Below are positions 1 to 64,000 of a DNA stretch of 64,000 nt, in pieces (position 1 is the first letter of the stretch; the number at the start of each line of letters is the position of its first letter). The translations under genes and the position numbers were made by a program. The notes beneath the pieces are model-generated. The model was not told the DNA's origin. It made no database searches and worked only from the letters and a program-made list of their open reading frames with translations. Origin of the DNA: Spironucleus salmonicida (Eukaryota); the NCBI RefSeq assembly GCF_000497125.1, contig NC_090601.1, positions 1,054,001-1,118,000 of the forward strand, given 5' to 3'.

Positions 1-1197
1 GAACAGGAGTAAAAAGATGTAGTATTAAATCCAAAATATAAGTTATTATTTTATTATGTTTTGATTTTTATAAAGATTAAAAATACTATATGAATATCAA
101 TTATAAAAAATATATAAATCTTTAGTAAATATCAATTATAGAGACAAACATTTACTTAAACTATCAAAACTAAACTATATGTTAATATATTATTAATAAA
201 CTAAACTTTTTATTTTCGAAAATACTAATTATTTAGTAGATGCATATTGAATTAGTTTATGTTACAAATGATGTGCTTATCCAAATACCTATTTAGAATA
301 ACCCCTACACTTCTCTAATATTGCAAAAAGTATATTGTGGACTGTAATATATTCAAAATACTAAGTCGAGTTAATGCGATTGTTGCTTAGGTTGCTCGTA
401 CCACCTAAAATTCTGACTAAAATTATATGATAAAATTAAAGAAAGTATAAAGTTATGCAACTAAAACACGAAAATATATTTCATGAACATTAGAGAAATT
501 ATGCATGAAACAATATCAACAAATAAATGCATACTTATAAATATATTGATAACGCGTAAGGCAAGCTATATACATACTAAAACACGTCCATTATAAACTT
601 ACAACTTCACTAAATATCTAAATAGATGCTTAACTTTAAAACTTAATGAACAATTCGTAATCAAGTATATCACCAAAAATATAGTATGATGTTAGTATAG
701 TTATTATTTAAGCAATGGGGAGCAAGTGGCATATAATCTAATTATCTCTATTGCCGTCGAAATATTTTATATAAAGGCATTTTAGAGGAGTTAATAATAT
801 TTTATATAAAATACTATATATTATACTTGAGTCTACTTGTCTAGTTAAAATGGTATGTGGATTTGGCGTTTTGCTGACTACTATTTTATATTTTACGATA
901 TACGAAACTTCCTATATTATATTTTATGCGTCATACTTATACTAGATGCGCCGTGTTACTAACCATTACCACGATTTGCCACACCTTATTGCCGATATAC
1001 TCAAACGAGTAAGCGAACCTTGCTTGATACTAAACAGGTACATTTGATCTATGCTAGCAGCATACTGCCTGTATAGTCTATGTTGCTTATATTTTTATTT
1101 TAAATAAGTAATCATATATGAAATTTGAAACAATAATACTATACAAAGATAGCTTGACATTAGATATGTGGAACATCACTCCAATATCTCATTTACT

Positions 1198-2769
1198 TCA
1201 TTACTATCTTAATGCAAGTACACTTGTTGCTACCACTGCAACGATAGTTATCAAGCTTATGATTACCCAAAAGTAAATCAAAATAATACTTTTTTGGTCT
1301 ACTATGACATTCAGACTAAGCTGATAGTCGTACTCGTTAGTAATAAAAATACGCGTTATAAATGATTTTTTAAGCTCTTGTATAAAGCCCTTTTGCCGGA
1401 CATGGTAGTCTCCAGGAAAGAATGGAAATTGGCTATGTTCAATCGTATCAGCTTCACTAAAGCACTCAGTAAAAAAGCTCTTATTCTAGATTACTAACCT
1501 CTTCTTATATACTTAGAATTGAATTCTTGACTGTGTGTCGGACGTCATTTACAAAACCTCCTGCTGCTAGGTTAGCACTCCATCTTTGTATTTATCTAAG
1601 CACTCCGGGGTCAAAGTGGGGAATACGATTATGCAAGTATCCTTGAAGCTTACTTAAGTAATAATTTTATAAAAACAGGACTGAATGGGTGCATATTCAA
1701 TAGTTTACTCTGAAATAATTTCCTGGTTTGCGTCATAAAAGCTTATAAATAGTTATTAAGTTTGCCCAGTTAAATTTTGCGTCAATAAAGACATATTCTC
1801 AACATCAAAAAAGAATACAATCCCTGTTCTTTCGGCGAAACCATTTGTTGCCTCTTGTCTTACCTATTATGTTTTCTAAAATACACTTGTTGCCATGATA
1901 AAGCTGCTGCTAATACATGTTTTCAAGCTTGAAAGATCAGCTATGTTTTAGATGGCCGTCGATGTTACTATGGTTATTAGATTTAGATCAGTAATACAGT
2001 TATTTGTATCTGTCTATATCTATATTACCTCTCCAAAGATTTATTAGCTAAGACTCGAACCAGATTACGTATAGTTTAGTGAAAGTCTCATCTTCAACTG
2101 GCGATCTTTCTGAAACTATTTGAAGAAACTTAATAGTGATTATTAAATATCTGCAGACGACGTTTCTGCGAAAATTTGGTAGTTGTGGGTGTCCAGGTGC
2201 ACGAAGGGGAGCTTGTAGTAGGTGGCTGGCGACGATGAGTTTGGGGCGATAGGGATGGAAATCCAAGTGCTGTCTACTTGGTACTGGAACTCCACAGCGG
2301 GTGTGCTGATCTGGCAGTCGTTCGGCTCTGCGTTAATACTCAGGTATGAGTTTCTGGAGCGGTTGTACACAAGAGTTACGTTATTCCAGCAATTTGATGT
2401 GTTAACCATAGTGTGTTAAATTAAGCTAAAAGTACCTGGGACGGATAGTTCTTTTCCTAAGACAATTTCATATGATATTATCGAAAGCTCTGTCATGAAG
2501 TTGAACTATGCCATTTTGACATCATTAAAGGTTATTTCTAATGGTATCCCACTTTGATATGTAAAGTCTGTTGATAAGCTTTAAACTGCACCATCTTAAA
2601 CATAATGCAGTGTGGCGATGGATACGGTATTATTAAAAGCTAAGCAGTGTAATGTTTAGTTTTTGGTAGGAGAAAGATGCAGATAAAACTGGGATCTTTA
2701 GAGTCTTCCAATTAGGGAGGAATCCTCATCAAAGCAGTGAATTTAGTCTTGCAGAATAATAAGCAACAT
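1198..2769 (-). CDS. Type I membrane/surface protein (523 aa), paralog of 33649-35229
   Basis: Open in code 6 from ATG 2769 (MLLIILQDQIHCF) to TGA 1198. C-terminal TM IILIYFWVIISLITIVAVVATSVLAL. Shares VNTSNCW, YQV.STW.SIPIAP and YKLPFVHL with the paralog. Confidence 0.8.
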
Positions 2770-3567
2770 TATTAGAAACTAAAACTTATTATATAAACCA
2801 TCTTAACTATTATAGAGATTTATATTTTGAAAAAATAAATCGTCGTATACTTATAATTATATATTAAATATAATTATAAGAATAAAATTTAATTTAATTT
2901 TCGGTTGTTATAAGCCTAAAAAATTAGATAATACATAGTAATATTACATCTTAGTATAATTCCAGACCATTATTATTAATAAATGTTATTAAAATTAAAA
3001 TAGTCCTAACAGTACAATAAAATATTCTCTTATTCAACAGTGAAAACAAATTAATATATGTAAAGCTGTAAAAGTCCTGTAAAATATTTTTTGTTACTGA
3101 TATTTATCTTAATATTAATATTTTATATTAAAACTAACAAGTGTGATTAAAAACAAAAAATTACAAGATATGAAAGATATTAATTTAGTTCGCTTTTTCA
3201 TTAAATTGTAATGTAAATAATTAATTAAATAATGAATATATTCTATTAATTATTTGTTTTCTTAGTTTATTCCTTTATTGATTTATCTTGGAGTAAATTA
3301 TTATATGCGTATATTAAATATAATAATATTTAAAGCACTCCTATCAAAAAAAATTTATAAGTAGGTACTATTTCGGAGCAGGATCAAGGTTTGACAATAG
3401 TGGTTTTAAAATTTTCAAAACTGTTTGACATAAAATTGACCATGGTCGCCAAGGGCGTCCGGAAATCAAAGATTTCCATTAAATAAATCATTAACTTAAG
3501 CTGCTCAGGGATTAGAGCACAACGCACCCTCTACATACACACAACAAAAATTAAAAATAACACGGTT

Positions 3568-4110
3568 TCACATTCCACACCGTGTTAACCTTTTAGTTAC
3601 TATTTAAAATAGATTCTCAACTAATTTAATAAGTTCCTTTCGTTTATTGTTTTTTAAAACTATATTAATTAATTCTTATAAATAAATCTTACATACTTTA
3701 GATGAAGTTGATTAGTTCTCTTACAGAATCGTATCTAAAATAATCATCGTGTTGTATAGTCTGACGTCACCCTATTTATTACCTTTGAAACAATACTCTG
3801 ATAACGCTACAACTTATTCGACCCTGTCATACAATAATCTATCTGTTAGTGCTAAGGAAATATATATTACTATTAGTATTTTACTATAATGTTCAAACTT
3901 TAATAGTGACGATTGCATGTTATTATAATTGGTTTGGCTGAAGTTTGCTTTAGATGGAGGTTCAACATCAGAGCTTTTTGGAAGTACTTCAATATTCTTG
4001 ATAACTTCTTTTGAGTAGTCTTCTAAGCTTTCTTACTTCTACATAACCTATATCGCTTCTTTGTAAGTTGGTTTTGTTTCTTGATCTTTAACTATTGCTT
4101 ATCGATCCAT
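3568..4110 (-). CDS. Element-associated hypothetical protein (180 aa)
   Basis: Code-6 ORF MDRQAIVKDQETKPTYKEA...NNKRKELIKLVENLFQIVTKRLTRCGM*, co-oriented with the ATPase and pPolB. Confidence 0.55.
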
Positions 4111-4217
4111 TTTTGTTTATTAAAAAAAGGTTTCTTTAAAATATACGTTATGATCTTTAAGAAGTGGAAGCCCAAAGGCGACCATAGTTATTTGGTTTTT
4201 GCTTAAATCCTTTTGGA

Positions 4218-4625
4218 TCAGAAATATAGTTCTCTTGAAGCTGGCTCAATAGCTTAAATAGCTTTCACTTGTTTTTCATCTAATAAATATTAGATTTGTT
4301 TATAGTATGTACCAAACTGACATGTTTCAATCTTGTTAATTATTATATACTTGCTATAGGCTTGCTTAGTGCTAAGTACATCAGGAGTATTATAATAGTT
4401 CTATTGTGTAAGTTCTTAAGGTAACACAGCTATTACTTGTTTATCTTTATTAAGCAATCTTATTTATTCAACTTTGTTATATACTTTATTACTTTCAAAT
4501 TTCTGCTTAGTACTAGTTTCATTAGTTATTTTTATGGGTTCATTGTTTACTATTACTTCGATGAATGCGAGATCGTCTCTTTTGTTTTCTTCAATCAGTA
4601 GTTTTATATTTATGAACTTTACCAT
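4218..4625 (-). CDS. Element-associated hypothetical protein (135 aa)
   Basis: Code-6 ORF MVKFINIKLLIEENKRDDLAFIEVIVNNEPIKI...EPASRELYF*, directly downstream of the ATPase. Confidence 0.55.
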
Positions 4626-4685
4626 TTCTTTGGTTAAAAAAATGAAGGTACTATCATTTAAATGTAGATAAAAATTAACAGATAC

Positions 4686-5655
4686 TCACTTAACTTGCTT
4701 ATCAAAGTTTATAAAGATCATTGGGTCTGGTTAAATAATTATATATAAAAAACTATATTTGAACTGTCCTCTCTTCGAATAGTCGTTTCCAAAATAACCA
4801 ATGGATCTATTATACAATTCAATAAACTATTTCGATTCGAATTCTTAACTTGTTATCCTTCCAATATCCTCAAAGATATATTTTATATGTTCTTCCTTGA
4901 GACCATTCATTAACAAGAAAGCTGTAAACAACTATCTAAAAGGTACATACAGTATCTTAATAGAATATAAACATGAAATGGTTGCCCAAATCCCAAGATG
5001 TCTTCTTTAAATAATTAGTTTATAGAAATCAGATTCAGTTGTAGTTTGGGATACTGAACTTCCACTCATGTCATCTAATAATAAAACTATTTTTTATCTT
5101 CGTATCCAATATTTATTATACCGTAAACCAATTTATTCATACAGCAATGACATATACTAATCAACATCATCACCTAAACAGTCTTTCTATAAAACTAAGC
5201 ATTCTTAATACTGTTGCTTTACCCATTCGAATTGTGAAAATATGTTTTTGAAAACTTGGAAGAATAGTTTTTGATCTCCATTTTTTAATTTCTTTATCTT
5301 TTAAAGTAGTTCGTATCTAATCTTATATTATCAATCATAGATTTATAATGGTTTTCATTTTCTATAATTCTTAACATAACATTAATAACTTTTATTTTGA
5401 TGTCATTCCGTTCGAATCAACAAATGGTATATTAATTCTATTGTCTTTGCTTTTTGATTTTTAATAAGTTTAATCACAATCGATAGTTGGACTTAAGAAG
5501 AACGTATGAGTTATAGCTCCATTATTTAAATGAGCATCATCTAAATTATACTTTGATAGTTTACTTTAATCTTAATACGCTTAATTTATCTTATTCATCG
5601 AAGACGTATTGCCTGTTCCTGCTGAACCCATAAGTGCAAAATAACTGTAACCCAT
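4686..5655 (-). pseudogene. A32/FtsK-like virion DNA packaging ATPase, disrupted
   Basis: Walker A-like FALMGSAGTGNTS (catalytic K replaced by N), ITHTFFLSPT, Walker B IVLLLDD, arginine-finger IQRRHLGI, C-terminal KYSFLYI...INFDKQVK*. Span is not a multiple of 3, with the frame broken at ~5330-5400. Confidence 0.85.
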
Positions 5656-5872
5656 TATTTCAATTTAGACCCTCTGAGGTCCGGATGGTTGCGTCCGAGT
5701 ATTTTTTTGTTTTTTATATCAAAAATTGAATTTCGTCTGATTGGATATTGTACTCCATGGGCGCTGAAGGCGTCCGGGAAGCTTTGCTTTCCATGCTGTT
5801 TTATTAATCCAAAAAATGAACGACTAAAGTGATTCGCTAAAGTGAATCGGACTCCAAAATGGATTACATGAA

Positions 5873-8800
5873 TCACGATTATACTTTATCATATCCAAAA
5901 GGTAGTGTCGATATTTAACCAGCTCTTGAACTAAAATCAATAAGCCTCTTTTATTACTATTACCTAATTACTTTATATCTTGTGTGAGTGTATATGTTAT
6001 ATATTTTATTATCTCTTATAAAGTTTAGATCTTTTTACTTTTATCTCAGCGTTTGAGTCTCTCTTTTAAATACTACCGTCCTCGTTAACCTATATTTAAT
6101 CAAACAGTATTGGTTTATAAATATCGAACACATGAACAAGCTTCCCTTCTTCTGTTTCAATAATACCTGTTTTTTCTAAGGTGATACCTTTTGGTGTTTA
6201 TGCATATCTAACTCCATCTGTATATGCATATTACTTCGCTCCTATACAAACCCATTCATTTGGATCAAGTTTCTATTCGCATTTGCAAGAGTATGTGTTC
6301 TTGAATGTTACTGAAGTTAAGTTTGTGTACTTTACTCTATCTAAAACACAGTAAACTGAATCTGTATCAGCGTATAAGACAGTTCCTTTTAATTCATCAT
6401 TTACATATCTTATTAATGTATAACGCATAGTTCTTGCTACTGTTGTTATCGTTCCTGCCAAGGATGCATTTGATTAGGTTCTTTATGTTTATTACAACTC
6501 TTATTCGTATGCATAAGTATTCTTAATCATACTTATCCAATTAATTCAATTTATAATTCTTATGCAGCTCTTCGTCATGCATACCAAAAAGGAATTCACC
6601 CTTATCAAACGACTCCGTTGGTATTACAACATTCTAGCCTGTCTTACCATACGTTGAATTTAACAATAGTTTATAGAAGGTCTTTACTCCTTGGTTTAGT
6701 TTAAGTTACCTATATTCAACTCCACTCTTTTATTTGATTGATGCTATGCCATCGTTATAAATATAGTCAAAGGTACAATCATTTGCTAATTGCTTTAGTA
6801 CAGCTTCATCCTTATAATCATCTTGATCTGAGTTCAGTGTCTTGTTGAACATCTATGAATTAATGAAGTTTCCTCCTTAATATTAGTTATCATTAAAACT
6901 TGATGTTTAGTAAGTGTGTGCCTCGTATTTCTCCCCGAACTTATGTCCTTCGTATAAAGCATTTATCAATTCAGTTCCATGCCATACTCCTGTAAGTATT
7001 ATTTCATCTTCATTGTGGTTGTAACGTGCATGATTGTTTACATCTAAGCATTTCTATTCCGAACATGTTCTGCAAAGTGGATATAGTAACTTAGCACAAA
7101 TGTTAGTTCCTAAAACTGGGTACTTTAATAACTATGGAGGAAGCATTTGACATTTGATTTAGATCAATCTTTTATGGTTATCACATCCTTATAAGAAGTA
7201 CTACAGCATTGCTTCGGAGTTAATGATTCTTGGGATCTATTTAACATACTACTTTACTTAATCAATATACTTTTAATCTATTTTAAATTTGAATTACTTA
7301 ATATTATACTCGTCGTGTATCTTTGAATCATAAATAGTGTTTCCGTAATGCGTTCCAATAACTAAATCTATTAATGGCCAGTTCCCAAATACCATTGCAG
7401 ATGGATACAGCTATATGAAATCAATTCCGTACATCTTAAACTTCTTCTTGTTTATTTTCATGTGATCTGTAAAGCACTATGCTCTTCCTTCAGTCAAAAT
7501 TGATCTGTTGGTTATGTCAACGCGTTTAGGTACTTCTATCTTTACATTGTTATCTTTTTCGAATTGTATACACTGCTTGTGAGTTACGTGAAATATTTAC
7601 ACGAAGCCATTGAGTTTTATTTTATCATTTAAATCTTAAGTTTTATTATTATGAGCTTCTAATCTTTCATGTTATAATATATGATATTCATCTTTGCAAC
7701 TTAGTTCTTTTAATCCATGATAAAAGGTACCATCTAACTCAAGCCCATATTTCTTATTATCAGCCGTTAACACCATGTCAATGTTGTATCTTGATCCTTT
7801 GAATTGCTAGTTATATAAAACATTTAATATTTATTAAAACCAGTATCTAATAATTTATTTACTAATTAAATATCTTATTAAATTAATTAAGACAACTTGC
7901 ATTCACATTTAGATTTGTTATGTTTTAAATCTTAGAATCCATTTTATAATTATGAAACACAATGATGAGTATTTAAGTTCATAGCCATTGCTGGTGCTGT
8001 TAAATAATTAATGATGTTGACTTTTTATTCCTGAAGTGAGATTTCAATTTACTTCCTTATTGCTACAGCTAAAACGAAACAGTCTTGAATGCAGTAGTTT
8101 ACGTATTAAGTAACATAGTCAATATGCCCATACTCAATTACGTACTATTCAAACTCATCTTTTGACAAGTTATTAAAATGTTTTAACTATAGGTTGTTTG
8201 AATCTACAAGTTGTTTTATGGTCATTAGTTTCCCCCCTCTTTCAATAAATTAATCAAACATGTTTTTAGTCAGGTACGTATATGACTGCAGCTGTTTTCC
8301 TACAACAAGTCTCAAATCTAAGTCTTTATTTAATTTAGACAGTGGCATAGGAATGATTCTAAATGAATCTTTAAAATATATATTATCAATTTTAGTTGAA
8401 GTAGTTTGATATTATTAATTATAGTGTCAGTCTTATAGTTTTCAACTCCGCATTTTGATACTTCAGATAGTAATAAATAATTATCATATGCAGCTGCATT
8501 GTGAGCGTAGAAATCGTATACCTTATATTTCATATCTACAAGTTTCATATGATCAATAAACTTAATTAAGAATTAATCATTTGATGGAGTAAAGTTACCA
8601 TGTTGTATAAATGTAAGGTTATTTTTATAAAAGAAGTCTTATTAAGTATATTCATTCTTCGCTCTATCATATTTCATTATACACCAAGATACTAAAAACG
8701 GTATGTGTTGCATTGAAGCTTTGTCTTTTAATTCTTCTGGAACGTTTTCAAAGTAGCTTTCAATATCCCAAACTACGTATGACTTTTAATCTTTCTTAAG

Positions 8801-10713
8801 CAGCCCTTCTTTAAAGTATAACTCATCATGTTATAATTTTGCATAGCAGTTACTCATACTACTATGAATCCTACCACAATTAACACAAGGCGTAAATAAT
8901 TAACAAATATCATTATTTCTTTTTAAGCATTTAGTATTAGGTTCATGGTTTACTCTAATATTGCAATTCTCGCATTAATGATTCATGTTATTTTAATCCA
9001 ATTCATGTTTGTAACAACAGAGCTAACAATAATATTCTTGATCAACTGCTCCTACTAGAACACAGTTTTTACATTTGTTTCTACGGTATGTAAACAATCT
9101 ATGTTAGTAGCAATAATTATAATCTTTGTAGAGTGGTTTGATAGTATTTACGTATTATTTATATTCCATAATTACATTGTAATGCCCTTTGTAATTCGCT
9201 GTTTTGTTTTGAACAAGTAATAAATCTTCTGTACGAGATGGTAAGATATCATTTTAATTTGCTAATGTTAATCTTAGTATATTTAATTCGAATACGCTTC
9301 CTGCTCTTTAAACTATTTCCTCCCCTGATAAATCATCTCCAACAATGCTTATAAATCCAAATAATAACTAAGTAAAGAAATATAGGTTATAACTTTTACA
9401 TTTATTGAATAGTTTCTAAGTTATCTTCCATGACTGAATGCATCTTTAGGAATCATGTATATTTAATTATTAATTTTAAAAGTATATTTACCATTAACAA
9501 TAAGTTGTTTTTTTAATGGATGCTGAAATTATTGCTGCATATAAACACTTTTCATCATTATTTCTAACAAAGAATATTGATCTTTTATAAAGATATTTTA
9601 TTTATTTATCTTCTTCATATGCATTTCCTGAATTTTTGCGAAGTAAGCCTATTTAAAATCCGTAGTCATAAGTCGGATCCCATTCATTAAACATCTTATA
9701 GAACATTTCAAATACCTCAAACAAAGACTCAACTAAATCATCAATATTAATCTCTAAAACTTGCTTAATACCAATATTTGAAAATGATAATTCACCCTTT
9801 AAATTTCTTTATACAGCAAATTTTTGTACTATCCGCCATTATTTCTTTAAATGTTTGTATTTAAACCTCTTTCTCTTAGTTTTAATTTAACAAAATAATG
9901 CGTATAATTTTTTATTGTAAACGATATATTATACTATTATAAAAAGGAATGAGTTAATATTACCGTTAACTCTATCTGCTGACATGTAAAGGTTTCGCCT
10001 GCGTGAACTGTAAAAGACAAATTTCTATCGAATTCAATTAAAAACTATTCTATCGTTTCGCTACGTGGTAAATTCATTTATGGTAAGCTACACTCGGTAT
10101 TAATTCTTTAATTCAACTTAACGTTATCTACATTAAATTAATCATAATATATACTTATTCATTAATTTTAATTTTTGAATCTGATTCCTTAATAGTAGTA
10201 AGTATATTATATATCTATTTAAGTCAGTTTTCGGAAATAACTCCTTAAAGTGTATTCGTATAGATTCTCAAGTACATCTTTAAATTTTTCTATTTTAGCG
10301 TTTAACAAATTAGTTTCTCTAGTTTTATATTGTTGTGAAACGTATTTTTAGTGTAAAGTAATATTTATTAGTTTATTCTGTTTAATCCTTTAAAATAGTT
10401 CTGTGCTTATATTCTTTTTAATATTTGGTGTAGTAATCAATTTTAATTTTATCTGATTGCTAGTGTGACATGATCTTTCTTATTTTAGTATATGTTATTT
10501 TAAGAGAATAGCTTCATTGTAATTTAAGTTATCTTTTGATACTTTATATTTCAGTAATTTAATATGAAGATGCTATAATTTATATTGCTATGATTTTTAG
10601 TAATACTCTTAAAGAGATATCTCTTTCTTCAAGTACTGTTATGAAACTTATTACAATGCTTATAGAATACCTTTAGTGTCTGATTATACAAGTTTGGTGT
10701 GATTGAGCTACAT
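5873..10713 (-). pseudogene. Protein-primed family B DNA polymerase (Polinton/Maverick type), multiply frameshifted
   Basis: N-terminal RNNDEKCLYAAI and Cys-rich region. ExoI VVWDIESY, ExoII YAHNAAAYD, FKDSFRIIPMPLSKL, ExoIII NYCIQDC, nuclease-like insert LELDGTFYHG. Motif A DFIQLYPSAM, MLPP..LKYPVL..KLLYPLCRTC..LTGVWHGTEL, motif B KLLLNSTYGKTGQ, motif C LYADTDSV, terminal TLPFGY. Frame changes near 8380, 6500-6600 and 6060. The 5' start is uncertain (10713 or ~9985). Confidence 0.92.
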
Positions 10714-11155
10714 TTTATATGGGTTTAAAAAATTAATTTGTTAAATTACAGCTTTTTGCTTTTACTATTTTAATCATATTTTATTTTTTGATTTTAAATA
10801 AATAAAATGATCTATAATTTTGATGCTCTGATTTTGTTTAATGCGACCCACCCGCCCAGCAATCTCTAAAGCAATCGCTTTCGGGTCGGGCCGCTTGCTA
10901 TGTTATTTTTCTAAACTATTGGGTTTCTATTTTTTTAATATTTATGTTTATTGATCATTTATTAATCAAATTTGTCTTTGACTGCATTCAATTAATGGAG
11001 TAGTAAGTAATACTTACTAAAAGTATGGTTCAGTCGGCTTCGATTTAAAATACGGCAAGTCATTGTTATGATGACAACACTATCATAAAATGACTTTGGT
11101 GGGTTTAAAACTGAATGCAGCAGAAAGTTGTTTTTGTTCTTAGCTACTTACTCCT

Positions 11156-12189
11156 ATTATATTTATGTCTATAATAAAATGCATTTTGAGTGTAAATTGA
11201 TTCTCATCAGTTACTTTGATGAGGTAGATGAAAATAACATTTACTATCTTAATTTATTGTAAACTTATATATGAATGCATATGAAATAATATCTTCTATG
11301 AGGTTTATATACTACAATTAAGTTCATAATATTATTTTAAGGGATTAATAATTTAAATTTTTGCAAAAATAGCTGGATCATTTATAAGTCAGTGAAATAG
11401 CTTTTATTTAAATTTCTGGCTGAATAAACTTATGCATAGTTGATACTGCCTATTTCTATAGATAAATCTTTTTAAATTTTAATACTATATAGTTATACAT
11501 TTAAACTAATAGGTAATATAATGTCAATAATACGTAGTTGAAAATTCTATCTAATGTTATGGATCTAGAAACCTATTAGTAATGAAAATGCCACCTTGCA
11601 GTTAATGTATCCTATGTTATAGTTGTGATTTAATGAATCTTGACTAACTTAGTGTCATAAAATTTATTTATTATAATATCAATAGTGTTATTATTTTTTA
11701 TCGTCAAATTTTACTTTGGTCTTAACTCCTTTAAGATTAATTTTTTAGGTATTAAAATATATATTGATGTTAAATTTTAAAATACTAAAAGCTTAAGTGC
11801 TAAAATTCATTATTTGAATTATATATTAGTACCATACATTTTACTATTGTATTATATAATAATACAGTAAAAATATATACTTTATTAGGTTTCATTCTAA
11901 CATTCATAAAGTATTTTGTATAGCTACTTAGATATTATCTCTGAACAAATAAAAGATATTCTATTATTATACTACGGAATCAGTATAGCCTGGGTTATTA
12001 GTTAAAATAACCAGTTAATATCAAAAATTTATTTCAATATTAAACAAGATAATTACGAGCTGTTTGCATTCCTATATAAATTTACAATAAATTAAGATAG
12101 TAAATGTTATTTTCATCTACTTCATCAACGCAACTGATGGGAATCAATTTACACTCAAAAATACTTTTATTATGCATATGAATATAATA
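11156..12189. repeat. MITE-like unit: ~125 bp imperfect inverted repeats (11156-11280 / 12065-12189) around an AT-rich spacer
   Basis: ttttgagtgtaaattgattctcatcagtt...gtagatgaaaataacatttactatcttaatttattgtaaa matches the reverse complement of ~12079-12160 with few mismatches. Confidence 0.75.
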
Positions 12190-12297
12190 ATCATATAAAA
12201 TCAAAATGAGTAAAAAATATTAACATTTTCGATAATACAAGACACTAAAAATAGAAATTCGTAGACTCAGTTAACTAAACAATAAAAAGGAAACATT

Positions 12298-14070
12298 TCA
12301 CTTCTTATAGCGCTTCATCAAATAGTAGACAACTCCACACCCGATTCCTCCAATTAGCACCATCATAGCTATTACAATACCGGCAATTGCGCCGCCGCTA
12401 AGCTTATTTCCATCCTCCACAGGCACATCAGGATCTTTTTAGCATACTGATCCAATCAGTGTATGCCCAGCGAGACACTTCATACACTTCCCAGATTCGT
12501 CTTTAAGTATGCCTTTCAGGCACTTTTCGCACTGAACCGTCTTCAAATCGCACGTAGCACAGTTTACGTTATCCCCGCACTTGCACTGACTGTCGATACC
12601 CTCTGCGCAGCTGGCTGCAGCGGCGTCTTTGCAATACTGCCCGTTCTGAAGGTTTGCGCATCCCTTAACACATACCCCGGACGTCGTTGCGACGAAGCCT
12701 GCACTGCAAGAGCTGCAAACAGTACTAGAAGCGCAGGCGGCGCAGTTTGCGCTGCAATTTCCGCAGAGTCCAGTGGCGCTGTTGCAAAATTACGAAACAC
12801 CCCCGGAGCAGTCCTGGCTGCTTCTACAGCTCACAATGCACTGCTTGGCGCTAGGGACCAGAGAGTATCCAGATTTGCACTTCTTGCACGTCGAGGTATC
12901 CCCGCAGGTCTAGCAGTTTTGGATGCATGATGCGCACTTTCCGGTCGTCCTGTCGCAGAACTCCGCGACCCCGTTTTTGCAGTCCTTATCGCCTTTGCAA
13001 GCCAGGACGCACTTCCCAGCTGGGTCAGAAATGTACCCAGTGGCGCACGTCGTGCACGTTCCCGCATTCGCGCAAACCGCGCAGTTCACGGGGCAGCGCT
13101 CGCACTTTCCGCCCACCAAAAAGCTCCCAGAAATGCATGTCGCGCACGTCGCACCACTGCACGAAAGGCAGTCCGCCGTAGCGACGCCGTCCGCGCAGTA
13201 GCAGCCCTGACCTGGCTTGATGGCGGCGGAGCACGGCTTGCAGAGGAGAATCTTCGTCCCCGTGGCATCACAGAAATAGCCCGCGCGACAGCTTGAGACC
13301 TCGGAGGAACAGGTACCAGATACCGGCGGGACGTTGTTCTTGGGCCAGCAAGAGCTATTGAGCAGCTCGTAGCCCTCTGCGCAAACGAGGCACTTCCCAT
13401 CCCTATCCTTGCTAGTGTTCGGGACGCATGTTGCACAAGAATTTCCGGAGGAGGTGCAGGACGCGCAGTTGATCGCAAACCCGCACTTGCAGTCCGAAGT
13501 GAGCCCAGGGGCGCAGGTCATGGCGGTGCCGTTCTTGCAGTACTGTCCGTTCTGCAGATTCGGGCATTCGGTGGTGCAGGTTCCGTCGTGGTTGAGGGCG
13601 TGGTCCCTGCTGCTGCATTGCGTGCAGACATTGTCAGCCAGGCAGAACTCGCAATTATTGCGGCAGGCCTTGCAGGTTTTGTTGCTCTGGTCGCAGAACT
13701 AGTTCTCGCCGTAATCGCATTCGCTGTTCATTTTGCAGACCGCCTCGCACCGTTTGGTCGCCGTGTTCATGAGGTACCCATCTTCGCATGCGAGGCAGGT
13801 CCGGCCGTCGACGCAGCGCTCGCAGCCAGGAATGCAGTCCTCGCACGCGCCGTTTTCCAAGTAGGTGGAGTCCACGCAGACCGTGCAGACCCCGCCAGCG
13901 CATTCGCGGCAGTGGGGGGTGACGACGCTGTCCTAGCAGTTGCAGCTGTTGAAGTAGCCGGTTTATTCGGAGCACACCAGGCATTTTCTGCCTGGCTATC
14001 CGTCCTCGGGACAGTAGAAGCCCGCTTTGCAGGAGCTCAGGAAGTCTACGCAGGTTCCAGGATCGGCCAT
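12298..14070 (-). CDS. Cysteine-rich membrane protein (VSP/CRMP-like), 590 aa
   Basis: Single code-6 ORF with many CxxC motifs. C-terminal [31 protein letters not shown] and KRYKK tail match the [KR][KR]x[KR][KR] tail of Spironucleus CRMPs. Ends AAG-TGA. Confidence 0.93.
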
Positions 14071-14287
14071 TTTGTGAAACGGAATAGGCTGGGAAGGGTA
14101 TTGCACCCAAATAAAAAGCGTGAAATATACGTAATATAAATTAGATTTGCGGATGAGGTATTCAGAAAAACTGGGTTTCTAAAGACTGGGCGCGCGACCT
14201 TCCAAGGTCTAGCGCGGCAGCCTGCTGTGAGGCAAGTTATAGTGCTGCCGCGGCGTTTCTAGCGCCGGGCCGAACGTACTATATGTA

Positions 14288-14443
14288 TCACTCCGCATCT
14301 AGGAAGAAGCGCCGTGCCGACGGGTACTTGCTGCCGGACAGCTGGAGCGAGTCGTCGCCCTCCATGGGGAAGCCAGCGGGGGCCAGCACGCAGGCGAGGT
14401 GGGGCCTGAGGGTCTGGTTGCTCTGGCGCACGATCGGTTTCGT
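14288..14443 (-). CDS. Small DDSLQLS-family protein with ACG in place of the ATG start (or pseudogene)
   Basis: ACG-KPIVRQSNQTLRPHLACVLAPAGFPMEGDDSLQLSGSKYPSARRFFLDAE*. GC-ending codons, C-rich leader, GAG-TGA end. Confidence 0.5.
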   Translation of the reverse strand, partial: TKPIVRQSNQTLRPHLACVLAPAGFPMEGDDSLQLSGSKYPSARRFFLDAE

Positions 14444-14837
14444 TTTGGGTGGGGCCTGGGAGGTGCGATTTTCGTATACTAGAGGCCGGCGATTCTACGG
14501 GAAAGGGGGTGCTCCCGGAGTCCATTCTGGCGGATACTCCGATTAGTGGAAACACACTCTTCGGGTCCAAACTCGCAGCAGAAGGGTATACAATAGGGGG
14601 TTCTTTTCTACAGTTCGGCCAACCGGATACGTGGGTATGTAGGCCGAAAGCGGGCAGGTGGGCCGATTCGAAAATGCGAGGGCCTAATTCTGAAGCATGG
14701 GGACGCATTACCCTGGGCACGGCCCTATGGGTGCGAGGGAGAGCCAGGCTGGGCTGTAGAGCAAGTGTAGCGAGACCCCGCGCTCTGGGCCGGATGGGGC
14801 CGAACCCTCGCGATGTCGTACCCGCTGAACCGATGAG

Positions 14838-15070
14838 TCAGAGCCCGACTAAGAGCTGCCCTGCGAGGTTCAGCAGCGCCATACCGGCCTGGCTGACGCC
14901 CTGCGTGAGCGTGAGCTGGACCGAGAGGAAGACCAGGATGTAGCTGGACAGCAGCGCCTGGACGAAGGTGACGACCAGGCATCCCACGCACACGAGGCCC
15001 AGGCGGTGCTTCTGGGCGCGGGCCAGCAGCAGACCGAGGCGGGCGAGGTGGAGTAGGGGAAGAGGCACAT
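14838..15070 (-). pseudogene. Frameshifted, internally shortened paralog of the small TM protein at 15760-16119
   Basis: MCLFPYS start resembles MTFFPYA. A different frame gives LLLARAQKHR...TFVQALLSSYIL, resembling MLIFRVRKHR...TIVQTVLTSAFL. Confidence 0.45.
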
Positions 15071-15397
15071 TTCTCGGGCGACGGGATCCGGGTATAATGG
15101 TATTCTGCGGAACCATGGAAGTCCGGGCAGGCTATAGGTTTATGACTGGAGCGGGCCCAGGCCACCCCTTGTCCAACACACGCACCGGATGCACCCAATT
15201 GGCCACCAATCGCGATGTTTCTGCCACTCCAAATGCGCTTCTGGGGCAATATGTATCAACCGGCAGATGCCCAAATCACAGTATCAATACCGCGACGCTT
15301 GCGAGACTTTACTCCAAGAAACTGAAAAGTTTTTTCTGTAGGATAGGTTATGGCGATTGCTGCGAATGCCGGCCCAATTATCTGCTCAGCCGACAAA

Positions 15398-15733
15398 ATG
15401 AGACCCGGCGCGCTCTTCATTAACAGAAACAGGTCCCCCGGCAGCGTCCCCACGCAGCTGGACAACCTCAGAGGCAAGTATTAGGTTGCCGCCGACGACA
15501 TCCTACAGGCCGTGACCCCGGTGTCGCGCTCCTCGACCTGCTCGCAGATCGATGTGTTCTGCTTCCGCGCCCTGTCCATAATGGAGGACACCCACATGAA
15601 GATGGTGACGCAGAACATCCTCGCGCTGATCAACGACTCGGAGGACATGGTCTACAAGCTGGGCCGGATCTCGGGCGTGCTGGAGGAGATCGAGGTCAGG
15701 ATATCCTCCATGGCGCAGGCCATCGCCCTCTGA
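15398..15733 (+). CDS. Hypothetical protein (111 aa)
   Basis: ATG 15398 (MRPGALFINRNRSPG) reads through TAG=Q into the listed ORF and ends at TGA. Strong GC3 bias. Confidence 0.7.
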
Positions 15734-15759
15734 GGGCCAGTGAGTTTTACTTCCACGGG

Positions 15760-16119
15760 TCACATCAGGTGAAAGTACTGGAGCGCGATGGTGAAGAGCA
15801 CGAAGCAGGCGTTCCACACGACGATGCTGAGCTGCGAGAGCGTGGTGAGGATCTGCAGCTTGGTGTAGAAGGCCAGTAGGAAGGCGCTCGTGAGCACGGT
15901 CTGCACGATCGTCTTGCACAGCTGGTGGCCGCAGACCGCCGTGAGGACGGCCACATCGCGCATGAAGCTCTTGCGGTGCTTCCGGACGCGGAAGATCAGC
16001 ATGATCGCGTTGAATATCTGCAGGCCCTCCTCCAGCAGCAGCTGGATCGCCAGCGAGTTCACGAAGAGGGGCGTGAACCGGCAGGTCAGGTTCGTGCAGG
16101 CGTAGGGGAAGAACGTCAT
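15760..16119 (-). CDS. Small hydrophobic/transmembrane protein (119 aa)
   Basis: ATG-to-TGA ORF with GC3 bias and hydrophobic segments. Confidence 0.7.
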   Translation of the reverse strand: MTFFPYACTNLTCRFTPLFVNSLAIQLLLEEGLQIFNAIMLIFRVRKHRKSFMRDVAVLTAVCGHQLCKTIVQTVLTSAFLLAFYTKLQILTTLSQLSIVVWNACFVLFTIALQYFHLM

Positions 16120-16166
16120 TTTGGGGAATACGCGCCTTGGTATTTAATATCCGGCGCCAACCAAAA

Positions 16167-16850
16167 ATGAACGGCGAGATCGCGAAGCTCTCGGCGCTGC
16201 TGCTGCAGCTGGGGTTCTCGCAGACCGAGACCCTGCGCACCACGCTCCTGCTCCTCACGAACCAGGCCCTGCTCCTGGACCTGGTGTACAGCGTCTTCGC
16301 TACCGACGCGGCCCTGGCGAGCTTCCTGGCCCGCAACCTGCCAGGCACCGAGCGGATCACCCTCATGTACAACATCGTCCAGCAGCAGATGCGCTTTCGG
16401 CCCCTGGTGCCCATCGAGCAGTTCTGCCACTACGAGCACTACCACAACGTGAAGACCGTGCGCGTCCTGGCCAAGTTCGTGCTCCAGCTGGGCCAGTACC
16501 ACCAACGGTCCAGCCTGCCCTTCGACTCCTTCATGAACGCCAGCTTCCGGTGGCAGCACTGGGAGCGCAGGATCGAGGTCGCGCCTCCGTGCTGTATCGC
16601 GCCCTGGACCCCGGAGGTTCTCTACGCGCCCCCGCCAGCATTATGTTGCGAGGCCAGGGCACCGCAGGAACGAAGGCGGAAGCGGGCTGGGAGCCCTGAC
16701 CGGAAGCGGCACCGCAGGGAGGACGCGCAGAGGGCGGAGCTGCGGCTGCAGAGGAAGTACGGGCGGGCCACCGATTGCACCGCGAGCACGGTCAGCCAGC
16801 AGGAGGGGCACTGCCGCACAGAGCAGGCCATCGAGGGCGTCGATTTCTGA
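16167..16850 (+). CDS. Hypothetical protein, weak resemblance to the CEP44 N-terminal domain
   Basis: ATG after ccaaaa, GC3 bias. LMYNIVQQQMRFRPLVPIEQF loosely resembles the CEP44 motif. The product call is tentative. Confidence 0.6.
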   Translation: MNGEIAKLSALLLQLGFSQTETLRTTLLLLTNQALLLDLVYSVFATDAALASFLARNLPGTERITLMYNIVQQQMRFRPLVPIEQFCHYEHYHNVKTVRVLAKFVLQLGQYHQRSSLPFDSFMNASFRWQHWERRIEVAPPCCIAPWTPEVLYAPPPALCCEARAPQERRRKRAGSPDRKRHRREDAQRAELRLQRKYGRATDCTASTVSQQEGHCRTEQAIEGVDF

Positions 16851-17079
16851 GGAATTTTCTACGGATATATTTTGTATTGCCGGCCTCGGAGCCCGAAAAA
16901 CTAATAACTCACTTCCGCAGAAAACTGCTTTCCTATTCTCGCGAACCCTATTCTGGGTATACTACTCGCGCTGCGCCGAAACCACGGTAGGTTGGTTGAA
17001 ATCACAAACCCTTCCACGGCGCGCACCGACCTAAATCTGCCGTGAGTACTGATGATACCAGGAATCGCACACTCCACAA

Positions 17080-17295
17080 ATGGAGACTACCATTTTCGTC
17101 AAGCTGCAGCTGAAGGAGCTGGCGGCCCGGCACGCGTTGGCAGCCCACGCCATGGAGCTCGGGAGCAGCTCCAACCCCCGGCTCGTGACGGAAGTGCGCG
17201 GGCTCCGCCGGCAGATGGGCTTCGCGGAGGCGCTGCTCGCGAGCCTCGCGCCCGTGCGGCTCAGTGTCAGAGATTTTGGCACTCCCGCCCAGTGA
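17080..17295 (+). CDS. Small hypothetical protein (71 aa)
   Basis: METTIFVKLQLKEL... with a C-rich leader and CAG-TGA end. Confidence 0.6.
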   Translation: METTIFVKLQLKELAARHALAAHAMELGSSSNPRLVTEVRGLRRQMGFAEALLASLAPVRLSVRDFGTPAQ

Positions 17296-17342
17296 GCTTC
17301 CTTTTGCTTCAGTATCCACGGGAGTGAGACCGGCGGCAAATC

Positions 17343-18197
17343 TCATATCATAAGCTGGTTCTCGATCTGCTTCCTCTTCCGCCTCTCCTCCTCCTTCAGC
17401 TTTTACTTCCGAATGCCGTCCTCGGCCTGCTTCGCGAGCTCCTGCTTACGCGTGCTGATGTCGCTGAAGACCTCCACCTCCTTGTCCAGCTCCTTGTCGA
17501 AGTCTAGCGGCATGTGGGCCTCGTCCCGCTCCTCCTGGAACAGGAACACCAGGTCGTCGGTGAGACAGGCCTTGTCGAAGTACTCGAGCAGCGCGTTGAA
17601 CTTCTTGAGGTTGATGAAGCCGTGCTTGGCCGAGATCACCTTGAAGAGCGTGATCGCGTTCTTCGCGTCAATGTTGTAGTGCAGCCGCAGAAGCTTCTTC
17701 AGGTTCTTGTAGTCCACGTGCAGGTTGAACCCGTCGTCCAGGAAGTAGAATAGGGCGCGCCTGGGGTCGCGCAGAACGTCGTGGAAGCGGTAGAAGATGT
17801 AGCCGATCTTGATGAACTGGAGGCACGACAGCGAGATCTCGTCGAACTTGGAGTCGGGGAAGGCCTGCTTGTAGTCCTGGATCTTGTTGTAGTACAGGAA
17901 TCGGAACATCGAGTCGATGTCCTTCGGGAACAGGAAGGAGTACTGCTGCAGCATCAGCTGACGGAACTTCTGGAAGGTGATGCGGGTCTCCGGCTTGTAG
18001 TCCACGATCTCCAGGAACGCCACCGCGAACTCCTCTGGGCGGTACTGGCACGAGAAGTCCACCGAAGAGTTGGAGTAGCGGGACTTCCCGTCCTCATCCG
18101 CCACGTATTCCAGGTGGGTCACCTTGGGCGCCTGCTCAGTCTGCGAGTCTGCCTTCTGCATATCCGACGCGGCCTCGTGCTGTGATCCGCATCCCAT
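17343..18197 (-). CDS. Putatively N-myristoylated protein with degenerate EF-hand-like segments (284 aa)
   Basis: MGCGSQ acylation motif, LFYFLDDGFNLHVDYKNLKKLL. Reads through TAA=Q to TGA 17343. Confidence 0.75.
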
Positions 18198-18410
18198 AAT
18201 TATGCGGAGAGGGAACTTGGGATATTATACGCTCATACTGCGACCAGTATTGAGGTTTATTGGCGGCGGCACCACTTACGAACCGAGCTTGCGTTCGCCA
18301 CCGTGCCCCTGCACTGCAAGACATCTATCTGCCCGATTTAAATATGCCTATAATGTAATTCCACTTCACACATTACTCCACTATTATACGTATTCCCCGC
18401 TATTCCCAAA

Positions 18411-18701
18411 ATGGCTGTCACGCCCGCGCACTACCTCGCCCCAGCCCTCACCGCGCTTTTCGCCGTGCTATGGATGCTGTTCGTGCGGCGGGATAACCAG
18501 GAAATTTTGGCCTTGCAGGCATCGTACGACCTGCACGACAAGATTCCTGCGGTACGACTTCTGAACGAAAAGCGCCTCAAGGCAAACAAGAAGCCGCTGG
18601 ACGAGGCAAAGTTCACCGAACTCTACGAGAAGGAGCTCCAGAAGATCCGGGACGGGATGCTGTTTGCAAGAATAGCGCGCAGGTTTAAGCGCGCCAACTG
18701 A
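18411..18701 (+). CDS. Small single-pass membrane protein (96 aa)
   Basis: N-terminal TM YLAPALTALFAVLWMLFV, ATG-to-TGA, C-rich leader. Confidence 0.75.
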   Translation: MAVTPAHYLAPALTALFAVLWMLFVRRDNQEILALQASYDLHDKIPAVRLLNEKRLKANKKPLDEAKFTELYEKELQKIRDGMLFARIARRFKRAN

Positions 18702-19367
18702 ATTTGATTTACTATAAATGTTATCTATTACGATATTATATAATGTATAGTATATATCTAAAAGTTTTTAAGTTTTAGGTCACTGGAAATAAAAATACAG
18801 TATACAGTGCTTAATAATCCGAATGGCAATTTCGAAATGACCGACCTCACCCTCAACCAGCTAGGTCTTCAGTACGCCAGAAACTAATATATGCTGACCT
18901 AATTGATCAAGACTATAAATGATTTTGTAAATATTTTAATATAATTTCGTTTCATCCATTTAACTATTAAAAATCCATATCTAAACACATTAATACATAT
19001 TCTATTCATCACTCTTTAGTATGCATCTTCAAGTTATTAATACAATATACAACATTTATTGATGCTGGAAACCCTAATTTTAAATTTAATTTTGCACCAA
19101 CCTATCTAGCATTAATATAACCAGATTTCTACCATATATTATTAGTCTTCTACTCCCAATTCGCAGCATTTCTCCATAGCCAAACTCCAAAACTCATCAT
19201 TCCACTCCACAGAAAAGCATTAATTTTAATTCATTATTATATCATATAAATATCAAATTTATCACATCACGTTCAAGAATGCAATTAATTTTATAGCACT
19301 AGCGCCTATGCCGTAAATCGCACAATTTCCCTGTTTTTCGCCTCCTATATTCGCTACAGTGCATCTA

Positions 19368-19541
<174 letters not shown>

Positions 19542-19628
19542 TTAATACGCAAAATTTACGACTTTTCGGCGGCAGAATGTGGGATGCAAATTTTAGGAGT
19601 TTCCAGATCTCGAATTCGGAGCATTTTA

Positions 19629-19790
<162 letters not shown>

Positions 19791-19841
19791 TTACGAATAG
19801 GCGTTCCGGCTGGTTTATTTTGGGTGTTATTTTGGGTGTTA

Positions 19842-19952
<111 letters not shown>

Positions 19953-19955
19953 CTA

Positions 19956-20123
<168 letters not shown>

Positions 20124-22276
20124 CTAGAATATTGAAGAATTTCAGGGGTTATGTATGTCGTGAATATGTAGAAGCAAGTGCAATTTGGCTGTTAAAGTGC
20201 GTTTAGGTTGTTTATAGATTGAAAATATTGAAGATTGGAATGAGGGTATTTGATATATTAGTATCCTACTTGTAATTTAATATATTTTGCAGTTGTAGCT
20301 TATTATGAAGAGGGGTTTACAGCGTTATTGTTAGTTATTTTTATAAAATTTACGTAGACTAATAATTATCAGTATTCTGATTTCTATAGCAGCAAATCCT
20401 GATAATTTGGTGGTTTATTGTCTTTAATTTAGCTATAGATTTACAGTTCATGCTAAATTAGTCCAAGAATTCCGTGGGAGACTAGTTTAACATATTATTC
20501 AAAACTATATCTTATATATCATATCAAGGTGTTAAATGGTGTTATATAATATATTAATGATTAAAGTAGCATTTATATGGAACAAATTCTCATCATATAA
20601 ATTTGTGAACAAGTATTGTTGAAATAATCTTATTATTATTGATAGTAGGAACACTAGAACACTTATGTGTATTATAATTTCTATTATTGCTTTAGTTAAA
20701 TAATTGCTATTAAAAATGAATTTAACTATCACTTAATAATTCAATACACCATCCACTAATTCTTTCTAGTGATGCATTTAAGATCTAAACTTTTATTACT
20801 CTAATCATCATATTAAATTAATTACTAAAGATTTTAATAATTATCATACTCGTCAATGTCAATAATACCATGCTATTACCCAGAACTATCAGTTAACTAC
20901 AATGAGTCTTCTGGGCATTTCTCTGTTGTAGTTTGCCATATACCATTATCATTTTTTTTAACAAGTTCTAATAATGAAAAAGTTTGAATTCGAATAGGAG
21001 GTAGACCTAAAAAAGACATTGAAGATGGATTACGTGTAATAGGAAGAGTTCTTATGACGCGAGAGTTCTACCTTTAAATCTTTTTCATTTCTGACAATTT
21101 GATATTATGTTTATTTCTAAATTTTACAATCGAATAAATATAAAAACTTAAGTTTCGTATATAATAGCGTCTAATTACTTCTATACATATTTAGGAAAAT
21201 GTTATTTTAATATAATAGTATTCTTACATAGATCTATATTTTTACTTAAAAACTTATGAAAATATTTTTTAGGTATTTATAGTTTTTGATGATTAATTAG
21301 TTGGTTGAACTTAAATTGTATATATAGCTCTCTTAAAAAATATCTATTTTTATTGTATATACTTAGCTTGGGACATCTATATCTAATTTTATCATATATT
21401 TAAACTTATTTATCAATTTCTATGAATCAAACTAACGTTACATTCCTTCTAGAAATTCTATAGAACATGATAAAAATTAAGAATAATTTCATATACTGTG
21501 AATAATACTCAGTTATGAATCATTGATTCACAAGTCTACCTGTAGTATTTATATATAGTAACATTTCTTTATAATATCCATATTTAACTCACCCAAAAAT
21601 TGAAGCGTTTATCACTATTATTTATTAAGCTGAATTTTATTAAGTGATTAACTAACTTTAGTCATTTTATTATATTATATGTAAATAAAACCTATATTTC
21701 ATTGTAACAGTAAAATTTATTGTTTACTTATCTTCAGTGTATTTGCATTAAACTAATAATTATGAATTCAGTCTAAACCAATACCCAATAGATCCAATAA
21801 CCATGATATTATAACTAAGTTCAAATTATAATATATATCTAGCTGGAATAACTGTGCAATTGTTTTTATTTCAAGAGATCATGCCTAAAATGATTTTTTA
21901 TTTATTGGTGCTTTAATTTATAACAAACACATATTTTTATAACTATTGATTTTTACAGTAAATCTGAAAATAACGATAATTATATGTATAATCGCATGTT
22001 TTGTCAAAATTAATTATTGTTTATGGTATATGCGTATTTAATAGTATATATTAATAATAATTGTGTTAAATAATACAATCTATTGTAAATATATTCTATT
22101 TATTTTCATATAATTAGTGAAATTAAGATAATAACGAAGTATATTTTTGATTTTACTTAAATCAATTTTTATCATTTAGCCAATAATAATGAGGATGTAT
22201 TATTTTAATATTTTGCTATTATAATTATCATAAATAAATAGCGATATTAGCAGTTATACACGTTTTTACAATACTT

Positions 22277-22543
22277 TCAGTTATATACAATTTATTATAA
22301 TATATTATATAAAATTAAAATCATAAATTGTTTAAATTAACATAGTTTTATATTAATATTTATAAGAACATATATTACAATTTGCTCTAAAATGAGACCG
22401 TAATTTCTAAAACACGCGCCCTTCAAGCTCATGAAACCACTAATACTGTTACATAATATTAACGTTAAAGCTATCAATCTAAACAATGCACAGAATCCTC
22501 CCATAATATCTAATAAATTAATATCAAGGCAAATAAGTTTCAT
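22277..22543 (-). CDS. Small hydrophobic hypothetical protein
   Basis: Code-6 ORF MKLICLDINLLDIMGGFCALFRLIALTLILC... to TGA 22277. Confidence 0.4.
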
Positions 22544-23186
22544 CTAAGACTTGTCTTTTCACATTCAGAGTTTCGTTTCGGATGGAACAGCTATGGAATA
22601 ACTGAATGCGTTAGGTGAGTTTGAGCATACAGTTCGGTTGGATATTATTTTAAACTAAAAGCTGAATTAAAAATTAGACACGCTCGATTAGTTAGTATGC
22701 GAGTTATAGACTCAGATTTAAAGATTTCAGAAGGATATTGACAGTTCAATTTCAAGTTTATAGTAGGATCAGACATTGAAGCGTAGAATTTTACATTGAG
22801 GTTTTTAAATGATTAAAGAGAGTTTAGTAATTAGACGATTTTCGCTTCTTATAATAAAGAAATATCCTTGTAAATGGAAATTATGATTTTCATGTTTTGA
22901 AAATATTTGATATTCAATATATAACAATTGTATGCTGCTTAAATGGAAAATCATCATCTTAAGTCATTTTCTCATAATATTCGTAAAAATGATTTTTGTG
23001 CTAAATCAATTATCAAATTGTATAATTAGGTTTATTATGGATTTACCTTAGTTTATAGAAAGAAGTTAACTTGCATTTTTTCATGCTTGTATTATATATG
23101 TATTAGAAAGTTCCAAGGTTAGTACAAAATAAATGTAGTTGAAAACGTTAGCATTCACGGTTGTAGACCCTACCACCATCGCACAT

Positions 23187-23453
23187 ATGAAGCCGATTAT
23201 GCGCTGCTCCCCGCGGTCGCCCAGAATTCGCCGTAACGTCACCAAATTTTCCATCGTTCTGCCACCTATCTGGAGACAGATTGAGCTGGAACTGAATAAG
23301 CCCCCACAGACTTCGGAACTGTATCGAATATAGCTGAGAACACTCAGTTACGACGACTCTCTGCAGCTCTCAGAGAGCCAGCCGGACGGGTTGTCCTTGG
23401 TGGGTGCTGTGGAGCTCTGCTGCAACTATTCGGACCTTGATTGTGATGCTTGA
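23187..23453 (+). CDS. Small DDSLQLS-family protein (88 aa)
   Basis: MKPIMRCSPRSPRIRR...IVLPPIWR...SYDDSLQLSESQPD...DCDA*, a GC island in AT-rich DNA. Confidence 0.7.
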
Positions 23454-24019
23454 ATGACTGGAGAAGAAATAATTAAATATACTCATATTATGTTCACTTA
23501 ATAGTTTCAATTATGTAAAATAATTTAAAATAGGCAAGGTAGCAAGGTTTAACTATCAAAGGTTTTACTATATTTAAAATTGACTTTTGTGTGATTATAT
23601 TATTCATAATTCAACTAAAAAGAATATAGTGATCAAATTTGTATTAAAAACTATGCTTAGTTATATAATATATGTAATGTTAACCTTCTAAGGGTACTTA
23701 TATATAAATTTAACTAAAATCAAATCAAAATTCCGGAATGAAAATTATAGTAATTGATCATATCAGATAGGATATAAATATTTCAATAAGAATATTGATC
23801 CTGCTAAATTACATAATTATCAATATAAATATAAGTTTATAAGGTTTTCCTTACATAAATTGAATACTTAGTTTTTTTATTAGTAAATAACTGAGCCTAT
23901 TCATGATGAGGTGAAAAATCTAATATAAACTTATAGAGCAATCAATCAACCACTTCAGATGCGCACCGCCTCCCTCGCCCTCCAGCGGCCCGGTGCTCCC
24001 CGCGCACACTGCCGCTGCC

Positions 24020-24430
24020 TCAGCCGTGTCCGAGCGCCATCAGCCAGCCCTGCAGGTCGTCCGTCGTGCGCACGGTCTCGAAGTCCGGGACCTCCTCGTC
24101 GGCGAAGATCACCACCCGCACGCCGCGCACGGCCTCGCTGCGGCTCAGCACCTGCAGGTCGTACAGCTGGGCCTGCGCGTCCCCCGGCCCCACCACGTAC
24201 ACGAGGGCGCAGCCGGGGTGCAGCTGGTGGATCCAGCGCGCGCGGGCCTGGTCGTCGCACAGCGGCTCCACGAGGCGCAGGGCTCCGTGCAGCGCCACGA
24301 GCGCGCCGAGGTGCGGGTCCAGTGCCGGCTCGAAGCCAGTAATTTCCTGCATGAGGCGCGTCTTCCCGGTCCCGGGGTGGCCCAGGACCAGCACGGTGCG
24401 CAGCTCTAGGTTCTGCGCGCAGCCTCCCAT
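24020..24430 (-). CDS. Divergent ARF-like P-loop protein, copy 1 (136 aa)
   Basis: MGG start, VLVLGHPGTGKT, ARWIH, ALVYVV, VRGVRVVIFA, LQGWL follow ARF/ARL layout. G3 and G4 motifs are lost. Confidence 0.7.
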   Translation of the reverse strand: MGGCAQNLELRTVLVLGHPGTGKTRLMQEITGFEPALDPHLGALVALHGALRLVEPLCDDQARARWIHQLHPGCALVYVVGPGDAQAQLYDLQVLSRSEAVRGVRVVIFADEEVPDFETVRTTDDLQGWLMALGHG

Positions 24431-24631
24431 TTCTGGCTGCCAGGTCGATATTATTATATAATTATTATAATAAATCAAACTATTACTTTCCGCTCCATTT
24501 TTATCTATATACTATATTATACTATATTAAAAACTATTTTCGAATTTCTGTTTATCTAATATTATTTTTATTTTTATAATTATGATTATTATATACTAAC
24601 TAACCGATCCAAACCCCAACAAACAGCTCGC

Positions 24632-27445
24632 TCACTAACAGCCGCAGAGGCCTCTGCAACTGCCACAGTTCACGCGGCCGCACGCGCACATCACCACGCC
24701 CCTCTGAAGCCCCCTGCCGCACGCGCAAGCGACCTCCACCCAGGGCAGAATTTCGTTAATTTCCCGTTATTTCTGTTGGATCAGTTCCCGGATATTCGCG
24801 TTTTGTGCCACTTCAATTTCCACTTCAATGGAGTGGAAAGTCAAAATTGAATCGTATTCTAATTCGCCCTATTTCGCAAGCGTTTGAAGTGCTAAACCCA
24901 ATTTGCTGAGGTGATATAAGTGCTAAAATTGAAGCGTGCGGGAAAGCTGCGGCGGCGTTCCCGGCTGGGCCTGAAATTCGGGTTTTTCTAGCGTTTTACA
25001 CGCCGAAAACGCGCCAGAAAAGTGCGAATTTTCGGGAAATTTTGCAAAAATTTTCGTGTTTCTGAACGCAAATTGGAAGGGGTTTTCGTCCCCTTCCTTT
25101 TGTTATATCACTTCCCTTCCTATAACCAATTCGATTTAAACAGATTCTGACGATTCTGAGCACAAATTCGCTTCAATTTCAGTTTTTGCAGAAATTTCCC
25201 CTTCCGTTAATACGGACAATTCACTTTGATTTTCATTTTCCACTCCTATTAATTTCAACTCCTCAAAATCGTTCGCCTGAAAATCAAAATTTAAGTCGAA
25301 ATTTTCGATTTCGCGCGTCCGAACGGCCGCGATTTCCGGCCCGCAGGCGCCAAATTTCTTCAGCAGCGCCTCCTTCCGCAGCGCTTTCGCGGCGTCGATT
25401 TGCGCCTTCAACTCAGTGAAATCGGCCCCAAAACGCTCCAAAGACTCCGAAAACGCCCCAAAACGCTCCGCATCGCAGCGCTCCAGGCAGAACGCGAGAT
25501 CCTCCACTCGAAAATTTATCGAAAGTTCGGATAAAAGGAAGGAAATTGTATTATTAATCATATATTATTATATAATAAATTCAGTTTTTTCAGTTTCTGA
25601 AGTGATATAAGTGCGTTTTTTGAGCTCTTATGCGTAGGAATATAGCAGAGAATCGGCCGGAGCGATTTGCAGCAGTTTCTGCAACGGCTATAAGCGAATC
25701 GCCTAAAATGCGATGAGCTGCGCCAGCGACGAAATTGCGAGCGCGCTGGGCGGCATTTCCCTGTAGAATTCGACTAAAATGTCGATAAAAATGTCGGTAG
25801 AATTGCTGAAATCGGTCGAGAATTCAGGCGGGAAGTAGGCGTCGCTTTGCTGGATTTCGCGTTTTATTTGCTCCGTTTTCTGCTGAATTTTGTCCGTAAA
25901 ATTGAGGATTTTCTGGGTGAAAATTGAGGGTTTTTGTTTGTTAGTTTTTAGGTTTTAGAGATTTTGTTGAATTTCTGGAATTAGTGAAATTTCTGGAATT
26001 TCGACCGTTTCTGTCTTTTCTGACGTTTTTGGGATTTTTACAATTTGTTGATTTTGTGACGTTTCTGACATTTAGAGATTTTCGTTAATTTGTTCATTTT
26101 ACGGAATTAGTGAAATTTCAACTATTTGTGGAATTTGTTGAACTTCCAACTTTTCTGACAGCAGCGCCTGCTAATTCGGAGCGTTCTCGGGAGGCTGGAT
26201 GGGCGAGATCGGGTGCATGCGAATTTCTTCATTTTTATTCTCATTTTCTTGACTTTTCTAGTCTAAAATGCGATTTTCAGGCTCTGAAACTGATTTTTAA
26301 CTCTCTCCAGCTATGATTTCTAATGGCTCTAATAAGGTTTGTGACAGAATTTGGGTCTGGCTGTGCTCTGTGTCGTTAGCGTAAATGAGCTCGTCTGTGA
26401 TTTGGGCGCAAAGAACGTCGTTTCCGTACGTGAACGCGGCATCGCTCGGTTAAGGATCAGGCACCGTTAACTAAATTAGATGGTTTTGCAAAAATTCAAC
26501 AATATCGGTGCAGCAAATGGCGGAAATCAGTATGATTATATCTTCGTGGAGTTAGTGATCGCATAGCTGTTAAGCGAATGTCTTCACTTTGTCTGGTTGG
26601 CCTTTTAACTGGCTCCAGGTTTCTAGGCACTGTAAATTAGGGTTCTACTTCGCTATTTTTTCAACTGTCTTGTTAAAGTTTTTCGATTGCTAAAATAAGC
26701 ATTAGACTAGATTCGTTAATTTTTCAGCATTTGCAGAATCATTTTAAAAATCTAACAGTTGCTCTTGTAGCTATGGCAATGACGACGGTATCTGAACTTA
26801 GATCTGTTCGTTGTCGTGAACTGCACCAATCTCATTAAGATTAGAAATGCTATCAGAATTTTATGATTAAGTAGTACTTTTCACGACACTTTAATGCAGT
26901 TCATTATCTACTTATTTACTTTATTCAAAATTTTGGTCTTAAGATACATGATTTAATGTATTATTTATAGTATCTTCATCTTTTATATTTTATTCATTAG
27001 CAATTTTACTGGTTGCTAATTCATTTATTAAAATATCTAGGTCACCTTATTCGGTAGAAATAGCAATATTACTTAAATCTTCAGACTCTAATTCATGCAT
27101 AAAATCATTTAATTGGGTGTATAATTAGTTTAGTGGGCTAAATTCACTATAAAACTCAGAAATAGTTTACTTATTTAAATCTTGTATGAAGCAATACAAA
27201 GTTGATTAGTTCATGTATATTTTACATAAAACTATAAGTCTCTCTGGTAATTAATATGTTTTACATCCAGACCAAAATTAAGTCAAGGATTTTGATCGTT
27301 TAGAGCACTTTTCGATAAATTTTTAGATATTTGAACATTCTTCAGTTAATAAATTTGTTATGAACGTTGGAAGATATAGTATGAAGTCATCAGTGGCACC
27401 AAGTTAATCATAATATGAATGAAGATGCTAAAGTATATCTTCCAT
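24632..27445 (-). CDS. Large protein (937 aa), RUN-like N-terminus and C-terminal Cys-rich Zn finger
   Basis: Same frame from ATG 27445 through ATG 25561 to TAG-TGA 24632 in code 6 (most but not every line checked). Ends ACACGRGLQRGVVMCACGRVNCGSCRGLCGCQ. Confidence 0.7.
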
Positions 27446-27502
27446 TTGATTTATTATAATAATTATAATAATTATATAATAATATCGACCTGGCAGCCAG
27501 AA

Positions 27503-27913
27503 ATGGGAGGCTGCGCGCAGAACCTAGAGCTGCGCACCGTGCTGGTCCTGGGCCACCCCGGGACCGGGAAGACGCGCCTCATGCAGGAAATTACTGGCTT
27601 CGAGCCGGCACTGGACCCGCACCTCGGCGCGCTCGTGGCGCTGCACGGAGCCCTGCGCCTCGTGGAGCCGCTGTGCGACGACCAGGCCCGCGCGCGCTGG
27701 ATCCACCAGCTGCACCACGGCTGCGCCCTCGTGTACGTGGTGGGGCCGGGGGACGTGCAGGCCCAGCTGTACGACCTGCAGGTGCTGAGCCGCAGCGAGG
27801 CCGTGCGCGGCGTGCGGGTGGTGATCTTCGCCGACGAGGAGGTCCCGGACTTCGAGACCGTGCGCACGACGGACGACCTGCAGGGCTGGCTGATGGCGCT
27901 CGGACACGGCTGA
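27503..27913 (+). CDS. Divergent ARF-like P-loop protein, copy 2 (136 aa)
   Basis: As copy 1. Head-to-head with the 27445 ATG, 57 bp apart. Confidence 0.7.
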   Translation: MGGCAQNLELRTVLVLGHPGTGKTRLMQEITGFEPALDPHLGALVALHGALRLVEPLCDDQARARWIHQLHHGCALVYVVGPGDVQAQLYDLQVLSRSEAVRGVRVVIFADEEVPDFETVRTTDDLQGWLMALGHG

Positions 27914-28674
27914 GGCAGCGGCAGTGTGCGCGGGGAGCACCGGGTCGCTGGAGGGCGAGGGAGGCGGTGCGCATCTGAAGTGGTTGATTGAGGCTTTAGT
28001 TTAACAGAAGTTTACTGATAAGTATTACATTAATTTGAGTTGATTTATTAATATGATATTCAAATTGTTTCTTATAGAGAGTTTATTATGCTCTAATGAA
28101 AGTAACATCACTGTTGTTATTACAAAGTAATATCGGATGAATCTAAATTGATAATATAGGTTTATTTTAGAAAATTTTAATATGTACGGAAAGAAACAAT
28201 TTAATAGAAAACTTCAAAGTTTAATACTAAGAATATTAATATTAAATTTTATTCATTTAGCTAATAGAACTATATAAAAATAAAATAATATACATTTATG
28301 AAATTAATTATTGACATATTAATTTTTAACTAGAAAACAGATAAATCTTCACTAGTTTTTTGAAACCAAAAAAAGAATGAGTTTTTTCTTTCAGTAGAAA
28401 ATAAATCATTGAGATCCGGGATAGGTATTTAGTAAAGTTAACATTTTGAAATAATAATTTTATCGTAAATATAAGATGCATTTATAAGCTGTTTATTAAG
28501 TTAAAAAATATAATTAAATTTAAGCACATATAAAATTAGATTTAGTTATTTTATTGATCAGGTATTTCTGTGAAATCATTGTATTCATGCTAATATAACG
28601 ATTATATATTAGATGAAAAGAAAAGAATATAGAATTATTATAACAAGGATATACTTATCATATATTACATTAAA

Positions 28675-30297
28675 ATGCAGTTTGTACTAACAGTAACTTC
28701 GTAATTGTTGCTCTTTGATGATATTTAGTTTACAGAGGATAGATTTTATAACCCTCAGATTATTGAAAACTGCTTTGCTATAAATACTATATTAGAGGTA
28801 AATATAGACACTGGTTAAATATGTGTTGTGTTCGATATGCAGTATAATCCAGACTGTGATTAAATACTTCATGGTATTTATCTCGATATATAAGTTTCTA
28901 ATTGTCTTGATAGCGTTATAAGAGGTTAGATACTTAAGTATAATTATAAAGAGGATGGTCTCCTTTGCTATTATTGTCCTCTTATAGGATCTGACTCTAC
29001 TTGTAAGTTTATTTAAGAAACTTTAGCGGCCACTATTTATATTAAGTCATTGAGTAAAATGACAAATTTGCCAGTTGGATAAATAATAATAGCCCACCCA
29101 ATTAATTCAGGTTGCTATGATGATTCCTTAAATTAAGTATTTTGGTCGACAGATAAAGCTATTATTGATATATACTTAACAGGATAATGCCCAAATTCCG
29201 ATAAAGACATTTAGATATTTATATTTTATCTATATGATTTGGATAATCAAATTATTGAGCTCAATATAAGTGGATATAATGAATTGGGCGATCTTATATA
29301 TAATGAAGAATCGATAGATAATCGTGTCTAGATAACCGTAAACTATGATTTTTCAAAATATGTGCTGGATAATTTCAACTAGATGAAGGTTATGTTTTAC
29401 ATCAAGTTTAGTACCACAACAATTATTAAAACGGCATATATAAGCTTAATTTAAAGTTCATAACTTGATGTTATGTATATTAATGTTACATTTACTGTTT
29501 GGGCAGGTAGATTCAGTTTAATAGCAGATAGACTCGAAAATGCAGTAGAGCTTAACGCATTATTTATACCATAAATGCGCAAAATAAGACTTAGATATTA
29601 GATTTTTAGTATTATTACAGCAGATACAATAGATAACCTATTTTTTTGATTCATATAGCGTTGACTTTACTTTTATATATAGGGGCATTGTGTGTGATGA
29701 TAGAAACGACGGTGGGGAGTGCTCTAGAATGCTGCTAGTGCTTCAAAATATGAATCTTCTTGATGTTGAGATATTAATCCACTACTACTTCTATGATGAC
29801 TCTAATTAGGTGTATTTGTATTCTTCTACCCGAATACCTTCTGTATAAAATACCTGCTGGTCATCAATCTAAACAACCTTTAATGTAGGTGAGGTATGCG
29901 GGAACTTCATCCGGAACGCCTTCTCCCGGCAGTGCCCCTACCTGGAGCCGCAGCCCACCGAGTTCACCATCCAGATCGGCGACTTGGTCCTGGCCAAAAC
30001 CCTCGCGTACCAGATGGACCAGCTTGCCGTGTGCGTGCAGTGCCCGGCTTTGAATGCACCCGCCAGATTAAATAGTTATACAGGGTCGGCGCGCCCATCA
30101 CAATGACCTTCTCCTCCGGCGGGCGGCAGCAGGTCATGAGGCCCAGGCTTATATTTAACAATGACCATTCGGTGTTAACAGAGTGTTTATTCTATTTAGG
30201 TTGCGCAGTAATAATATTTTTAGTTGGTATATCTATTTATAAAATATTAGAAGTAAAGCTGGGCATTACTCTTAAGAGGAAAAGATTGTAATTTTGA
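28675..30297 (+). pseudogene. Chimeric surface protein gene: AT-rich 5' part, GC-rich 3' part matching the 48721 paralog
   Basis: MQFVLTVTSQLLLF...ENCFAINTILEVNIDTGQICVVF aligns with the 48721 gene. Frameshift at T-run 29641, abrupt switch at 29897, second frameshift at ~30045. Confidence 0.8.
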
Positions 30298-30325
30298 TGA
30301 TATTTGAGATGAATAATTTTTGAAC

Positions 30326-31105
30326 TCAATCTTATTTGATAATAAAGTAGTGCATTACTAAATTAACGCGAAACTAAATTTCTTTAAACCATATGATTGA
30401 CTTTTAGTTGCACATGGTTTCAATCATAAATTTAGTGATAATGGTGATATTCGCGATCAAATTGATATTATTCTCAGTTAAATTTATTTATTTTACTTCT
30501 AGGACTTCCATTTAACCTCCACCAACCTAAAAATTTAATGCTGTAAAAGTTGAAAACGGTATAATTTATATACAATTTAACTAAGATCTGCCACACTCAA
30601 CTAGACTACCAGTTGGATTTGCTATACAGGATACACATCTCAATCTTTGCATCGATGCAGGATATCCTACACCTAAGCGATTTAGAGACTAGCAATAACA
30701 GTTACGAGACAGAGCCCATCTTAGGCATCACCAGCCTTTATAGTAAACTTACCTGCTCAAACTGTAGTATACTTCATAGTAAAACGGTTCGCATATCCGA
30801 TGGCATCCTATTTACTGGATTAATCGTGAATACAGTAGCAATTATGTATTTGCTACTATAGTGGTCAGTACCCCATGGTCAGTTACATTAAAACTGATCT
30901 TCATTTAAATAATTTTAGCAGTATCCGGATAGCCCAAGTCGCTCTGGAAGGCAACCGGAGCCAGACATGCCTGGAACTTTGGGAGCACCCAGCGGTATTG
31001 GCACGACTATGCGGTTAGAGCGACTTGGATAATGTCCTGCTGTGCTCCAGGTTCATTGTTTATCTCATTAGGTACGCACTTAATATACTATATATCATTA
31101 TTCAT
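30326..31105 (-). pseudogene. Nonsense-mutated copy of hypothetical gene 50381-51160
   Basis: Same frame, but GGA is replaced by in-frame TGA at 30728-30730. Confidence 0.5.
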
Positions 31106-31222
31106 TTAGAAAAACTAATTTTGTTGTTTTTAATAATTTCTCCTGATAGTAAAAACAAGTTGCACTTCTTGACTGGCTGGAACAATAATAGGTATTACTG
31201 TTATCTAGGCCCTTTTACTAGA

Positions 31223-31462
31223 ATGGACCCCATTAACCGAAAAGTCCAGATCGCGGAGCAGCAGAGCGTCATCGACAACATGTTCCTGGCGGGGCAGCTC
31301 AAGAAGAGCAAGACGGCGTGGGACCTGGCCACCGAGAAGGACGAACCGCCAGCATCAACCTCTGGCAAGCAGCCGGCCCCGAACCGCAACCACGACCGCC
31401 CGGAACTGGGCGAAGTCCTCTCCGTCCGTGAGGCCAAGAGCGCCGCCAAGCTGTTCGATTGA
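31223..31462 (+). CDS. Small hypothetical protein (79 aa), copy 1
   Basis: MDPINRKVQIAEQQSVIDNMF...AAKLFD*, GC3 bias. Confidence 0.7.
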   Translation: MDPINRKVQIAEQQSVIDNMFLAGQLKKSKTAWDLATEKDEPPASTSGKQPAPNRNHDRPELGEVLSVREAKSAAKLFD

Positions 31463-32237
31463 TTGTTTTGAAATACACTTATATATACTCAGCAATACAA
31501 CGTCCTCTTTCCGCAATAATGTGGACCACGCGGACAGAGCGCTCCTCTTCGTACATCAAAATCAATAAAGACACCGAGACAATTTGACTTGGTATTTATC
31601 ACGAAAGTTGCATTCCTGTACAAAGTAACTGAATTTTAGCTACGTATCATAGGTATTTTTAAACTCAGCAATTATTTCATTTATCTACATGTTAGTATAA
31701 TCTAAAATAACTATGAGAAAATACAATTTTATACTTCTAAAACACTATATTAGCTTTGAACCTACATCTTTATTATGCTGTATCTTGCTTATTCTAAACA
31801 TTACCCAGCTCAATTAGTTATAAATCTGGATTTTAACTCCATGTTCTTTATTTCAATAATAAACCAAATTCCTTGATTTACAATAGTTGATTTACGTCAA
31901 TCCACTTAAATTTTACAGACCATATCATTGTATTACATTTAAATTTAGTTTTCTGTAAAAGTTAATGCTCCGTTCCTTCTTTCTATCCATTTTGACTCTG
32001 TAAACCTCATTTTTTTCAGTTACAGGGTTATTATGTCATTGGAAAAGCTGGATTAACTGCCTCTTTTCCATTCAAATTGCCGTGTTAACCGTTTTATTAG
32101 CAATAGTAGAATATTATTATTTTCTCGAGTTTTATATGATATAGTACTTATAAAATTTTACCGAAACGGCGCGAATCGTAAGTAAATCTTCAGGCCAGGC
32201 GCTGCGCACTAAAGATAAATTGAAGGAGCAGACAGTT

Positions 32238-33629
32238 TTTGGAAGGGAAATACACGCCTATTAGCAGTAAATATAGCCGAATATGCGCGATTTGTGTACT
32301 GCAATGCTGTAGAAAGACCCTAAAAAGCGGCCTAGTGTGAACACGATTTTGAAGCTCCCGTGCCTTCAGGAACGCATTTAGAAGCAGCTTCCTGACGAGG
32401 TTCTTCAGGATGAGTTTGCGCATACTGTTTTCCACGGAAAAGGTGACATTTTGAAGGGTTTTTACTCGTTAAAACCAAGTGCTCAGCCAGGAAACGTTTA
32501 CGCGCAGAAGGAAAACGAGCAAATGCAGCAATTTAAAACCGCCGTGGTTCAGAACCCAGTAAATCCGCCTTAGAATGCTGTCAAGCAGCCTGCGTAGGTG
32601 CGCACCTCCTACCCCTCTAACTACTCACATTCTAGAGTAAATTACCCACAAAATTCGAACTAAAACAAGCCATAAGTGATTAACGGTATGCAGCCTGGGC
32701 TGAACGTGAAACCGGTTGCTAGCCGGCAAGATTAAGAGAACAATCTTATAAACCAAGCCAAACAGCAGGATGCGCTGAGGCGGCGTGAAATTGAGGCCCT
32801 GAAACTCAAAAATCAGCAAATGGCGCAGGAGCGCGCGGAGTTCGAGCGCAGAGCCCGCGACGCTGAGATGCGGGAGCGGAAGGCGGAGGCCAGCAAACGC
32901 GCTCAGATGGAGGAGGACAAAATGCGAAATGCTGCTATTTAGCAGCAGCGAGATCTTCAAGAATAGCGGAAAATAGCACTGGAGAAAAACAAGCAGTAGT
33001 ACCAAAGTCAGTGGCAGAGCGAGCTGGATGGCGCTAAAGAGGCACCAGCTGCGGGCGGAGACGCGGCGCGAGCCCAATATATGGCTAGGCTGAAGCGTGA
33101 AAATCCGAGATAATATCTCATTGAGGTCCAGAAACGTAAGGATTAGGAGAGGCTGGACGAGATGAAGTAGCGTCAGAAAGCTAAAGACAACGAGCCGGAA
33201 CCGTTGGGTGGCTGGAAAAAGCCTTAGTCGCAAGTTGAAGCGCCACAGGCAGCCAAAAAGTAGCCAGTCAAGCGGTATGATCCCTACACGCGTTCGGAGG
33301 AGTCATCAGATTCTGATTTTGGAGACTAGCCAGATTAGAATTTTAACAACAAGGCCAATGCTGCGGACGAATGGAAGAAAAAGCTCACCAATCCGAACGC
33401 CAAAGAGAGCCTCTGCTATCGGATGGAGAGCCTGCGCGCCTTCATGGAAAAAGAGCTAGGATTTGATAGTTTTGTCAACGTATATGGAGCGGTTATGGAC
33501 GCAAATGACAACGACAAGGAGCTGGATGGGGACGCGATGCGGAGATAGCTGGGCGCGGATAATATGGGATACCTGAATTTGATCGTTTAGCTGATTATGG
33601 TCGAGCAGCGGTTCAACGAGTGCTAATGA
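32238..33629 (+). pseudogene. NEK1: 5'-truncated NEK1-like kinase (end of kinase domain, coiled coil, C-terminal domain)
   Basis: GKYTPISSKYS/MRDLCTAMLQKDPKKRPSVNTILK...DEFAHTVFH and C-terminal RMESLRAFMEKELGFDSF..YLNLIVQLIMVE. No upstream kinase subdomains seen. Frameshift at ~32280. Confidence 0.8.
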
Positions 33630-33648
33630 AAATTCTGAGTTCACTCCT

Positions 33649-35229
33649 TCACTAGTGTATTTTAACAGTTATAACAGTGGTAACAATTGCTACGAATGCA
33701 GCAACGGCCAAAAATGTTAACAGTAAGATAAGTAATACATTTTAAAATGTATTATTCGAACATAAGTACGCAAACTTATAATCTTAATCATTGTTAATGA
33801 TTATTAGCGGCTGAAATGACGAAGCTAAATTATCAACAAATCCGACTTATCTCTACGAAAAATCTCCAGGGTAAAATTCGAATGTAGAATCTCTTGTTGT
33901 ATTTTCCCCTTTCAAGCAAGTTTTGAAATAGTTAACTGATTCGAAGGGCATTATAAATTCGTAAACCTAATAGACCAAACGGCTAGAAGATACCGCAGTT
34001 GGTTACAAGATTTACTGAATGCGTGTTTTTACTTTGTGCGAGTATAGTTCAACACATCTTTCTGACTGCACTGGGAAAAATATAAGGCATGTATCCGTAT
34101 AAGATACCAATGTGAGGAAATTGTAGAAACATGATAGAACTGCTTTGTAGTATTTTACTTCCTCACGCAGTATTGTACCATCTTCTTTTATAAGAGTAAT
34201 GAAAAGGATAATGTCTGTAACTGATGGGTCGATCAGTACAGATTCATTTTTAGACGGCAATACAAAAAGAATACCTCCCATGCTTGCAATTACATTTATT
34301 GGACGGTGGTCATTATTTTGCTAGTACATAAAAATTGCACTTGAGTTAACGAAGGCGGTGCCAACCTAGCAGCGGTTGAATGCAGTTAAATCACCTGCAA
34401 TTACCAGCGTGTCGGGCGAAACCGCCCCAAATGCTTCAAGTTAGGTGTTACACTCCATACTTTACGAGCTGATGTTCCGAATGTAGCTGAAGATTTACTG
34501 CTCTAGGCTGGATCCTGGCTGTGTGAAATGCATAGACAGCCGTATTTGCATTTGCCTGTCTGTGGTAAACTCTGTAAAAAATGTATCAATCTGCGTTTGT
34601 ATTTCTGCCGTTGAGTCAGAAAAATTGAGGCGGTAGAACTTTGTGGACAGGTGCACGAATGGCAGTTTGTAGCCTTCGTAGTCGGCTGGTGCGGGATCTA
34701 AGGGGGCGATTGGAATCGAGTTCCACGTGCTATTTACCTGGTACTGAATGAAAATTTTAGGATCGTTAATGAGACAGTCGTTGGGGGTGCCTGACAGGTT
34801 CAAGTAGGATGTTTTCCCGTTCCTCGAGTAGTTTAAGCTAAGATCGCTCCAGCAATTTGACGTGTTGACGAGCGTGTTGGTTATTAGGGAAAACTAGCCG
34901 GGAACTTCTAGCTATTCTTGCAGTAACATGGTGTATGAGATTATAGACAGTTTATTCATAACGTCAAAGTCCTTTGCTGGGATGCTGTCGAACAAAATCT
35001 TTAAGGAACCATTTGAAAAATATTTAAATTTAGTCTCTATTGATGTTGTTGTTCCAGCATCAACATAATTTAGTTTAGCTATTGAAAGACTATTGTTGAA
35101 AGCTTGGCATTTAATAGGCGATGGATCTAAGTTAGTAATTGTGATCTCATATTACTTCTTTTGCATCACTCCTATTAAAGTTGAATTAGAGTAGAAACAT
35201 TGTGTCAGCCCAGATAGCACAATCAGCAT
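33649..35229 (-). CDS. Type I membrane/surface protein (526 aa), paralog of 1198-2769
   Basis: MLIVLSGLTQCFYSNS... The listed ORFs share this frame. C-terminal TM LTFLAVAAFVAIVTTVITV, TAG-TGA end. Confidence 0.8.
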
Positions 35230-36868
35230 TTGAAAATGAGTGGTATTAATTCTAGTTTAATTTAAGTTAGTAATTAAAAATGATTTTCAAAACTTTTTCT
35301 ATTTGAGATTAAATAGTAAAATATTGTTTATTTTCTGTTTAGTGTAAATTTGATATATTTAAAACTAATTTATTTTATATATACAATAGAAACTGCGGAA
35401 GGAATTATATAATTTAATGTATAATTTTATTTATTATGTTATATTATATTTAAATAATATAATTTTACGTTAAAAATATTCCATAATTTTGTAATTCGAT
35501 AATTTTGTCTACAACTGATTATTGATATTTTTTGATTGTGTCATTAATTTAAACCATAACATAAAAATAATAATTTCTAATCTTATGTATAAAGTTTTTT
35601 GTTAAATTTGATATTGTATAGTTTTAAACTAGTGTGAAATAAAATCTTAGATTATTGTAGTTAATTACATAACATCTAAAGAAACAACACTTATAAACGT
35701 ACAACAAAATAATTAAAAATTATAGGATGACAGTTTAAGTATATTTTGACTAACTTATGATAACATATATAAAAAGGTTGAACTATATAAAAATTCTATA
35801 GAGTAATATATTGATTCAAGGTATATATTGCTATTATTTTTATTAAAAGTACAAAATGTTCATCTGGACAGGAGAAAACGAAGTTTATCCAGGTAGGAAA
35901 TTTCATAATTTAAATATGACTCCATCATAATTCGATTTACACGAATAATTATATAATGTTTAAGTTGCAAAAAATTTGGTAATATTGGATGAAATAACCA
36001 AACCTTTACTAAAATTAAATAGTATGAATACAAAAATGCTGTTAGTAATGAAACTAATGCTCATTACTATTAAATGTTAGATAAGAGAAATATAACAAGA
36101 ATTAGCAATTCATATTATTAAATCTAAATTTCTTATAAGGTAAGTAAGGCCATTATAATTCATCATGACATATATAGCTAAATTCAGTTAGCTTACTTAT
36201 CGGGGCAGTTTACTTAATGCAAAATATCGCTGTTACGGTTTCATCTTTTGCCAAGTTTACCCATATTATATGAAGCAGGTTTTATTGCATGCATATTCGG
36301 CCAGCTGAATATTGCGTTCTTAATGACTATTATACATTTACTTTTTAGATATCTAAATGTACCATAGTAAGACTGCCTAACTATTTTCAATTACTATTTT
36401 CAATTAGTGATTATGTTTTATAAGTATATACAACGAAAGTAGATGGCGTAAACTATTTACATTCAAATTATTCAATTCTTAAAGTAGTCGTGCTAAAACT
36501 GTATTGTAGCCTTAAATAGTATATAGTAAGACTAATAGAGCTCCACCGCCTATTATTATACTACTTACTGAGAATCTAATTTTTATATATTAATTCTCAG
36601 ATACCAATACAATATCATGTTACATGTTTATTTAATGATAGATTCCTTTTTGTCAGAGGTAATATATTATAAATTATAGATTTTCTAAGCTGAACTAATA
36701 GCTACTTAAATTGTCGATAATAACCATCTAAATACCATTTTACATACAAGATTAAATATTTGAAAATTATTTAATAATGCGCGTTAGATGTAATGTATTC
36801 GTAAAAAATTCGCACAAATCTTTATAACTTGTCAATAAACATCCATAATATAGAAATTTAGTACTAAT

Positions 36869-38513
36869 ATGTAAGATATGCTGTCAAAAATTATAAACGC
36901 AATGTTGCTAAAAGATGTTAAACCTGACGAGAATTCATGTATTTTAATCTCAGAGCCACTTAGTAACTGGTACAAAAGGAACAAGATTATTTACGTTAAC
37001 CTTGCTGCCGGTCAGAGGTGAGTAGTCTTCGACTCGGATCCCAACCCCGAGTGCGAGCAACTGCCGCAGGGGATTTACCTCGACATTCAGGTTTCCAACT
37101 TCCCAGACAGCGTCATCCGGGCCAGATTATGAACTACAGCTACAGGGACGACGCCCGCCTCTGCTACTCGTGCCCGGCCATCGGGTCGGACTCCACCTGC
37201 CAATTCATCCAGGAGGCGCTGGCTGCCAACATCTGCATCAAGTCCCTGACCCGGATGACGACCCTGCCGGTGGGGCAGATCCTCATCGCGCACCCGGCCA
37301 ACTCAGGCTGCTACGACAGCGCGCGGAACGAGATATTCTGGCAGGCGGACAAGGCCGTCGTTGAGCTCCATCTGGCCGGGGAGTGCCCCAACTCAGACAG
37401 GGCCATAGAGCATTTCGCGTTCCAGTTTTTCGGCCTGGCTGGCGACATTGTAGAGCTGGGCGTCAGCGGGCACGACGGGGCGGGGGACCCTGTATACACC
37501 GAAAGCGCGGCAGGGAGCCTGGTGCAGATCACCGTAAGCTACGACTTTTCGAGATGGGTGCTCGAGAACTTTAACCAGCTGAAGGTGCTGTTCTACATAA
37601 AGCTGGACACCACCACCATTGTGAAGCTCGCGGCCATCAGCATGATCCAGAGCGCGCAGCTAGACACGATGTACGCCAGCGCCATTTTTACGGTTTGGGC
37701 GGGGCGGTTTAACATCGTTGGCGACGGCCTCGCGAATGCTGCGGAGCTGAACGCCCTGTACATGCCGCAAATGCGCCGCATAAGGCTGCGGTATTAGATA
37801 TTCAGCGTGATCACAGCGCGGACGATTGACAATCTGTTCTTCGCGGCTAACGACTTTGACTTCGCGGCCATTGACCGAGGCATCACGTGCGACGACTCCA
37901 CCGATGGCGGGGAGTGCTCTCGGCTGATCGGAGTGCTTCAGAACATGAATCTGCTGGAGGTCGACATACTGGTGCATTACTACTTCTATGACCAGGCCGA
38001 TACGGCATACTTGTACTCCTCCACGCGGATAACCTCTGTCGAAAATACCTGCTGGTCCTCGATACTCGCCACTTTTAACACCGGCGAGGTCTGCGGGAAC
38101 TTCATCCGGAACGCCTTCTCCCGGCAGTGCCCCTACCTGGAGCCGCAGCCCACCGAGTTCACCATCCAGATCGGCGACTTGGTCCTGGCCAAAACCCTCG
38201 CGTACCAGATGGACCAGCTTGCCGTGTGCGTGCAGTGCCCGGCTTTGAATGCACGCGCCAGATTAAATAGTTATACAGGGTCGGCGCGCACATCACAATG
38301 ACCTTCTCCTCCGGCGGGCGGCAGCAGGTCATGAGGCCCAGGCTTATATTTAACAATGACTATTCGGTGTTAACGAATCGAATATTCTAGTTGTATCGCA
38401 CAATCACACCTTTAGTAATAACTCTTACAATTTATTAGATATTATAAATAAAATGTGGGTTTTTAAATTGTACAGGTAAAGCAAGTAAAGAAACTAATTC
38501 CCATGATATATGA
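36869..38513 (+). pseudogene. Mosaic surface-protein copy: decayed homologous ends around a core (37022-38374) near-identical to 48871-50223
   Basis: 5' MQDMLSKII...SNWYKRNKIIYVNLAAGQR*VVF and 3' TIYQILQIKCG...NSHDI* align loosely with the 48721 gene. In-frame TGA at 37019. Confidence 0.8.
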
Positions 38514-39477
38514 TATTAACTTAAAACGCTATACATCAATTTAAATATTTTGACACTTTGAAATGCTTGTATACATTATTATAATAGTCATGTAGGCACC
38601 TAAATAAATAATATGGAATTAATTTTTTTTAAGTTTTATGTACACTAAAACCTATCGCTAGCTAAGATGATAATTATAAGGATTAAGTTAATTAGTATAT
38701 CAAAAGTTATATTGCTTTGATTATAAAATATTCCAAATGCTGTAATGAATATGTACATTTTGGATGATTCTCAATTTATTGCTTAGAATTATATGGTATC
38801 TACTATATAATAATCTTTCCTAAAATACATTTTAACTGAGATCAATTTCTGTATAAAATACGAGATGACTAATTAAAATCTAACCATATGCAAAATGATA
38901 ATAGATGTGATAATAGATGCACCCATACTAAATATGAGGATAAATCTGGAATATAAAAACGTCTATACATGCTGCGTTCTACGATATTAATTATTTACTA
39001 TTGCCCCATAATTTCCTTTATCAAATAGGCCATTCGCATTAATTCCGATAAAATACCAAAATTTTATGTAATTTGGCCTGGAATTCTTCCCACTGCACCA
39101 TCAAATGTGATAAATATGCTATTTATATATACTATCATTCACTACACTTTTACCTTAACCCATCAATCTAAATCGTTTAACTAGCTGAGACTTAACCTAA
39201 TTTCCCACATTCTTGCTAACCGGCTAGCACCAGATACACACTCCAAATCTAAGCCTCGGAAACTCATACCCATACGACCCTTTCAACTTACACCGTTTGG
39301 CGCCAATTTTCTCTCTGAATTACCACATAGAAAAGAACTACAGTTATCCAAATCATCTCAACTGATATAAAAATAAAATTAGATTCTCTACCGAATTTTC
39401 CCAGCAGCAAGTTTTACAGCAAAATCCAATCTCTCGTTCTGCCTGTGCTATAACTATTTAATACTTCTCCAAATTGC

Positions 39478-41898
39478 TCACTCGCCAACCGTTTGCTTTC
39501 CTATCAAATTGATCTTCGCGATCATCGTATAGCGCTCCAAAGCCCTTGGCAGGCGTGCCAAAGTCTCCAAATTTCTACCGAATTCTGCGGAAACTTCAGT
39601 CTCGCACGACGGTGTCGGCGTCGTGTAGAATTTGTCGCTGCCTATCAAGAAAGCGTCATTAATTCCTGTTCTGAGCCAGTAATCGACGCTGCGGCGCAGA
39701 ATGAGGCATTTTAGCTGCATACTGCACGCGGCTAATTAGCCATCTTCGCCTATGAGACCCAGTTTCAGGTTTTCTAGGCGCAGAGAGCCAAGAGACCGGG
39801 TTTAGAGAAGGCGAGTGAACTTCTGCACCAGGGGGTTTAGAATTATAGCTGAGGAAACGGAGAGAAATGAGAGATTCCGCAGATCAGAAAACTCGAGTTT
39901 TTCGATTGCCAGGTTACGCAGGGTTACTGACTTGATGTTTGGGTGGAGGAACAGCTGCAAAGGTACAGAATTTGATGCTTTTTCAGAAATGAAGAGGGAC
40001 TCAATATTATGTGTGTGCTGTAAGAGGTCGAAGAGGCTTTCTCTTAATTCCTCTAGAAAGCTGCAGTCTTCTATCTGTAGCGTTTTAAGCTGCAGATTTC
40101 CGGTCTTCTAAATAGCGAAATTTTCAATTTTGGAATCCTTAATGCACAAATTATAAAAGTTTGACAGCAAATAGACATAAATATCTACTCCAATAGCCGT
40201 TAGATTCTCAACATGAATAGCATTGCTAATTTCAGCTATCGGCGAGTTTTCGTAGATTAAGGTAGTAATACTATACTTCTCCTGTAACTCTAGCTTTAAA
40301 TAGGATTTAGTTTGTATAACTAGGGATTTTGTATTTTTCGGGATCGGCATGTTGGCTGTAATATCTGTGATTACATGTAATTTATTATTAATTTCGTCGT
40401 TTGATAATGAGAGATTTTCAATCTAATGGAAGGTATGCAACTTCTTGCCTATCAGATTCTCAGGAACTCTAAGGATGTAGATGTTTTACATGCAAATTTC
40501 GGCGAAATCCCGCCTGCAAAGAAGATTATGCAGCCTCATAACCTAAATAACAGTGATAGGCACCGATATTATGCTGAATTTCGACAAATCATACGAAGCA
40601 AAACTGCAGTCGACGATGTATCTATAATGTTCCAAGATTTCTATACGTTCCCATTGCGCATATCCGGAGCAAGAGTTCTCGTATTCAACGTAAATGGAGA
40701 TAAATCTACCAGGATGGCTGTAAGAGTACTTGGTAACGTTCCCTTTGCTGAACCTGTAGTTTAACACCGGACAGCGAATTTCCAGATTTTCGATTTTGTA
40801 AAGCCTGATCGAAAGCTCCTCTAAAAAGTCGGTATTCTTGCCTATTATGAGGTTCTTGATGGTGCAGTCAGGGTCGGGGAATTCAATTGAGCTTTGCCGG
40901 TGGAGCACCAGCTTGCGTAGGTTCTTAGCCTGGCTCAGCCCCGCAAACCCGTCAGCAAGCGCAACCCCACTTGTCTGCCTCGCGCCTACTATGCTGCTAT
41001 TTTCTATGACAACGCTATTTATCGCAACACCGCTCCACACCTACAGCATCTAAACCGTCGCATCTACCAAGCTAAGTTGCTCTAAACACGCGCCAGCCGC
41101 TTTTTAAGGCTTCTTCAGTTCCAGCTTGCCGATTTTAGCGCTTATGCATATTTTCCCCTAAAACGCCGTTTTAAAGCTTTTTATCGACGATTTAACGTCC
41201 GATTTATGGTCCTCTTGCGCTGAGGGGCAGTTCTGATTCTAGTCAATAACAAGTGCCAAATCGCACTAATTCTAGTCGTTTCTCAGCTTCTGAGAGCCCA
41301 AATACTGTAACTGATATAAGTAAACTTCTGGTCGGCAACTTGCATTTTTCAAAGCTCCCTAAGAATTGCCTGAACTTGGATCGGTTTATTGGACTTGTTA
41401 GCAGCAGCGTAGGAGCTGAATTGGTACGGAATTGAGTTATTTATCGCTGAGAACAAGGCACACAGGCTATATCAGATGCGGCTAAGGCGCCTTTTAGTCG
41501 CTGAGTGAGCACTTCTAGCTAGGTAGCAAAACCGCTCCATTTACCCGAAATGACTGTAGCGAACCCTTGCTCTAAAGCGCTACTTTGTAGACGCTTTCCA
41601 ACTCGCAAATTACAGCGTCTTAGTCCAAGACATAGTTTTGGAAATTGCTGGGATCTTTAATATTAGGAGCAAAAAGTTGATTTTGAACTCGAGGCTCCAC
41701 TATATTTTCAGGTAAAATGGACGGCGTGCGCTCATTAGGTGGCAGATGAGTTGGCCAATTTTCTTGCGGAAATGACTCGTTTTAGGCCTAGTCCTGGACT
41801 GTGGTCTACCTGCCAAATTCGGAGCAGGTTTCGGACGGCAAAACAGCTACTTGCTTAGCGGACTAGTAAGCAATTTTAGGGATGCACGAAATGGGCAT
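39478..41898 (-). CDS. Leucine-rich-repeat-like hypothetical protein (806 aa)
   Basis: Listed ORFs at 39478, 40108 and 40543 share the frame of ATG 41898 in code 6. LRR-like LRKLVL, IENLEI, LKTLQI. GAG-TGA end. Confidence 0.65.
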
Positions 41899-42892
41899 TT
41901 TATATAACTTTGCATTTATATCATACAAAATAAAACTTGAATGGATAAAAAGCTGATATAAGATCACTGGAGTAGGGGAAAGGAGCTAAGAGGTATTTAA
42001 AATCTTTTGGAGTGGAAATATAATTGCATATTATTATACAATTATATGCCGAGAATTAACGTGACAGTTGGAAAATGCCTCTTGCAAATTAAGCCAAGAT
42101 AGCTCGATTTTGCCACAGCTACTCATTTCGATAGGCGTAAGATTCAAGGTACTATAAGGGGAATAAGGTATACCTCTGATAGCCCAATTACTTACCAATC
42201 CCAGATAGCAGCAATTGCATACGTACCTGGAAATTATTCTTGCTAATCCAGCAGTTTAGTTTACGTATGCAGGTAGCGATACGAGTAAGCTAGATAACTT
42301 GTTATACTAACTAGGCTCTGACTGCATAACAATTTTGCACTTTAGTAGTCCTAGGTTTTACGTTACAGCTGATTTCCACTATTGCTTTTGTACTGTCAAA
42401 ACTGCACCAAGATAAACCTTATATTAAGACTGTTTAGTTACCAAATATTATTTATTTTAAAATACCCAAATAAACAGGTTCCTCTTCGAAAAGTAAATGT
42501 TAATTTTGATCCTTAAGATTTCCAAAGACCGATATTTAATAGGTTCTAGCGAAGATAGAACTTTGCAGTTTTACTATTTAATAGTAAAATCCCACTGCCA
42601 AGCAACCCAGTTTTATAGCCTGCATAGATAGTTTTTGGTTTTACTGCTAGGTTACGCTGGGAATCGTCTAACATGTGCTGAAATATGATTTGCATAATTT
42701 CGCTTACACACCGAGCTTAGCCTTTGTCTAGTTATACTTAGGCCACTAACAAAGGTGATACGTACCATTTAAAGTAGATACTACGTAGTTTGAAAAATAT
42801 GCTACTCTTAACCTACATTATCGCGAAATACAGTTTAAACATAATTTTTTAAATAGAAAACCGCCTTTAATCGTCAAAAATGAATAATTTCC

Positions 42893-44554
42893 TCAAACTT
42901 CACTTGCAGAATGATGCGATTCCTCGATAAATTTCAGGTTTCTGACCTTGTGCTTCTGGTAGCCCTTCTTGTGCGCCTCATCCTCGTGATTTCCGAAGCG
43001 CATGAAGGATATTAGAACAGTCAAAACCACCAGGACCATCTGAAAAACCACCACAGAAATCACGCTGACGATGAACTTTTTGGAATCGTCATTTGGTATG
43101 ATTGCTCCTACGATCGCGAAGATGCTCTGGTTCAGACTCCCGGCGAGAGAGCTGCCAAAGGTCCTAGATAGCGCCGGAAATCCACAAACGTACTGGGAAA
43201 GAGACCTTGGGGCGCATGTGAGAAGCAGCCCGAAAGTATGCTGCTGCACCCACACCGAGAAGAAAATGTACGCGAAGAACATGACTAAAGCCCCGTATTT
43301 GTGCTAGAACACCCCTGCGAATACGGCCATTTGGACGAGCAAAACGAGCTGCACTATCGGCATCAAATGCCGCGTAACTATCGACCGCGACATGTAGTTG
43401 TTGATAAAGGTGCTAATAACGCCAAAAGCAGAGCCGGATGCGCTAATTATGCCAATCAGCGGCTCCGGAAACGCCACAAAAGTCAGAATCTGCGGAATCA
43501 AATTCTGAAGCGATAGCGTATTAGTGAAATTTAGCGTGTTGGTAATGAGAACGTCGGAGAGCGGGTTTCGCAGGAGCCCCAGGGGCAAAATCGGCTGCTT
43601 GACTCTCTTCTCGAGGAAGTAAAACAAGACGCAAGACGCCACAAAAACGGCAAACAAAATCCCAGCCGCCAGGAAGTCCTAAAACGAGATGAAGGTGAAC
43701 GAGAGCGTCGAAGCGATCAGCACGCACCCCAGGAGAAACGCTCCCAAATAGTCATATTCCAGCCACTTTCCAGAGCGTTTGGCCTCCGAAAACGGCACCA
43801 AAAGGACGAGTGCGAGCGCAATTAGCACCACTGGACACAAGTGGACGTACCGCCACCCGAACGCGTCGATCACGAACTGGCCCACAATGGGGCAGATAAC
43901 CTGCTGCGCCATCCGCAGCGTCAGCGTGTTCGCTACGGACTGCCTCCGATTCGCGTCGCTCGGGTACGACGATACGAACATGTTCCTGGTCGAAACGAAG
44001 CCGGAAGTTGCCCCTCCGATGAACGCGCGAATTACGACTAAATAGACGAAATCAGTCACGAAAAACGCCAGTACGTAGAGCGCCAGCGCGACCACCAGCA
44101 GGATTCGCGTGAGCGTCACGACTCCTGTGAGCTGTGTGAGCCTAGAGAGCGGAATCGCGGTGGCCGCTGTTCCGAGGTAGTATGAGGTGCCCAACCACTG
44201 CGCCTGAGCGTACGAAATGTTAAGTTCGTGCTGGATGAGCGGGAGCGCCAGCGGGAGCACTGACTCATCGAACTGGTTGATTGAACACACAAAAAAAATG
44301 TAGGGGCAGATTGCCCAGAATGTCGATGTGCCAGGCGAATTTTTATCCCAGTGCCAGGGCCGCCTGCGGCCGGCTTGTGGGGAGGTGTCTGGCGGAATCT
44401 CCGCATTATGGTCTTCTGGGAGGCCATCGGAAGCGATTTGGATTATGGGGTGTGGATTTCGATTTTGCTGAATGTCTTCGATTTGATGGTCAATTTGTAC
44501 GATTTCTTCCTGTTCTTGGGGCGAAAATGGAAGCACGTTGTGTTTCGCAGTCAT
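42893..44554 (-). CDS. Major facilitator superfamily transporter, DHA2/EmrB-QacA-like (553 aa)
   Basis: Three listed ORFs join via TAG=Q. Motifs LPLALPLIQHELNISYAQAQWLGTSY, FGWRYVH, DYLGAFLLG, EKRVKQPILPLGLLRN. Confidence 0.92.
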
Positions 44555-44576
44555 TTCAAATATATAATTATAATTA

Positions 44577-45043
<467 letters not shown>

Positions 45044-45251
45044 TCAAAACTATGTTTTTTTCTGTAATAATGTTTCAATTACTAAATATTATATCATATA
45101 AAATTAAAAAACTTTTGTGTTTCCGTGTGTTAATATGGTGATAATCAAATAGATATAGCCATGTAGAATTTTCGCGAGATTTATCTCGAATTATTAGACA
45201 AATTAGAAAAAATTAATTAAATAATATAATACAATAGTGATATTTCTGGAA

Positions 45252-45527
45252 ATGTCAAAATAATCAGATATGATTCTACTAACAGAGTTAGAAAGTACTC
45301 TAGCACAAAAATCTTAGATAAAGGCGCCTGTAAAAACCTAGGTTACTCCGAAAGAGTCAAGTGTGATTTTTATGGACACAAATAAAAATATAGCGGATAC
45401 TGTGTCTGGAATATCTTTGGATTCCATCTTAGCTAGTGATCAAAGTAATTAGTCAAACTCATACTCAGCCAGATCGCGTAGAGGAGTGATGGAGGAATAT
45501 TGGGCGAACCACTGTCCAAAAAAGTGA
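45252..45527 (+). CDS. Small Ser-rich hypothetical protein (91 aa)
   Basis: MSKQSDMILLTELESTL...GVMEEYWANHCPKK*, AAG-TGA end. Confidence 0.55.
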
Positions 45528-46006
45528 TCATCTGTAGATTCTATTAACTAATTATTTTATTTTGTATTTGAAACTAATTATTACCCTTTTAATCATAATT
45601 TTTCTCGACCTCATAAGTTGTTATACACTATCAGCTGTTTTAAGTTAGATCATGGTAGCAAGAGTGATGGTGGGTTTGATAGAGTATTTTATGAAAGTTT
45701 AAATTAACTGGTCCATTTCAAAATAGGGAGAATATTTAATTAGTATAAATGAACAATAAAATTTATGTTGCGTACTCAATCACAAAGTTTTCTAAATTAT
45801 GCCCATTGTTTATTATAATTAGTAGAAATTTATTATTCGCAAATAAGATTTATTATATTTATTGTTTATAAACAAATTATTATTTAATTTATATGTTATA
45901 CTTATTATATCATTAATATATTTAAATATTAATTATTTAAAAATATTTAATTAATTAATACATATAATATAGTTCCAAAGTTAATATACAAACTGCATTC
46001 CTTTAA

Positions 46007-48364
46007 ATGGAGCAAGAATATACCAACAGAATTCTCATCTTCAACGACGAATCACGCTAATACTTCAACGATCTTCAGATAACTGATATTTCGTAATTTT
46101 TAACAGACATCATACCCGTTATAAATGCGAATGCTCAGTTAGAGCGAGGCTTCCTGCTAAACATACTTTTAGAAAAACTACCTTAAACTCTAACAGACAC
46201 CTAAATCCAACAACTATATACTATTTCAGTCTCACCTTTGGATATTCCGACCAAATCGGCTATTATCGTCCTCTACCACAAATACAACCTAGAAAACCTG
46301 ACAAACATCATTCTCAGCCAGCCGCCAGTGCGGTTCTTGACAAAATAGGCGAAATCAATAGCAGTTCCCCACTTTTATAACCTGATCCTCTTCATAGACA
46401 CATTTGCAGGCGAGAAAGAGCTCGACATCGTCCTGCAATGCATGAAATAGCTCACAAAACTGCGAAAATCGATCCTGAGCGAGTTTGTCCTCTACGCGCT
46501 GGCTGAAGACCAGCTCAAGACCAACCAAACAGCGTCATTTTTGCTGAATCTGGACCTCCCAGCGTACGAAGAAGCCATGCAGGCCACTTTCGGCTACTTC
46601 TTCGACTATTTCCCGCTCAACTCCGACAACAACGCGGTCAAGAACGCACTCGTGGAAGCCATTACGATCCCCGGCGCCGCATTCGACTTCTACGAGCTCT
46701 TCCTGGAACGCTACCGCGAGGGCGCCGATATCACCAGAATCTGGCTAGAAAGCGTTTTTTCTGACTTCTTAAAAAGGACTGAAAAGTTAAATTCAATTTC
46801 ATTTTCGAACCGAAATTTGCGCGATTTGTACACTGAAATTTGCGATTATTTCGGTCTAAAACCGCTCATTTTGCACGAAAATTTCGTCGATTTACCGTCA
46901 GAATTCGACCAAAATCAGTTCATTTGCGTCTTCGGAAACGGCCCTCAGGCCTACAGTTCCGACCTTTTCGACATCGCATCCGCCGGCTTCATGTTCGGAG
47001 AGCCACACTACAAAGAAATCATCACGAAACTGATATAATAAGACCCTGAAATCAGCAGAAAAATCGACATTTTGGTTTCTCGGGAAGTGAAATTTGGAGC
47101 GGAATTGACTATTAAAGAGAATATATTCCAAATACTCCAAATTGCGTGTAAAATCCGCTTCCAAAGCAGCGTTTTCGACGTAATTTAAAGCGTGAATTTA
47201 TTCGAAAATAGCTGGGAATTGATGAGCTGCGCGGTCGTTCTGAGCTGCTTTGAGAATTTCTCGCGCGGCGGCGTCCAAATTCCGCAAATCGACCGATTTT
47301 TGCTGAGAAATTTTGCGCTCAAATTGCTCGAATTTCGCGAAAAAATTCCGCTCCAAAAACTCATTTTCGTGCTCAATTTGCTCGATTTTGACGACCTTTT
47401 GACGCAGAACGTCAGAAACGCGAAATTGGACCATTTGGACCGATTTCTGCATTTTCGCGGAATTTCGGTTTTTTCTGTACCCCAAAAATCGACTCACGAC
47501 CTCATTATATCACATGAGGAAAACGTCGCCTGCTACGACGTGGACGTTTTGTTGGATCAGTTGTTATATCAGTAACTTCCAACGACTTTTTTGGCCGATT
47601 TTGACGCAAAATTTGACCAAAATTTCGTGAAAATACTCGTCCAGCGCCTGCCAGTTCAATTCCTGCTGAAGGCATTTTCTTCGGACGTTTTTTCTGACGA
47701 AAATATCGCGTTTTTTGTCGAAAATTTGGGCGATTTTGCGGTTTCTGGAGCGCGAATTTCGCGCATTTCGCGGCGTTTTCTGAGCGTGAAAGCGAGGCTC
47801 ATAATGGAGCGGAAAATCGAATTCCCGCAGGACGATTTCGAGCTCGTTTTCGCGGTCAAAGCGATAAGGAAATAGCGCGTTTCGGAGGTCGAATTTGCTG
47901 CGTTTTTGGCGATTTTTGAGCGCGAAAACTGCGAAATTGCGGCCCTTCCGCTGCTCGCCGCAGAGCAAATTCAGCGCCTGCTGGACGTCGCCAGCGTCCA
48001 GAATTAGTGCAACATTTTGCTTTTGGCGCAAATTGACGTTTCCGCGTTAAAAATCGATAAACTTGATCGTCTCAGTATAATCGATATTACTACTGACAAT
48101 ATAATAATAATACTTCAAAATTTGGCGATTCTACAGCGAATTGATGTGAATTTGCTGGCGAGTATTTGCCTGCAGGGGATCGTTTCTGAGAGCGAATTTG
48201 AGCGGCGGATGGGCCTGCGGCTCGCTAGCCAGCTGCCGGCCGGGAGCGTCAGGCACGACGTGCGCAGAAAGGTGTTTTAGAGCGTTCAGGATCTGCTGGA
48301 GAGCCCGAGCGCGCAGGTCAGGGAGCTGTGCAGGCGCGTGCGCGTGTGCTGGATGGAGCAGTGA
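46007..48364 (+). CDS. MMS19/MET18-like HEAT-repeat protein (785 aa)
   Basis: Single code-6 frame. FAGEKELDIVL and FFDYFPL resemble MMS19 GEKDPRNLL and CYFPI. C-terminal VQDLLESPSAQVRELCRRVRVCW resembles the MMS19 end. Confidence 0.7.
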
Positions 48365-48720
48365 GCGGTTTTTTCGTGTGGGGCAAGTTGAAAAATCGAG
48401 AAACTGGGATCTTTATTTTAATAATAATAGAAAATTATTATAGTGTAATAATAGAGATAATTGTGAGGAAAATAATAATTATTAGATATTATATGGTAAT
48501 ATAGATAATATAGTAAATTAAGTTTTTGGGTTAAAATGATAGTATAGTTATTATATTAAAAATATATGTTTTATAAATATTTTTTGTGCAGAAAAAACAC
48601 CAAATTTTTGTTTTATGCCTTAGAGCAATATATTATACTACCAAAATTGTCATAAAGTAGTAATTACTTTTCAGTATATAGATTAATATGAGTGACGATA
48701 TTTAAGTATTTTCTACAAAA

Positions 48721-50362
48721 ATGTATCTGATTCTAGCCACAGTTTCCGTGCTAGTTCCAGCCGCAGATATCGCGGCCGAGGAGAGCAGATTTTTCGTTCC
48801 AGAGGTCCTCGAGAACTGCTACGCGCGAAATAACATTCTTGAGGTCAACATCGACACAGACCAGATTTGCGTAGTCTTCGACTCGGATCCCAGCCCCGAG
48901 TGCGAGCAACTGCCGCAGGGGATTTACCTGGACATTCAGGTTTCCAACTTCCCAGACAGCGTCATCCGGGCCAGATTATGAACTACAGCTACAGGGACGA
49001 CGCCCGCCTCTGCTACTCGTGCCCGGCCATCGGGTCGGACTCCACCTGCCAATTCATCCAGGAGGCGCTGGCTGCCAACATCTGCATCAAGTCCCTGACC
49101 CGGATGACGACCCTGCCGGTGGGGCAGATCCTCATCGCGCACCCGGCCAACTCAGGCTGCTACGACAGCGCGCGGAACGAGATATTCTGGCAGGCGGACA
49201 AGGCCGTCGTTGAGCTCCATCTGGCCGGGGAGTGCCCCAACTCAGACAGGGCCATAGAGCATTTCGCGTTCCAGTTTTTCGGCCTGGCTGGCGACATTGT
49301 AGAGCTGGGCGTCAGCGGGCAGGACGGGGCGGGGGACCCTGTCTACACCGAAAGCGCGGCAGGGAGCCTGGTGCAGATCACCGTAAGCTACGACTTTTCG
49401 AGATGGGTGCTCGAGAACTTTAACCAGCTGAAGGTGCGGTTCTACATAAAGCTGGACACCACCACCATTGTGAAGCTCGCGGCCATCAGCATGATCCAGA
49501 GCGCGCAGCTAGACACGATGTACGCCAGCGCCATTTTTACGGTTTGGGCGGGGCGGTTTAACATCGTTGGCGACGGCCTCGCGAATGCTGCGGAGCTGAA
49601 CGCCCTGTACATGCCGCAAATGCGCCGCATAAGGCTGCGGTATTAGATATTCAGCGTGATCACAGCGCGGACGATTGACAATCTGTTCTTCGCGGCTAAC
49701 GACTTTGACTTCGCGGCCATTGACCGAGGCATCACGTGCGACGACTCCACCGATGGCGGGGAGTGCTCTCGGCTGATCGGAGTGCTTCAGAACATGAATC
49801 TGCTGGAGGTCGACATACTGGTGCATTACTACTTCTATGACCAGGCCGATACGGCATACTTGTACTCCTCCACGCGGATAACCTCTGTCGAAAATACCTG
49901 CTGGTCCTCGATACTCGCCACTTTTAACACCGGCGAGGTCTGCGGGAACTTCATCCGGAACGCCTTCTCCCGGCAGTGCCCCTACCTGGAGCCGCAGCCC
50001 ACCGAGTTCACCATCCAGATCGGCGACTTGGTCCTGGCCAAAACCCTCGCGTACCAGATGGACCAGCTTGCCGTGTGCGTGCAGTGCCCGGCTTTGAATG
50101 CACCCGCCAGATTAAATAGTTATACAGGGTCGGCGCGCCCATCACAATGACCTTCTCCTCCGGCGGGCGGCAGCAGGTCATGAGGCCCAGGCTTATATTT
50201 AACAATGACCATTCGGTGTTAACAGAGTGTTTATTCTATTTAGGTTGCGCAGTAATAATATTTTTAGTTGGTATATCTATTTATAAAATATTAGAAGTAA
50301 AGCTGGGCATTACTCTTAAGAGGAAAAGAGTTGTAAAAGATTGTAATTTTGATGATATTTGA
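48721..50362 (+). CDS. GC-rich type I surface protein with two apparent 1-nt deletions (~48970, ~50088)
   Basis: Hydrophobic N-terminus MYLILATVSVLV, Cys-containing ectodomain, TM LFYLGCAVIIFLVGISIY. First frame join confirmed against the AT-rich paralog at 28675, the second inferred from the TM frame. Confidence 0.75.
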
Positions 50363-50380
50363 GATGAATAATTTTTGAAC

Positions 50381-51160
50381 TCAATCTTATTTGATAATAA
50401 AGTAGTGCATTACTAAATTAACGCGAAACTAAATTTCTTTAAACCATATGATTGACTTTTAGTTGCACATGGTTTCAATCATAAATTTAGTGATAATGGT
50501 GATATTCGCGATCAAATTGATATTATTCTCAGTTAAATTTATTTATTTTACTTCTAGGACTTCCATTTAACCTCCACCAACCTAAAAATTTAATGCTGTA
50601 AAAGTTGAAAACGGTATAATTTATATACAATTTAACTAAGATCTGCCACACTCAACTAGACTACCAGTTGGATTTGCTATACAGGATATACATCTCAATC
50701 TTTGCATCGATGCAGGATATCCTACACCTAAGCGATTTAGAGACTAGCAATAACAGCTACGAGACAGAGCCCATCTTAGGCATCCCCAGCCTTTATAGTA
50801 AACTTACCTGCTCAAACAGTAGTATACTTCATAGTAAAACGGTTCGCATATCCGATGGCATCCTATTTACTGGATTAATCGTGAATACAGTAGCAATTAT
50901 GTATTTGCTACTATAGTGGTCAGTACCCCATGGTCAGTTACATTAAAACTGATCTTCATTTAAATAATTTTAGCAGTATCCGGATAGCCCAAGTCGCTCT
51001 GGAAGGCAACCGGAGCCAGACATGCCTGGAACTTTGGGAGCACCCAGCGGTATTGGCACGACCATGCGGTTAGAGCGACTTGGATAATGTCCTGCTGTGC
51101 TCAAGGTTCATTGTTTATCTCATTAGTTACGCACTTAATATACTATATATCATTATTCAT
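50381..51160 (-). CDS. Hypothetical protein (259 aa)
   Basis: Code-6 ORF MNNDIQYIKCV...QQDIIQVALTA...YRWVLPKFQACLAP, open to TGA 50381. Confidence 0.5.
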
Positions 51161-51277
51161 TTAGAAAAACTAATTTTGTTGTTTTTAATAATTTCTCCTG
51201 ATAGTAAAAACAAGTTGCACTTCTTGACTGGCTGGAACAATAATAGGTATTACTGTTATCTAGGCCCTTTTACTAGA

Positions 51278-51517
51278 ATGGACCCCATTAACCGAAAAGT
51301 CCAGATCGCGGAGCAGCAGAGCGTCATCGACAACATGTTCCTGGCGGGGCAGCTCAAGAAGAGCAAGACGGCGTGGGACCTGGCCACCGAGAAGGACGAA
51401 CCGCCAGCATCAACCTCTGGCAAGCAGCCGGCCCCGAACCGCAACCACGACCGCCCGGAACTGGGCGAAGTCCTCTCCGTCCGTGAGGCCAAGAGCGCCG
51501 CCAAGCTGTTCGATTGA
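51278..51517 (+). CDS. Small hypothetical protein (79 aa), copy 2
   Basis: Same protein as 31223-31462. Confidence 0.7.
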   Translation: MDPINRKVQIAEQQSVIDNMFLAGQLKKSKTAWDLATEKDEPPASTSGKQPAPNRNHDRPELGEVLSVREAKSAAKLFD

Positions 51518-51573
51518 TTGTTTTGAAATACACTTATATATACTCAGCAATACAACGTCCTCTTTCCGCAATA

Positions 51574-53445
51574 ATGTGGACCACGCGGACAGAGCGCTCC
51601 TCTTCGTACATCAAAATCAATAAAGACACCGAGAACATAGGACCAGGTAGTTATAAGACAAATACCTCGACTCTGAAAGCCTCGCGATACAATGGGTTCG
51701 CCCCATTCAACTCTCGCTCTAAAAAGACATCCTTTCTAGACGCTGCCGTAAAAAGAAGCTAGGCAGTTCCACCTGTAGGAAGCTACCAACCTATTACGGC
51801 CCCAACTTACCTTCGTGGTGCCAGACCCACGAACTCATTCTTCTGTTCTGCTACCTAGCGCTTTGTAGATGTAAAATCCACAGCCCCAGGTCCTGGAGAG
51901 TACTTCTAACCATAGGAAATCATGGAAAAACAGGACACCAGGCCGTACTAGTACATACACCTGAAAGACCAAATAGAAACTGTCAATTCGATTCCTTACA
52001 ACCGCCCAACACTCCAGAAGATGGACATCGAGTCAAACGAGCGCACACAGTGGATTTCGCAGACACAGAACATCCACGGCCCAGGACCGGGATTTATCGC
52101 CGAAAAGGCCGAAAAAATCGCCTCCGACATCGTCATCGTCCCAGTGGGCGGCGCGTCGACCTCTCTAGCGCGCGTTCAGCACTAAATGCCGTGGGCGAAG
52201 GCCCCGGAACGTATGAACGCAAAACCGTCCATTTTGGACCAGCAGCGCGGCCCTGCTACCTACTTCATAGGCCGCACCCAGGAGCCTTAATGCGAGAGCT
52301 CCGTTTTCACGTCCAAAACCGGTCGATTCGACTACATTCCGGACAAATCCGACGTGCACGGCCCGGGCACCTACGCGGTCGAGAACTACAACTCGATCCA
52401 GGCCAAGTTCTACAAGCAGAAACAGCAGCAGGAGCTGCAGCAGGAAATGCGCAGACGAGTAGAGAAAATCGAGCTCCTAAACTCGAAATTGCACCCCTCG
52501 ATCGGCCCAGGCGCGCCGGTAAAGCAGAAGCTCGAGGGCCGCCAGTTCTTCACGCCGAACGAGCTCCAGATGCTGCAGAATCCGGGCGTTGGCGACTACA
52601 CGAAAGAGTTCGTTTCGAACGATTTCTACGGCCTGAACGAGAAAATGCTCTCCCAGGACGCGCAGAACAAGCTGGCGCTAAAGCAGACGTTCCAGGCCCA
52701 GAAATGGCCAGAAACTGCATGCTCGATTCCCGAAAAAATCATCACGGACGGCGAGGAAATTCCGGCCAGAAACGTCCAGAAACCGCCCCAAATGTCGCTA
52801 ATTTCGAAGCAAACCGACCGCTTCGCCAGCGCCGAAAACGCGTCTCAGCTCGGCCCCGGAAGCTACGATCCAGCGAGCTTTTACGCGGCCCAGCGGCCCA
52901 AAAACTTCTCCCAGAGGCCCAGCAACGCGTTCAGCAGCAGCTACGACCGCACGGACCTCTACAGGCACGCAATCGACTCGGAGAAGCAGGAGCTCGTTAC
53001 GGAGCAGCACAAGAAGCGTTTTTTCGAAGAATAGGGCGAAAAGCGCCAAATCGGTGGCAACGAAACGGCGATTTCGTTCAATCGCGCGAAGTACAGCGGC
53101 GCGAACGCGAATTTGCAGTTTGGGAGCACGATCGAGAAGGCGCAGCTGAACACGCTGACGGCGGGGCGCGATCTGACGGTTCCGGGCGCCGGGGAGTACG
53201 ACGTGCAGAATCCGTAGTCGCGGATCACGACGAAAATCAACGGCTAAGACCGGAATTAGGACTATTTTGGCGCGATTCCGGACAGTCTGCGCGCTGAAAT
53301 TGCGGGCCCTGCGAGCGAAAAAGCTGCGAATTTGATGATCCAGAGGCGACTTGCTGAGACCGGTTTGGGGCCTGGGAGCTACAGCAAGCAGGGTGAGGTC
53401 GGAAAAAAGAGCTTTAATGCGCTTTCCGAGGATAACATGATTTGA
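51574..53445 (+). CDS. Sperm-tail PG-rich (SHIPPO) repeat flagellar protein (623 aa)
   Basis: Repeated IGPGSY, PGPGEY, HGPGTY, PGVGDY, LGPGSY, PGAGEY with F.S...RF linkers, in one code-6 frame. Confidence 0.88.
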
Positions 53446-54156
53446 AAATATATGTATTATTATATGTTAAAAAATTATATATTAATAAGAATTATATGAG
53501 AATATAGAAAAAGTGAGGTGGAAAGAAAATTGTGATATTGAAAATATATGGTTTAAAAGGATATTTTAAAGTCTAACATTTATAATGATTAACATTCAGC
53601 GAAACAGCTAAATTGGTGATTTCAAAGCGTTCCAGGAGTTCTCTATGGTGCCAGTTATTACTTGTATGGTTAACAGGTCTGACGAAAATTTTAAGTCTCA
53701 TTCTAGAGTAAATATTCATAATATGCGAAGTTTTGGGAAGCAGTAGTTTGTGCATGATCAGTTGGGGTTGCACGAATTGAAAACTGGCCTTTAGGACAAT
53801 CAGATGGAGCTAATAGACATCTAGTAAGCAGTTAACGAACATGCACTTTGTATTCAAAGTATTGAAACTTAAATTAAATCGCAAATCACAATTTTCAAAA
53901 ATTAAATTTTTCATTTTTTTTGGAATACAATGAGTTAATAAGGTCCTTTGGTATCGAGTTATTCATTATAAAATTTATACATATTGTATTAAAAACTATT
54001 ATGTCTTATTAGTATTTACTGTAAAATTTTTCTGTAGTAATTATTATTTATTTAATCAGTATTTAAGATATAAATACTTTAATTGATATGTTTTTATTAA
54101 AAAAAATATAAATATCATTTTATAATCAAAAGAATATACTATTTTCTAGGCTCAAA

Positions 54157-54534
54157 ATGAACCCCCAAATATTCCTACTTTCAAAGAAGAAACTGAGCTT
54201 TAAAGAAAAATAAAAAATAAAACCTGTATAACTATCACACTAGAATTTTACAATATTGCCAATAAAAGCAGAGGAAATAGCAACTGCTATCAATATGAAT
54301 AAATTTGCGTCATTTCGCATCTAAACTTTTGATACAGAAGGTAATACAATGATTGAAATGGCATAACTTGCTGAATTTGAACATAATATTGCTGTAAGCA
54401 TTAAAAATTTACGTAAGGTAGTAAAAATTGCTTTAAATCTTGATACAAAACTAAGAAGAATTCAAAATGCTATCTTTGTATATATGAATGCATATAACTT
54501 GATGTCATCATAGTTTTAGAAACCTATCGAATGA
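54157..54534 (+). CDS. Hypothetical protein (125 aa)
   Basis: Code-6 ORF MNPQIFLLSKKK...QKPIE* after caaa-ATG. Confidence 0.55.
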
Positions 54535-55367
54535 TAGAGTTACGATGCATACACAAAAATTCGGTAATGAAGCAAAGACTAAAATAACAAATGCATTGAT
54601 TTACCTGGTATTAATAAATTTTTTACAGATCAAGTGTATAATTACTGAAATTTTATTCATTTTTTAGTACTTGAGACTCAAGAATCGTATTAAAGTATTA
54701 TCTAATATAAATAGGGTATGTATTGTTTATTTATGTTTATTAAAATCTATTCATATTTTTCTATCATTTAGTCATTAAAAATCAAGAAAATTAATTAAAA
54801 TTATTAACCTGTAATATTATTAATATTGGTACAGAGAGTGAAAATTTTACTATTTTTAGCTGACATCACTTCTTTCAGTTAGGCTACTTATACTCTACAT
54901 CTTTTATATTTTATGGTTTTTATACCAATTGTCTACCCATTTTTAATTTAAAAGATATATAATGTTATCTTTATATCTAATTACTAGTTTCTAAAAATTT
55001 TAAGATTCAATTACGAATCATTAATCATATACGTTGTAATAAAAGTTTTAGTAAAATGTAATCGAACTTTACGTTTATACCTCATATTGTCATAAGTATT
55101 ACACTGAATATCATTACTCATTGGAAATTTGATATTAAATAGTTTTTGAAGTTTCACAAAATCACTAAATATCATGATTATAATCATATACTATAAAAAC
55201 TTTAAAAACTATAGTTATCATTACTTATTAATTTAAATTAGTAGTAATACTTTATAACATGATATTTTAATAAATATATAGTCATATTGTAGATTACTTA
55301 AAGTTAATTTTTTAAAATTGTCGTTAACTTAATATAAATATAAATTTACATACTTATACATTCAGAA

Positions 55368-55715
55368 ATGAAAAAGATTCAGAGATAGAATTCACGCACT
55401 ATGAGAACACTCCCAATAACGAAAAACTAAGGAAGCCTACCAATGATAGGTCTTCCCCCTATTTGTGTTTAGTCTTTCTCGTTAGCAGATTTGTTAAGAC
55501 ATGATAGCTCTAATAGCAACAGTTATTTACGTCAAAATAGTATAGATGATTCGTTGCAATTAACTGAAAGCTCCGCTTACGTTGATGATATTTTAAATTT
55601 GGAAGACTGTGAAGAGTATGGAACCCTTAGATAATTAATAGAAGACGATGAGGCAAATGGTATAGATCTAGTATTTTAGCCAGTACAAAGGAAATATTAA
55701 AGATTATTCTATTGA
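55368..55715 (+). CDS. Small DDSLQLS-family protein (115 aa)
   Basis: MKKIQRQNSR...IGLPPICV...SIDDSLQLTESS... Confidence 0.65.
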
Positions 55716-56043
55716 GAACTGAGTGATAATATATTCTACCACATTAATTATTTTAATAATAATTTATAGGCCTAATAGATAGTAATTGACTTTTTAGATA
55801 TTTAATATATTTGTTTTAGTGTTATAGTTTTACTACAAGTAAAACTTTACGTGATCGTTGTGATAATATATAACCTATAATAAATATTAAATTAAAACAA
55901 GTAGAACTAAATTAACTATATATAATATAAATGTATAGTTTATAATTCTACTGTTTTAAAGATGCTATGTTCCTCATATTAATATTAATTATTAAGGATT
56001 TTCTAATATTTGTTTTCTTTGTAGACTATTTTCGAATAAATTT

Positions 56044-56304
56044 ATGAAACCTGTGATGCGCTATTCAACAATCCATGCCAAACCTCGTATATAAGTTTCA
56101 AAACTTATAGTTGTTCTACCACCTATACATATAATTTCAAGTCGTCTTTAAGATTTAGTGGGAAAAGTTAACTCGCAATAAAGTTATCATTCAGAAATAA
56201 TTGATGAGTTCGACTCATTTTAGTTATCAAATAGTCAGTAAGATAAGAAACACCTCGATTATATCTTGAATTAATTTAATAGTTATTTAGAAATAGAAGA
56301 CTGA
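56044..56304 (+). CDS. Small DDSLQLS-family protein (86 aa)
   Basis: MKPVMRYST...VVLPPIH...EFDSFQLSNSQ...EIED*. Confidence 0.65.
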
Positions 56305-56845
56305 ATATTGATTATTTCCTCATTTTTTAGCAAAACTACCATTAATATCATAAAGAAATTAGTAGATGCATACTTTTTAGAGTTATAGACTTTTAAGTTA
56401 TGAAATATAAATAAAAATTGTTATATTCTAATTACTAACGTTAAACTGATGAACTCACTATTATTTGTAAAAAATATTTATTTAAGTATCCTATACGATA
56501 TGTAATGAAGTTTTATCATTCCTTATTCTCACCTGCGAATTAAATAATCATGTTAAAAATTAAGATTTTGATAGTAATTTCATTTAATATTATTATATTA
56601 TATATAGTAATATTTCATTACACTATACATATTTTCTATTTTTCATAACTTTACACTAGGCATAGGCTTCATCCCACCAGCAAGATAAACTTACAGCTCC
56701 TATATTTTTTGTTGTAAATTTTTATATTTTCTCGATTTTAAAGCCAATTTATTCATACACAGCAGTCTCAAATGCCTTTACCAGTTAAATATTGAGTATG
56801 GTAAGGTGGATTTTTTTTAGAATGTAAACGTGTAAACTTGGAGGA

Positions 56846-57208
56846 ATGGGGTACTATAGCGTGATGTTCATTTTATCAGTATTCTATCAATTTGGGTACT
56901 GTAAGAGCAGTGCCAACAGTAAATACCGCCAAACGATCCATTTCTCATTATTAAATTTTCTGGAACTGGAGTTTATTATAATTAAAATTTACTATATAAT
57001 AATGATATTTCAAGTTTCAAGAATTAGCGTAAAACGAGCGTTCGGTGTCCAATGCTTGACAATAGCATCAGCATATGACAAGAATATTCTAACATTTGTA
57101 GCACTAATAGTGTTAATTTTCTACTCTGGAGCGATGAGAATCAAGAGAATTTTATAGCAAAACTTCAAAGTAATGAATAGAGAAACAGGCGAAAAATCAC
57201 AATAATGA
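56846..57208 (+). CDS. Small multi-pass membrane hypothetical protein
   Basis: Hydrophobic ORF extended through TAG/TAA to TGA 57206. True start uncertain. Confidence 0.4.
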
Positions 57209-58159
57209 AGTGGGATGGAAATTTGCTGAGTTTCATTTCCTTACAAGGGATTTATGATATAAAATAGCATGTTTTTCTAGGGTTTTTTACCAGTTCTGGT
57301 ACTAGACAAAAATTCATCCGATTTCTTTCGTTGTGGTTTCTCAGCGAAGTGTTCAACAGTGTTATGACATGTTCTCCTTAACTATTTGCATGAAGGATGA
57401 CGTTTTTAGTTTTACAGCTGAATTTGTAATATAGTGGCTCAGGCAAGGTTCTGGCGAAACCGTTGGTAGAATCAACTGCGAGAATAATTACAAAATTAAA
57501 GATATTATGAAAACAAACCTGTAAGATGAGTTAAATAATTGTTGAACAAGGAAAAGTATATTATATCGTATAGAATTACTTCTATCTGTTCTAAACCAAG
57601 GTTAGACCCCTCGTTTTTGGGCGAAAATAAATTTAATTATAATTTGTTTTTCTTCGTATTCAAAGTATTTAATTCAATATTAAAATGAATTTGAGCTTCC
57701 CCACTTATATAAACGGCTAAATAGTTTATATTCTCTTGTTTATAGCGCATTAAGTCAACTACACTAGCCAACAAAATTAAAATACCTAATTATACAAAAT
57801 ATATAATATAGTAAAAAGTATACAATTTTACATATACTACTTCAATTCTATTACCATAATAGACGAAATAAACTATTTTGATAGACTGAGGAGATTCTAC
57901 TTTATTGAACGTCCTTGACAAATTTAAGTATAAATTTTTCCCTATATTTTATCATACTTATTATTATTAAATCAATAACACAAACTAAGCCCCATTATAC
58001 ATATTTTCTGATTTACTAATATATATTGTATTTAGTATCTAATATCGCATAACCTAGTTTCTTCACTCTCCGCTTCAATCTCTGAATTAAAGTTTGTTTC
58101 CATAATATAGCCAAATTTGCCCTTAAAAACAATATAAACGTAAAGCAAAACATCCAAAA

Positions 58160-59239
58160 ATGAACATAGACGCGTTATTCCTAACTGCTCTTGATTCCTC
58201 GGCCCCAGTGCTCATTTTTATCGCCCTGGGAGCCGTTTTCAACCTGGTAAATTTGGTCCCAGGAAAGCACTATAAAAGCCTCAACAACATAACCTTCAAG
58301 TTTGCGCTCACGATCTCCGCGATCTACACAATCGGCCGCCAGGACCTGACCGTGAACGACTTGAAAATTGTGGCAGCGCTGATCCTCGTGACAATCGTCG
58401 GGCTGGTAGTGGTGGCCCCGCTGGCCTTTCTTTACAAGAAGGAAGAGCGCTTTCACGCGTACGCGTCGATATCCGCGATTGTGCTGCTCAACAACGCCGT
58501 TTTCTCGGGAATTCCTGTCTTCAGCGGCATCTACGGGGCGACGCTGACGGACAGATTCGCGTTCCTCCAAATGCTCGTTTTGTTCAGTTTTGCGCTGCTT
58601 TTCATCTATCTCGCCTTCGAATACGCTGAAATTCAGACAGAATTGGCCAAAAACAAAGATTGCGCGCTCAATAACATCTCCAGCCGCGCCAGATTCGGCA
58701 AAACCTGCGCAATTTGCCTCAAAAAAACATTTCTACAGCCGCTCATAATTGCTATTATTATATCAATTGTATACAATATTCTGGCCCGGTACATCAAGTT
58801 TCTGGCTCCCCTTCCAATTTACCTTTCCAATTTTTTTAAGAATTTTTCGCAGATTTCCGCTCCTTTGGGGCTGCTTTCGCTGGGAATGTTCGCTGCTGAG
58901 TTAGTGAAGTCCAAGAAGAGCGCGCAGGCGTCGTACGCGGTGCTGCAGACGCCGATCGCAATGCAGATCGTCGCATTTGTCGTAATTTGCGTTCTGCGCA
59001 GCTTCGCGCTCCCGCTAGTCTTCCTTTTGATCTGCAAAATGCTCAAAATCGAAGAGCTGAGCGCAGAGATCAACGCCGCCATCTACTCCTCGCCGTCCGC
59101 GACGTTCTCGTACGCGCTCTGCGACGAGTACGAGTTCGGGGCCGGCTGGGCGGGGCTGCAGTGCTCGCTGGGAATTATTGTGAGCATGTTCGCGATACCG
59201 GTTATCCAGATCGCGTCGAAGGCGATTTACAGTATTTGA
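58160..59239 (+). CDS. Auxin efflux carrier (AEC/Mem_trans) family transporter (359 aa)
   Basis: About 10 TM segments. Motifs NAVFSGIP, QPLIIA, SAPLGLLSLG, LRSFALP, SPSA. Confidence 0.9.
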   Translation: MNIDALFLTALDSSAPVLIFIALGAVFNLVNLVPGKHYKSLNNITFKFALTISAIYTIGRQDLTVNDLKIVAALILVTIVGLVVVAPLAFLYKKEERFHAYASISAIVLLNNAVFSGIPVFSGIYGATLTDRFAFLQMLVLFSFALLFIYLAFEYAEIQTELAKNKDCALNNISSRARFGKTCAICLKKTFLQPLIIAIIISIVYNILARYIKFLAPLPIYLSNFFKNFSQISAPLGLLSLGMFAAELVKSKKSAQASYAVLQTPIAMQIVAFVVICVLRSFALPLVFLLICKMLKIEELSAEINAAIYSSPSATFSYALCDEYEFGAGWAGLQCSLGIIVSMFAIPVIQIASKAIYSI

Positions 59240-59884
59240 GGAGTGGAAAATTGAAATTGAAGTGAAATTTCGCATTTTTTGAATTTTTAGATTTAGCTCT
59301 AAATTAGTCTAGAAGAGCAATCGCTGGATTTGCGTTTCAGGGCCAAAATCGCCGGCTGCGACCCTTTCTGGACGTGAAATGAAAAATTTTCGAGTAAAAT
59401 TTGATAACATTCTAGCGAAGTGATATAACAAATGCCAATTTTTCGAAATTCGGAGTTTAAAAACGTAAATTTAAGTCTAATATGATATAATCAATTTTCT
59501 GTGGTAGCGAATTCTAGCTATAAAAACGACGTTATGGGGGCCCGTAAGATATGTTAGAAAGGCTTTTCAGCTACCTTTGCGGGACGCTGCTAGATGCAAA
59601 TGCAGTTTCAGATGATTTAGCGATGTGACTACGTTATATCAGTTGATTCTTATGCAAAACAGCGCTAGATACGATTTCGAGGGTAGTGCGTTGGAGATTT
59701 TAATCATAATTAATTTGAATTTATATTTGAATTCGATTTTTCGTTTTAAAATAAAGCGATATTAAAATAGAATAAGAATAAGTATTAATATTATAATTAT
59801 AATTAGTATTAAAATTGAAAATTAAAACTTCGTAACGTTGCAATCCCGACTGCATGCATTACATCTAATTCTATTCTATTCCAC

Positions 59885-59989
59885 CTCATCTCATCTCATC
59901 TCATCTCATCTCATCTCATCTCATCTCATCTCATCTCATCTCATCTCATCTCATCTCATCTCATCTCATCTCATCTCATCTCATCTCAT
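59885..59989. repeat. (CTCAT)21 pentanucleotide microsatellite
   Basis: Directly visible. Confidence 0.98.
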
Positions 59990-60094
59990 CTTATATCACA
60001 TTATATCACTCCATTCCACCCCCTCCAAATTACAATATAATGAATATTACACATTTCCCCCTTAAAATACAATGTTTCTACCCAAAAACCGCCC

Positions 60095-61276
60095 TCACTC
60101 AAACCCGAAAATTTGCACCCCGAAGCCCGCGCCCGCGAAGGCACCAAAACGACCGCACGCGCTGCTGGCGCCGCAGAAACAGGCCCCGGGAGCGACGACC
60201 TCGCTAATGATCCGGTCCTGCTCCCAATCGATGATTTTTACGGCATTTCCGCCGCTGCCGGCCCCGAAAACGAGGTTTTTGGCCTTCTAGTTGAAGCGCG
60301 CGGCGTAGACCAAAGTGGGATGCAAATTTTCGGCCGGCGCCTGCAATTCCTCGAAATGCTCGATACTGGGGATGCGCGACGTCTGTGGGATCTCGCCGTC
60401 CTCCAAATTCTCGACTTCCGCTAATTATCGTTATATCAGTTGCGAAAAATCGATTTCCGGAATTTGCTTTTTCACTCCTTTCTCGCTGTTAAAATGCACC
60501 GTTTTAATGATTTCCACGGGCGCGATTTGCTGGCTATTTTGCGCGTCGAACGCCTTCGAATAGTCGTATTTGACCTCCAAAATGTCCTTCAGCGCGCTCT
60601 GCAAATTTCGCAAATCGAAAACTTGAAGCGCCGCGCGCTGCCGCCAACTGCCGCAAAGCAGCAGATTTTCGGCCGAATCGAGCGAATCGCCACATACTTG
60701 AACGTCGTGTATACTTGATACGCTGTGGCCGCATCGGATGTCCCATATCTGGACAGTATTGTCCCAGCCGGATGAGTACAAGATGTTGTGGTTTAGCTTA
60801 TCAAATTCTACAGAAAAAATTCGATTGGAGTGGCCAGCTGTTTGGAGGACGTTGCTGCCTCCGCGGAGCTCGCAGAGCTGCGAATTCGTGTTTTCGTCGA
60901 AAATGCGGATCGCCTTGTCCTTGCCCGCAGCGGCGTAGATTGAGGCGTCTGGGGCGTATTTGAGGTTGTAGATCTCTGTTGGTAGCGTGAACGTCGATAG
61001 GATCGTGCCGCGTGACGCGTGCCAGCGCGTTACAACGCCGGCAGATGAGGCAGATAGGATCTACAGGGGCTCTGTTGGGGACAATTCTGGCTTGAATTGC
61101 ACGGACGTGATCGGTGAGGTGCCGTTCTGGAGCCTGAACAGGCGCCGCCCCGCCGCAGCCGCGTAGACGCGCACCGAGCCGTCCCCGCAGCCAGATGCGA
61201 TCGTGCTCGTGTCCGGTGAGAACGTGATCGCGTGCGTATCAGTCGTGTCGTCTGAAATGATCGGCCTGAGGTTCAT
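60095..61276 (-). CDS. WD40-repeat protein (393 aa)
   Basis: IASGCGDGSVRVY, AAAGKDKAIRIFD, GHSNRIFSVEF...YSSGWDNTVQIWDIR. One code-6 frame, GAG-TGA end. Confidence 0.92.
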
Positions 61277-62113
61277 TGGATTTTGAAGTGGAAGGTGTAA
61301 AAATTTGTTAGTTTGCATATAATAATAGTTGTAGGAAAAAAGTGTGGAAGGGATGGAGGTGAAGGTGAAGTTATATGATGTGATGTGAAGAAATTTGTAG
61401 AAGGATGAGGGTAAGGGTGTGATTTAGTGTTTGGATCGCTGAATTTATGTGTAGTAAGGCTGGGTTTTTTGTCTAATAAATAGTTTCAGGAGGACTGCTG
61501 AAAAATAATTTTTATGTAAATTCATATGAAATTGCGCATGTTAATACTATTTTAAATGGTTAAAGGCATGAAATGATATTAACTAGTATGTTATTAATGA
61601 TTAAAATAGATTAACCAAGAATAGATGTATTCAAATGATTTTATTTGAATAAAGCAGTGTATACGATACTGTTTAAATAATTAAAGCTGTAAAAATTAAT
61701 ACTTATGACATATTATTATTATATAAGAGGATATATTTTAAATATTAATTGAGTAAAAGTATTGTCTGATTAGTATAGGTATTACACATAACTATACTAG
61801 TTTTGTTATATTAAAATATATTTAACTAAATAATATGGATTCATTTTATATATTAGTATTTATGACAATTTATAAAATAGTGAATTTTATATCATATTTA
61901 TTACAAAAAATATTAAACTGTTAAATTTGTAATCTAAATTTAAATTATCCTTTATTATTTATAATAAATAATATAAAATATAATTAAAAAATGAGTGGAC
62001 ATTTTTGTTTATAAGTTATGTCTTCCTTATTCATTACTAGTTAAAACGCTTATATTTAACTTTAATTATTACCACAATGTATTAATAGCAGCGTTCATTT
62101 AAAATTATATATA

Positions 62114-63100
62114 AATGATGATCCATATTTAGTGTATGCATAGAATAAAGGTGTTACTTAAAATATTTCAGTAAAAATTATAGAATATAATCCTTTATTT
62201 ATACATTATGCTAAATTAGAGCTTATTGATGAGTAACATGAACATGTTATAATCATAAATAAAATTAGGTATGCACATAACCTTGCTCAATCCTGTTTAA
62301 ATTTTACTGATATAAAGATATCATCGACATAGGGAATGCTTGCATTTTATTTTAAAAGTCATACTTGTGCTAATGAAGTTATAATTAGTAAAATTTTTAC
62401 GCATTTTATACTAGATGATGGTTAAATTATGACTGATCTAAAATTAGCAAATCAGTTATAGGTAGGATAAATATCTAGTTTTTCTTGTAAATTACGTACT
62501 ATTCCAGATTTAAGTATTTAATAAAGAGTTGTTTTTCATTGTTGCTAGTCTAATTTCACTTGCTATCAAATAGAAAAGAATATTTTAGAGTTAAAAAGTA
62601 ATTAAGTTAATTTAGATATTGTATTTCAGATAAATCAACCAAATAATTAAGTATTCTTTTCAAATATCAAGTACAATAATGTTTTCTTAAACGGCTTTAA
62701 TGAAGTTTAAGTACAGAGTTCGAAATTTGTTATTGATGATATGTATTTTATCGCATCATTTTTATTATAAAATCCTGTTGGAGAAATAAATAATTATTTA
62801 GTGGAAATTTAATTTTATAATGTTACTTTATAGCTTACGTATTTATATTCTTAAGATTATTTTATCTTAGAGTGCGTAGAACTAGAAAGCATTAACGAAT
62901 ACACTTAGTGTGTTGAGGATATAAAATATTCTAAAAATATTCTAAATATTGATCCGACTTTTAATTTTGCTGTTACAATTTTCTTTAAAGATGTTAATAA
63001 TAAACTACTTTCTCGGTATTCAACTATTGCTTAAATTACTGAAATCTCACATACAGTATTGGATAAACATTATTTTCACAATGGTATATTCTATATTTTT
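62114..63100 (+). CDS. Part of a long AT-rich hypothetical (probably surface) protein, ends not resolved
   Basis: More than 300 codons without TGA in one frame (NDDPYLVYAQNKGVTQNISVKIIEYNPLF...). Probably extends both ways. Confidence 0.45.
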
Positions 63101-64000
63101 ACAACAAAATTTGTTGGATATGATATATAAGCTACAATGATTGGTGATATTAATTAATCAGTTACATTTTATGGTCGTGAGAAAAATAAATATTCATATA
63201 TCAATAAAAATATTTCTAAACTTAACAATAAATATGATGATATAATCTTCATTATCTAAGTCTAAGAAGAAGGAATTTAGATATAAACTAGATATTTGCT
63301 TCATTTTAATATTGAACCGAAATTGTGTTCGCCATTTATTATTTATTTTCCAATTACCCTATTAATGTTAGCTTTGTCCTGTTTTTTCCTGTAACCAAAC
63401 CATGATTAATTTTCAGAAGTATTATTTACTTGATTTTTTAATAATAAATTATCATAAAATGAAGTTCTAATTAGATTTGGAGCATTACTATTAAGAAATA
63501 TATCAAATTTAATTATTTTGATCAGTTTCCTAGTTATAAAAGGTTTATCTAAACATCTGATAAAAAATTAATTTGATAGTCTAAACTGATTTTTAATATA
63601 TCACTTTATTTACTTTAGATTATGATGTCTAATTCATATTGGGTGAGTTTTTATTTTCTATTTAAACTTAGTATCAAATAATTATTAGTCTTTATAATAA
63701 GACTTCATTAGTACCTTTAGGATTGGAAAATATTATGTATAGTGGTATCATTTCAAAATAAATTTGTCATCTTAATAAGTAGCAGAAGTAGATTAAACTC
63801 ATTATAATCTGTATTCCTAATAATAAATTTTAGGAGAATTATTTAAAATAAACATAATTATTTTAGAATAAAGTGTATCATTTAAAGTTAGATTTATTAA
63901 TTAAATCATAATAATTCTATATAATATGATTGCTACTGTTTCATGATGATAGTTGTAAATCAAAAACTTCTTGCTTAAATATATGTGCTAAGAATACCTC

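Follow-up and report, generated by a model that had tools for sequence, protein, structure and literature searches.

A broken, multi-copy remnant of a Polinton/Maverick-type DNA polymerase gene in the TAA/TAG=Gln code of Spironucleus salmonicida

The window studied here is the whole stretch of 64,000 nucleotides taken from contig NC_090601.1 of Spironucleus salmonicida. The host is a diplomonad, as an earlier note on this DNA had surmised when it called the genome "diplomonad-like". On the minus strand, the window contains a pseudogene for a protein-primed family-B DNA polymerase (pPolB), a broken P-loop NTPase-like remnant, and two further ORFs (Table 1). The region is a broken, multi-copy remnant of a Polinton/Maverick-type DNA polymerase gene, and it is written in the unusual genetic code of its host. 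The polymerase was delineated by collinear mapping of its kin and of distant homologues onto 9184-5884 using tblastn; residues 584-958 of P0031, for example, matched 9184-8028 with an E-value of 1.6e-7. The N-terminal start (ca. 10077) was placed from the sister copy P0002. All polymerase motifs quoted in the earlier note were located in place on the minus strand, and Exo I-III and motifs A, B, and C were all present in order, though in different frames. The region is also, as had been claimed, invisible to standard-code ORF calling: translation table 11 gave no ORF of at least 100 aa across it.

The outer limits proposed earlier (3440 and 10894) were not retained. The polymerase gene begins at ca. 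10077, and 10100-10894 resembles unique flank, because an independent run gave a 1580-nt contig, extending over 9674-11000 and beyond, whose depth was as low as that of the left flank. Contig depth was taken as a hint of repetition only, not as a copy number; on that hint, the repeated stretch appears to be only ca. 6 kb long. The recognizable part spans ca. 6.5 kb. A search for tRNA genes near the edges found none within the window.

Table 1. Features of the locus (window coordinates; sub-features follow the feature that contains them).
Feature	Position	Strand	Remarks
pPolB pseudogene	5873..10077	-	ca. 1400 codons, five frame pieces, code 6
Cys box NDEKCLYAAI	9530-9559	-	aligns with conserved Cys column of homologues
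His box KGHYNVI	9170-9190	-	aligns with conserved His column of homologues
Cys/His-rich zinc-finger-like array	8846..9073	-	upstream of exonuclease domain; invariant Cys/His columns in homologue alignment
3'-5' exonuclease motifs	8076..8776	-	from homologue alignment
Exo I VVWDIESY	8753-8776	-	
Exo II FYAHNAAAYD	8483-8512	-	
Exo III-like YCIQDCF	8076-8096	-	separated from Exo II by a frame break
Vsr-like endonuclease domain	7519..7810	-	inserted between exonuclease and palm domains
Motif A GIDFIQLYPS	7399..7428	-	Q = TAG 7411-7413
LPP..YPVL..KLLYPLCRTC..LTGVW block	6982..7143	-	best-conserved block of this pPolB group; invariant or near-invariant columns
LPPQLLKYPVL	7111-7143	-	
KLLYPLCRTC	7063-7092	-	
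LTGVW	6982-6996	-	
Motif B LLLNSTYGKTGQ	6634..6669	-	YGKTGQ ends at 6634; Gln = TAG 6634-6636
Motif C LYADTDS	6357..6377	-	frame differs from that of motif B
C-terminal TLPFGY	5891..5908	-	yet another frame; homologue consensus ends T.P.GY
pPolB stop codon TGA	5873-5875	-	
Broken P-loop NTPase-like remnant	4689..5718	-	split over frames
Walker-A-like GSAGTGNT	5605-5628	-	Asn at Lys position; one frame
IVLLLDD	5070-5090	-	frame differs from that of GSAGTGNT; RRHLGIW...VPFRQLF in the frame of IVLLLDD
Code-6 ORF, 155 aa	4218-4685	-	downstream of NTPase remnant
Code-6 ORF, 225 aa	3568-4245	-	downstream of NTPase remnant

The layout of the gene, comprising Cys/His boxes, zinc-finger-like arrays, exonuclease, a Vsr-like insertion, and palm motifs A, B, and C, is that of polinton polymerases. 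Published polinton pPolBs are described as having the architecture TP - vOTU - exonuclease - palm (PMC11161782). The Cys and His boxes (9170..9559) lie, judging by alignment, at the position of the vOTU-like domain of those polymerases (PMC11161782) and are candidate parts of such a domain. A fold model of the N-terminal part was poor (pLDDT 48) and had no Foldseek match at E≤1e-3; Otubain-2 ranked second, with an E-value of 0.099. The homologue profile for the zinc-finger-like array weakly matched the zinc fingers of TRAF6 and BRE1 in the PDB (E 0.007-0.008). For the Vsr-like domain, a profile of homologues matched the Vsr chains 1vsr, 1odg, and 1cw0 in the PDB (E 2e-4 to 3e-4), and the window piece alone had only a weak Pfam match to MTES_1575 (E 0.022). 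Endonuclease insertions have been noted in polinton pPolBs (PMC11161782). The column of motif A that holds Gln in this copy is occupied by Ser in 18/18 distant and 3/3 diplomonad homologues; the SLYPS block is thus altered here. AF2 modeled the LPP..LTGVW block (residues 251-330) with a pLDDT of 79-91.

Homology searches with a 501-aa piece of the polymerase gave a signal far above chance: among 1.84 billion representatives, phmmer returned 677 matches at E≤1e-3, 38 of them at E≤1e-10. Seven of the nine homologues scanned carry Pfam DNA_pol_B_2 (PF03175). No window piece matched this model at E≤0.1 or reached its gathering threshold, and the kin proteins P0159 (a 709-aa ORF) and P0002 had no match even at E≤10. 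Because the model misses both the window pieces and P0159, the family assignment is transitive only. A profile that included the window piece matched phi29 DNA polymerase (3.8e-7) and Vsr endonuclease (ca. 2e-4) in the PDB. For the AF2 model (pLDDT 63), the best matches in BFVD were protein-primed polymerases of parvo- or bidna-like viruses, of a tectivirid, and of an adenovirus, and three of its BFVD matches were at E≤1e-3. When the fold of the palm piece was compared to the PDB, the top eight chains were all phi29 polymerase; at E 0.04-0.45, this result is not significant by itself. Single-sequence PDB searches with two window pieces yielded only chance matches, and the N-terminal ORF, in a word-based search for homologues, recovered only its own cluster. 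PHROGs searches with seven pieces gave nothing below E 0.007, all of the families being of unknown function. In the ESM Atlas, the kin fragment P0164 scored 0.75-0.79, inside the stated noise range.

The proposal that the element uses the TAA/TAG=Gln code of its host (NCBI code 6) was borne out: the polymerase was maintained with TGA as its sole stop. Host genes in the window need TAA and TAG as sense codons, and all code-6 ORFs of the element terminate at TGA. The reading path of the polymerase (1378 codons) contains TAA/TAG in frame 80 times and TGA never; the other two frames have 17 and 69 TGA. The motif-B Gln is indeed encoded by TAG, in a column that is Q in 98/117 non-diplomonad homologues. 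The placement of TAA/TAG at Gln columns rather than at random had been set beforehand as a test, and Gln was the most enriched residue at the columns of TAA/TAG codons. In distant homologues, the enrichment was 4.2-fold (permutation p 4.5e-4; p 0.007 when the motif-B column was left out); in diplomonad kin, it was 7-fold (p≤5e-5). An origin of this pattern solely through post-mortem decay of CAA/CAG to TAA/TAG was considered and rejected, because in-frame TGA is wholly avoided while TAA/TAG is not.

Even in code 6, pPolB cannot be read as a single open frame: it is interrupted by five or more frame breaks, placed near 9985, 8385, 7835, 6545, and 6030. Gap-free contigs from 2014/15 runs cover 7689-8013 and 8087-8423, so the two breaks in these intervals are not assembly errors; a contig of another copy, with 11 differences, covers 7381-8450 without gaps, and these two breaks are therefore common to copies. 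The 23 listed between-copy substitutions (8 synonymous, 15 non-synonymous) are close to neutral, and one of them makes a TGA in a sister copy. This copy is a pseudogene and is dead. Two runs, guessed to be RNA, yielded contigs over 7381-8450 and 8582-10188; no claim of expression is made.

It is very improbable that the gene is still functional, whether by programmed frameshifting across the breaks or as separate polypeptides. Under that hypothesis, the shared breaks and the avoidance of TGA would reflect selection, and it is true that two breaks are common to copies and that no TGA occurs in the 1378 codons despite five breaks. However, few new TGAs would be expected anyway, because overlapping contigs show the copies to be 97-99.7% alike. 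The near-neutral substitutions, the in-frame TGA of the sister copy, and the replacement of the conserved motif-A Ser all argue against function, as do the break sites themselves: no slippery pattern was recognizable by eye, and copy lengths differ near two of the breaks.

The element has related copies on other chromosomes: kin proteins were found on contigs of 1.92, 1.73, and 1.70 Mb, and a sister copy sits on the same contig as the window. A second S. salmonicida family, with 55% identity, is present at three loci on a 1.88-Mb contig. In a pPolB tree of 136 rows, the window sequence formed a clade (SH-like support 0.995) with this second family and Hexamita inflata P0014; besides the window sequence, the clade holds two proteins of S. 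salmonicida. This Spironucleus/Hexamita clade fits the long residence in hexamitids that had been suggested earlier. Outside the diplomonads, the closest named relatives are proteins of animals (beetles, a damselfly, a mayfly, a spider, and a nemertean). Such neighbors are what an artefact might produce, i.e. contamination from the fish host or another Maverick-bearing animal, or else mis-assembly of an AT-rich repeat. We nevertheless regard an artefact as scarcely credible. Identity to the animal proteins is just 27-47% over the matched stretches, and the 80 in-frame TAA/TAG would render the gene unreadable in an animal. In addition, separate runs gave contigs that connect both edges to the flank (3400-3692 plus 202 nt; 9674-11000 plus 253 nt), and the same ORF appears in both the 2014 and the later annotation. 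A metagenome scan for diplomonad-type relatives gave 345 pattern matches, of which none was confirmed; both patterns held Gln, which relatives possibly encode by TAA/TAG.

Copies of the P-loop remnant, with 82-92% identity, lie on three other chromosome-size contigs. This feature had been described as an A32-type packaging ATPase, an identification that failed every A32 test applied; what can be recognized is a P-loop remnant. Its Pfam matches were sub-threshold (AAA_30 with E 0.002, SRP54, and AAA_19), and it had no match to Pox_A32 (PF04665) even at E≤10. An HMM built from 2 Pox_A32 proteins placed two remnant pieces at E 1.4 and 4.1 among 866 pieces, which is noise. With an HMM from 122 such proteins, no window piece scored better than ca. 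E 0.2, and the best-scoring ones were unrelated. Alignment of the remnant pieces to A32 using hhalign gave probabilities of 0.5% and 0.7%, and a viral-contig scan with the ATPase alignment recovered only its own two source loci. Neither of the two downstream ORFs belongs to a Pfam or PHROGs family. Both lie inside the stretch that looks repeated; the summed contig depth over 3654-4669 was above that of the flank, as a hint only.

Relatives of the polymerase in two viral contigs, L001 and L004, neighbor genes for an rve integrase and a Pox_A32 ATPase. The gene set of L001 is pPolB, rve, and Pox_A32; in L004, Pox_A32 directly follows pPolB, and rve and a double-jelly-roll (DJR) capsid gene come next. 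The polymerases of these animal and metagenome Polinton/Maverick and adintovirus-like elements share their collinear blocks with the window copy: AHN...YD, FxDS, YCxxD, the Vsr-like insertion, SLYPS, LPP..PVL..KL.FPLCRTC, LNSxYGKxGQ, YxDTDS, and T.P.GY. In the window, as in L004, an NTPase-like gene follows the polymerase on the same strand. The window copy differs from these elements in having only 20-35% identity to them, in using code 6, in being frameshifted, and in falling far below 15-20 kb; moreover, neither an integrase, a capsid gene, a protease, nor a terminal inverted repeat (TIR) could be detected in it.

The search for these missing modules employed all ORFs of five related loci, which were compared to the window with tblastn and phmmer. 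No rve integrase was found by Pfam in the code-6 ORFs scanned, and the rve ORFs of L001 and L004 matched nothing in the window. Likewise, DJR capsid and penton genes gave no match with the L004 DJR protein, with other ORFs of the related loci, or with Pfam or PHROGs, and the window ORFs scanned had no Pfam or PHROGs match to an adenain-like cysteine protease. Between 3000-4400 and 9600-12400, inverted matches reached just 13 nt. Only one inverted repeat is long (11155-11279 / 12065-12189), and it falls outside the element. Failure to detect a capsid gene is weak evidence, since metamonad capsid genes are reported to be too divergent for sequence searches and to be recognizable only by structure (PMC10120064; bioRxiv 10.64898/2026.06.19.733378).

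The region had been proposed to be a Polinton/Maverick-like endogenous virus. The polymerase type, as judged from its relatives and their gene neighbors, supports the first half of that proposal. The endogenous-virus label is not upheld, because no capsid gene, integrase, protease, or TIR was found, the putative ATPase failed the A32 tests, and the copy is a pseudogene. This is probably a copy, dead and truncated, of a multi-copy self-synthesizing element of the Polinton/Maverick type, or of an integrated polintovirus, that formerly replicated in hexamitid diplomonads. We consider it unlikely that the source was another pPolB-bearing element and no true integrase-bearing Polinton, in which case the label "Polinton" would fit the polymerase only. 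Candidates would be the remnant of a transposon that had a polymerase only and no capsid, an element resembling linear plasmids, or a piece of a virus of the adintovirus-like or PLV-like type. The absence of detected integrase, capsid, protease, and TIR from the window is in keeping with this alternative, as is the seemingly short repeated unit (a hint from contig depth), and Entamoeba histolytica is likewise described as having Polinton-type polymerases only (PMC3511435). On the other hand, L001 and L004, the sole relatives with visible context, represent complete elements of the Polinton type that carry rve, A32, and DJR genes, the domain layout agrees with that of published polinton pPolBs, and the missing capsid weighs little for the reason just given.

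If the source was a Polinton/Maverick-type element, the ancestral form would have copied its DNA from the ends by protein priming and would have inserted itself with an rve integrase, as Polintons do. The adjoining P-loop remnant may be a leftover of its packaging ATPase. Since two frame breaks are common to copies, the present copies would have spread after the polymerase broke, either by mobilization in trans or by segmental duplication.

Related protists are already known to harbor elements of this kind; the present one adds an example and does not constitute a new type of system. The code of Giardia is the standard one; Tetrahymena thermophila reads TAA/TAG as Gln. A Polinton-type pPolB of Giardia intestinalis is included in published trees (PMC4642659, Fig. 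6 legend; PMC3511435), so diplomonads were already known to carry such genes; the likeness, a diplomonad host with a Polinton-type polymerase, is by description and not by sequence. Endogenous Maverick-Polinton/PLV elements of Streblomastix strix, also a metamonad, have genes in their host's TAA/TAG=Gln code, from which the authors infer a long virus-host association (PMC10120064). The elements described there were found via capsid genes in an oxymonad and parabasalids, whereas here the host is a diplomonad and only the polymerase is recognizable. Entamoeba histolytica has Polinton-derived family-B2 polymerases, and in its genome the authors report finding no integrase, protease, or ATPase; its polymerase genes are unbroken, and in vitro activity is reported for one of the enzymes (PMC3511435), whereas the Spironucleus gene is broken. 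The Tlr elements of T. thermophila are likewise large, virus-like residents of a TAA/TAG=Gln host, but they carry a superfamily-1 helicase instead of pPolB (PMC4028283). No published description of a Spironucleus/Hexamita family was found in the literature, although the supplements of PMC10120064 might include Spironucleus screening. The novelty claimed earlier for the lineage is reduced by the Giardia pPolB and the Streblomastix viruses that use TAA/TAG=Gln.

A bolder hypothesis, doubtful but conceivable, is that hexamitids (Spironucleus and Hexamita) have their own old, code-6-adapted polintovirus lineage, with intact or recently active members elsewhere whose capsid and integrase are too divergent for sequence searches. 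The 142-Mb, repeat-rich genome of Hexamita inflata and natural Spironucleus populations are possible homes of such members. If true, this would be the first DNA virus of diplomonads beyond the polymerase relics of Giardia, and it could be a possible vector for these parasites.

The present finding puts a name to several "hypothetical proteins" of the S. salmonicida annotation and to part of the repeats of diplomonad genomes described as "uncharacterised" (PMC11787283). It adds, after Streblomastix, a second metamonad lineage with a Polinton-type element in its host's variant code; this supports a long association between virus and host and shows that standard-code screens miss such elements. 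The locus marks a starting point for a search for intact diplomonad polintoviruses.

The element is a relic of Polinton type in S. salmonicida, decayed and present in several copies. The first 12.3 kb of the window are AT-rich (24-30% GC), and the adjoining genes are GC-rich (52-60% GC). When 2000-13000 was translated with the standard-type stops of table 11, only two ORFs of at least 100 aa were obtained, both at the GC-rich edge; table 6, in which TAA and TAG encode Gln and TGA is the only stop, opened long frames there. TAA/TAG were also needed as sense codons elsewhere in the window, where an MFS transporter and a Mem_trans protein passed Pfam with code 6. The ORF at 8312-9985 (-) was identical to a recorded protein of a 1,673,122-bp contig and clustered at ≥90% identity with six S. 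salmonicida proteins (P0002-P0007), which bears out the earlier note's guess of a diplomonad host, here a hexamitid.

The protein-primed family-B polymerase (pPolB) was read collinearly on the minus strand in five frame pieces (10033-8315, 8426-7497, 7902-6400, 6545-5940 and 6526-5876). Kin and distant homologues mapped in order onto 9184-5884 in tblastn, setting the frame switches. Pfam gave no match to the frame pieces at E ≤ 0.1. A 501-aa piece was compared with 1.84 billion representatives using phmmer, yielding 677 matches at E ≤ 1e-3, 38 at E ≤ 1e-10 and four at E ≤ 1e-30. DNA_pol_B_2 was present in seven of the nine matches scanned (E 1e-35 to 1e-50); the other two were a second S. salmonicida protein and a spider fragment. 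The whole set of polymerase blocks was visible in alignments of 23 and 89 homologues.

Sequence blocks of the window polymerase
Block	Position	Strand	Basis
Cys box	9530-9559	(-)	homologue alignment
His box	9170-9190	(-)	homologue alignment
Cys/His array	8846-9073	(-)	homologue alignment
Exo I	8753-8776	(-)	homologue alignment
Exo II	8483-8512	(-)	homologue alignment
Exo III-like	8076-8096	(-)	homologue alignment
motif A	7399-7428	(-)	homologue alignment
LPP...CRTC block	7063-7143	(-)	homologue alignment
motif B	6634-6669	(-)	homologue alignment
motif C	6357-6377	(-)	homologue alignment
TLPFGY	5891-5908	(-)	homologue alignment

Against the PDB, a profile of the first alignment matched phi29 DNA polymerase at E 3.8e-7 and, at E 2e-4 to 3e-4, three chains of Vsr endonuclease; an endonuclease domain is thus inserted between exonuclease and palm. 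The best BFVD matches of the AF2 model built from the 501-aa piece (pLDDT 63, pTM 0.60) were protein-primed polymerases of parvo-/bidna-like viruses, a tectivirid and an adenovirus, three of them at E ≤ 1e-3. In the PDB, phi29 polymerase accounted for all of the top eight chains, but at E 0.04-0.45. The domain layout follows that described for polinton polymerases in PMC11161782, where a terminal-protein domain, vOTU, exonuclease and palm are joined by insertions of homing endonucleases; the vOTU part is a candidate here. Its predicted fold was a poor model (pLDDT 48), for which Otubain-2 ranked second at E 0.099.

Relatives with readable gene neighbours came from IMG/VR only, with five loci confirmed among at least 544 pattern matches. 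In one locus (L001), the polymerase is accompanied by genes for an rve integrase and a Pox_A32 ATPase. In another (L004), Pox_A32 directly follows the polymerase, and rve and a double-jelly-roll capsid protein come next; the rve integrase ORF of this locus (3567-4646) also had a weak Phospholip_A2_4 match at its N-terminus (E 2e-4). Three ORFs of a further locus (L005) were without a family match. The named non-diplomonad relatives were all animal (two beetles, a spider, a damselfly, a mayfly and a nemertean), and the remaining relatives were metagenomic. Because of these gene neighbours and named relatives, the window polymerase is assigned by homology to the Polinton/Maverick-adintovirus type. 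A FastTree phylogeny was calculated from 136 rows over query columns 236-440, keeping only those with at least 100 residues aligned. The window polymerase, P0010 and P0008 of S. salmonicida and P0014 of Hexamita inflata formed a clade with SH-like support of 0.995 within this set of rows. P0014 (on a 432,027-bp contig) and P0015 (on a run contig) are fragments 45-47% identical to the window polymerase. Since P0014 groups with the Spironucleus sequences, the lineage is common to a free-living diplomonad.

The motif-B Gln is encoded by TAG at 6634-6636, and 98 of 117 non-diplomonad homologues have Q in this column. Over ten usable TAA/TAG columns, no residue was enriched more than Gln, at 4.2-fold (permutation p 4.5e-4; with the motif-B column left out, p 0.007). 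In the 27 columns compared with diplomonad kin, the enrichment of Gln was 7-fold (p ≤ 5e-5); Q occupied 45% of TAA/TAG columns, 52% of CAA/CAG columns and 6% overall in these kin. The reading path of 1378 codons contained 80 in-frame TAA/TAG and no TGA, and the other two frames held 17 and 69 TGA. For the last 56 codons, the frame matched by P0159, a 709-aa relative, was taken; the TLPFGY frame is likewise TGA-free. Gln codons were written TAA/TAG at 77-79% in the element, 0-7% in GC-rich host genes and 55-61% in two AT-richer host ORFs. TAA/TAG are thus not randomly placed, and the proposal that the element uses TAA/TAG=Gln stands. The TAG at 7411-7413 (-) in motif A aligns with Ser in all 21 homologues aligned at that column; therefore, not every TAA/TAG is an old Gln.

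At least five frame breaks were located, near 9985 (relative to the sister copy P0002), 8385, 7835, 6545 and 6030. Contigs of 2014/15 runs covered 7689-8013 and 8087-8423 gap-free, and an other-copy contig with 11 differences spanned 7381-8450 gap-free. The breaks near 8385 and 7835 are therefore real and common to copies. Near 6545 and 6030, one or two bases separate the copies in length. Of the six clustered proteins, P0002-P0006 stop at the same break, and P0007 stops before it. The 23 listed polymerase substitutions between copies (eight synonymous, 15 non-synonymous, one creating TGA in the other copy) were close to neutral. Both element edges were bridged into flanking sequence by run contigs; the insertion is therefore no mis-join. 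The strain of these runs may be the same as the assembly's.

Sister copy P0002 lies on the window's own contig, and kin of the NTPase fragment (82-92% identity) were located on contigs of 1.92, 1.73 and 1.70 Mb. A second pPolB family (P0008, P0158-P0161), 55% identical to the window's, occupies three loci on a 1,877,751-bp S. salmonicida contig; at one of these, a 709-aa frame is open across three break points of the window copy. UniProt automatically names these proteins "DNA-directed DNA polymerase".

Downstream of the polymerase is a Walker-A-like GSAGTGNT, with Asn (5608-5610, -) at the Lys position. IVLLLDD, then RRHLGIW...VPFRQLF, occur 179 codons past it in another frame. By eye, this remnant looks like A32-type ATPases, for example those of L001 and L004. 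The earlier note had named it an A32-type packaging ATPase, an identity that failed every test: Pfam returned no Pox_A32, and its matches to the Walker-A piece (AAA_30, SRP54 and AAA_19) were all below threshold; HMMs from two or 122 Pox_A32 proteins gave no signal; the hhalign probability against A32 was <1%; and PHROGs and Atlas yielded nothing. We class this neighbour only as a broken P-loop NTPase.

Integrase, capsid gene, penton and protease were not found using Pfam, PHROGs and comparison with every ORF from the five related loci, nor was a terminal inverted repeat at the element. Directly left of it, a 611-aa code-6 ORF (1198-3033, -) has a C-terminal membrane span and 38 in-frame TAA/TAG; a family search was without result, and the ORF probably encodes a host-type surface/membrane protein, not an element gene. 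Because of this ORF, and because 10100-11700 is apparently unique, the space between them is too small for an element of 15-20 kb. According to PMC10120064 and bioRxiv 10.64898/2026.06.19.733378, capsid genes of metamonads can be recognised by structure only, so their absence by sequence is weak evidence; the two ORFs of no known family at 3568-4685 stay candidates.

On the GC-rich side, the ORF at 12298-15249 (-) (983 aa in code 6, 13 in-frame TAA/TAG) is rich in CxxC/CxC repeats and ends in a membrane span and a KRYKK tail. Pfam gave no match for it, and its sequence is similar to cysteine-rich membrane proteins that have been described in S. salmonicida. Where the AT-rich island meets the GC-rich gene, beyond the polymerase element, there is a 125-nt inverted repeat (11155-11279/12065-12189; 89% complementary, 785-nt spacer). 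The window also holds direct repeats at 29707-31579/49751-51634 (1.9 kb, 96% identity) and 37013-38374/48862-50223 (1.4 kb, 99%), and an inverted pair at 23942-24471/27462-27991 (530 nt, 99.4%). Code-6 ORFs starting at 31428 and 51483 share their first 50 residues.

Literature searches for Spironucleus together with Polinton or Maverick yielded unrelated papers only, and the main texts of the two S. salmonicida genome papers and of the Hexamita genome paper held no Polinton, Maverick, viral or transposon-polymerase content (supplements may list such). Giardia intestinalis Polinton-type polymerases have already been included in phylogenies (PMC4642659, Fig. 6 legend; PMC3511435), and Entamoeba histolytica is described in PMC3511435 as keeping Polinton polymerases without other element genes. 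In PMC10120064, Bellas and co-workers report metamonad Maverick-Polinton elements, those of Streblomastix strix using the host TAA/TAG=Gln code. Of what the earlier note had observed, the polymerase and the code are real and the ATPase is unproven; its interpretation as a Polinton/Maverick-like element was right in kind and overstated completeness and novelty. The relic is useful mainly as a starting point in the search for intact polintoviruses of hexamitids.
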